A stretch of 48,459 nt of DNA, filler included, from Catajapyx aquilonaris (taxonomy: Eukaryota), in assembly GCA_000934665.2 (NCBI GenBank). It is 2 parts of 2 records of this genome, joined end to end, with 100 filler letters (N's around TTAATTAATTAA, not from the genome) between each part and the next. Parts side by side here need not be neighbours in the genome. Positions count along the whole stretch, not along the records: positions 1 to 24,174 come from JYFJ02005554.1; 1 more part is not named here. One strand, given 5' to 3'. The translations under genes and the position numbers were made by a program. Positions within the stretch are counted from its first letter, which is position 1, and the number at the start of each line of letters is the position of its first letter. Of the stretch, positions 1-48,459 are shown one piece after another. Under the pieces are notes generated by a model. The model searched no databases, was not told where the DNA came from, and saw nothing but the letters and a program-made list of their open reading frames with translations.

Positions 1-20
1 CGACTGGTGCAACCGGCCCT
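1..20. mobile_element. Probable right terminus of a PIF/Harbinger-like element that extends out of the window
   Basis: Reverse complement reads (A)GGGCCGGTTGCACCAGTCG, next to a TTA/TAG trinucleotide, which resembles Harbinger-type TIRs. Only one end is visible. Confidence 0.35.
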
Positions 21-35
21 TAGTCGGCCCGTATA

Positions 36-272
36 CCATGGTGTTCCAGGTTCGTGGGTCACTTTTTAACTGGTATCATCCGATAGCAGTTATTTTTTGT
101 AGCTTGTTGTGCCCCTAACCATGTGCCCCATTCTATATCACCTGCTATATTCGACCCCCTAGTGGCCTAGTAGTTGTACAATGGGCCACATGGTTAGGGG
201 CACAACAAGCTACAAAAAGTAACTGCTATCGGGCGATATCAAAAAGTTACCCACGAATCTGGAACACCCTGG
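36..272. mobile_element. Tc1/mariner-type MITE (fold-back, TA TSD)
   Basis: ~95-bp imperfect inverted arms (ccatggtgttccagg...gcccctaaccatgtg / cacatggttaggggc...ctggaacaccctgg) flanked by TA at 34-35 and 273-274. Confidence 0.85.
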
Positions 273-2321
273 TAGGCTATATACCAGTATAAGAAATATT
301 ATTTAAGATTTAATAAGCATAACTTTAAACCGTACATTTACTTTAATACGAGATTGATCTAAGGCTTTCCTGGAGGCAAGATATAGGTAGTGGATACTAT
401 AAAATAATGCTGAAGTGAACATTCTCTGTGTCGATAGCAGATGTCGGGTAAATTGTACTAGGAGAATGCTAAGCTTATAAAGCCGGATCATCTCGGCATC
501 AGCTCTGGCCACATCAAAGTGCAGCCCAGGAATAAGCCTGCTGTGACTGCTGATATTAAAGGAATAAGAGTGAGTCAATTTCAGGCAGCAATTGGATGGG
601 TCTTTCTTGCCTCAAGCACTTGCCAAAGGAATATTACTGCACCAGAAACCATTGCGGGTGGAAGGGCAAGCCAGGTTGTTTTTGCCGTTTTTTTTTTTTA
701 CAACCCGATAACTGTGCATATCTCTTAGCACAAGGTATTATGATAAAAGATGCCAAGAACTCGTAAACAGGGTAATTCAATGTTGTTTTTTATAGAGTTG
801 ACTTTGTTACTGCATGCAGGTGTACAGTGTTCCAACCATTGTCATATGAAGTGCCAGTACAATGGTTTGCAAATTTCTCGCTTTTAATTTTAATTTTAAT
901 TTTAATTTTTTTTGCTGAGAGTGAATACATTGAAGCTGTTGCATAAGGACACAAGTGTAGATCGAGAAGTTTTGCGGAACATGACTGCTGGGAAAGTCTC
1001 CCCAACGGCGCCACAAGGGCTGGAAGTTGGTGCCCACGCATTTGACGGGCGAACCATTAAAAGACCTATAGGCTACTGCAATAATGTGGAATGGCGCATT
1101 GAGATGGAATTTCTAAGGCGCGTTCCAGGGAACTTCCCATTCACATTGATGCTTCGGTGCCACCTTCAGGAATGCTTTAATTCAGCTCAGGAACATCCTG
1201 CACAGGAACAATCCAATATGATGAGAAAAGAATTACAAAATGTAGCGTATAATGTATGTCTCATTTTTACCTTCCCATGTATCCAACTTTCTGAATAACT
1301 GTTGAAATTATGGTGGTCTTGACTATCACCACAGGCTAGGCATATAATAATTCATACCCCGTTATCAGCCACTATAGGCATATAATAACGGTCTTCTGTA
1401 TTAAAAGATTTGTCATGTTGGATTTTAAAATGTTGAAATTTAGAAACCCAGCTTGGTAAACAGCTGATGTGCTACGGTTAAATATCAGTACTTACATAAT
1501 CATGGATATATAATTACCGCATGCATAGTTAAGGCTGAAAAGTGACGAGTGTTTCCAAGTAAAATTTAAAGGTTGTATATACCATTTATTTTTTCAACGT
1601 ATATCTTGGGCGTATGCCAACCTACCCTGCAGATAAATTCTTCTTGAATCAAACGTCTGTTATCTTCAATCCCTTTTGATATTTGTTTTGCTTTATAGAC
1701 CTTCCGGCACCAGGAACTGGAGTCAGTTTTATAGCCGGTAGACAAATTGTGTACCCTACCTCCTCTTCTTTATTCTCAATAACACTTTTATATGGGTTAG
1801 CCGCAATATGAAAACAAAATCCACCATAATTTATCGCCTTTCCTGATTTTACTGACAGCCACGCACCTTGTTTTCATAACTTTTTCTATCTGTCCAAGCA
1901 TATAGGCTACACAGCAATCGGATGTAGGCCTACCATGAAGGAGGTGTATATTTATTTTATTTTATTGAAACGTTACAATTTATACATTTTTTTGCAACCC
2001 CTCCGCTATGCAACACCATATAAATTGACGCTTTCGGACTCTTAACGTTAAAAAATGCCTACCAACTTCCATTAAACATTGGTGTTCTGATATAATTTTT
2101 TTTTCGAACTAGCGTCAACGATTCTTACGGAAGAATAATATTTTTGCGACTATACTCCAGCCCAAAACTGGGCTTGGATCGTTGGCGGGTGTTACCACTG
2201 CACCATTCCGTCTCCCCTTGGACCGCTTCGACTTAATGCATTGTGACTTTAAAAAACCCCAGACTACTGTTAATGATTTTGAAGTTTTGAGAGAGTTTGT
2301 ACTGCGCAATGCATGTGAATA

Positions 2322-2322
<1 letters not shown>

Positions 2323-2381
<59 letters not shown>

Positions 2382-2466
2382 TACTATTACTACTACTATT
2401 ATTATTATTATTATTATTACTATTATTATTACTACTACTACTACTATTATTAATTATTAATTATTA

Positions 2467-2524
<58 letters not shown>
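2323..2524. repeat. (ATT)n microsatellite with interspersed ACT units
   Basis: Directly visible ~200-bp trinucleotide tract; it accounts for the poly-Ile and poly-Leu ORFs. Confidence 0.98.
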
Positions 2525-2526
<2 letters not shown>

Positions 2527-2661
2527 CTTTGCGTGCTGGCCTGACCATCCACCAGAGGCTTCATTTTGTAGGTCATACGAGGAGGACAGGTGTAACCTGG
2601 ACTCCGCTGGCTACCCCTGTATACGGGATTTATGCCGTGAGTAGATGATGATGATGATGAT
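2525..2661 (+). mobile_element. Possible 3' end of a non-LTR retroelement (RTE-like) with a (GAT)n tail
   Basis: Short stem-loop (cccctgtatacggg) followed by a (GAT)6 tail at 2644-2661, an arrangement typical of RTE-clade 3' ends. No ORF is left. Confidence 0.35.
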
Positions 2662-3167
2662 AGCGGGAGGGAGTCATGTTAGAGGGTGACCTCGCAACTT
2701 TCGCGCCAGGTAGCGGTAGTAGTCACGTGAGTGGGTGAGTTCGCATCCTCCACGCCAGACGGCGGAGTGACAGGTTCTCAGAATCGAGTTCGCTACCTCA
2801 TAAAGCGTATTCTTAAAAATGTTTATTTTTATTAGAGAATTATTTCCATTTCTGACGTACAATGTGTTTGGATTGAATAGTCCAATTGAAAAATGACGTT
2901 ATTTGACGCGAAGAGGAACTGAGAAAATGACCGATTTTCATTCCATGGTGATGATCATTTAATTTCCTCTGGCAATATTATGTGATAGTCATTCATTACA
3001 TAAACTCATAACCACACACTTGAAAAACGAGTGTGCCACTCTCGCGTATCTTTTAACTCAGAAGATTTAATATTTTTGATGTAAGACATTTTTCTTCTGT
3101 GAAATGATAAAGAACTCTGCTTTTGCACGACACCTTCACATATCAAAGGTTCGTGCTCTTTGTACAT

Positions 3168-3448
3168 CAGTGCTGGGCATTAATTCCGTCGTACATCTAG
3201 AGACATTTCCACGGCGGCAGAAGAGCAAATCGAAGTGATGGAGTGCGAGCCATGTGAGTAAGAAATGGTAGACCCTGGGTGACGTCACTGGCTGGGCGCA
3301 TGCCTTTTCTCGATTGCACCCAGGCAGTGACGTCACCCAGGGCCTACCATTTCTTACTCGCATGGCTCGCACTCCATCACTTCTATTCGTTCTTCTGCCG
3401 CATCAGAAAATGTCGCTAGCAGTATGACGCAATTAATGTCCAACACTG
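3168..3448. mobile_element. Tc1-like MITE, long-arm relative of the copies at 21698 and 41407
   Basis: ~130-bp inverted arms starting CAGTG(C/T)TGG; TA on the right flank; shares the gacattt..gcggcagaaga..aatcgaag segment with the other two copies. Confidence 0.85.
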
Positions 3449-3464
3449 TACTAACATGACATCA

Positions 3465-4510
3465 GAGGGGTATAGAATCAAAAGGTACCACGTAACAAAA
3501 TTTCATAAACTGAGTTAAGGACGACATCGCATAGTTGGAATCAAGACATACCACGTGGCAACAAACTGATTTCCTATATGTGACCATGTGCCATTGAAAA
3601 AAAGGGGGGAAAGTTGGAGGTTGGTATCAGAAGGTACCATGTGGGAGCAAAAATTACGCTATGGGAGAATCAAAAGGTACCATGTGCGATGGCTTTGTGG
3701 TACCATCTGGCAATGCTGCATTCTTTGCCCGGAGTGTCAGTCTGCTTGCAAGGGTGAGCGTGTGCAGACATGTCCACGAACTCGGTGAGCACAATGAGCA
3801 CCCAAAGTCCCAAAGAAGTAGGCAGGAAGGCTGCCAGGAAGAAGACTGCTTCACCCAAGGAATGGGCAGCAGCAAAAGCAAAAGTGAAGAGGTGCATATT
3901 AATGACATTAATTTCTTACATCTCAATGAATATTGCTCAATTACTTGTGTGGTGATACTGAACGCTCTTCAGACATTCTGGGAAGCCGCCTCGACTACCG
4001 ACGTGTTCACATCTCTGCAAATCGAATGCTTTTGAATGTGGGAAGCTAACTGCAGAGGATGTGCATGAGTTCAATCGCTGCTTTTATGCAGCTCCACTGA
4101 AGGAAAAACAGGATGCTTTCATATTGAAGTACACGAGTGTGAATGACTGCATCCGCAGACGAACTGGTACACCAACTGCCCCCAAGAAAACAACAACTAT
4201 CCACTACTTTGTCCGTCATCGGCAGTATTGGGCGGGGATGTTGCCATAAAGCAGCATCATTCAAGAAATTTGCCTACAGCCTTATGTATTCCCTATCAAA
4301 ACGTACCACGTGCAACAATATTAGGGTTTAAACACACTGGCCATGTCTCCTTGATTTTCAATCTACTTACCTTTCAATGCATTCTGCTAGTGTCCAACCA
4401 TGTGCCAAAACTCAGTGTTGTACCCCTAATGGTTTCCATGCTACACGTTTTCCTCATTTATCTCGAAACATGAAAAATGTTACGTGGTACCTTTTGATTC
4501 TATACCCCTC
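3465..4510 (+). mobile_element. Internally deleted DNA transposon, probably Sola superfamily, with a transposase N-terminal remnant
   Basis: 33-bp perfect TIR GAGGGGTATAGAATCAAAAGGTACCACGTAACA at both ends, partly repeated internally near 3666. Remnant peptide ...CGKLTAEDVHEFNRCFYAAPLKEKQDAFILKYTSVNDCIRRR...KTTTIHYFV (about 4036-4215) resembles the Cys/QD-x-F/RRR/T-x-x-Y pattern recalled for Sola transposases. No clear TSD. Confidence 0.7.
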
Positions 4511-7500
4511 CGTTGCAGGCATTAGTGCAAACTGGAACAAGTTTATAAGCACTAAGCATAGAAGAGCTTGTGATGCTACTCTGCAACACACTTGTTGGAG
4601 ACAAATTAAATTTACTAATGAATCTAATACTCCTGCTCGTTTTATGATTGTATCCTGAGGCTTAATGGATTTAAGAAAATCTGCAATTGCGCGAGAGGTG
4701 GAGATAAAACTCATTGCAATAAATTGACATGCCATTTTTGAAGCCCGAAATATGCAAAATGCTAATTATTTTGTTACTGGCATGCTATGCAGCGATGCAC
4801 AGGTCACGATGTGTAAAAAAAAATTGACGTCGCCTCATTTTGATCAAAAATTGATTTAATACCTTCAGCAATTGGACTCTTCATTTGTAATTCATACCTG
4901 AACCTCTAGCCCCAACGTACTTGTACAGTATACACACATGAAAGTGGAGGTGAAACGTGCGTTCTGGCTCCCCAATGAGAGGCAACTCCAATCCATTACA
5001 CCCAGCTCGCGTGAAAACCCTCTCAGCACCTGCCTTCCGACCCTTCAAACTAACACTATACCTTCATTCCCTCTGACCCTCCTCACTCGTGCAAGGGTCA
5101 CTTGTATCAATAGGGCTTCCGTATAGGAAAAGCAAGCCGAATACGAGTAAATATTATTAACATCGCATTTCTCTCCCTTTAATCTCCCTACGTAAATATT
5201 CCAAAAATGTTTGTGGAGCTTCCTTTGCAAAGCATACTGAATTATAAATAAGTTAGTCAGAGCTGAAAGCTATATAATTTGAAAATACGGTTACTTATAG
5301 AGTTGTAGTGTGGGGGAGGGCGGTGCAAGTCTAGGCGCAGGGTAAGTTAATGAAAAGCTAATTACTAAAAAACTGTCGTGCATCGGGATGAGAGACTCCT
5401 CTGGAATGGATTTCCTCTATCCTTCTTCCATCAACTGCGATTCCTTTCAAGTGTAATTCCCTCTTAAGACATTTACTATAGGTCTCTGTGTACAAATTCT
5501 GCTTATGTACAGTGCAGGCCAACATGTTTCCCATGAAAAGATAAGATTTACTTTTGATGCTTCAGATATACCGTATGCCAGACTGTTGACTACCAGTATA
5601 CAGTAATCCATTAGCTTGAGAGACCTGACAACAATTCCGGTTGTTTTCCTGCATTTTACGGGATATATCCATGCATGAAAAGCTCTACGGAATGACTATG
5701 AGCAGCTTTAAAACTGATTACAAAACCGGCCATAATCTGAATGCAAATCAGGCACACTTCCTAATCATAAGTGAATTTTGAATAACCCTGCCGTGGTAGC
5801 TTTCAGAGATTGAGTTGGCAAAATCTTGATGCTAGGGGCGTAATTTGGGAAGGAAGAGGATGATTAGTTGTATCAGTGGGAGTGGAAGTGGATCAGAGCC
5901 GTTTGATCTCCATAAATTCATTTCTGCACTCGACGCGTCCTCCTATGGCACACTTGATCAACAGCGCCATTCATTCCCAAACTTTAGCGAGCTCTATAAA
6001 TTCGAGTACGTAATTCGGATAGGAATCCATCACAGCTAACAGCCCTCTTGATAAAGGATAGCAAAAAAATATCGCCTATATATGCAGACTAGTTCAACAA
6101 ACTCACAACTCACTGACATAACATTAATTTTCTATTCCGCTTTGAAGATATAATCTTGTTTATTTATGCCATTGGAGAACTGTAGCCTTTCAGCACAGTG
6201 CGTGCGTCCCATATATGATGTGGAATCAAACTACATGGTATGATTCTCCCTCCCCTTCCCTCTCAAAGTTTCAATGGTATTCTTCGTTTGTTGGTCGTTT
6301 ATGTTACAGTAGAGCAGTGGAAAAACATCATTCGAATGGGAAGTGAGTTTACCAGTAAAGATCGTAAGGCTATAGTAGATATAGCCTAACACTTATGCAT
6401 GATAGTGCTTAAAATGAAACTGGGCAATATACTATAAGCTATAGCCTCGGTTCTCCCTCTAAGGGTTCTGCCCTATCATGGAGGAACATAAATAATAAAT
6501 AATAAAGATGTATTGCCTCCGTGATGTTGACATGTCTCCAGTTTATCATAGCAAACAGTTAAGAGAGAAACCTGATGGTGGGAGTAACAATCGTGTCATT
6601 GGGAGAGGTCAACATTCCATAACATTTCTTCCATATCCGTTGTTGGTGTGTGTACTTGGGTCACGTGTCAGGAGAGTTGTTTCATTTGCTTCCCTCGGTT
6701 TAGAGGATCCTTAACAATAAGCTGAAGTGACCGAGACTTAATTAACATCAGCTTCACATCTTCAATTACGGATCTGCTTGGTTCTCTGAATATGCCTTTC
6801 TAGATCTTGCAGATCCCGATACAAAAGAGGTCTTCAAAGTAGAGTTGTATATGCGCAAACATTCCAGTGCAAGACTGAAGTCACCATGTTCTGAATTGAT
6901 TAAAAATACCTGAGCTAAAGAAGCGCGTGTTTATGACTGAGACCTAAATTAAGAGAATACCTAAAGAATGAGGTCAGGCGTCATTCCTCCGGTAAACAAG
7001 AGTCGCCGATCCGAGTAAAATTTTTCAGTTGATTGCAGTTTTTCTTGTGACTTCAAAAGCATAATAAGAAGCTACTGTAATATTATTGTGCTCTACCTGG
7101 CATGTCGGTTATTGGGCATTGCATGCACTTGACAATTTATTTCTTTTGCCCAAAGTGCATACCACAACTGAACCCTTTTGTTTTTATTCAGGAGCTGTAT
7201 GTAGAAGGTTAAGTGGTCGATTAATGTGTACATTTTGTACACTAAAAACATTTATTGTTTGCTACAGTGGACTAATATACAGCGGCACATGCATTGCTTG
7301 TTTACCAGAATTTTTGCGCAGGTGGTGGGAGGAGCTTTTGCGCGAGAGAAAAATGCCTCGCATCGCAGATACATTATGCAACATATAAACAACACAACCA
7401 CTCCAACCACACGGCCACATCAAGAGAGACTGTAGTCCCTATAGCACGCGGAGTTGATAGGTTGACTATATAGGCCCTACCTTATAATTATAATATATTA

Positions 7501-7703
7501 TACAGTACCAGACAGATCTCGTATTCACAATCAAAATCACTATCCCTTTTCTATGGTGGCGAATTTTCGTCGTGTTTGGTGCCTGGATAGTGACTATATA
7601 GAAGCTGTTTACACGAAGCCGCTTCTAACAAATTAAGAGCGTTACGCCAATCAGAGTGGAGATCAGCCTGCTGCTGAAGGCAGACCGGAGCAGGTGGCAG
7701 AAT

Positions 7704-7781
7704 TCGACGCCTAAGGATTATATTGTCGTATGTCGTATGTTTTAACATTGGACATACGACAATATAATCCTTAGGCGTCGA
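7704..7781. repeat. Perfect 31-bp inverted repeat with 16-bp spacer
   Basis: tcgacgcctaaggattatattgtcgtatgtc (7704-7734) / gacatacgacaatataatccttaggcgtcga (7751-7781). Confidence 0.95.
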
Positions 7782-10700
7782 GATGATAGAAATTTTCTAT
7801 CTTAGATTTCTGATTTTTGGCACCTGCTATTGCTGATTCTCACGCCAGTCGCAAGATGCCAACACATCTCCTGACGCTGTTTAGATTTTTGAGTACCGGT
7901 ATGGCAGATATATCTTCAGTGAAATTATTTGTTATTATATAATATCATATAAAAACTTCTTTTTTTCCCTTTGGTAGCCTGTGGTTACAGCCACTTTGCC
8001 GACCAACCGTACTTGCGTATGAAAGAGACACATTCCTATTTTTTAAAATCATACAACACACAGTAGCACACCTAGCACAAGCACAAAGAAAAAGCTAGCA
8101 AGGAACCTACGAGTCCGAGAGACACTTTTTCCACACCCAAGCGTTGAGGATCCTGTCTTTTTCTTGTTTCCATGATGTGGCTCACATAATGACTGCTGCT
8201 ACCATAATGCAAATACAAAATTGCCTATTAAACAGTTGTATGCGAGATAAAAAATAATAATCTGCCATTACCAGCAATTTTCATTAGCATGCAACTGCGT
8301 AATCAAGCTCATGAAACAATTTTGAACTGCATGCTCTTCAGTAAGTTATTCAATGTTATTGAATGGCTGCTTATGGTAAAATGACACCATGTTGCTCCCT
8401 CTAATCCTGTATACCAAAAATTCGATGTCCACTGCAGATTCACATGGATCACGTCTGTTATGTAAATTGTTTAAAAAACGCTATCAATTGATTCCAAACT
8501 ATAAATTACGTAAATCGCTATTGTTATTCTAAATTATCCCAACGAAGACTTGCATAATGATGCACAAGAGAACCATGGCACAGTCCTTACAATAGAAATG
8601 CCATATGTAGCATTCACGCATTTCTGAGGAAATATCACATATCATGCGAGCATAAGTTGACAGGAATATGGGTAATTCAGCAGTAAATGGGAAGGCGGGG
8701 ATGTAAAGATCCAACTCATGAAATGTTTATGGCTGAATGAAATATTTCACCTGACAGGTTCTATCCCCGTCAAAACGACGTGCCATCATCAATGAATTTA
8801 CTTAAAAACTAGTGTCGTGTGACGCTGATGTAGGTTATAGATTAAATTAATTTTGTTGAAGTCGTTGGCGCCACACAGCCACTCATGATGACACCTTCAT
8901 CTCCTTGAAATATGAGTATAAATTAAAGGACCACTGTCTCCAAATTCAAAAATTTTGTGGTAATGCTCGGAATGTGTCAGTGTGGGTCCTTAGTGTCTGA
9001 AAAGTGTGTTACAATAAAAACGCATTTAACCCGGTTAAAATGCGGTGGAAAGATATCTCCTACTTTTAGACTTGCTTTGGGTTAACGAATACGCAGACCG
9101 GCATAAATCTCACTAGTAAGAAACATCTTGTAGACATCCAAACTTGGCTGCAATGAAAATGGAGAAAGAGTAGTAATATTAATTCATGTGTAATGCAGAT
9201 ATTCCAATGATAACACTCGATTTGTTGTCATGAAAAATAAGAGTCTAGGTACCAAAAATAGAAATTGCAAATTTTGCTCGCTTTCCAACTTCGCATCCGA
9301 AAGTGATGAATTTTTAACTGCATAATTACACCAGGCGTGGAACTACTGCACATAAATATTAATAATATGATGATTAGGAGGTACAGCCTGGTTTTTAAAA
9401 ATTCTCAAGTTGCCCCTCTTTGAATATTGCTCTTGCATTCACCATCCATACAATAGGCAAAATGGGTTCTCCCTGTTAAAAAGGTACTCACATCTTTAAG
9501 CCCCTATGTGTGGTGCTGATAAGTCACCTGAGTTGACGAACTTTCTGCAAGAGAAAAGCACTCCTGGAAGTTACCGATAATTATTTCCCCTTCTCCTCCA
9601 GACCTATAACTAAAAGGAGGTTGTTATCCTGATTGATTGGCGGCTTTCTTGCCAAAGGAGACTCGCGAATTGAGCCTTTTTAAGCAGAGGAAGGGAAATT
9701 GAAAGAGTGACCCTGTTTCTGACGCTCTTATATCACCCGGCGGATGTGAGGTGAGAGGGAGAATCATAAAAGAGGGCTTACTATTGCCGCCCCGCTGAGC
9801 ACATCCACTATATATTTTTTGCTCTCTATCTATACCCTGCCGGTTCATGCATGTAACTCTCTTATACTGTAAAGTGGTAGTCCGCGTGTACCATTGCATC
9901 ACATTTTTTACTTGTTTCCTTATCCTCATTGGTCGACATGGAATCACAGTTGTCATATTATAAGGAATTGTAATTTTATAAACGTATTTTTTTTTAAAAA
10001 AAATCAAAATCACTGTCAGACTTAAGCAATCCGTTGAAACCGTCCTATATTAATGAAACACTATAAATTGTTCTATTCACGTAACGTGGTCTCACCCCCT
10101 CAGAACACCAACGGAACTGTACAGTACATGTACGCGACATTTTCTGCCGATACGGATGTGAGCTAGTTCTGAAACATGTGGTTAGTTGGCGTTGTTTTCT
10201 CCTACAAATGGCGATGCACATGAGTGGTATGAGGAGGGCAGAGTTAGTTAGCGGGAAAGACCAGATTCCACTGCAGGTAGAAGCCATTCTGGCAGGAAGT
10301 TAATTTTCTGTTTTAAAAACAAACTCTGCCAACATCTTCGGGTCTAGGCGATGACTCTATCATGAATGCAGTGTTTGAGCAGAGCGAAGTTCCTTTCAGT
10401 TCTCGACGCCTTCTTTCTGGCGGAAAGAATCTGAGCCCTCGGGCGTAATTTTCAGTTTCCTCCAGAGGGTTGGGAGAAGAGGAGGAGGATGCAATTATCA
10501 TGCAAATAGCCTGCTGAAAGTTCCCAACTTAAATCTTATCTGCGCGCCCTGGTTCCAATATTGCACAATCTCAGCTATGCATTAGTGAGGGGGGGTCTCA
10601 AGGAGACTGATCATACTGTAAGGTGTGTTTCAGACGCCCCCATGCCTCACGTGCCGGAATTGGGGAACAAAGCGGCATTGTCGCAACCAGTTTGTGCCAA

Positions 10701-12059
10701 TTTTCGTGTTATTGAAAAGCTGGCGTCTCATAATTTGTGCCAGATTTTAAGGATAAGCGGATAATTTTTGCCAGATGGTGCTGAACCTGAAAGTTCTGTC
10801 ATTTCAACTTTATTATAGAAGCAGTTTTCTGCCTGGCTCACCAGATTAGCGACCCTGAATTAATAAAACTATTGTTTGCAGGTGATCTATTAAAGTGGGA
10901 AGGGTATGGTATTGCGTAGCTATGGAGCTCGGCTTTGTTTTTGCCTCTTTCTGTGTTTTTGAAATGTAATAAACTTTTGGCTTCAATAAAATGATATTTG
11001 CTTGAAGATTTTCGCAAAGAAAGGGTAAACAACAGCTCTGTCAGTTTTGCAAGTAATGGCAAGTACACAATACGACAACGTAAGAGACACGATCTTATTC
11101 GATTTTTAATGAGTTTCAAGGTTTCTGTAGAAGGCCTGATATCCCTCTCAGTTTAATGAGACAATTCCTACCCACCTCCTTTTATGGTTAGAACTGTCTT
11201 ATTAAGCTGAGAGGGTATAATAACTTATTATGTAGTATCAGATTGCAACTATATCAGTATTATTTACCTGTTTTGCTGTTTTTTGTAACTTATACTTCAC
11301 TATGGTCTACTAATTATGAATATTTTGTCCAAGTGAGAGTGTAATGAAAGAAAACAAAGCAAAACAACACACACTGACTTTGTTCCCATTGTAATTGTGA
11401 ACTTGTTTATGCAACAGTTGTACTGTAAAGCAGAATTGCAAAGTAGCCTGCCTGTATAAATATATTGCCACTCGTAGTAACTTGACCATATTATGTTAAA
11501 ACTGGTTTATGAATGATTTCGCACAAAATGGAGTCATCTATGATGTTCCAATCGGCAGTTTTATTGCACTATCAGCTTTGAATGTAGATCTAACTTAGCA
11601 CGTTTGTTAGTAACATAAAGATAAAGGGAAGTCAGAAATAAGTGCTTCTGAATGATATGACATCCTGTTAACTGACTTGACAGTCTGAAGGCATAAGAGT
11701 GGGTCATTATGGAAGTCTTTTAACATTCCGTTTCGGCCCGGCCCTCCCTCAGTGAGGTATTATTACCATCAGAATTGAACAATACATTTCTTGGACTCAT
11801 GCAAGCTGTTAACAAGATAGTTCATTAATTTTTCAAGTGCACCCCTGATATTCGTGATTACGAGTAATCATAAGGGTCCCTGAAAAGTGCTACCTGATTA
11901 CGCCAGTAGTTAATTATTATTGGAAAGATGATTACACATGTACAACCTTTACTTCTCCATATCAAGTATAACAATAGGCAGCAAAAGTAATTCCCCTTTG
12001 GAAGGCACTTGACACGTGGAGGTGCAACAATGTCACAAAACTATTGTTTGTGTTCACAG

Positions 12060-14173
12060 GTCCACGTGAGGTTCTCCGCTACTACCTACTGTCCCTGGCA
12101 GCAGCGGACCTACTGGCGGGGGTACTGCTCATCCCGCTGTCCGTCTATCCTGCCCTCCGGCAACAATGGGTCTACGGCGACGCGGTGTGCCGAGCAGCAG
12201 GATACGGAATGGCATCACTTTGGGTCATTTCTGTCTATACCTTCATGTGGATCGGGGTGGACAGGTACAGTATAGAGCAATGCGGTTTTATAACAGTCAC
12301 TTTTACCAATAATGCCATATTGCTTTGGAAGTATGTTTGTGACTCACAGGAAAACAATGCAAAATGCACCTTATATCCTGCATAGTGCACTGTAACCATC
12401 AACATGGCACCTAAGGTGTTTATGCTCATGTTTCCGTCAGCAGTTCGAAAAAGCTGTCTTCTGTGCTTGAACAGGTACGTGGCTGTCACGAAACCAATGC
12501 GGTACGAGACAGAACAGACTCCTACCAGGTGTCAATGCTGGGTGGCCTTCACCTGGGTGACGGCCATGCTGTTATGTCTGCCACCAATTCTCGGCCTGTC
12601 CAGGCCTCGCTTTGAGAGAGACGTCCTTGTCTGCTTTCCCGACTGGGGAGGAATGGCCGCCTACTCTGCTACTCTTGCCGCTCTTGTACTCGGACCCAGG
12701 TACACCTACACACTTGTCAGTTTATATCATGTCAAAGTTGATAAACAGAACATGATTTCCCTTTGTAAACATGCACTCTTGCCGATCGTATGGCAAGCCA
12801 ACTGCTTCCCCCTTCTACCGTATTAATGAAGAAATGATAAGAGAAGTAATTATCGTTTACTTTCAGCTTAATAACGTCTTCGTACACTCTGGGTTACATA
12901 TTTGTAACCTTGAAAAAAATGCGCAGTGGCGAGGCTAATGTGGACCGGGAATTTGCAGCGGCTTTGAGCGAGCAGTTGGCCGGTAAAGGTCACATATTGG
13001 CCACTGCTCTCACCGTGGTCTTCTGGGCGTCTTGGACGCCATACGCTGCTGTCCGAGCCTACGAACAGGTTATTATCATTTTCCACATTATTTCTTCGAT
13101 TCCAGATGTAATTTACTTGTATTTTCTGAATTCATTTCATGGCTGTTGTATGAAAGTTCTCTATCTGGTTATGCCTTAGCTATTTCAGAATATCTCAAGT
13201 AGTGATATGGAAGTACTATTATGATAGTAGGTCAGGTATTACTACATTGATTATCATGAATATTATAAACTTCTGAATATGAAATCAACAAAAGTACTGG
13301 CTTTGTTGATATCGATTCTCCTTGGAACACAATGTAGGATAATCCGGTTAGGAGATAATAGATATCCCTTTTCTTTAGTAGTAACTTAGTAACAAGTAGT
13401 AACTTCTGATGATGGCTCATATTATTTTCATGCAGGATCACCAGAATACTTCACATTTTAGTAATTTCTTATATTTCCTGTGGTCCCATAATCGATCCAA
13501 TATTAACAAATGAAAATTGTTATAAAATTAGGTTTAGCCATTACTTCAAGCTCAGTAATTGTTTATTCTTATACGTATTCCTTATTCATCTTATGCATCT
13601 TGTATTGTAGTGGCGCGTAGTCTTGTAGTGGCGCGGTGGTGTATGGGTTAGCGCCACAGCCGCGGTGGTGTATGGGTTAGCGCCACAGCCTTCCACCTCT
13701 AAGGCCCAGAGCCCGATCCCCGGATCAGACAGAAGTTTGGTAATTAAAGGAGGATCCCCTAACAGACCAAATGCCTATCACAAGAGCATTATCTTGGAAC
13801 TCAAACCAAACTGCATGCAAAAACAGTGTAACCTTTGGCAATCTTCCCTAATCTCCATTTCCAAACTCCTGAACCAGTGTCACGAACCAACAAAACCGTA
13901 CCTGTAGCATGTGAAGTGAAGTCAAGATGGAAATCATAATCTTGAGCGTATAGTGTTTGACACCATGTTTGTATCCCTCAGGTGTTCGGTTGGCGCCTTC
14001 AGATTCCGTTTCTTCACTTCGGTCTGTTTTGGCTGGGAGTCCTGAACTGCTTCTGGAAGGCCCTTCTGTATGCCGCTCTGAGTCCTTCCTTCCGGCTGGG
14101 TCTCCGTCTCTTCTGCATGTCTCTTTGCTGTCGCGCCAAAGACCGACAGGCACAGCTCATTTTGGAGGAATAA
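12060..14173 (+). CDS. DopEcR: Dopamine/ecdysteroid receptor (DopEcR; GPR52/GPR21-like) class A GPCR, 5'-partial. Exons 12060-12264, 12475-12699, 12867-13068, 13982-14173
   Basis: Four exons with GT-AG sites and compatible phases splice to ~274 aa: GPREVLRYYLLSLAAADLLAG...[33 protein letters not shown]...DWGGMAAYSATLAALVLGPSLI...KMRSGEANVDREFAAALSEQL...WLGVLNCFWKALL...LSPSFRLGLRLFCMSLCCRAKDRQAQLILEE*. These blocks match the insect DopEcR sequence as recalled. No TM1 exon was found in the window. Confidence 0.92.
13630..13740 (+). mobile_element. tRNA-derived SINE head in the last DopEcR intron, with a duplicated A-box
   Basis: 29-bp unit cgcggtggtgtatgggttagcgccacagc repeated in tandem (13632-13660, 13661-13689), followed by a degenerate B-box (gagcccgatccc). 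Confidence 0.6.
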
Positions 14174-17100
14174 GCTGCCGCTACCAGCAAGATTAGTATC
14201 ACTTATTATTTTACAGCACAACTAACTGCAGTGAGGGTGGCAATTGGTAGCGATTTGGACTCCTCCTTTGAGTGATCAGTGTACGACTATTAGACTTTGG
14301 GTGCACGTGTTGGACTCAACTGACCTGCTTTTTTTTGTCGCCGAACCGGTACCCCGTTTGTTATGAGATTGAATACAAAAAGTGGTGACAACTCAGGGTG
14401 TAGTTGTTTGGCGCTTGATTCCGTGTCCGTGTTTGCACAGTTGGTGTTGGCCACTTACTAGTTCCTTTTTTCTTTGCCCAATAGCGATGCGTAATGCATA
14501 GCCAGTCTAGATCATTAGATCGGATAATAGGATGTTAGGGCAACGCTTTTGTCGTCCAATACATACGCTACTGAATGTCACCTGCGAATCCACAACCTGG
14601 AGTCATTCAGGGGAACTTATTTTTCAACATGGAGATAGTTAGTGTAACACTTACAAGGATTTCAGGCCCGAAAAGTAATCCTCATTCATGTATAACGTAG
14701 AATATACAATTATTTTGATAATGTAATCTTCTTGATTTTAAAAAAAAGTTTGACATCAAAGTAACTTCAAACACTTGCACACACCTCTCTGAAAGAGAGT
14801 CCAAGTACAAAATTCAAAGAATTGCGCAAATCGACTGTACTGACAACAAAGAAATAGTATCTATTTTCTTTAATCAACATATGAGGAGCAATGCAATTAT
14901 TTTGTACTCATCTTTTTTTAAGGTACTGTAGTTCAAATACGGTAGAATATTAGCCACAGGACGTAATATTATAATTTATGCGGGATTTACTGGAGACATA
15001 TCTTTATGGCTTGCTGTACCGTACTGCTACGCTCATTAAGAATTTTGAGTTGAAAAATTATTACAGGGCTAGTTTAAGTTTCTTCTAAATTGGTATGATA
15101 TTTTAAGACTAAAATAGTGTCAAACACAATGCAAAAAGAACCTGTTATTTGATTAAAAGTGAATGTTCTTCCTTGAGAAACAAAAGTTTCTTATGCGGAC
15201 ATGGTATATCGGACACCAGGTGGTATTCAGTACTGCGCGGTTTTTCTTCATCTCGAACTGTAATGGGATACCATTACTGTATTACAGTAACGGCATAAAG
15301 TTGTCAATATCAAATTAATCATGTGATGAGTGCTTCATAATCCTGTAATTAATTATTATTACTCATAAATGACGTACGGTCATACGTGATTGAATTTATT
15401 TTTAAACTTAGACAAATGAAGTCGACATAGTGTATTTTAATGCCAATGCTTTAACTTATGACATGATTTGGTTTGTACAGTAGTGTTGAAAACAAAAGCT
15501 CCAGAAACGGAACACTGGCAATAACATACTCTTACACGCCAATCAGAGCGCACGATTGCGTCGCCCAGGTGTCGTTAGATCGCATGTACGCCGTCACCAT
15601 TCATTCCGTGTGCTATACAGTATTAAAAAACACGCTAGTTTGAATCAAAGAGCACATTACCTTAAAACGCAGCTCTCGCCATTTAATTTTCACAACAATG
15701 GAAGTGATACACAAAAGCGTTGCGATTAGTTTGCCGCAGAGTCGCTTTTTCGATATTCATTTTTTTGCTGTTTTTTCATTCCATTTCGTATTTTTGCATG
15801 CAACCTCAATATTATTGTGTCCTAGAGAAAAAAGCTCGTGATCCATTGTTGATGATATATCTGATGCAGAATCGAACGCCATTTGTTTTTAAATGTGTTA
15901 GCAGTACTATGACGTAACTCTTTTTCCACTGGCTGAGAAAGCAAGTGCCCTATTCCACGAGAACTTGCAGTACGGCGGGAATGAATTAAAAAAAAAACTC
16001 AATTGTTTTCACCACTGTTCTGTGTAATGCTGTGACTGTGGTCATTGCTGGATGTGTGACAAAACGTTTCGAGTGTTTTGAAGAGTAGGCATTCTGTATT
16101 CATGTTCCTCGGCACCACATGTCATGAATTGAATTAGGCCATGGCGTAGCGTAATGTTGTTGTGTGGTTAAGCAGCCAAATGCGCTAGCGGTAGTGAAAA
16201 GCGTTCAAAACCGCTCAAAAAAGCAGGCAGAAAATTTTCAAGTTGGGTGAATTGATTGGGAGTAATTATCTAAATAGCTGTATCTGAGTTCCACAGAGCA
16301 CTTTGAAACGGACTCGTTATTGGTTCTTTCATGTAGCGCTAGACATATTGCAAGAGCAGGTTGTCGGATTGTCGTTTAGTGGTTGATGCATAGAACAGGC
16401 AATTGCGTTTTTGACTTGGTCACGATGGAAAATAATAGGACTTTCCGCTCCTCAGCTTACCTTGTACATAACGGAACAGGTTGCTCTGCCTGTCTATATA
16501 GGTGTAGAAGCGCGTTCCAGACTGAAAAGCTCATGAAACCTACTTATGTGGGAGCGGAAACTCCTACTTGGTTCGTTAATGTATGTGGTAGGTAAAGTGA
16601 GGCGGAAACTCCCTAGGATGTAAAAAGAATTCCACCTTGGCCAACACATGGAAAACGTCAACAATACCTATCGAAGCAAAGCATTTCCGGAAGACGAACA
16701 GAAAGCTACCATGGGCGCAGATGAGTCGCAACTATTCCGGTCTATAAGTCTTCACGATAGCAAATAATTATGTGTTTAGACTAAAATAGTATCCATAAAG
16801 ACGTACCTATACTGTACATGTACTCGAAGTGGGTGTGTCGATGGGGGTCAATCCCACTTGTGGCAAATCCCCACTTTTTGCTCAGGTCTTTAGAGCGAAG
16901 AGATTGTTACGTGTGTTTGTGAAACAATGTCGGTGACGTCACCAAATGGTTTATGATCGAATATGTCGCAATCATTCCTCAAATAATTCATATTATAACG
17001 TTCACGTAGCACAGAGATCAGATTATAGGATTCGGACTGAAATCTCATTTGAAATGCAAAGATAGTTGGACAGTGTGTGATGGGATACGACAACCATGTA

Positions 17101-18173
17101 GCCTGTTTCGGTCATTATGATTGCATAATAAGGTATTTGTTGCAGATGATCCGTACCTGAACAGATATACAGTATTTCAATGGATTTTTTCCAAGTCATT
17201 ATTGTAGAGTAGGAGATAATCTCAATAGACAGAGTCTAGAATTTTTCTGCTTCCATTGCCACTTAACCTTGAATCAGTGCATAGACTAACTTTTGCCAAT
17301 TCAAAATGTGTGAACGTGCAATTTATTCATTAGTCATGCGTGATAGATAAATAAAACTAGTTGGTACCAGTTGCAAAAAAAGAACACAAGCCACTTTGCT
17401 GACGTCACCTATTTCCCCCCAGACGCGATTGTATGCGATTTGTACTACCTATTCTGTACTACAGGTGCGGTAATAGTGACAGATATCGACGAATGAGATA
17501 ACAAATGTCACGAAACATCTCGACCGAGCTGAGCATGTGGCGCGATTTGTTGAAACCGCGCATCGATAGGACATCTGCTACAATTTTTTGAGTAGCTTAA
17601 AACGACTAAACAGAGCTTGATGAATCAGTGCCTCAGCTGTTACAATATACATAATATACCGTACATAACACAATAATTACGCTGAAGCATACAAGTGGAC
17701 TGTAAATAACTCCAAATGACTGCCTCTTCCCTTCGAGCGCTTTGAAAATTGAGGCGGAACTGCTGCTGGGCTTTCAATCCTGTAGAACACATGTCATTTA
17801 TACTCATGGATGTTCTTGTATTTTGCAGATCGGACTCTTTTTCCATGAACCACGTCATGGCCAATATACTCGCGCAATTTGTATACAACATGTAGTGCTT
17901 CATGTTGTGTGCTTCAATATAACACTTTTTCGTCCGCATCAATAGGTTCAGTTTTTAAGGTGGTCCAGAAGAGAATCACTTTGTACACTGTTGTATTGTG
18001 CGCCTTTACAGCCCCTTTTCTTTTTCAACATATTTTAATCTTTGTGTACAGCGGGCGTTGTTTTTTCATTATCATGTCATTGCTACTCTATACCTTGTGC
18101 GTGTTGTGTTTGGTGTTTTTTTGTTTGGCAATGTTACTATCTGCCTGTGCAGTCCACCCGAGTAAACACATAA

Positions 18174-18416
18174 GGTCGCTGTGGAGTCAAAACCACGTAA
18201 CTCGAATAATACTAATTTTTCAGGAGAGCAAAAAAACTTAAAAAAACTACACTTGCATTGAGATTTAATTGCTTCACCTGGCCATATCTTCGCTCCTATT
18301 GGGCAAAAAATTACGCCGTTTTGATGGCATATGCAGCGCAAAATCCCCGATTTTCAGGATCAAAAACCCGAAATCGGCCGAAAAGCGAGTTACGCGGTTT
18401 TGACTCTACAGCGACG
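18174..18416. mobile_element. MITE with 4-bp TSD (ATAA), Sola-like
   Basis: ~30-bp TIRs gtcgctgtggagtcaaaaccacgtaactcg / cgagttacgcggttttgactctacagcgac; ATAA at 18170-18173 and 18417-18420. Confidence 0.8.
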
Positions 18417-19058
18417 ATAAGCTACACAGCATGTTGGGGTCGGGAAGGACCCCAGTTGTACAAGTTGCAACGATTTGCCTACGATGTCAATGAATTGATT
18501 CCGGGAATAATGACATGAGTGGGGAAGGCTGTGCCACACAGTTTCACTTAAACTGTTGCTTTGGAATGAAACAGGCTGATTACCAGTATAGCATTCAAAT
18601 TCTCTTCATCAAGGCTAGGGTGATACATTGAATCCATTCAGTGTGCTGTTAAATACTCTTAACACTTAAACTATAGCTTATTATTAGCGAAAGATAGTTA
18701 CTATTTACTAGACATCATATAAATGACCTATTCTATTAATATACTGTAATAAGTATTGACAATTACAACTGCTAGCATTCACACATCTTCAAAGACTAAA
18801 ATGACAATTTTGTGGATTTAGTGTATCACCCTTACATAATCCGAGTGTTCCTACTGAAGTCACCATTGTGGACTGATGTGAATGGATGAAACCACATGGT
18901 TTACTAACTGTGAATTTATTACAAAGAAAACTGCGGCAGGACTAAAATGCTTTAGTTAAATAAAACAAGACTAACCCACAACTGCTACTTCTATGATTGG
19001 AAGCGAAAACCTCAGTGCAAGTGCTTTATTATAAAAACAGATTGGTACCAAAATTCGA

Positions 19059-19231
19059 ATAACTTATTGTATTGGTTACGTTAGTTAGAACGCCATAATA
19101 ATATTATGGCGTTCTAACTAACGTAACCAATACAATAAGTTATACAAATCAATTGTCATGAATAGCCTTTCAGAGTTCTTTTCATATTATGAAAAGAACT
19201 CTGAAAGGCTATTCATGACAATTGATTTGTA
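19059..19231. repeat. Two abutting perfect palindromes (42-bp and 44-bp arms, each with a 1-nt centre)
   Basis: 19059-19143 centred on 19101; 19143-19231 centred on 19187. Arms checked base by base. Confidence 0.95.
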
Positions 19232-21697
19232 CCATATCGGTCAAAAGGATGAAAACACTTCGTAAGATCACGATTGGGCAGAGACATCTCCGGAATTTTA
19301 GTGACTGCGCGGTAGCCTAGCAACGTGGACCGTTTTGACCTCATTGTAGATCGCAATAGCATAGTGCCGTATTCACTACAGAATGACCTCTGCAAGTCAA
19401 TAAGCATCAATTCCAAAAAGACAGAATAATTGCCTAATGATATTTTCAAAGCAACTGCTCAACTTGATCAAACAGTCTACTGTTTATTGTTTTAAAAGAC
19501 ACATGATTCAGTAAGAAACCGCATAACAGCTACAGTAATTCAATGCAAGAAATTCAAGCTTTAGTTATGTGATTTCGTCATTATTAAGTTCTCAAATACA
19601 ATTTATAGTGCTTCTTTAACACTGTGGCCTTCGACCCGAAATTGTTATATTCACTCTATAACATGCTGAACGCGAATAACCCTAACTGTGACAGGCAGAT
19701 AATAACGCATCAGGCATTTCTCCAAGATAACATATGTTCGGGAATTCGATCAAGTTTTATTTGAGCCCAAAACAGCCCATGATGTCATAAAGTGGTGTGT
19801 AACAGCATATTGACCTAATGTACTGTACCTTCTATCAACGCATGCTTCCAGTTAACAATATGATAATATGTTGTCAGTAATTAGTGCTCATTTTTTGGGA
19901 TACGTGATTGACGGCCGAAAGTTACCTATTTGTTAAGCAGTACCGCATGTTACTCCTCTCGAGTTAGCTCTCTGGATGTTTCATTCAGAAAACTTGTAGT
20001 GTAGAATGTTGACAAACAAGAGGCCGCTGTGACTTATCGCTTCGAGAACTGCGAAATAATGAGCGGCGTTGCCATTGTGGCCTACTGTAAAAAGAATTTC
20101 TAGGCCTACGTAAATCAGATTAAATCTCCATGGCGATGGGTGCATCTGGTTTGTCGGCAACCTACAATCGTTCACACAAAGAGTGAACATTATTGTTTTG
20201 ATCCACCTAGGCATCACGGGAAATCTGGCAATAATAATGAATTCAAAGTATTTTTCAGACAACAGCTGTAGCCCAGCGTATCTTAGCCATAACACTGGCC
20301 ATTTTAGGCAAGAAATGTGATGTTATTATTCTAGTGTAATAAGTCCTACCCCGCTTCTCATTTGTTTTCTTAGCAGTGCAGTGATCATGGAGTCACACAA
20401 CAATGAGTCGTAGAGATTTCGGCGTGGGCTATCAATAGAATAACCCTCCCCCCATCCTTTTCCCGATGAAACTTTAAAAAAACACCTGTGAGGTATCTAA
20501 GAGTGGGTATTTTAGTGTAACTGGTAAAAGCAGAAGTTATGTCTGCTGGTGTGTTCGTTAGAGGGTTGCGGGTTTTCGTGTCAGAATTTTAAACATAATA
20601 AGTGAAGTTTACGGCTTCACTCTGGTAGGCTTTGATTTGTAACAATGCCCAATATTTGGTTCAAACTAAGGCAAGAATCAGTGAGAGAGGTTCCGCATTG
20701 TCTCATTTTATCCGGAGTGTGTTCCGCATAAAATAACTTCAGACAATACGAAAAGTGGCAGTGTTGTTTGGGAGTTGGTCTGGTGCCCATTAGTTCCTCA
20801 AAAAAAAAACACTATATGTATGCTCTCATCTTTGGCCCCTTATTATTGCGTTATACATTCTGCTGAGTTGAACAATGGGGTTATTGTAATCGTCGAGGCC
20901 TTACCCAAATCGGAGAGTTACAAATTCAGCCAACAGAAGTTTTCTCGGAAATCTTGAAACCGTGAATGGAAGAGTCATCAAAAAAGCGGAAGCATTTGAT
21001 TGGAAAGGAGCTCAAGACTAGACTAGCCCTTTAAATGTCACCATACCGTCCATTTTATAAGGCAGTAAACTTACTTTCCTAGTGAAGTAGAACATAGACA
21101 TTCTGCTGGTACAGGGCTATTTCAGAGCAGCACGTTCCCAGGGACACGAGAAAAAGGAAGCCAACCCGAGTAGTTACGAAAACCCGCATTCTAAGAACAC
21201 GTTACCATATACAGGGTCTTCCAATTGAAATGAGCTTAATGGTTAGATATATTTTACACTAAGCTGCTTTATTTTCAAGACATTACTTTTAAAGGAATAA
21301 TAAAAAAAAATCATCTAACAATAGGTTGAACGGCTTTTCGTCATTTCTGAGAGGAGTAGAATGTATAGCGAGGAATACGAGAAACTGATACTGATTCCTC
21401 AAAAGAGAAACAACGCTATCACTAATCCACCAGTTCCAAAGAGGGAGTAGAACGTGTGTCGTATTTCAACATCAATGCCCACTCACCATGAGATTAGTTC
21501 ACAACCATGTTGTGCACATCAGTGAAGAAGCGTTAAATACGTACACTTGAAAGGCCCGCCGTTGGACATTGAGGGTCATGCTTGTCCTGGTCACAGAACA
21601 GGAGAAGACCATGTGATCCTGCAGGCTGAAAATGATGAATTTTGAATACTTCGAAGGCCAAGCGACGCGAGGGTCATTGAATTTGAGGTGGCTTCTA

Positions 21698-21859
21698 CAG
21701 TACTGGCCAATAATCGAGGCAACGACTAGCGACATTTTCCCGAAGCGGCAGAAGAAGGAATCGAAGATAAGCATGCTAGAAGCCGGGCGAGCAAGATTCC
21801 TTTTTCTGCCGCTTCGGGAAAATGTCGCTAGTCGTTGCCTCGATTATTGGCCACTACTG
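21698..21859. mobile_element. 162-bp Tc1-like MITE (TA TSD)
   Basis: ~65-bp inverted arms starting CAGTA(C/G)TGGCCAA, with TA on both flanks; same length and core as 41407-41568. Confidence 0.9.
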
Positions 21860-21866
21860 TACAAAT

Positions 21867-21942
21867 GAGGGGTTGGATCGAAAAACTTGATAACCCTCCT
21901 ACTCTACTGTGAGGGTTATCAAGTTTTTCGATCCAACCCCTC
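21867..21942. mobile_element. 76-bp mini-MITE with 4-bp TSD (AAAT), Sola-like
   Basis: Perfect 32-bp TIR gaggggttggatcgaaaaacttgataaccctc, 12-bp spacer, AAAT on both flanks. Confidence 0.8.
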
Positions 21943-22476
21943 AAATATAGGATAATAGTCTATGCTTTGCGCTTGTATGGGTTCTAAGGGAAAGCTCCCT
22001 TTGCCAGCATAGAAGCAAAAACCAGAGGGAGATGCAAACATGACGCACATTTTCCGTGTTTTTTCCTCTTTCCGGACCAGAAAGCACTGAGGCCATGAAA
22101 CTGGGGTTTAGAAGACCTATAAATGTGACTTCTATAGTAACCGCTTAAAAATAAGCAGCTTAGTGCCGAAAAATTATTAACCACTAAGGCCATTTCTATG
22201 GGAACACTCTGCATACTGAGCTGTACAAGACGAAAATCATTTGTACACGGTGTGTTAACGAGATACTCCCAAATAAATCAAGTTGTATTTGACTTGTACT
22301 TCATGGTGTTTTACTTAATATAGGTATTTACATGCTTTATTTTGGAGAGTGAGGAAGCGAGTGGTGTTTACGTGTGGGAGCACTTCAATGACAAAATCAA
22401 AAGACAGAACTCTGTCCCCATCTTTTCCTCCTTCATCAACACACCCACACACAGCTAGGCCAGACATGAGAAGTCA

Positions 22477-23227
22477 GAGATATCAAAAACGGCAGAGTCC
22501 ACTTGGAAAAAAATAGCCAGTAAAACTGGCGAAAACTATTCTTTCTCTGGGTGAGATTAAAAGTAAGAAACAGGTCCATATGTGGGGGTTGGTTCGTGTC
22601 ATGGGGATGTGTGATAATTAAATTTAATTCAAAACATTCGGGCTTTGGAGCTGGGAAGAATTAGGCCGAGTATGAGAGTCGGAGTACATAAAAGCAATAT
22701 CTGCCTAATTCTTCCGAGCCCCAAAGCACGAATGTTTTGAATTAAATTTAATTATCACACTTCCCATGACACCGAACCAACCCCCACATATGGACTTATT
22801 TCTTACTTTTAATCTCACCCAGAGGAAGAATAGTTTTCGCCAGTTTTACTGGCTATTTTTATTTAATTCCTTTCGTCATCATAATAAAGTAATATAAAGA
22901 AATTTTAGATTTCAAATCGATTAACCCGAACGCGAGTTATGAGGTCGGCAAATTAACATTGGGAGCGTATAGCAATAACATATGCTATTCCTTTTCTGCG
23001 TGCGCAGAGCCATGCCGGTTGCCCCGCGAACTGGTCGTAAAATGAGCAAAAAGTGCTGATTACTTAACTCTCACTGATACGATCTTCAAACTTTTTAAGT
23101 CCATAATTATGTTTCCGCAGTTAGCTACATACGCAAATATGCAATTAATACCCAATTGCATTAAAATACACAAATATGCTGGACATATTTGTGTTTGAGG
23201 TGGACTCAGCCGTTTTTTTTAAATCTC
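22477..23227. mobile_element. Old TIR element containing a ~350-bp internal fold-back (22509-22860)
   Basis: Outer inverted pair gagatatcaaaaacggcagagtccac (22477-22502) / gtggactcagccgttttttttaaatctc (23200-23227); inner ~155-bp near-perfect arms with a ~35-bp loop. Confidence 0.65.
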
Positions 23228-23392
23228 AGAGCCCCCATATGCCATATCGTACATAAGCTATAGCCTTCCTATAGCTACACTAACTGTGTATGCAGTAGTA
23301 CTGTATTCATGGCAATCATGTTTTGATTGAGTACAGGCACTGCATATCGAGTACCAAACACGAATATTTACGAGAATATGTCTTTGATATGC

Positions 23393-23740
23393 TTTTGTTT
23401 GTTTGTTTTACCCAGTGATGTCCCTTATGGGATCTACAGGGGGGTGGCACATCACCATCAGTTTTCTATATAATTTTCATCTTCAATCTCGAGTGCAAGG
23501 AATCACTAAGGACATTAGGAAAGGATAGGGATTTTTGGGGAGGGAACATGGGTGCAAGTGCATTGTCTTGACTCTGGGTCATGTGCTGTTCCCCAGGAGG
23601 TTAGGTTGCCAGACACCTCCTTGGTGCAGGTCAGAGACCCTCCTGACGCAGATGAAAGGAAAGTTCCCCAGGCGGGATCGAACCTGGGGCCTTTCACTCA
23701 GCAAGCCGAGACGTTACCATCTCGGCCATCTACACTTCCC
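23393..23740 (-). mobile_element. tRNA-derived SINE with (AAAC)n tail
   Basis: Minus strand has an A-box TGGCCGAGATGG and a B-box GGTTCGATCCC at tRNA-like spacing, then a ~250-bp body and an aaaacaaacaaacaaaa tail. Confidence 0.85.
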
Positions 23741-24174
23741 AACGACCAGTAATTGAACCACGCGGTTATTTTTCCATAATAGAGGAAAGTCGCCAAATGA
23801 GGACCCCCAATTGGTTTTTCCTGTATAACTTCCTCAATATTAAAGTTACCGGTACATTTAATTGCTCGATGTCAAAAGATTTTCATTGGTTACCTAAAAA
23901 CTGGCTATAACAAAATCAACGTAAAAATTCCAAGTTAATGGCATTTTTGAATTTAGTAAAAGTCTGCAAAAATTATTCTCCAGAAAAAGTGCTCCAAATT
24001 AGGACCTCGAAATGAAAATAATTAGGCTGGGGAAAATGAAAACAAACTTAAGTTATGCATTGGAGTGAGTATTATTTAAAAAAAATTATAATTGTGAACA
24101 TACGTAAATAACATCAATAGCTACAATTAAAAAGAAAATAGCAAAACATTGAAGACTCACATTGTAAATCGAAA

Positions 24175-24274
24175 NNNNNNNNNNNNNNNNNNNNNNNNNN
24201 NNNNNNNNNNNNNNNNNNTTAATTAATTAANNNNNNNNNNNNNNNNNNNNNNNNNNNNNNNNNNNNNNNNNNNN
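24175..24274. other. Assembly gap with artificial spacer (44 N + TTAATTAATTAA + 44 N)
   Basis: Symmetric 100-bp construct; the 12-mer puts stop codons in all six frames. Confidence 0.9.
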
Positions 24275-27154
24275 AGTGGATAATTTCGAGGGAATAAGTG
24301 ATTGACATCTGGACGAAGGACAGCTGGGTTCTCCCCCACCATTTACTACTGTCTAACAAAAACATGTGCGACTTTTTTCACATCCTTGCAATCACCAAAT
24401 CATTCTCCAGATATCAATTAGAGGGTGTTATGATCCTCCGATGCATTGGCATGAAAATAATGGAGATAACGTGTACAAAAATGTGCTCCCGCCATAGTCC
24501 GCTTACGGAGGAGCTCGCCCCCTATCGTGACGTCATGATTCCGGCGCCCTGGCCTTGTCTCTAGGTGGCCCTGCCTACACCCCATGATACCTGATACCTG
24601 TCCACAGACGGACGGACGGACAGAGCCTATAAGACATTTTCCGATGGATGAGAAAAGGTCTAAAAGATGGGTTTGCTAGGATAGAATTTTTAAAGGGGAA
24701 AGGAGAGGGGGGGGGTCTGGGGGTTGGAGGAGGGAGGGGGAAAATGTTAAGTCCACTTTTGGCCGAAAATGAGTTATGGGTGGTTTCAGTTTCAGTCCCA
24801 GTACCGTGACAGACGTTGGGGACAATAGCAGCAAACATGAAAAAGTCTACTCTAATCACGCTCACGTGATTTGCCAATCTTGTCCTTACAAGTGTGGATA
24901 CCCTCGTTGATGCTTGCATTGCTAGTTGCTGGACTCAGGGGCTCGCACTCCCATACCATCGCTCAACCGGCCTGAACCGGCAACCAGCGATGCAGGCATG
25001 CACGGGGTATCCTCTCAGGATAGACATCTTCATCGCCTGCCTTTCGGACACGATGCACGATAATAATAAATGATCAGTTACGGAGAGTAGAGCATATAAA
25101 TGACTTGCCTTGGTCTGCAGGTAGGCGATGATCTTAGATATTCGGCAGTGAATTCCTGGCATGGCACTTGTGAGCATGTCCTTCTTCTGGGTTCTGAAAA
25201 TCTTGTCAAGGCACATTTGCGCCAGTTTTGCCAGGGTGGATGATTCCATCACGTTTTCATTGGTTGGAACCTGTCTGCTGAGAGCATCCAGTAGTGAGAA
25301 GTTAAAAGCCATATCTCTCTTGAAGCTTCGTAACCATGCCTATAACCAGACAAAAACAGTCGTTTTCTCTTAAAAAATAACTGGAACACAGATAAGCAGA
25401 TTAAGTTTTTTTAATAGATTTGTTTGAGATTATTGGCATTACAATGAAACTTATTGTTTGGTGATATCGTATATCGTACTGTAGAGTACAAGGTAAGACA
25501 TAACTGTAGACCATTCCGCCTCCATCAATGAATAGATCTGCCCACGGATTGGCCCAAGATATGTGACGGCTTGAAATGCAGAATGATTGCAGTCACATTT
25601 GACTCATTTTGAGATGTATGAGAGTGTTAAGTTTGAACATTCGCATTATCCCTTTGGCCTGGAGTTTTGTCCCACCCAGTAAATCCATATCGCTTATTTG
25701 GTCACGTGACTGTGAACCAGCAATTTTTTGCTCGTAGGCTGTAGGCATACCTCTATCATTGGCAGTAGCTCTGGTGCATACACCCCGTCCTGTAGGTTGG
25801 CGACGAAGGTGTATCGCATCATGTAAGCGTCCATTCCAGTCTGGAAATAAAAACAATGTTCATATTTACACCATGTTAATTTATATATATATACAACAAC
25901 AACAACAACAACATCACGACATTTCCCTATGAGGGGTAGTCAGCGATGAAGGGAGATGCAAGCTAACCCAACATATGAACTAATAAAACACATGAGAAAG
26001 AACCTAAAAACAACCTGTCCCACCCCCACCCCTGCCCACCTCAGACATCACCTTATCCTCAGACNTGACCTGGCTGCCAGGGAAGGAAGGGAAGAGGTGG
26101 TCGCTTACTTGCAACTCCAAGTAAGTAGTGAATAGTGTCCATTGAATGGTGGTCGAGAATATTATCCACCTTTTATTCCTGATAAATGTGCACTTCGTTT
26201 ATTCATTTTTATACTAACATCTTTGGACCTCCAAAACCATTTGGGGGAGACAATCAGCATTATTTAAGAAAGGGAACAATACACATGCAGTGGAAATTGA
26301 GTCTTGTGCAGATATTTTTGTGCAGCTGCTTTTAGATGATTTGTTGCTAATCCCATTTTGAGACTGACTTGTTTGTAATGAGCTGAATTTTTATTTTTGC
26401 AAAGGAAGAGATAATAAAAGTTTGCATATGCAAATGTATTTCACTGCATTCTCAGTGTATTCTTATAATAATTATTATCTCAAGTAGTGTTACAAGAAAT
26501 GTGATAATGTTGTGTATTTAGTGACCTGCATGAATAAAGTGTGTGCAAGATTCAGTTATGATGCAAGTGTAGGTACTTGTCTTACATGGTATTATTTTTT
26601 GAAGCTCTTTTGGTTCCAGTATTTTTATACCCATGCTGCTTGGGATTGAATTTTGCACGAGTCATTGGTGTGGCAAACCAGACATTTTGAACATGTTTTG
26701 ATGATGTCAGGATCACAGATCAAATTATTTCATACTTTCGTAAGGAACAGATGAGGGGATTAAACGTTTTAAAGATCTCCACAAGAAAATATCCTCTGTA
26801 ACCAATTAAAAATGGCACATCTGTGCAGAAATTAAGTCCAACTGAGCATTGATTTTCATGCAATTCACATACAAAATTAATTTCTAGGAATTCATAATCC
26901 TTTGTGCATTTGTTTGTGTTTATTTTGAGCCATATCTTGTTGCCAGTTTTAAGTGGCCATTGTTCATCAATGCTGAAGGATCATTGCCAGCTCTTTAGCA
27001 ACAGAAGACCTTGCTCAAAAAATTTAAATTTAAAAAAATTAAAATGTAACAACTGTGCACACTCAGCATATCTGGGTTAATATAGGGAGGAAGCACCATT
27101 ATTGTGTGAAGCAATAGGAGGAATAATCTAGCAGTATACGTGAAGCATGGAATT

Positions 27155-27705
27155 AAGGTAGGTGCCCCAGTGATGGACCCGTTAAGGGGAAACAAATTCA
27201 CGTCGGACACTCTATGCAGGGGAATTATTAGTGTAAGCCATCCTCGAAAAAAAAAAAAACTTTCGAATCGTCGAAACTTGCTCTTCATCCAGTGCATATT
27301 CATGCCACATTATTTTAACAGGTTAGTTTTGCGTAAAGAATTTTCGTATGGAAGTGTGCACATGCCCCAGTTATGGATCACCAAAATGACGACTGCCCCA
27401 GTTATGGTACAGACTCATGCCCCAGTTATGGACCCCTCCGTATACCATATTTACTGGGATCGCGTGAATATCATCAGGGAAGGGTTTTACTCGGTTTTAC
27501 ATATTCACAACCTTTCCTCAACGTGGCGACCCCCCCCCCCCCCCCNCCCCCAACCCCGTTTTTCCCCCCAGAATTTTTCATTGCCAAAACCAGTTTCATC
27601 GGCCGGTCTCGGGTGCCGATATGGCCCGATGTCGAATGTTCGACACGAGGCTGCCATAACTATATAGCTCATCAACTTTTTTCGGCCCCATTATGGATCA
27701 CCAAG
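27155..27705. repeat. Dispersed GCCCCAGTTATGGA motif cluster, likely subterminal repeats of a DNA transposon
   Basis: Five same-orientation near-copies near 27165, 27364, 27395, 27419 and 27685. Confidence 0.55.
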
Positions 27706-28487
27706 ATAAAACTTTGTTTACATAAGATTGACGCAAAGGGACACCAAATCTGGAAAATTTGAAGGATTTATATCCCTTCCCGCTCAAAAAACCCGAAGTA
27801 ACACTTCCACTGATTTGCATGCAAGGTTTTACTTCGTACGTGTCTCTTAGCGAATCCGCTAAGAAAAGTAAAATTGCGAGGCAAAAATCGGAGGTGACAT
27901 GTTTACGCGCTTCTCATTCACTAAGTAGGTCATGAATGGTCTGTGAATGGTACACATGTTAGTTGCGATTGCTCAGTCAACCTCAAAGGGATGTGAAAAG
28001 AAGCCAGATGTCTCATTTCCACTCAATATTGCCGCGTTCCATTGTTTGTTAGGTTCTAAGTCTCCACTGAGAGTAAGCCTTCACATTCAAAATCAGCGCC
28101 TATGAATGCAAAATAACCAGCTAGCATTTTTAATTTTAAAAAATCATTGTTGACCACTCACTTTGCTCTCTGTTCAGTAGCGTGCATGCACAAGAAGTGT
28201 GTGCAGTACGGGTTCTTCAGCTATTGCTGGCTTGGTCTCAGATGGTGAGGAGTCAATGGGTGAATATTGTTGTAATTTGTAAATACGTCATAGAGCACGA
28301 CCCCGAAAAAAATATTGTTTTCATCCAAAGAGGCTTATTTCTTGCCCTGTACTTTACATACAGTGAGCATAGGCTTGGCCTAGACCACAAGTAGTAGTGA
28401 TTCCCAATTGAAGACACTGATTTCCGCTCTGGCGTGGAAAGATAATAAGCCAGCTAGTTTTATTTGTGGCGTCTTGACCTTGCCCCC

Positions 28488-28582
28488 NNNNNNNNNNNNN
28501 NNNNNNNNNNNNNNNNNNNNNNNNNNNNNNNNNNNNNNNNNNNNNNNNNNNNNNNNNNNNNNNNNNNNNNNNNNNNNNNNNN
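28488..28582. other. Assembly gap (N run) within a poly-C tract
   Basis: 95 N flanked by C runs. Confidence 0.98.
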
Positions 28583-29661
28583 ACCCCCCCCCCCCCCAGG
28601 GTAAAGATACGGATTTAATATGGTTCATTTTTGAAACTAGAAACATGTGCAGTGCTCAAGGGTATGGAAGGGGCTATCGAGACAGGACATATGAAGACAT
28701 TTTCGCCCTTTACGATGTCCTGTACTGTACAGGCGCGTAGGCAGAAAAATTTCGGAGGGGGGCATTTCATAAGCACAATATTAATGTGAACAAGCCGCAA
28801 AGGGCGGAGAGCCAGCCCGCCGCAGGCGAAAATTTTTTCGGGGGTTCAAGGTTTAGGTGAATAAGGGAGATCTGAATCCTGAATGGGTGTGTATTTGATG
28901 AAATTGATAGCACTTTTTCCAAAAAATCATGAATTTATAGTAAATAGTAATTTATAATGCTATTTCAAACTGTCCTGTATACCGCCAGTTGAATAACCCT
29001 GCCCTACAACCTCCTGTGGTGGGGAATAGAAGTCCTTCCCTCTCCTGAGTATATCCAGACAAACTGGTCAGTATTTGCACTGTGTATAGTGTGTACTGAA
29101 CATTCCAGTTGAAAAATAAGTAAATTCCCCAGGTCTTCTTTGCCGAAAATGTATGGAAATAAATTATCATAATCTACTTTATTCAAAATCTGGAAGGTAT
29201 ATATTTTTTCTCAAATCTCCAATGAAACCTCGCTTACATGCAAATGTCCCACATTCCACCCACCAATTTGCGAGAAAAATATATTGTTTTATCCTTGGTT
29301 TTATCCTCCGAACACCTCCGCTTCTCGACTCACCGTGCCTGTTACGACCATATTATTTTACGCATAGATTTACCATAACTGCCCTCAAAATACCAGGGGC
29401 TCAAAATTGGGGGGAAAAGGCTAGAAAATGCCTGCAAATGTTCCTCAAACGGTTTTGATCGGACCCACGTTTTATTAGGAAGAAGGCAAAAATATCTTTG
29501 GTCATTCATCCTCATACTCGTAACCCACTCGTACCTCGTAAGCTCATTGTCTTTCGCTAGCACGACGCACGAATGAATTGTAACTTTTGTGTTCCGTTCG
29601 CCGGCCAACATATAACCCCGCATTTCGAAGACAAATTGTGACATACCGGTACTCAAAAATT

Positions 29662-29913
29662 GAATGGGTTAGTGCCATAACGTGCTAAGCCACAAAACCT
29701 TCATTCTGAGATATGGGCTTTCAAAAATTTGGCGTAATATGGCAAATCATACAAAACAAGGAACATGATTCGTGATTTTCTCGTGATCTATGGGGAATTT
29801 TGCTAACTATACGTGATGCCCACTTGTGAAGCACGATGGTGGGACTTTCAGACACGTGCAAGCTCAAAAAACACAAAAAGTGTGGCTTAGCACGTTATGG
29901 CACTAACCCCTTC
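29662..29913. mobile_element. MITE with ~32-bp TIRs, possibly Sola-like
   Basis: gaa(t/g)gggttagtgccataacgtgctaagccaca inverted at both ends; flanks AATT and ATAT (imperfect TSD). Confidence 0.75.
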
Positions 29914-31429
29914 ATATGACGACAAAGTGGATGTTCCCCTGAATTGCTACACGTGATCTGCAATTGACATTATCTTGCTCCTGGAGATTACCTGGAAGTA
30001 TGCAAATGCAAAATACGCGTAAACTGCCTGCACATTCAGACAGGAATGTAAGGATGAAGTTACTGGGGTTCAGGGAGCAAAAATAGTAATATGAGCCACA
30101 GGTGCAGACTTCGACATAACAGGAAGTTAGTGTCCTGCTGATGCAGGCTTGCTTGGCCATGGACTTTCGACCCCCGACACGCCGTCAAGAGTCAACCGTC
30201 TTGAGGTGACATCAAGGACACTCTCATTATGTTATTATCAGCCTTTGTGCTGTACAATTGTCCTGTTTTTTCCTTGATCCCTGGACAGAAAGCCATTGCT
30301 GGCTTAATAGACTACGATAATAATTATATTATGTCCCCCAAAGAGTTGAGATCGAATGAATATAGGAATCGAGCTACCGTTAGTCTGCTAGAAAATATGG
30401 GTGTTGAGGACCCTCGGATCGAGAGCGACCCTGTGTTGAACCTAGAATCCAGGTGTTCATAACTATAAACGACCTGGCTGAACCAGTGGAGTTGTCCATG
30501 TCCGTCAGGCACACTTCTCTGATGTCGAACCACAGGCCTACCTACTAGTTGGGTCCGTTAGGGTCCAACTCGATCCCTCATGCGTGTTGGAATATTGACA
30601 TTAAGTTAGCCCATTACGTAAACGAACAGGTGGTTAACCCACTCTCAACCCAGGTTCAACCTTGACTCATCGTTCAACATTGTATGCATACGGACCTTAA
30701 TGGTATTGTGCCAATAATAAGTTACTGATAATATTCATGTCGTCAATCGCGTCCACGTAGCAAAAACGATGGAAACAAATTCCCACGATGGTGGCTATAG
30801 TTCTAGCTGTGAGAAAATCTCCAGTCACAGAGTCACTGAAGGCTACCTAATCTCCCCCCTCCCCCATCCCCAATATTCACCTCCCAGTCATCACAAATTA
30901 ATCCCCCAGTCCCTGCCACTAATACATTTTCTGTAAACAAGTAAATCGGAGGAAGTGGCACTAACAATAAAAAAGTTCACATGGCAGCAAAAGGCTTAGG
31001 GGTGGTTACACCAGCATTTCCCACTGTCACTTGATACGTTAGTTTTCTGACTCCACTGTCGCCTTTCAGGTCCCCAGTTAGGGTAAGCTTTACGCATCCC
31101 CAATTCCCCATCTAACACTTCTAAAACTCACGCTCATCTTTGATTGTGCCAGGGCAAGGTGGGTCTGGCAAAGTGGGAGCCGATGTGCCAGTTGTCGAAC
31201 GACACTGGCTGATCAGGAGTCGCTTCAAGTCGTCACTCTTCACACCGCACCGGCCCAAATAATGCCACTGCACTGCAGGGAATGGATTGCGAAGCAATGG
31301 CGCAAGCAATGGTGGCAGTGGCACGATTGCTGCGCACGACCAACAGAGGCGCTGCTGCCTACCTTAACCTAACCCGTGCCTTAACCCTAGCCAGCCCCCG
31401 GACACTTATACTACATTCTGAGCTTATCG

Positions 31430-31722
31430 CCTGCCGAGGAGTTTTGCAGCGGGTGCTCACCTGAGAGCGCCATGAGACATTTCCCGGAGCAATTATGTGG
31501 CGACCCTACCGGACTATAGGCAGACCTTTATAGGTACAAAAGGGAAGCGCTACATTGGGGGACCCAACATGGGCGCCCGGCGGCCATGTTGGGCCCACAT
31601 GTACCGCTTCCCTTTTGTACCTATAAAGTTCAGCCTAGTCCGGTAGGGTCGCCACATAATTGCTCTGGGAAATGTCTCATGGCGCTCTCAGGTGAGCACC
31701 CGCTGCAAAACGCCTCGGCAGG
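31430..31722. repeat. ~290-bp GC-rich fold-back (arms ~145 bp)
   Basis: cctgccgaggagttttgcagcgggtgctcacctgagagcgccatgagacatttccc...cccaacatgg / ccatgttggg...gggaaatgtctcatggcgctctcaggtgagcacccgctgcaaaacgcctcggcagg; no TSD seen. Confidence 0.9.
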
Positions 31723-32721
31723 GCGTGGGTGGGAGTGACCTAACCTGAGGGTTCTAAAACCATGAACCTAGCTAACCAGCCTTAACTTCATAATTACACT
31801 GTATTATGTGCTGGCCCCTGCCTGGCAAAGATTTTTCTTTTCTGCTAGACTATGACTAGACGACTTGATGAACAATTTCGCATCACTTCAGATTGGATTG
31901 TGCCTGCCCGGCATTTGAGCGAGCAATATGAAATGTGGGTGCACGGAGCTCTCTCTCTATACACGCAATTAAATTATTAATTGAATGCCTTTTTATTAGA
32001 TTTATCAAGTATGATAAATAGAGATGGGAAGGTGGGGGAAAAAAAACGGCTTTTGGGGGGCTGTTTTCATTTTAAAATCATTGTAATTATGTCCTTCCAG
32101 AAGATCCAACCCACCAGCTGCCGAAGGCGGAAATAACCGCTTTATGCTATTTGCCTGCAGGAGGCACTGGATTTACCTTAAGAAGTGTCCGTTTGCCCAG
32201 ACTTCCTTATTTGGTTTTGCGCTTTGCCACGCATCCGACGCATGTATCGGTATACATTATAAGTGGTTAGTGATTTGTTGGCGCTATAAGGTCCTTTGCA
32301 GAATTACATTTAGTGGGTTTCAAAAGCTTTAGCCGAGCTAATAGTATGACGCAATGAATCAACTAACCTCGCCGTAAATTGCAACGAATTTCCGTTGAAA
32401 AATGGCTCAATGGAACAATTAACGACATCGAACTTTAGTGACGGAATCCCCAATTGTGAGGCCAAACCCCTCCACAAGCTTTAAAAGGTACGGCTCCACA
32501 AAGCCTAATATTAGGGGCTAATATTTTTGATAACCACTAAAAGTAACCAAGAAAATAACAGCTTATTGTAATAAATCGCAAATAACATTTTAATATTGGA
32601 ATATCCTGAACCGTCTTATTCTGAACCACCCATTGTTCAGTTCGGAAAATTTTCGCGGAACTGAGCGACTCAGATATGCATCAGGACTTCCTGCTTTTAT
32701 TTTTTTTATTCATAACTTTTT

Positions 32722-32780
32722 ATCATCATCGTCATCATCGTCATCATCATCATCATAATCATAATCATAATTCATCATTA
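32722..32780. repeat. Imperfect (CAT)n/(CATAAT)n microsatellite
   Basis: Directly visible. Confidence 0.85.
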
Positions 32781-33057
32781 CACTGTATTTCCGATTATCT
32801 GGATGCGGATTATCCGTCCAACAAGTCTCGCGAACCAAAATATATAACCGAGTTTTTCCAAAAGAGAAATCAAATTTATCTAAGGTGAGTTTTATTATTT
32901 TAATTCAACCTTATTTAAAGCATCATACAGTATGGCTGTACAGTAGTTAATTCAAAACCTGTGAATGGCTCATTTTTACGGTAACTAGGACCATTTTCGG
33001 ATTATCCGAGCATACCCGTACATTCATTAGCACGGATAATCGGGAATACACTCAGTG
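32781..33057. mobile_element. pogo/Tigger-like MITE
   Basis: TA-flanked ends cactgtatttccgattatc / cggataatcgggaatacac..tg with internal cggattatccg repeats, as is typical of pogo-type MITEs. Confidence 0.7.
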
Positions 33058-33421
33058 TATTATTATAGTTATTATTGTTGTTGATTGTTATTTAAAATGT
33101 TTGTAATTAGCAGCTTAAACTCTTAGCTGCTTGTCCGGTTTCAACCAGTAGAAATAGAGACCCTCTCGATCAGCTCATGTGCGGCAGTAGTGGAAATGGA
33201 GAGAAAAACTACGCGCAATAAGGGTTTTCCGTGTGTCTCACTTCGAGAAGAGCCATTTATGGCATTCTGCAAGTGAAATAAGAGTCATGAGCATCATGTT
33301 AGTCTGCCAGGGACGGAATCCGCAACCTTATTATGGAAATATTAGTATTCAAACCGTTCAAAATATCCTGGCAGGTATGCATCCCTCCACCGACTTGGAC
33401 CTTTTAATCTTTTTTTGAGAT

Positions 33422-33669
33422 GATAGAGCTCCCTTCCAAAATGACCTAAGTCCCATTTAGTGTTTTTTCAGGACAGAGGGAAAACCTCTCTTTGACTAAG
33501 GTTGTTTTGGCACGAAAGCCAAACTTGGCGACGGTTTTCCCATATGACAAAGGTTGTTTTGGCACAAAATGACATTGTTGGCAGCTGCGCGGCAGCATGA
33601 AGGGTGCATTCGTGTGGCTAACTCAAAATCTGCAAAAAATGACTAGGCTGTTTTGGAAGGGAGCTCTTC
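33422..33669. mobile_element. MITE with short TIRs, possibly Sola-like
   Basis: agagctcccttccaaaa / ttttggaagggagctct; internal aaggttgttttggcac repeated twice; flanks AGAT and ATAT. Confidence 0.65.
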
Positions 33670-33925
33670 ATATTATATCATGCGATGGAAGAGGATGGAA
33701 GGTTAAGCTGTTCATGAGGTATAACCGGCAGTGACAGGAAGCGATGGAAGTGTCGCAGGTTGTATCCGCAATATACGTATACTATGGTAGAGCTGTAGTT
33801 GAAGGCATACTTGGTTGAAAAGTTTTATTGCGGAATCCTTTCTGGTCATATGAAATCAACCAGTCCTGGTGGCTTCTGCTCCAGCAATAATATTACTGTT
33901 CTTCATTGCTGACTTATGTGCCCAT

Positions 33926-34890
33926 CAGGGGTAGCAATATTACGCGTTTTTACGCGGGGAACGCGTTTTTTACGGTTTTTTCCCCGAGGTCTCGGAAAAA
34001 TGGGAAATTTTGTTTTTGTTTTTTATCTTGCCTTTTTTTAGTTCAAAGTTGCTACGCATGTTAAAAAAACCTTATGCATTCTTTAAATCTGCATATTTTT
34101 ATTAGCGATACGCTGACACATATGAATTATTCGTATGCAGTTATGCTCATATTAAATGCTTTTTTGTCCTCAAAATAATGTCACTGTTACTGCCCGTCTG
34201 CCACATTACAAAAGTCACTCTCTCACTCCTGGGTGTCACTGTCACAACTATAGAGTCCTCCTCGTCACCATTTAAGTCAGCTTGGGCTGAAGAATTATTG
34301 GGAGTTGCTCTTGCAGTGCTGAAGGTGCCACCAGCTTCTCTACCCTCTCCACTTTCAGCCGATTACGATTTTTTTTGTGTGTGGACCCAATAGTGGACCA
34401 GTTGCGTTCACATACTGCTGAACTGGGGGGAAGGCACGAAATTCGTGCTGCAATTGAAGTCAGTGTCTGATTTGTGCATAATATAATCCTTGCCACCATG
34501 AACTTGGAGCTGAGTGGTGTGCCGATTTCCACAGGGCCTTGACCACAGTCTAGTATGGATTCGGTATTCACCCAATGCCTTTCCATCATCAATGTTAAAA
34601 TAACTGCACTGTCCAGAAGGCACTCACAGTATCATTATCACGGAGGCTTTTACCTTCATATCGAGGATCCAACAGGTTAGCAGCAAAGTGGATGGGCTTG
34701 CAAGTAAATGAGTTTCGCTCCTTGACACACATTTTAACCTTCTCCTGCTCTTGTGGGGTTAGGTGTGTGGTACCCAGGTGTTCTTCCAATGTTTTGTCAA
34801 TTTGCACAAAAACTTCAGAAACATCAGAGAGTAATGCAGAATCAGACACAAGGCGAGAAATTCCTCTGGAAATTGGACGAAGTACCTCTT
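33926..34890 (-). mobile_element. hAT transposon 3' remnant (transposase C-terminal and dimerisation domain, frameshifted)
   Basis: Peptides PIHFAANLLDPRYEG and IAARISCLPPSSAVCERNWSTIGSTHKKNRNRLKVERVEKLV are hAT C-terminal motifs; CAGGGGT terminus with acgcgttttt subterminal repeats at 33926. Confidence 0.88.
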
Positions 34891-35980
34891 GGACAAAGAG
34901 AGTACCGTATGGTAATGATCGATTACATAGTTACAGCACGTTTAAACAACATAAACTACGGCACTATTTTAATCATGATCAAAGAAATACAAAAAATTAA
35001 ACTGTCAGTCACAGCATGGGGGAGCACAGTAATAAGAATCAGTCTGACTAATTTGGATATTTTTTGTTTATTTGATTACGAGTGGAAAAATATAGAAAAT
35101 CTGTAAGTATAGCCTATACTCACAAGTTAGACTTTACCCACACGATGCAAAAAGGCATTGTTGTAATGGATATTTTCTAAAACGTTTTAGGCTGACTAAA
35201 GGTCTACCGAAAACTTTCGGTACCTAAAGGTGCGTTTTTTGAAAAAAATTATATCTCAATACTTGGGCGAGTTTTCTTTCCTAGATTTTGTTTCCTGAGC
35301 TTACTGTCAATTAGAAGGGCTTTCAATGTAAATTAAATTCAAGTAAAAAATAAACACTTGTTTTTTCCCACATGAAAAGACAGTTTCATTTTGTGCGACG
35401 ACAGTCAAATTCTCAGCAAAATCGAATTACGCTATAAGTCCATTATTGTTCAAAATTTATTTCAAGACCTCAATAAAATAATGATGCCTGCGTTCTGCTG
35501 ACAAAGTAGTGGGATCTCATCAGTTTCATGATTTTGATGCAGAACTGTTCAACAAATTCGCATGTGTGGGTAATGTTTGATGGGTCAAAGTGCACCTGTC
35601 TGTTCTTTATTCCCACTGCCACTGGTTCAATCACACTTCTTCGATGCCCTCTTTGTTGTACAATTTAAGCAACAGGTCAAAAAAGCAGATTTGCTATAGC
35701 AAGCGCAATGCCTGGAACATTGTAATAGCCTACCACTGTTTTATTCCCAATTATGAGAAGAAGAGTCTACAACATATCTCACAGTACTCACACTAACCGG
35801 CAAATTTTTTTGTGAAAAAGGTGATGCACTTCACGTGGAATTTCCCTGGATGTATTGAAACTTATTTTATCGTATTTAAATGACGATTAATCTATTTATT
35901 TCAATATATTTCAATGCGTATAAACAATAACGGGTACGTGCTGCAATTTTAAAATTCCCTCCATAATAATAATGAAAATA

Positions 35981-36323
35981 GGGGAGACGGAGTGGTGCCG
36001 CGGTAACGCGCGCGCCCACGGAAGTTAAGGTCCCGGGTTCAATCCCCACCCGGGGTTCCCACCTTCTTTCGTGCAGAGTTGGGCCATCTCTGGCTTCGTT
36101 TCGGGTGGCAATTTCCGGCAGACCAAGCCACCCGGGGGAGTTCACAAAATGACGATTAGAGACATTGCACTTGCACTTTGCACATCCCCTCCCACCCACC
36201 CTTGGAGCATACTAATTAAGATTATTCTTAAACTCGCTCCAAAACACATTCCAAAGGTGGCAACCCACCCCCCCTAAGGAGTAGTATAACTCCCCCCGTG
36301 GGGTAATGAGAAAAAAAAAAAAA
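35981..36323 (+). mobile_element. tRNA-derived SINE with poly(A) tail and 10-bp TSD
   Basis: A-box TGGTGCCGCGG, B-box GGTTCAATCCC, poly(A) from 36311; TSD aatgaaaata at 35971-35980 and 36324-36333. Confidence 0.9.
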
Positions 36324-36434
36324 AATGAAAATAAAACCTGAAAAATGCAATGCACTTAATTCAATCAACTGCAGCTTACTTAAAATAATTTAAATTCGTG
36401 TCAAATCTATTTGTTTAAATTTGTAAACTATGTA

Positions 36435-36634
36435 TAATGTACGGAAAACGAGAGAACGCTCTGACGTCATCGTTTCTTATATTGTTGCTTTTTGTTGACA
36501 TGTTTACCGAGCTGTTTACTCATTGTTCTGCGAGGGTATTTCCATGGAAACCATGATGACGTCAGATCGTTCTCATCTTAGATCATATAGACATAATATA
36601 ATTATGGTCTAAGGTTCTCATTTTCCGTACATTA
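36435..36634. mobile_element. MITE carrying a nested 37-bp insertion with 8-bp TSD
   Basis: Arms taatgtacggaaaacgagagaacgctctgacgtcatc / gatgacgtcagatcgttctc..attttccgtacatta; insert at 36577-36613 flanked by gttctcat on both sides. Confidence 0.75.
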
Positions 36635-37174
36635 GGTGCTGCAATTTAAAATTCCTTCCACAACAACAACAACAACAAAAACAACAATAATGAACGATAA
36701 TGAAACATAAAATCTGGCAATATGCAATTTAACTTAATGTAATTACTTTTTCTGTAGCTGAACAATATAATTTGGCATATAATTTTAAATTCGGGATAAA
36801 TTTATTTAAATTGGTAAAAAATGGGTAGGTGCTGCCAGCTCTCGGGCGACGGGCACAACTGGCTTTTGGTCGGATCGGCGGATCGGGTCGGATAGCAATA
36901 GAGGAAGGATATACTCTAACAAGTAACAACCGTGGGATAGAGTCACGATAGAGTCGACAGACAACGAACTACGCAGGAGAAGTGACTTTTGTTTGGCTTC
37001 ATCCCGTGCGTCATCTATCAGTCTGTCTTCTGCATGTCTATTACTATGATCATTTACTCTTGCTATGATGGTTGGCTCTGCTTTTTATAGTTGTTGTGCC
37101 ATAGGGCACCTGCCATAGGCTTTCTGCAGGTGGACAACTGTATTCACAGGCAGCGTTGACTGGAAGCTCAGGCT

Positions 37175-38697
37175 ATGGCTCAGGGGGCTCAGGTGACTAT
37201 AATAACGCATGTCGATACATGTTGGATCCGTTTACACCGGTTTACACCCAAGATATTGCAATTTAAATGTGGCATTTAAATTTCAGACAATGGATTTAGT
37301 GTCACCATACCGTGTGCCTCACCTGATGTACTATTTGGGCCAAGGAGATGAAGTCACATGTCGACCCTCTCTGCTTGGATGTTTCTCGGTGAACGGCAGC
37401 AGACAGTTTCAACAGGACATGTCGCAGTTAAAATACTATGATTACAACAAGGTGCCGGCGAAGCCGCTTGACTTGCATGAAGGCATAGACGCTGCGATTA
37501 AAAAGGACGCCACTGATGTCAAGAAAGAAGGGCTTCAGCATATTCTGCGCTGGATTCTGGCTAACAGGCATCATTTCAGCCGTGCTGATGGATGCCAGAG
37601 GTGAGCCATTACTTTTAAAACATTGACAACATTGGGTATAATATAATACCTGATGATTTACTAATCGAAATATGTCAGATTTCTGCCACAGTTTGTGTGC
37701 TACCGAGGACTGCTGACAGCCGTAATGTGCACGCCATACGAGCAACAAGAGGGATGGAAGATCTGCGCATCAATGTTCCTCGGCACGATTTACTTGTTTG
37801 CCATGGACACGGAGCAGAAGAAAAAGTCGAGACAGCATGACACCGAGAGGATGAAGGCCATGCAGGCTTGAGGATTTAAGTTTGAGCAGTACATTTTCGC
37901 AGGTGTGTCTCATCTGCAAGTTTCATAATCGCCGTCAACATGAACTGATTACGTTTTTCAGATGATGCTAACAGCACGCCCAAGACGAATGTACCTGTAA
38001 ACGAGAATGAGGAGTTCTCTTGCGTTTTTACCATGAAAATAGCTGCTTCTTCCGTCTTGTTTGCGGCTGAGATGGATGGTATTGAGTCAGGAGAAACTCT
38101 GATGGAATCAGATGTCGTGAACAAGTATAGCACAAAGTTTGTGGAAGCCAAGACTACCCGAGTTATTGAAACTAGGGGACATGACATGACATACCGCCGG
38201 TGAGGCAGACTTCTCTGACTGTTAGCAAGCCAATAATATTACACTCTTTCAACAGGTACAAGATTATGAAGTGGTGGGCGCAGTGCACCACTGTTGGTGT
38301 AACGAAGATTGTACGTGGCCTACGTGATGACCATGGCCTGGTCCATGAAGTTGGTGAGGTGGATGTGGCAGATCTTCCAAACCAAGGAAAGGTCCATATT
38401 TATCTTGCTTTGCAAACATTCTTATTCCATACACTTGTCCAATGGTAAAAATTTTATTGCCATTGTTACTTTCAGGACTTCTGGGATCCGTCAGTGTGTA
38501 TGAATTTTATGAACGAGTTCCTCCAGTATGTGAAGTCAGTTGTGACAACCGACAGCCCGAAGGTGCACTACTGCTTCAGTTGGAAGCCCAACAGACCAAT
38601 CATCACAGTGGAGCTATATGACGAGACTAACGATCTTGTCCTGCCCGAGTGGTACACCAATGCTGTAACCACTGGGGAAAGTTCTCATCATCGTTGA
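37175..38697 (+). pseudogene. DXO: DXO/Dom3Z/Rai1-family decapping exoribonuclease gene, full length but with one in-frame TGA (37869-37871). Exons 37175-37192 (tentative), 37287-37600, 37679-37902, 37962-38199, 38256-38391, 38476-38697
   Basis: GT-AG introns with matching phases give 383 codons containing DXO motifs: RPSLLGCFS..DMSQLKYY, LQHILRWIL, FVCYRGLLT..CTPYEQQEGW, *GFKFEQY, LFAAEMDG, FVEAKT, KIMKWWAQ, GLRDDHG, WDPSVCMNF, LPEWY. Confidence 0.92.
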
Positions 38698-39703
38698 GTT
38701 TGATGATTCTGATTCAGTATTTTTTTAAAAATGTTCTGTAATTTTATTCAGTTTTAACCCAGTTTACATAAGAGACATTATACAGCAATTTTTCCACTTT
38801 TCTTGAAAATGACCTGTGTTACCAGTAAATTAATCAGCAGCGCACCACAGGCATTGGATTATTGCCTCACTGGAGCTGATAGGATGCATGTAGGCCTAAT
38901 TAAGAATCTGGATATAAATCGATATGAATGAAGACGTCTTGATATAAAAATTGATATAGAGTGGGGGCTCTTAGCGAGATGAAGGGGACAAGTTGGACAA
39001 AAGCACCAAACTTTGCGTGGAGTTTTGTTTGGTCCTATGCTAATAGTTTTTGGTAGGATCCACGGGATCAGTGCACATGGGTCCTGTCACGTGACATTTT
39101 TTTAGAAATCGCCCTGCGCAAAGGGGGATTCCGCGTCAAAGGGGCCGCCCTTGGCCACACAACCTTCTCCGATTTTGGCCATATGCGGGTATGTTGTAGT
39201 GCCCACATACTGGTTTATGCAACCGAGTTTGTTTATGTGTACCATGCGTGGTTTCGAAACTACAGTGTGTCACATGTGCCCATTTTCTAGCATTTTGACC
39301 CATATATGCTGTTACTTGGGAGGGCCACAAGATCAGGTTTAATCATAAATTTAATGTGTGCATTTGAACGGTATTTTCGCTTTCTATGAGATGGTCATAC
39401 ATATGCACAAGAAAATCCAAAATTTAAATTCAAAATGGTTCCCAAAATTTTAATATTTTGATATTACTCATTAATCGACCCCTACTACTGATTTTGAATG
39501 GCGCTTCAAATAATACGGGAAATGTTTGCTTGAGATTGCTTCCAAATCTGGAGATGAGAAATTCGATATTTGCCAAATATCAAAAGCATTTTGTGGGCCA
39601 AATGTAGAAATCCCGTAAATTGGCAACCAAATTTCACAAAATAATATTGTTGCTCTAAAAATAAATAATGGCCTACCACATACATATGATATTGCGAGAA
39701 AGC

Positions 39704-40008
39704 AAACCGAAGCACGTTGGTGTAGTGGATATGGAGTCCGCCTGCTAATCGGGAGGTCCTGGGTTTGAATCCCGGGGCAGGTGACCCTGACCGTGGTTTT
39801 CTGTGGTTTCCCATGGTCCCCCCAGGATAATTCCGGGGTCGTTTCCGTAAAACTAGGCCACAGCCGGTTCCTTCCGTCCCTATCCTATCCCACAAAGCTA
39901 AGTAAAATGAAAGCAAAGAGTTCCAGTCAAAACAAAATTGGGATGAACTCCCCCCCTAAAGAGCCGCCGGCTGATAACAGGTATGAATTATTATAATATT
40001 ATTATTAT
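39704..40008 (+). mobile_element. tRNA-derived SINE (Talua/Lm1-like core) with (ATT)n tail and 14-bp TSD
   Basis: A-box TGGTGTAGTGG, B-box GGTTTGAATCCC, core ggttttctgtggtttccc...aggccacagccggttccttcc; TSD tattgcgagaaagc at 39690-39703 and 40009-40022. Confidence 0.9.
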
Positions 40009-41406
40009 TATTGCGAGAAAGCCTGATGCAAGAACTCGACCGAGTTAACAATAAATACCGATGTCATTGAGTACGATAAATCACATTAAGTTAAAAGAGA
40101 CCACAATTTTTAAGAGCTTCTGAAGAAGCAAGTTTCAGAATTTTTCTTATCGTTTATGGATGTCCAATAAAATTTAAAAGTATCTCAGGGATTAAATGGG
40201 TACCGGTATTTGCCGATCCAGAAATAATATTAGAGCTGCTGTTTCAGCACTTACTTAATTGTTATTAAGCAACAATATAATAGATGATCTCTTCAAAACC
40301 TCTGAGCATCGTAACACGTGCTGGGTTGTTACTGCTCGAGGGGGTGTTTTGGAATGATACATTACGCGTAGGGCAATTTATCGGGGTTTATTGTCGGACA
40401 CAAGAACGGACCTGAGTGTACATGTAGCCTACACAAGTGTTGAGAGGCGCATGCTCATAGCTGGAGCCCTATGGAAGAATCTTCATCGTTGCTTCATCCA
40501 CCTATGTACACAGTTAATCCATTCTTGTGTTCAACAATGAACCCTGATAATCTGCCCAACACGAAATACGACATATACAACATCATTCCAAAATGCCATT
40601 GTTGCATGTGTCCGTGGATTGGCAACTGTCCAGACGTCAAGTTCGTATGGTCAGTAGTTTTGAAGAAAATATTTTATCACATTGTTGCTTAATAAGAGTT
40701 ACGTAAATGCTGAAGTGGCAGTTGTAATATTATTTCTGGATCGACAAATATCCAATCAATCATTCAGCCACAGGATAATTTTTTTGGCCGTCCATACACG
40801 ACAAGAAAGATTCTGACACCTTCCTCACTGAGAAGCCCATTAAAATGGGAATCTCTTTTAACTTCATGCAATTTATCATTTTACTCGGCCATTGACATCG
40901 GTATTTATTGTTACCTCGGTATAGTTCTTGAATCAGGGAACAGGGGTTCTCCAGATTTTGCGGAATCCCAAGTAAACATTTCCCTTAACAATTTAAGAGC
41001 CATTCAAAATAAATCACAGGGGCCCATTAATGATCAACATCAAAATAATAAATTTTTTGATCGCCAATTTTATTAAGATTTTTTGTCTTCTTAATTGCGA
41101 GTATGACCATCTCATAAAGAGTGAAATTACCTTCCAAATGCACACAAAGTTTAGGAATTAACTGTTCTTCCGGGAGTTGTCATCCAAGTAACAGCTTACG
41201 GATGCTTACGGAGCAAAACTGGCATATTGGTCACCCTGTGGTTTCGCAACCACTCGTCTTACCGAGAAACAATCTCTGTTACACAAACCTATCTGTTGGT
41301 ACTACAATATAATATACTTGAATATGACCAAAATCTGAAAAGGTCATAGCAAAGGGTAGCCCCAGCATTGACGCAGAATGCCCCATACAATCATACTTAT
41401 ACTGTA

Positions 41407-41568
41407 CAGTGCTGGCCATATATTTAGGCAACTGCCAGCGACATTTTTCCGAAGCGGCAGAAGAAGGAATCGAAGATAAGCATGCTACAAGCCGGGCGAG
41501 CCAGATTTTTTCTTCTGCTGCTTCGGAAAAGTGTCGCTGGCGGTTGCCTAAATATATGGCCAGCACTG
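41407..41568. mobile_element. 162-bp Tc1-like MITE (TA TSD)
   Basis: Arms start CAGTGCTGGCCA, as recalled for Tc1 termini; TA on both flanks. Confidence 0.9.
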
Positions 41569-41944
41569 TACATACGTACAATTTTGTTACATTTACATTC
41601 ATACACACTGATCATATACCTAATCGACCCCCTATTGTGCAGCTTATTTAAATAACACATAAATAACACTTAAATAACATGACGAGTCGTCTGCGGGGAA
41701 CTATGTGTATTGTTATTTGTAATGCGGCAGTATCAACAACTGAAGAAGTATCCACCGGCTGACACGTTCACATGGATGATGACTCATAACTCATGATCCA
41801 TTGTCTTGATCACCGTGGATCCTACCAAAAATCTAAAGCGTAAGCAATACAGATTCCATGGAAAAAATATGGTGCCTTTGTCCAACCTGTCCCCATTCTG
41901 TCAAATGTTGACCCTAACAGCCCCTACTATACTGCCAATAGCGG

Positions 41945-43219
41945 TTGTTATCTTAGAGCTTTCTGGTACACAACATCAGTTGGTCGTCTTTCTACCATGT
42001 GCCAATAAAAAGAGATTGTTGCTTTCCCCCACTCTGGAGAATGCAACATAAAGCTTTCCATGGGAGAAGCAGGGTGCAGTTAAGTGAACTCCTGCCACCA
42101 GAAAGGACTGTCCCTGGGCTTTGTTAATCAACATTACAAAGCATAGTTTGAGAGGAAACTGAAGTCGCTTGAACTGATATGGGACATCTGTGGGAATCAT
42201 GGGGATTCTGGGAATGAAGACATCCTCATATTTGGCACAGCCAGTCATGATAGTAGCTTCAATGGCATGGGGCAGGAGCTGCTTGACACAAAGTCCAGTG
42301 CCATTGCACAATCTGGGTGGGTCCATATTTCTGAGCAGGATGTTGGGAGAGCCAATCCTGAGAACCAAGTTGTGAGGTGGCAATCCTGGTGGTTGCAGTG
42401 AGTTTAGGAACTAATTAAGTCGGATAATACACTGCTTGATCAATAGCATGTCTTTGCTCAATGCATTCTGTTCAGATCGATGTGGCAAAGGAAGTCCAGA
42501 TTTCAAATCTGTCAGGGATTTGCCCACCATGGTCATGACCTTATCTTCAAGGTAAATGAGGGCCTGGTTGTGCATCGCAAACGTATAGTTGAGGTGAAGT
42601 GTAGGATTTTCAAGCCTATGCCTGTGTAGAATATCATTCTTCCGTCATGAAGTCCCGGAAATAATTCCAATTCCCTTTGGATTCCCTTTGGAATGAGCAG
42701 GAAGTGATGATGATGGCGAAAGGATTCCTGAGGCCTGAAGAAGATGTGGCAGCAGCAGCTTGCAAATTGGCATCCCAAAATGAGGGGTATGGTGGAAAAA
42801 CATGATCACTGGCAAAAGTGTAATTTTTCAGGAGAGCGAATTGAAGTTTGTATTTTCTTAACAAATCATAGGGAATGCTGGTTGTGATCTAGTCCGTGTG
42901 GCCGTCTCATGCATAATACATGAACTTGGAGTACCTATACCAAACTATTTGTCATGTCTTATACATAGTTGCTAGGTGTTCAGGTAAAAAATGACAAAAA
43001 TGTCCGTTATCATATTTTTCCACCACACCCCTCAAATGACATCCCCTTCCAGTAGCCCCCTTCTTTGAAACATGACGGTTGGCGTTACAGGCGGGAGAGG
43101 TTGAAGGTGTAGGAAACGGACCACAGATGGCAGGCAAATGACGGTTGGCAAGGTTGGCATTACAGGCGGACAGACTGACAGATCACAAATGTCTTTATTT
43201 ATATAGAAGAAGATATAGA
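41945..43219 (-). mobile_element. Helitron remnant with PIF1-type helicase C-terminal fragment (about 41950-42410)
   Basis: [37 protein letters not shown]...FIPRIPMIP...FKRLQFP...INKAQGQS...[15 protein letters not shown]; 5' end A|TCTATATC..TATATAAAA..tctgtcagtctgtcc at 43219 on the minus strand. Confidence 0.9.
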
Positions 43220-43244
43220 TGTCCTTCTAAAAAAATCCAAACTT

Positions 43245-43320
43245 TTCTAACTCTAATCTTCTATAACTCGAAGTTTTTTTCCGATCCCATGGAGATTCGA
43301 CTTATAGAAGTTTTACCGTT
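43245..43320. mobile_element. pogo/Tigger-like MITE end fragment
   Basis: ctataactcgaa...ttcgacttatag inverted motif followed by aagttttaccgt. Confidence 0.45.
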
Positions 43321-44120
43321 TTTTGGGTTATTGGAAATGACAGATTGGCTGTTGCAGATCAGAAGGCAGGACCTGTGAAGTGTTCTGAGACATAGATTTT
43401 GCTCAGTTCCAAAAAATAAGAACCTGTTATGTGATCTGCCACAATATATGAAATGCAGTGATACTTATGTACAGTACATTGTGGAACTTCAACTGATGAA
43501 CACCACAAGTGCTTACATGAATCATTCTGGTAAATGAAATCTTGTGATGCCACATGCCAATCGGAGGGGATACGCACAAGGATTGTCTCAGCTAACTCCA
43601 AGGCTCGAACTTTAGGCCAACTGGAGAGGTTCAGATTGTCTCAGCGAGAAAATGAGGGAGAGGAAGATGAGCATTACATGTGTGAAAATGTGGCAAAAGC
43701 AGATAACCAGATCAACCCATAAATCATTATCGACTGTTTTCATATTCAACACTTAATGTGAACTAACTTACTGTATTTCTCGCTCTACTAAATCCCTAGG
43801 CAAATGCTGTCCAATTGTTAAAAGCATAAAAGCCAATGGCTTCACAGCTGAAAGTTGAAAATTTTAACTGAAAGAGAGCCCAATTGCAAATGTATGAATT
43901 CTACACCTGTCCATCATGTGGCTCCTGTCTTGTAATTTTGAGTGAATTGCTGTTCAAAGATGAGCTGCTGATTTTGGCAGATCAGACTTGAACATATGCT
44001 GATGAGTATTTTTTTATGTTGGTGGGAGTATTTTCTGGCATAAGCTACCACTTGATATTATAAGATTGCCTTTGAGCTGTGTTGGTGTGAAGGTCCAGAT
44101 TTTCATTGATTTAGCTTGCC

Positions 44121-44841
44121 ATGATTGGATCAATGAACAACACTAAGACCTTTTTGAATGTGTTTAATTTGGGCAGTAGTAATGTTGAATATTATTTAAA
44201 GGATATCTGCAAAATCCAGTCAGATGAAACAAATACTCCGAGAACCACTGGAGACTTTCATGTGGCTGGTGCAACTTCAAATTATTTGTGCGTGGGCTTG
44301 AAAAAGACTGTTACCGTACACCAAGGGAAAAAAACAGCAAACAAGAAGTCAGGATCAGTCCACACTCAAGTGAAGCAGAAGTTGACTAGTTATGAAAGAC
44401 TCAGATCTCATGGTGGACCTTACCCATGCAGGGATTGTGATAAGAGGTATGTTACAAAGAGTGGGTTTACAAGCACATTACAGGACTATCCATCTTGGTG
44501 TGAGGCCTTACTCATGTGACATGTGTGACAAGAAATACTTGCAAGTCTCACATGGTGGTTCACAGGAGGAGTCACACAGGAGAAAGGCCATTCCAGTGCG
44601 AATGGTGTGAAAAATGTTTTTCTTCAAGTTCTCATTACCAGTTTACCACCTTCATGTTCGGATTCACAAGGGAGTGAAACCATTTCCTTGCACCATTTGT
44701 GGTAAAAGATTGGATCAGTCAACACACGTACACCAGCACATGTTAATTCACTCAGGTGAGAAGCCTTTTGAATGTAGCGCTTGTGGGAAAAATTTCAACC
44801 TATAAGGTAACATGCAGAGCCATATGATATTAATGCATTAG
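44121..44841 (+). pseudogene. C2H2 zinc-finger (Kruppel-type) pseudogene, five fingers
   Basis: [50 protein letters not shown] and [14 protein letters not shown] are spread over three frames, with an in-frame TAA (44803-44805) inside the last finger. Confidence 0.88.
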
Positions 44842-45829
44842 TGAAGTCATCAAGTTGAATATGAAGGGGAAAAAAACCTTTTAAAAATTTCAAGATAGCT
44901 TCAAATGTTTGTGGAAATTCTTGCATTATTCATCACCACATAATTATCTGGGCATTAGATTTAAACCAGCTTCATTATTGACCAAATTTTGAACCAGTAG
45001 CACTAATAATATTTTGTTCAATATCTTCAGGACTGTATGCATTCTAGAGATTTGTAATTAAAGCCAGATAGCTATAGGCTACAGATGCAAGTTTTGTGGT
45101 CTGCTAATGGAGTTGTTTGCAGGGCGATTTAAGGTTGCAAACAATGGCAATCATGATAATTGGAGGGAAATATGTACATCTCATTGCCAGAGTTGTTGCG
45201 TCCTCTGTTGCTACATTGCTATGCATGTTACATGAGATGTTGAAAGGTGTGTTGAAAATTAGCATGTCAATGTAACAGTTCATGTGTAACTGTATACCTA
45301 CTGAGAAAGTACACTGCTTATTGCACCTCATGACATTTGGTGGTGGCTGTTCAATTCATATTTGTTTTAGTATGTATAGAATCTCGTTTTATTCCACAGC
45401 ACAACCCAACAATTATTGCTTTGGTCATACCATAGAAAATGCATATTGTGGGATAAATAAAGCTCTCAATGCCACACTGTGAGTTTAACATTTTTTTCGT
45501 TTACCCTGTTTAGATCAGAAACAATCACAATTATTTTGATAATAGGAATTTTTGTGATAGTGTTGGATATTTTGCAGCACGTCTGCAAAATGGAGAGAGT
45601 TGATAGGAAAGGTGTGAGAATATAACACCAGATTTTCATTAGGGGATGGAACAGTTCCAGCCTGAAGCATGTTCTTGTGCTTTTTAGCAACAAAAAGCAG
45701 CACAAGAGCATTACAAAGAGCATTAAAAATTGATTCTCCATGGGAGGGATGCCCTTTTAATGTTTTTCAGTTTATGGCGTAGCCAAATTACCCCAAAAAC
45801 TATTAGGAATTTGAATCTTTAGTTAACCG

Positions 45830-45920
45830 TTATCAGATATATTACTTCTGAATAGATGTTTTTCCGATAGCTACGCGATTTCCTGCTCAGCCAAAATGGC
45901 GCCTCCATCGTTCTGAAGGT
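45830..45920 (+). promoter_or_regulatory. Possible promoter/TSS region with YY1/Pho motif
   Basis: CAAAATGGCG at 45892-45901, preceded by DRE-like tatcagata/ccgatag; locally CpG-richer. Motif evidence only. Confidence 0.3.
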
Positions 45921-46510
45921 GTCTTTGTTGAGAGAATTTCTTGTGTTTGAGACGTTTTGAGTCCGGGTTGTGGGTAGAACCGGGTTGGATCGAAGCACTG
46001 GGTTTTTCTGTCGTGTTGGAACTGATAGGGCCCCTGTGGCCCCGGTGGACCAGGAGATGATGGACGGGAATAACGAGGCTACCCTGACGGAGATCTTGGC
46101 TCGTGTGATCTCACTGGAGAGATGGGCTTGGAAAGGAGGGTACAGAGGATAATGGATTTGCATTTTTAGGTAGTGAGCAAGGGTAGCGAGACAATAAGTG
46201 GTCCCAAAACGGCCAAAACGTACCCACAATCAGGGCTGCCAACCTACTCTTGAGGCCATGAAAAATAATAAGGCTTTGCAAAAATGTGATTCCTTAATTT
46301 TAATGTTTGGGCCCGCATGATGCATTTTTGCAACCTTTTCTTTCCATTGCATTCTTGTAACGACTTTCATTAATAATGATGACCACTACAACCATCACAT
46401 ATAATTATGTACACACATCTTCCTTTGGTGACATAGGCCTATACTTGCCATGTAAATGAGATTCCTGAGAGTCAGAGAGATGGTAATGTGCTTTGCCTCT
46501 TCAGTTGCAG

Positions 46511-46683
46511 ATCACAATCCAAGCAACATACCTCGTCCTTCTGAAGCCCTCACTTCAGTCAATGCTGAAGTTGAAAGTGGAGATTCTGTGCCTGTGGGGA
46601 TGAGCATCAAAACTGAATTGGACCTGTGTAAGATAGAGGAGGTCACGGTGGAGGATGAAGGCCCACAAGGAATTGATAGTTGG
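46511..46683 (+). CDS. Possible internal exon of a transcription-factor-like gene (acidic, IKTE motif)
   Basis: ttgcag acceptor, gtgagg donor, open frame DHNPSNIPRPSEAL...MSIKTELDLCKIEEVTVEDEGPQGIDSW, resembling linker exons of insect zinc-finger/BTB proteins. Confidence 0.4.
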
Positions 46684-47011
46684 GTGAGGATGAAATTACT
46701 CATTCATGGGGTCTGGGGGTCAACTGAAATAGAGAGGTCAAATTTAAAGAGCTATGCCAGTGCAGTGATGCAGTAAATTGGCCATATTTTTGGTACAACA
46801 GATAGCCTACCACAGAGGAATTTTTAAATGAGTGCAACAGAGTGAGCAAGAGTTGTGCACGTCTTCAGTGTTCTGTAATATAATTTACACCAGAACCTCT
46901 TTTAAGAAATAATTGTGTGATCATCATGTTCCTTTGCAATTGAGCCTAATATTATTGGTTTACAGCACAGACTTGTACTGTGCTTTTTAATTTACTTTCA
47001 TCACTGTACTA

Positions 47012-47588
47012 CAGGGTGGGCGAAAAGTCCCAGGACACCTGGGTTTTTTTGCCTGCAAAACAAATCTGTGCATGGAAAATGTGCCGGGGATGCTGGTGTG
47101 ACATATTCTGGACACTGACGGAACTGTTTGATGAGGGGAGACATCTGGGGACCCCCAACAACAGCCACAGTAAGTTAACACTGTTAACAGTGCAAGATGG
47201 CAGATACGAGCGGGTTCTCTGTGGAGGAGAGACTTGTGGCTACTCTGTGGGTCCACGGGAGGCCTCATACGGGAAAGAACATAACGCACATAATGCAGGA
47301 TATCAGGGCTCCTTTTGGTAAGGTGCCACCGAGAAGAAGTAACTTGAACAAGTGGGAGAAAAAAGCATTCAGCATGGGAAATTTGAAAGACGGGAAACGT
47401 GAAAGACACTTCCCTTGCTAAATGCTTTTTATGGGTGTTGTTGGGGGTCCTCAGATGTCTCCCCTCATCAAACAGTTCCGTCAGTGTCCAGAAGATGTTA
47501 CACCATCATTTCCGACACATTTTCCGTGCACAGATTTGTTTTGCAGGCAAAAAAAAGCCAGGTGTCCTGGGACTTTTCGCCCACCCTG
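47012..47588 (+). mobile_element. Tc1/mariner deletion derivative with ~155-bp TIRs and a transposase N-terminal HTH remnant (47197-47400)
   Basis: TA|CAGGGTGGGCGAAAAGTCCC...GGGACTTTTCGCCCACCCTG|TA; peptide FSVEERLV...FGKVPPRRSNLNKWEKKAFSMGNLKDGKR resembles DUF4817-type HTH domains. Confidence 0.9.
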
Positions 47589-47687
47589 TATATCGCTCAA
47601 AAAGATAGAGACGATTGGCATTTGATTCAAGTGCAAGTTGCACTTGAGTCAAATGCAAAATTGTCTCTATCTTTTTGGGCGATATAG
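47589..47687. mobile_element. ~100-bp hairpin MITE whose left end is split by the adjacent mariner element
   Basis: tatatcgctcaaaaagatagagac...caagtgcaa g ttgcacttg...gtctctatctttttgggcgatatag; the left tip (gtac) lies at 47006-47009. Confidence 0.8.
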
Positions 47688-48459
47688 TACATCTCTGACC
47701 ACCACTTTCAGAGGGCAATACTGTGATAATATAATATGGTTAATTGGTTATGTTAGTAATGTGACTGCACATCTGAACAAATTTTGTGATGCTTTGTGCA
47801 TAGCCACCTAATATAATATGGATGAATTTTTAAACGAGCACAACCGAGTGCTCACCACAGTTCAAGCAGCTTGCATGGTTGGCATCTTCAATGATAGTTG
47901 GTAAGCTCTCTGTTTAGTGGGTGAACTGGTTAAAAAAAAAACAGCAACAACTGCACTTGTTTCCATTGAGTCTGAGAGGTTCCATTCAGGACCTCAAAGA
48001 GTATAGGTGTGAGTAACTCTATTAATCTGAGAAGAGGGCAGAAATGTTTATTATTAATATATGGCAGGTAGTGAAATAATAATGAAGTTCCGGTTCGAGT
48101 AGTCCCAAACAGTGCGGTTTTGCTGTGAGCTCATCTGAGCAGTGTGCTTCTCAAATTAATAATAATGTTAGTGCGAGGCCGTGTGGGACAGAAATCAGGA
48201 AGACTTCATGGAATGTGAGGGGCAAAGATCCTTGGTCCTCGCTACTGGATATTGGATTCCCACAAAATAATGATCTTGCTGCATGTGGCTTATTGGAAAC
48301 TTGGTGTAGTGACAAGAGGCAATTTTTTTGGTCAAATGTGGAAGTGTTTCAAGAGGTGGCGGAAAAAAAAAGTAATTTTGGGCGGGCAAGTGGCGGCCTG
48401 ATGTTAGCAGTGAAAAGTGCGTGGGAACCAAAATTAATTTACACGTCTCCAAATATGAT

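Follow-up and report, generated by a model that had tools for sequence, protein, structure and literature searches.

Among candidate membrane steroid receptors of arthropods, DopEcR has been studied most, and its dual dopamine/ecdysteroid pharmacology is known from two insects. In aminergic class A receptors, an aspartate at position 3.32 of the third transmembrane helix (TM3) is the amine anchor. The DNA analysed here, a stretch of 48,459 nucleotides from Catajapyx aquilonaris (the window), contains a DopEcR-type gene with methionine at this position. A sequence-only reading had suggested that the gene may be a diverged paralog that no longer senses dopamine. This raises the question of whether the gene is such a paralog or an ordinary ortholog in which the residue was replaced, and what the replacement would mean for ligand sensing.

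Gene structure

Four GT-AG exons were found between positions 12060 and 14173 of the plus strand, and their translation gave an open reading of 273 residues. Exon 2 (12060–12264, plus strand; acceptor ttcacag/GT, donor GGACAG/gtacag) encoded the end of intracellular loop 1, TM2, extracellular loop 1 and TM3 as far as the D-R of the DRY motif. Its region was matched by four orthologs in tblastn searches of the window. Since it opens with two bases of a glycine codon, one base has to come from exon 1. The following intron (12265–12474, plus strand; 210 bases, GT...AG) split the Arg codon of DRY, and homology returned at 12475, so that the next exon supplied the third base of the Arg codon together with all of the Tyr codon. 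Read-through of the exon 2 donor also yields R-Y by chance. Exon 3 (12475–12699, plus strand; acceptor gaacag/GTACGT, donor ACCCAG/gtacac) continued from this Tyr through intracellular loop 2, TM4 and extracellular loop 2 (ECL2), with its Cys and P-D-W-G-G-M-A-A-Y block, to the start of TM5 at L-G-P. Exon 4 (12867–13068, plus strand; acceptor ctttcag/C, donor GAACAG/gttatt; tblastn E 1e-11 to 3e-15) encoded the rest of TM5, a short intracellular loop 3 and TM6 (F-W-A-S-W-T-P-Y). Exon 5 (13982–14173, plus strand; acceptor ccctcag/GTGTTC; tblastn E 7e-12 to 2e-19) encoded extracellular loop 3, TM7 (N-C-F-W-K-A-L-L-Y) and a cysteine-rich C-tail (L-C-C), and ended with the stop codon TAA at 14171–14173. 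The four visible exons had been described as intact, and the open frame and canonical splice sites bore this out.

The visible exons thus encode TM2 to TM7, and TM1 presumably lies on an exon that was not found in the window. The 12 kb upstream yielded no exon 1 (N-terminus and TM1), and tblastn with four orthologs returned only noise there. A tblastn match at 5864–5941 (E 9.5) was rejected because it encoded a Ser/Gly-rich peptide without a TM helix. A hidden Markov model (HMM) of the N-terminal part, built from 100 orthologs, was searched against all stop-to-stop reading frames on both strands; its sole match (2460–2678, minus strand) was the translation of an ATT microsatellite and was discarded as a low-complexity artefact. 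Transposon fragments were present in the neighbourhood of the gene. A search with the RAI1-like exon as query gave only sub-threshold and unrelated matches.

Counted from the DRY Arg as 3.50, position 3.32 was Met (ATG, 12209–12211, plus strand). Reading and translating the plus strand gave a TM3 sequence that agreed with the earlier reading, and upheld the Met at these coordinates. The segment had been placed at 12196–12264. Its end coincides with the end of exon 2, but the codon of the disulfide cysteine at the top of TM3 (Cys3.25, TGC, 12188–12190, plus strand) lies 6 bases ahead of its start. The Cys3.25 column was invariant in the ortholog alignment, and the stretch from Cys3.25 to DRY was ungapped in every ortholog row displayed. 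The TM3 turn read G-Y-G-M-A-S-L-W against the family consensus G-Y-L-E-V-T-L-W, so the Glu found at 3.32 within G-Y-(L/V/I)-E was absent. Gly3.31 occurred in none of 126 orthologs and was unique to the window. A single base-call error is excluded, since the change from Glu to Met takes at least two base changes and three flanking residues differ as well (G-M-A-S vs L-E-V-T).

Family assignment and gene integrity

The Pfam profile 7tm_1 (rhodopsin family, class A GPCRs; curated cut-off 30.5 bits) matched exon 2 (E 7.7e-13, 48.9 bits) and exon 3 (E 6.1e-11, 42.7 bits); exon 4 alone scored 14.6 bits, under the cut-off. Judged by these matches, the locus is a genuine rhodopsin-family receptor gene and not a chance resemblance. 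Exon 2 by itself matched DopEcR/GPR52-type proteins with 66–71% identity (E 2e-23 to 5e-18), and a representative search with exon 3 found 40 proteins at E ≤1e-10. The 25 rows with the highest scores, most of them insect-named, showed 57–61% identity over 262–270 aligned residues. The best named relatives among the matches listed (best 120 of 256) were insect proteins annotated as 'G-protein coupled receptor DopEcR' or 'GPR52'. From our own alignments we derived a motif set for the DopEcR group, consisting of C-x-x-D/E-W...M-x-A-Y in ECL2, N-(S/C)-F-W-K-x-x-x-Y in TM7 and L-C-C in the C-tail. The window receptor carried C-F-P-D-W-G-G-M-A-A-Y, N-C-F-W-K-A-L-L-Y and S-L-C-C. The earlier identification as a DopEcR-type gene was therefore supported by its best named relatives and by the trees described below, which placed it inside the clade.

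With insect DopEcR (Drosophila CG18314; Helicoverpa armigera), the window gene shared the architecture that its exons encode between TM2 and the C-tail, the ECL2 block, the N-x-F-W-K-x-x-x-Y of TM7, the C-terminal L-C-C and the clade. It differed in having Met3.32 within G-M-A-S where the insect receptors have Glu3.32 within L-E-V-T, and in that its TM6 began with G-K, not with the conserved N-P. The general fold and the TM3 register are also those of aminergic class A receptors (histamine H2, beta-adrenergic, dopamine D1/D2 types), but these belong to another subfamily and have Asp3.32 where the window receptor has Met.

The window receptor looks functional from its open frame, canonical splice sites and key residues. 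D2.50, DRY, the cysteines joining TM3 and ECL2, W4.50, P5.50 and the W-x-P of TM6 were present, and the N-x-F-W-K-x-x-x-Y of TM7 and the C-tail motifs of the DopEcR group were kept. Among 98 columns conserved at ≥90% in the 126 orthologs, it agreed with the consensus in 83 and differed in 15, which could also mean relaxed constraint. First introns longer than 12 kb are unremarkable for this kind of gene. We consider it highly improbable that the locus is a decaying, non-functional copy whose odd TM3 resulted from lost constraint. The missing exon 1 in the 12 kb upstream, the 15 deviating columns and the nearby transposon fragments would fit a pseudogene, but 273 codons without a stop or frameshift, eight canonical splice signals and the retention of all the key residues named above speak against it, and a first intron of more than 12 kb would account for the missing exon.

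Phylogenetic placement

Two trees, of 60 and 55 rows, were built by quick search with SH-aLRT as the only support measure. Both recovered chelicerate, myriapod, pancrustacean and insect groups, and the gene tree followed the species tree. The DopEcR ingroup was split from outer groups at SH-aLRT 98–100; a more distant group had Gln or His at 3.32. The window gene was placed inside the pancrustacean clade, among non-insect lineages (SH-aLRT 97 and 94), and thus looks like an ordinary ortholog and not a diverged paralog. Its sister was sequence P0013, with Thr3.32 (SH-aLRT 91 in both trees), although the non-insect pancrustacean part of the trees was a polytomy in which these two long branches might attract each other. 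P0013 had no named relative closer than 58% identity among the matches listed. The end branch of the window gene (0.70–0.85) was similar in length to those of other non-insect pancrustacean lineages. We infer, with a probability of roughly 60%, that the window holds exons 2–5 of a pancrustacean DopEcR/GPR52-family gene from outside the sampled insects, an ordinary ortholog in which Glu3.32 has been replaced.

The diverged paralog of the sequence-only reading, which would have lost dopamine sensing and respond only to steroids or to a different, new ligand, with a canonical Glu3.32 DopEcR elsewhere in the same genome, appears improbable. Several observations are in line with it: the end branch was two to three times the median (0.70 vs 0.32 and 0.85 vs 0.30 in the two trees), 15 of 98 highly conserved columns deviated, Gly3.31 was unique among the 126 orthologs, and some arthropods have more than one copy, such as Limulus with two rows among the matches listed. 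However, the gene was nested inside, not outside, the pancrustacean ortholog clade, and branches were equally long in other non-insect lineages. No second DopEcR copy or alternative TM2–TM3 exon was found in the 48 kb window by tblastn, all other matches having E >0.5. Likewise, the named taxa without Glu3.32 (four spiders, a tick, two springtails, two barnacles and a millipede) had no second copy with Glu among the matches listed, a comparison that covered the best 120 of 256 rows plus 35 rows from the search with P0013.

Position 3.32 among DopEcR orthologs

The insect motif GYLEVTLW with Glu3.32, given in the earlier reading, was real in our alignments. Among 126 orthologs of ≥260 amino acids, 112 had Glu3.32, including every insect-named one, and the other 14 had a non-acidic residue (G 3, S 3, A 2, K 2, T 1, L 1, M 1, Q 1). 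Ten of the 22 named non-insect arthropod orthologs were without Glu. Gly3.32 was found in the springtails Orchesella and Allacma and the spiders Trichonephila, Caerostris and Uloborus, Ser3.32 in the spider Oedothorax, Ala3.32 in the tick Ixodes, Lys3.32 in the barnacles Pollicipes and Amphibalanus, Leu3.32 in the millipede Chamberlinius and Thr3.32 in P0013. Met3.32 recurred in sequences P0007 and P0214, which fell in a barnacle clade (support 100) that excluded the window gene. P0007 reads GYLMVTLW and the window GYGMASLW; Met is common to both, but the flanks differ. Like the window receptor, these non-insect orthologs combine a non-acidic or basic residue at 3.32 with an otherwise conserved receptor, and none was closer to it than about 60% identity.

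On the second tree, built without columns 3.31–3.34, Glu and non-Glu residues at 3.32 required at least 10 changes. Glu3.32 was also present in all four outgroup rows of this tree. With 14 accepted orthologs lacking it, Glu3.32 is a majority feature of the family and not a defining one. Free variability at 3.32 would have undercut the original proposal. The position does not vary freely, yet 14 of the 126 orthologs, among them 10 of the 22 named non-insect ones, have a non-acidic residue there; this partly weakens the proposal and makes the Met of the window receptor less special than first thought. This Met counts among at least 10 replacements of Glu3.32 that arose independently in orthologs of arthropod DopEcR. 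The window gene is one more example of the orthologs without Glu3.32 already in public sequences, and since the pattern is visible there, this single locus carries modest weight. A residue co-varying with 3.32 was sought by comparing the 112 Glu rows with 15 non-Glu rows. The candidates were rejected as uninformative because the differences followed taxonomy (insects vs the rest) and none was at an obvious pocket position.

Ligand pocket and dopamine sensing

The Glu3.32 of the family profile aligned with the amine-binding Asp in TM3 of the histamine H2 receptor, so the positional analogy to aminergic Asp3.32 drawn in the earlier reading holds. For aminergic receptors it is well established that Asp3.32 anchors the amine; for DopEcR such a role of Glu3.32 is putative. 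The Asp counter-ion of canonical aminergic receptors is absent from the window receptor, which has Met at the position aligned with the H2 receptor Asp. DopEcR was reportedly first characterised by Srivastava et al. in 2005. Among the DopEcR papers screened, mostly at the level of titles and abstracts, none mapped the amine contact or addressed residue 3.32.

In Kang et al. 2019 (PMC6693746), 20-hydroxyecdysone (20E) docked on Helicoverpa DopEcR formed hydrogen bonds with Tyr68, Tyr109, Thr113 and Trp160, binding of 20E was reduced in a mutant with four alanines, and the Kd of the insect receptor for dopamine was approximately 0.45 µM. By the numbering of 343-residue lepidopteran orthologs, Tyr109 is Tyr3.30 and Thr113 is Thr3.34, flanking Glu111 at 3.32. 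The window receptor had Tyr, Met and Ser at 3.30, 3.32 and 3.34. According to PMC6693746 and PMC3794910, a response to both dopamine and ecdysteroids has been shown for the Drosophila and Helicoverpa receptors only.

One pocket-facing turn of TM3 is remodelled to G-M-A-S in place of the L-E-V-T of the family, which leaves the acidic side chain at 3.32 missing. A salt bridge to dopamine at 3.32 could then not form, and a dopamine response by the canonical mode would probably be weak or nil. Signalling would proceed through an ecdysteroid or another lipophilic ligand, or as basal activity. Weakened or lost dopamine sensing is thus plausible for the window receptor. No compensating acidic residue was found on its extracellular side, and the acidic residues peculiar to it were confined to intracellular loops 2 and 3 and the C-tail.

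A less likely reading is that the substitution is tolerated, Glu3.32 not being the decisive dopamine contact, and that the Met receptor keeps the dual dopamine/ecdysteroid pharmacology. At least 10 replacements by G, S, A, T, L, M, Q and even K, in genes otherwise well conserved, would agree with this. The window receptor also keeps other extracellular acidic residues of the family, namely an Asp before Cys3.25, Glu/Asp in ECL2, an Asp after the ECL2 Cys and a Glu at the end of TM6. Moreover, DopEcR appears to be without the classical TM5 serine triad of catecholamine receptors, with numbering inferred from P5.50. Two points speak against tolerance. Position 3.32 aligns with the Asp that binds the amine in the H2 receptor. 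Glu is retained in all of the at least 61 insect-named rows among the best 120 of 256, in 112 of the 126 orthologs and in all four outgroup rows, which indicates strong constraint where characterised pharmacology exists.

We advance only tentatively, and with some doubt, the broader proposal that Glu3.32 is the dopamine switch of DopEcR, lost at least 10 times in arthropods and leaving receptors that are steroid-only or self-active in the manner of GPR52. The lineages switched off, as proposed, would be that of the window, springtails, spiders, ticks, barnacles, a millipede and some bug-like sequences. If this were true, the window receptor would be a natural separation-of-function allele for the ecdysteroid and dopamine roles. 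More generally, if Glu3.32 is the amine contact, the window receptor and its spider, tick, springtail, barnacle and millipede orthologs are natural mutants that could test how dopamine and ecdysteroid share one pocket, and the name 'dopamine receptor' calls for caution in non-insect arthropods. If Glu3.32 is irrelevant, dopamine binds DopEcR in a non-canonical way.

Comparison with GPR52 and GPR21

In human GPR52 and GPR21, the receptor's own ECL2 fills the orthosteric pocket, according to PMC9877262, so that 3.32 may have another role in the DopEcR/GPR52 family. A window receptor of this kind, constitutively active with ECL2 plugging the pocket and residue 3.32 lining the plug, where a hydrophobic Met would fit well, as Ile does in human GPR52, seems unlikely, though parts of the comparison favour it. 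Among receptors of solved structure, human GPR52 gave the best match to the ortholog profile (E 1.7e-41), with GPR21 also matched (E 1e-35). No solved receptor was closer than these two, and the residue aligned with 3.32 in human GPR52 is Ile. ECL2 is strongly conserved in the DopEcR family and resembles that of GPR52/GPR21 in length and in a P-x-aromatic-x-x-D pattern. The profile ECL2 aligned without offset to the stretch of GPR52 that corresponds to the immersed K-P-G-Y-H-G-D of GPR21 (PMC9877262), including a matching terminal Asp. The window receptor has R-P-R-F-E-R-D there, a pairing with GPR52 made by eye and not by a computed alignment.

On the other side, insect DopEcRs reportedly give a response when dopamine and ecdysteroids are added (PMC6693746 and PMC3794910), which indicates that the pocket is accessible at least in insects. 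Self-activation through ECL2 is reported for human GPR52/GPR21 only (PMC9877262 and PMC10085714). The two human receptors are also distant, and the margin is small: the profile scored 145.6 bits against GPR52 and almost equally against the H2 (137.9 bits) and beta-adrenergic (135.8 bits) receptors. In TM7, GPR52 has N-P-x-x-Y, whereas the family of the window receptor has K-x-x-x-Y.

Gene structure and family assignment

The window contains an intact member of the DopEcR family, as read from exons 2–5, that lacks an acidic residue at position 3.32. The four exons lie on the + strand (exon 2, 12060–12264; exon 3, 12475–12699; exon 4, 12867–13068; exon 5, 13982–14173) and were delimited with tblastn of four orthologs and inspection of the junctions, which have AG acceptors and GT donors. 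Joined, they form 273 codons that are stop-free until the TAA at 14171–14173 and encode TM2 to TM7 and the C-terminal tail; the exons are intact, as the sequence-only reading had held. Exons 2 and 3 matched Pfam 7tm_1 above the cut-off (E 7.7e-13 and 6.1e-11, respectively), and exon 4 alone scored under it. Since exon 2 begins inside a Gly codon, of which it holds two bases, an upstream exon encoding the N-terminus and TM1 must exist. With the four orthologs, tblastn gave no match to this exon in the 12 kb upstream within the window, and no second receptor copy or alternative TM2–3 exon in the whole window. A search with an HMM built from the N-terminal segments of 100 orthologs had a translated ATT microsatellite as its sole match, which was rejected as an artefact.

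In the frame fixed by homology, 12060–12264 (+) reads [32 protein letters not shown], and the exon then ends at a GT donor. Re-reading and translating the window reproduced the TM3 sequence and residue count reported earlier: counted from the DRY Arg as 3.50, Met3.32 is encoded by ATG at 12209–12211 (+) and Cys3.25 by TGC at 12188–12190 (+). The TM3 sequence itself stood, although the start originally assigned, 12196, leaves the Cys codon just ahead of it. A second detail also differed: the exon boundary falls within the Arg codon (GGACAG|gtacag) and the DRY Tyr opens the next exon at 12475, the R-Y read through the exon 2 donor being a coincidence.

The label "DopEcR-type" was correct, because sequence and profile matches went to proteins named DopEcR or GPR52. 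The exon 2 query retrieved 9 proteins at E ≤0.001 among 372 candidates, with 66–71% identity except for one weak match, among them springtail (Orchesella, Allacma) and mosquito proteins named 'GPR52'. Against 1.84 billion representatives, exon 3 retrieved 85 proteins at E ≤0.001 (40 of them ≤1e-10). A profile built from 11 full-length matches found 256 proteins at E ≤1e-30 among 8000 scored candidates; among the 120 of these 256 that were listed, many were named 'G-protein coupled receptor DopEcR', 'GPR52' or 'GPR21' and came from insects, crustaceans, chelicerates and a centipede. The spliced protein was 57–61% identical over 262–270 residues to the 25 best-scoring rows, which were mostly insect-named. 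The best PDB match of the profile was human GPR52 (E 1.7e-41), with histamine H2 and beta-adrenergic receptors and GPR21 close behind. The locus is a new sequence of an already known receptor family.

The rest of the receptor was well conserved. It agreed with the consensus in 83 of the 98 columns that were ≥90% conserved among 126 orthologs, and retained the invariant residues D2.50, Cys3.25, DRY, the TM4 Trp, the ECL2 Cys, P5.50 and the TM6 Trp-x-Pro; the 15 deviations included N-P to G-K at the start of TM6. TM7 carries the family motif F-W-K-x-x-x-Y, here as N-C-F-W-K-A-L-L-Y (exon 5, 13982–14173). Its Lys aligns with the Asn of NPxxY, so the canonical class A NP is absent from the DopEcR family, whereas human GPR52 keeps it (C-N-P-V-I-Y). 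Relative to the ortholog alignment, no new acidic residue was present on the extracellular side; those peculiar to the window receptor are intracellular, in loops 2 and 3 and the C-terminal tail.

Residue 3.32 across orthologs

The insect motif GYLEVTLW, given in the sequence-only reading, was confirmed in the alignments, in all of which the interval from Cys3.25 to DRY was ungapped. Position 3.32 was Glu in 111 of the best 120 of the 256 matches (G 3, A 2, S 2, Q 1, K 1) and in 112 of 126 orthologs of ≥260 aa (G 3, S 3, A 2, K 2, T 1, L 1, M 1, Q 1). Among the 120 of 256 matches listed, every insect-named row had Glu (n = 61, counted by hand). The 22 named non-insect arthropod rows had Glu in 12 (Oratosquilla, Procambarus, Armadillidium, Hyalella, Homarus, two Daphnia, two Limulus, Tachypleus, Centruroides and Strigamia) and another residue in 10: Gly in the springtails Orchesella and Allacma and in Trichonephila, Caerostris and Uloborus, Ser in Oedothorax, Ala in Ixodes, Lys in Pollicipes and Amphibalanus, and Leu in Chamberlinius. 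Met recurred in P0007 and P0214, database proteins without species name that both fall within the barnacle clade. Judged by these alignments, the change is common in kind, and twice in identity, to sequences already in public databases. The whole turn is altered more than in most orthologs (G-M-A-S vs the consensus L-E-V-T); among the 126 orthologs, Gly3.31 occurred in none, Ala3.33 in 12 and Ser3.34 in 5.

The general pattern appears more interesting than the single locus: Glu3.32 is fixed in insects, the group in which dopamine/ecdysteroid pharmacology was defined, and absent from close to half of the named orthologs examined outside insects. Our literature search found no paper discussing its loss in DopEcR orthologs. 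Two further proteins without species name, P0008 (Ala3.32) and P0148 (Gln3.32), fall among the Hemiptera in the tree; if they are truly from insects, the loss is not confined to non-insects. A more distant sister receptor group has Gln or His at 3.32 (P0038, P0046, P0050, P0054, P0056 and others). In a decapod GPCR survey, Drosophila CG13579 is mentioned as an orphan similar to DopEcR (PMC8177520). In P0209 (Homarus americanus 'Rhodopsin-like 6'), mid-TM3 runs directly into intracellular loop 2 (…CTFM-YETVQTKTR) and the DRY region is missing, which looks like an error in the public gene model, not a genuine deletion.

Ortholog or paralog

The placement of the gene was examined with two maximum-likelihood trees, built by quick search with SH-aLRT support and no bootstraps, one from 60 rows and one from 55 rows with columns 3.31–3.34 left out. 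Both recovered chelicerate, myriapod, pancrustacean and insect groups and placed the window gene inside Pancrustacea (SH-aLRT 97 and 94, respectively), in a non-insect polytomy of springtails, branchiopods, malacostracans, the barnacle clade and sequences without species name. It paired with one of the latter, P0013 (Thr3.32; ≤58% identity to its closest named relative among the protein matches listed), with SH-aLRT 91 in both trees, both on long branches. The end branch of the window gene was 0.70–0.85 against a median of about 0.3, similar to those of its neighbours. Across the 51 ingroup rows of the second tree, at least 10 changes between Glu and non-Glu and at least 14 changes of residue state occurred.

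This pattern appears to be that expected of the lineage's own ortholog and not of an old paralog. The sequence-only reading had proposed a diverged paralog and called for a tree; the placement inside Pancrustacea speaks against an old paralog, and the proposal was not supported, with the gene nested in the pancrustacean ortholog clade and no second copy in the window. The observation itself was confirmed and its interpretation partly supported: family, motif and intactness were right, and loss of dopamine sensing is a hypothesis.

Ligand pocket

Residue 3.32 of aminergic class A receptors points into the orthosteric pocket, and an Asp at this position pairs with the ligand amine. The amine-binding Asp of the H2 receptor aligns with Glu3.32 of the DopEcR family, and human GPR52 has Ile at this position. 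With Glu3.32 absent, the canonical amine salt bridge could not form, dopamine sensitivity would likely be reduced or lost, and the hydrophobic Met3.32 could still line a steroid site.

A study of Helicoverpa DopEcR reports a Kd of ~18 nM for 20-hydroxyecdysone (20E) and ~450 nM for dopamine, and displacement of dopamine by 20E (Kang et al. 2019, PMC6693746). There, 20E was docked on Tyr68, Tyr109, Thr113 and Trp160; 20E binding was lower in a four-alanine mutant (PMC6693746). In 343-residue lepidopteran orthologs, whose numbering we assume to equal that of Helicoverpa, Tyr109 is Tyr3.30 and Thr113 is Thr3.34, flanking Glu111 (3.32), which would put the altered turn within the predicted shared pocket.

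Analogy with aminergic receptors gives a weak hint of reduced or lost dopamine sensing. It is weak because Glu3.32 has been replaced many times without gene decay, because the receptor's own ECL2 occupies the pocket in GPR52 and GPR21, the nearest solved relatives, and because we found no paper testing Glu3.32 in DopEcR in the accessible literature, the original 2005 description lying outside it. Both relatives are described as self-active, with ECL2 in the pocket (PMC9877262; PMC10085714). A GPR52-like mode, with an ECL2-filled pocket and self-activity, is a live alternative for the window receptor, whose ECL2 carries R-P-R-F-E-R-D at what we read as the counterpart of the immersed K-P-G-Y-H-G-D stretch of GPR21.

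Other features of the window

N runs (24175–24218 and 24231–24274, 44 bases each; 26065 and 27546, 1 base each; 28488–28582, 95 bases) are assembly gaps or masked bases, the first two being record-joining filler, and touch no receptor exon. After the receptor in window numbering, on the other record, an ORF at 37206–37604 (+) matched the start of the RAI1-like PD-(D/E)XK nuclease family (PF08652, E 7e-11, profile positions 2–67 of 333) and probably represents one exon of a gene of the DXO/Rai1 type; an Atlas search with part of it gave only unrelated hits below threshold. By its match to the hAT-family C-terminal dimerisation region (PF05699, E 3.2e-07), the ORF fragment at 34272–34631 (−) is a hAT transposase remnant. 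An ORF fragment at 41976–42410 (−) matching the Pif1 helicase 2B domain (PF21530, E 5.7e-13) may be what is left of a Helitron-type transposon. An ATT trinucleotide microsatellite at 2323–2524 (~66 copies, 92% matches) translates into long poly-Ile, poly-Leu and poly-Asn pseudo-ORFs.

Follow-up and report, generated by a model that had tools for sequence, protein, structure and literature searches.

Enzymes of the DXO/Rai1 family strip faulty or non-canonical 5' caps from RNA and then degrade the RNA in the 5'-3' direction. Hallmarks of the family besides the RAI1 domain are a PD-(D/E)XK-like fold and an activity in decapping, deNADding, or 5'-3' exonuclease digestion. For mouse DXO (Dom3Z; PDB 4j7l, 5uli, 6aix), one report describes Arg132/Gly133, Glu192, Glu234, Glu253/Lys255, and Gln280 as residues of metal and phosphate binding (PMC7293010). 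Drosophila Cutoff, a member of the same protein family, is presented as a piRNA-pathway paralog of Rai1 that arose by lineage-restricted duplication (PMC11571810), and two accounts describe it as non-catalytic (PMC11571810, PMC7293010). Nonsense alleles are no rarity in wild genomes; about 36 per haploid genotype are reported for wild D. melanogaster (PMC5888714).

The gene considered here, from Catajapyx aquilonaris, belongs to the DXO/Rai1 family and spans 37175-38697 on the plus strand of the window (the whole stretch of 48,459 nucleotides that was analysed). Its six exons give a spliced reading frame of 1152 nt, or 383 codons, and are separated by introns of 94, 78, 59, 56, and 84 bp, all five of which have GT..AG borders. 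Third-position GC is 0.56 in the gene vs 0.35 in its introns. The only in-frame stops of the spliced frame are a TGA at codon 175 and the end codon, and the 383 codons contain no lesion besides this TGA. The parts of the gene are as follows.

37175-37192 (+): putative exon 1, 6 codons, ATG..CAG followed by gt; without homology support
37287-37600 (+): exon 2, N-terminal part of the RAI1 domain (PF08652 E 4.6e-11, profile 2-67), with splice sites
37679-37902 (+): exon 3 (PF08652 E 7.6e-21, profile 76-144), aligned to mouse DXO; contains CYRG (Arg132/Gly133 equivalents), TPYE, the internal TGA, and GFKFEQ (Glu192 equivalent)
37869-37871 (+): internal stop TGA, codon 175, at a conserved Trp column; next base G
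37962-38199 (+): exon 4 (PF08652 E 7.3e-10, profile 160-221); contains AEMD (Glu234 equivalent and invariant Asp) and VEAK (Glu253/Lys255 equivalents)
38256-38391 (+): exon 5 (PF08652 E 3.4e-12, profile 226-268); contains KWWAQ (Gln280 equivalent), then CTTVG
38476-38697 (+): exon 6, C-terminal part (PF08652 E 3.5e-07, profile 275-332); natural stop TGA-G at 38695-38697

All five large exons matched the Pfam RAI1 profile (PF08652) above the gathering score and in order, covering profile positions 2-332 of 333, with 30-75 bits per exon against a cut-off of 26.8. Exon 3 also matched the solved mouse DXO chains with an E value of 2.9e-13. The N-terminus of the gene is poorly conserved; similarity to the closest homolog begins only at residue 32, and exon 2 used as a query against longer proteins gave no match. 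Two other start codons are equally plausible: the ATG at 37290 and, without splicing, the ATG at 37209.

Several other features were seen in the window. A rhodopsin-type GPCR gene lies about 25 kb upstream of the DXO gene, where two adjacent open frames at 11978-12823 (+) match the rhodopsin-family 7TM domain (PF00001, E 9e-14 and 3.5e-13). A hAT transposase has left part of its C-terminal dimerisation domain at 34275-34631 (-) (PF05699, E 3e-07). A Pif1 helicase 2B domain match at 41979-42410 (-) (PF21530, E 6e-13) sits in a region, 39.5-43.6 kb, with many short frames on the minus strand; it may be a Helitron-like element in decay. A C2H2 zinc-finger match at 44386-44607 (+) (PF13465) scored 29 bits against a curated cut-off of 40. 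The assembly is a draft, with scaffold gaps marked by runs of N that total 185 (24175-24274, 26065, 27546, 28488-28582). A tblastn search with six DXOs found this locus only, and thus no second DXO copy in the 48-kb window.

To place the stop among relatives, the spliced product, with X at the stop, was aligned to 63 homologs of at least 300 aa taken from 77 proteins, the 14 shorter ones being omitted. The GFKFEQ, AEMD, VEAK, and KWWAQ motifs are all present in the gene product, and the active-site equivalents R120, G121, E180, E222, D224, E247, K249, and Q274 are kept, each in a column with no or almost no variation among the 63 homologs; D224 is the Asp of E-h-D. The family residue is kept at 37 of the 40 columns that are at least 90% conserved in the same alignment, the misses being the TGA, C275, and T276. 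Judged by these residues, the gene is predicted to be a catalytically complete member of the DXO/Rai1 family. It has the RAI1 domain end to end and the active-site equivalents in common with mouse DXO, from which it differs in having Tyr for Trp131, Phe for Tyr189, Ala for the Leu of E-L-K, C-T-T for S-F-L after Gln280, and the premature stop. Identity to vertebrate DXO homologs is about 32-38%.

The closest homolog, P0001, is a protein of 380 aa encoded by a public contig of 1400 nt, which probably represents a transcript, and is 62% identical to the gene product over 346 aa. Two motifs of the window gene are unusual, CTTVG for the usual S-F-L-V-G and EAK for E-L-K; both are real in the alignment, and S275C, L277T, and L248A are its departures from the family consensus. 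P0001 reads CFTVG and EAK, shares C275, and has the usual Phe at the position of T276; F276T is the sole private change of the window gene in these two motifs. Unlike the window gene, P0001 also has an intact frame and a Trp at the TGA column. Because EAK and the Cys after KWWAQ are common to this intact relative, they appear to be lineage traits and not decay. T276 adjoins the Gln280 equivalent (codons 275-277 are at 38276-38284), at a position where 57 of the 63 homologs and P0001 have Phe; it needs two base changes and would therefore be older than a single recent slip.

At the column of the internal TGA, the 63 homologs have W in 57, Y in 2, and S, G, M, and a gap in 1 each (W in 57 of 62 residues). 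By eye, seven of the 14 omitted short proteins (P0002-P0006, P0009, P0010) have Y there, and mouse DXO has Met, in contrast to the Trp of most invertebrates. No stop was visible at this column in any of the 63 homologs, and P0001 reads MQSWGFKFEQ across the site. A single TGG-to-TGA transition would explain the codon-175 stop. Splicing around it was rejected, as the site lacks a GT donor and the alignment with homologs runs across it ungapped. These comparisons bear out the original prediction of a six-exon gene (introns of 56-94 bp, intact splice sites and frames) with the catalytic motifs FEQ, EMD, EAK, and WWAQ and a single TGA where insect relatives usually have Trp; the odd motifs that it singled out, CTTVG and EAK, are real but mostly common to P0001.

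We used DNA contigs to evaluate the stop in the source DNA. Four DNA runs from one sample and one study cover the stretch; they are probably the assembly's own source and so are not independent of the assembly. Contigs were examined from three runs of that sample (X1, X2, X3) and from X5, a run of another sample, which yielded none for this stretch. Contigs lose variants, and the depths quoted here are contig means. Contigs over 37841-38164 had 0 letters other than those of the assembly in X1 (depth 32.6) and in X3 (depth 26). The reading frame is interrupted at codon 175 of 383 by a TGA that is present in DNA contigs. With a depth of 26-33 in contigs of three runs, this TGA is neither an assembly slip nor random error.

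The same contigs revealed that the sample contains the gene in two versions. Each run had, over 37679-37829, two contigs of similar depth that differ at 8 sites, and a further difference was seen just downstream.

37709, 37721, 37733, 37736, 37739, 37769, 37772, 37799 (+): differences between versions, all 8 at synonymous third positions
37834 (+): A/G difference, Gln to Arg; A in X1 and X2, G in X3

Over the 64 codons of 37679-37870, the versions thus differ by 8 synonymous changes and 1 non-synonymous change, and exon-3 third-position divergence is about 12% (8/64 codons). Since the 8 exon-3 differences are all synonymous, the gene appears to have been under constraint until recently. The stop is likewise predicted to be young relative to the split of the two versions, because free drift through much of their divergence predicts several non-synonymous differences. 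Across 37100-38800 the versions share short identical islands at 37281-37317, 37527-37561, 37652-37708, and 38135-38181. The two versions in this interval imply either that heterozygosity is very high or that a recent duplication was collapsed, and the assembly is probably a mosaic of the two.

We rebuilt the contig layout from the depth table at k=31, with a contig at 37800-37870 (X1, X3) or 37800-37882 (X2) and four linking contigs. This layout matches every depth bin up to 38630 to within 0.07 and gives the following values for each run.

Run X1: linking-contig depth 69-88; TGA-contig share of local depth 0.43; reference-arm share of the exon-3 bubble 0.52
Run X2: linking-contig depth 35-41; TGA-contig share of local depth 0.67; reference-arm share of the exon-3 bubble 0.67
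Run X3: linking-contig depth 55-73; TGA-contig share of local depth 0.41; reference-arm share of the exon-3 bubble 0.43

The depth shares of the TGA contigs track the reference-arm shares of the exon-3 bubble across X1-X3. In X1 and X3 the last position of the common contig is 37870 and the first of the TGA arm is 37841 (37871 minus 30), so the break between 37870 and 37871 has the same bubble geometry as the proven difference at 37709. A variant at 37840 was rejected as the cause of this break, since the alternative contig of X3 would then show a difference 31 from its end and none is listed. Contig geometry and depth lead us to infer a second version of about equal depth whose letter differs from the assembly at 37871, where it would probably make the codon TGG. 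The alternative arm over 37841-38164 was not recovered among contigs of X1-X3 at 90% likeness or more; with intron 3 counted in, its divergence probably exceeds 10%, or filtering may have removed it.

Run X2 differs in that its break falls between 37882 and 37883 and its contig at 37853-38164 has one unplaced difference. This difference must lie near a contig end, and 37871 falls in one of the two possible stretches. All three runs together require three haplotypes, or two loci of which one is heterozygous. One model that would fit X1-X3 combines a diverged version with a reference-like background in which 37871 varies between A and G.

The codon-175 stop most likely marks a young null allele or gene copy of an ordinary kind. 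The assembled version would carry a real, young TGG-to-TGA nonsense change, and its translation would end before every catalytic motif from GFKFEQ on, which would make it a null version. The second version, at similar depth, would part from it exactly at 37871, as in X1 and X3; the stop would then belong to a single allele, or to a single member of a pair of close copies, and the assembler would by chance have picked the version that has it. We consider it probable that the nonsense change is young and confined in this way, with a second version present in the sample. That second version would be an allele rather than a duplicate, which would make the locus comparable to the segregating nonsense alleles described in one account of wild Drosophila melanogaster, likewise single-substitution stops in otherwise intact genes (PMC5888714); a difference is that the allelic status of the stop in the window is deduced from contig geometry alone. 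The original prediction had listed a very recent inactivation and a segregating null among its options and had called for the stop to be checked in reads. Done on contigs, that check found a real TGA (depth 26-33, three runs), and these two options fit best, given the synonymous-only differences between the exon-3 arms and the break at 37871.

Against an allele, third-position divergence at 8/64 codons is high, and the second version may instead be a paralog; the TGA copy could then be a very young pseudogene that has reached fixation. Under this explanation all chromosomes of the species would have the stop at the locus, with the second version being a separate paralog or the branching having another cause. 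The solid TGA in contigs of three runs agrees with this, and the third-position divergence, along with the lack of other arms at 90% likeness or more, is more paralog-like than allele-like. The locus also lies among the transposon remnants noted above (hAT at 34275-34631, Pif1 2B at 41979-42410), and the product has T276 in place of a Phe kept in 57 of the 63 homologs. A quick maximum-likelihood (ML) tree of 106 rows was built from the window gene and 105 proteins of 320-470 aa among P0001-P0130 (P0069 was left out). The end branch in this tree is longer for the window gene than for P0001 (0.49 vs 0.27), which would suit a pseudogene, but relative-rate counts of private changes are not different (25 vs 22, median over 62 outgroups), with 11 vs 6 in conserved columns, and we see in these sequences no clear sign of rate acceleration in the window gene. 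Further evidence against fixation is that the 383 codons hold no second lesion, that 37 of 40 highly conserved columns are kept, that the exon-3 versions differ by 1 non-synonymous vs 8 synonymous changes, and that the odd geometry of X2 hints at variation within the reference-like version. A fixed pseudogene is an unlikely alternative to a stop confined to one allele or copy.

An improbable explanation is a lineage-specific paralog of changed function, Cutoff-like or with an altered substrate range, that is now decaying; the original prediction had favored a paralog with altered specificity. The window gene and P0001 form a starred pair in the ML tree (support 100) on a long stem of 0.88, apart from named arthropod DXOs, and an exhaustive HMMER search with P0001 over representative proteins, which found 1861 family members at E<=0.001, had none above 44% identity to P0001. 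The departures S275C, L277T, and L248A from the family consensus would also suit such a paralog. However, the backbone beneath the pair, which lies among animal DXOs, is unresolved (support 79), so the position of the pair says little and would neither show nor exclude a paralog. The odd motifs are common to the intact P0001 and the active site is complete, and the proposal of altered specificity is not supported. In its active site the gene is not Cutoff-like: Cutoff, as described, has lost its activity (PMC11571810, PMC7293010), whereas the window gene keeps every catalytic residue. In the tree, the window gene does not group with the only Drosophila sequence included, which is either Rai1 or Cutoff.

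There is only a slim chance that the gene is functional with its UGA decoded as Trp, by near-cognate readthrough or by A-to-I editing to UGG. Ir75a of Drosophila sechellia is reportedly such a 'pseudo-pseudogene', an intact-looking gene with one premature stop. The window gene likewise has one premature stop, is otherwise intact with signs of constraint, and has it at a Trp column, Trp being the residue that either mechanism would insert; unlike Ir75a, it shows no sign of readthrough. ADARs disfavour an A that follows a G, as at this TGA. The stop is not conserved, with Trp in P0001 and 56 other homologs. The local RNA fold at the stop is unremarkable (z = 0.26), no inverted repeat involving 37855-37890 was found among 25 of 26 pairs, and a search for a SECIS gave no Rfam match at the gathering score over the window, nor at E<=1 over 36800-40000. 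That the DNA graph branches at precisely this position suggests variation in the DNA. Lastly, the internal stop is in the context UGA-G, as is the gene's own terminator, and UGAG signals are reported as strong terminators in mammalian assays (PMC5829715). The original prediction had itself rated readthrough as less likely, and the shared UGA-G context leaves it unsupported. Two further kinds of recoding were rejected: a genome-wide code with TGA as Trp, given 7 TGG codons vs 1 internal TGA and a gene that ends in TGA, and selenocysteine at the TGA, given that there is no SECIS and that the aligned residue is Trp and not Cys.

The chance is slimmer still for a fuller form of this explanation, in which UGA would be decoded as Trp in vivo by tissue-specific readthrough or A-to-I editing, this RNA-surveillance enzyme would be made conditionally from a seemingly dead gene, and two deeply diverged versions would be maintained in the population. 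Hardly credible is a sequencing or assembly error over a true TGG, one of the options first proposed: a single transition would yield TGA and the draft assembly has N runs, but the independently built X1 and X3 contigs match the assembly across the site at depths that random errors do not reach.

If a young stop confined to one allele or copy is the true explanation, the fitting annotation for this locus is a DXO gene that carries an allele- or copy-specific nonsense variant, and not a gene that is lost or recoded. The wider interest of the stop would rise only if the unlikely recoding were true. The divergent DXO lineage that the gene shares with P0001, marked by EAK and the Cys after KWWAQ, would be a minor addition to the known diversity of the family.
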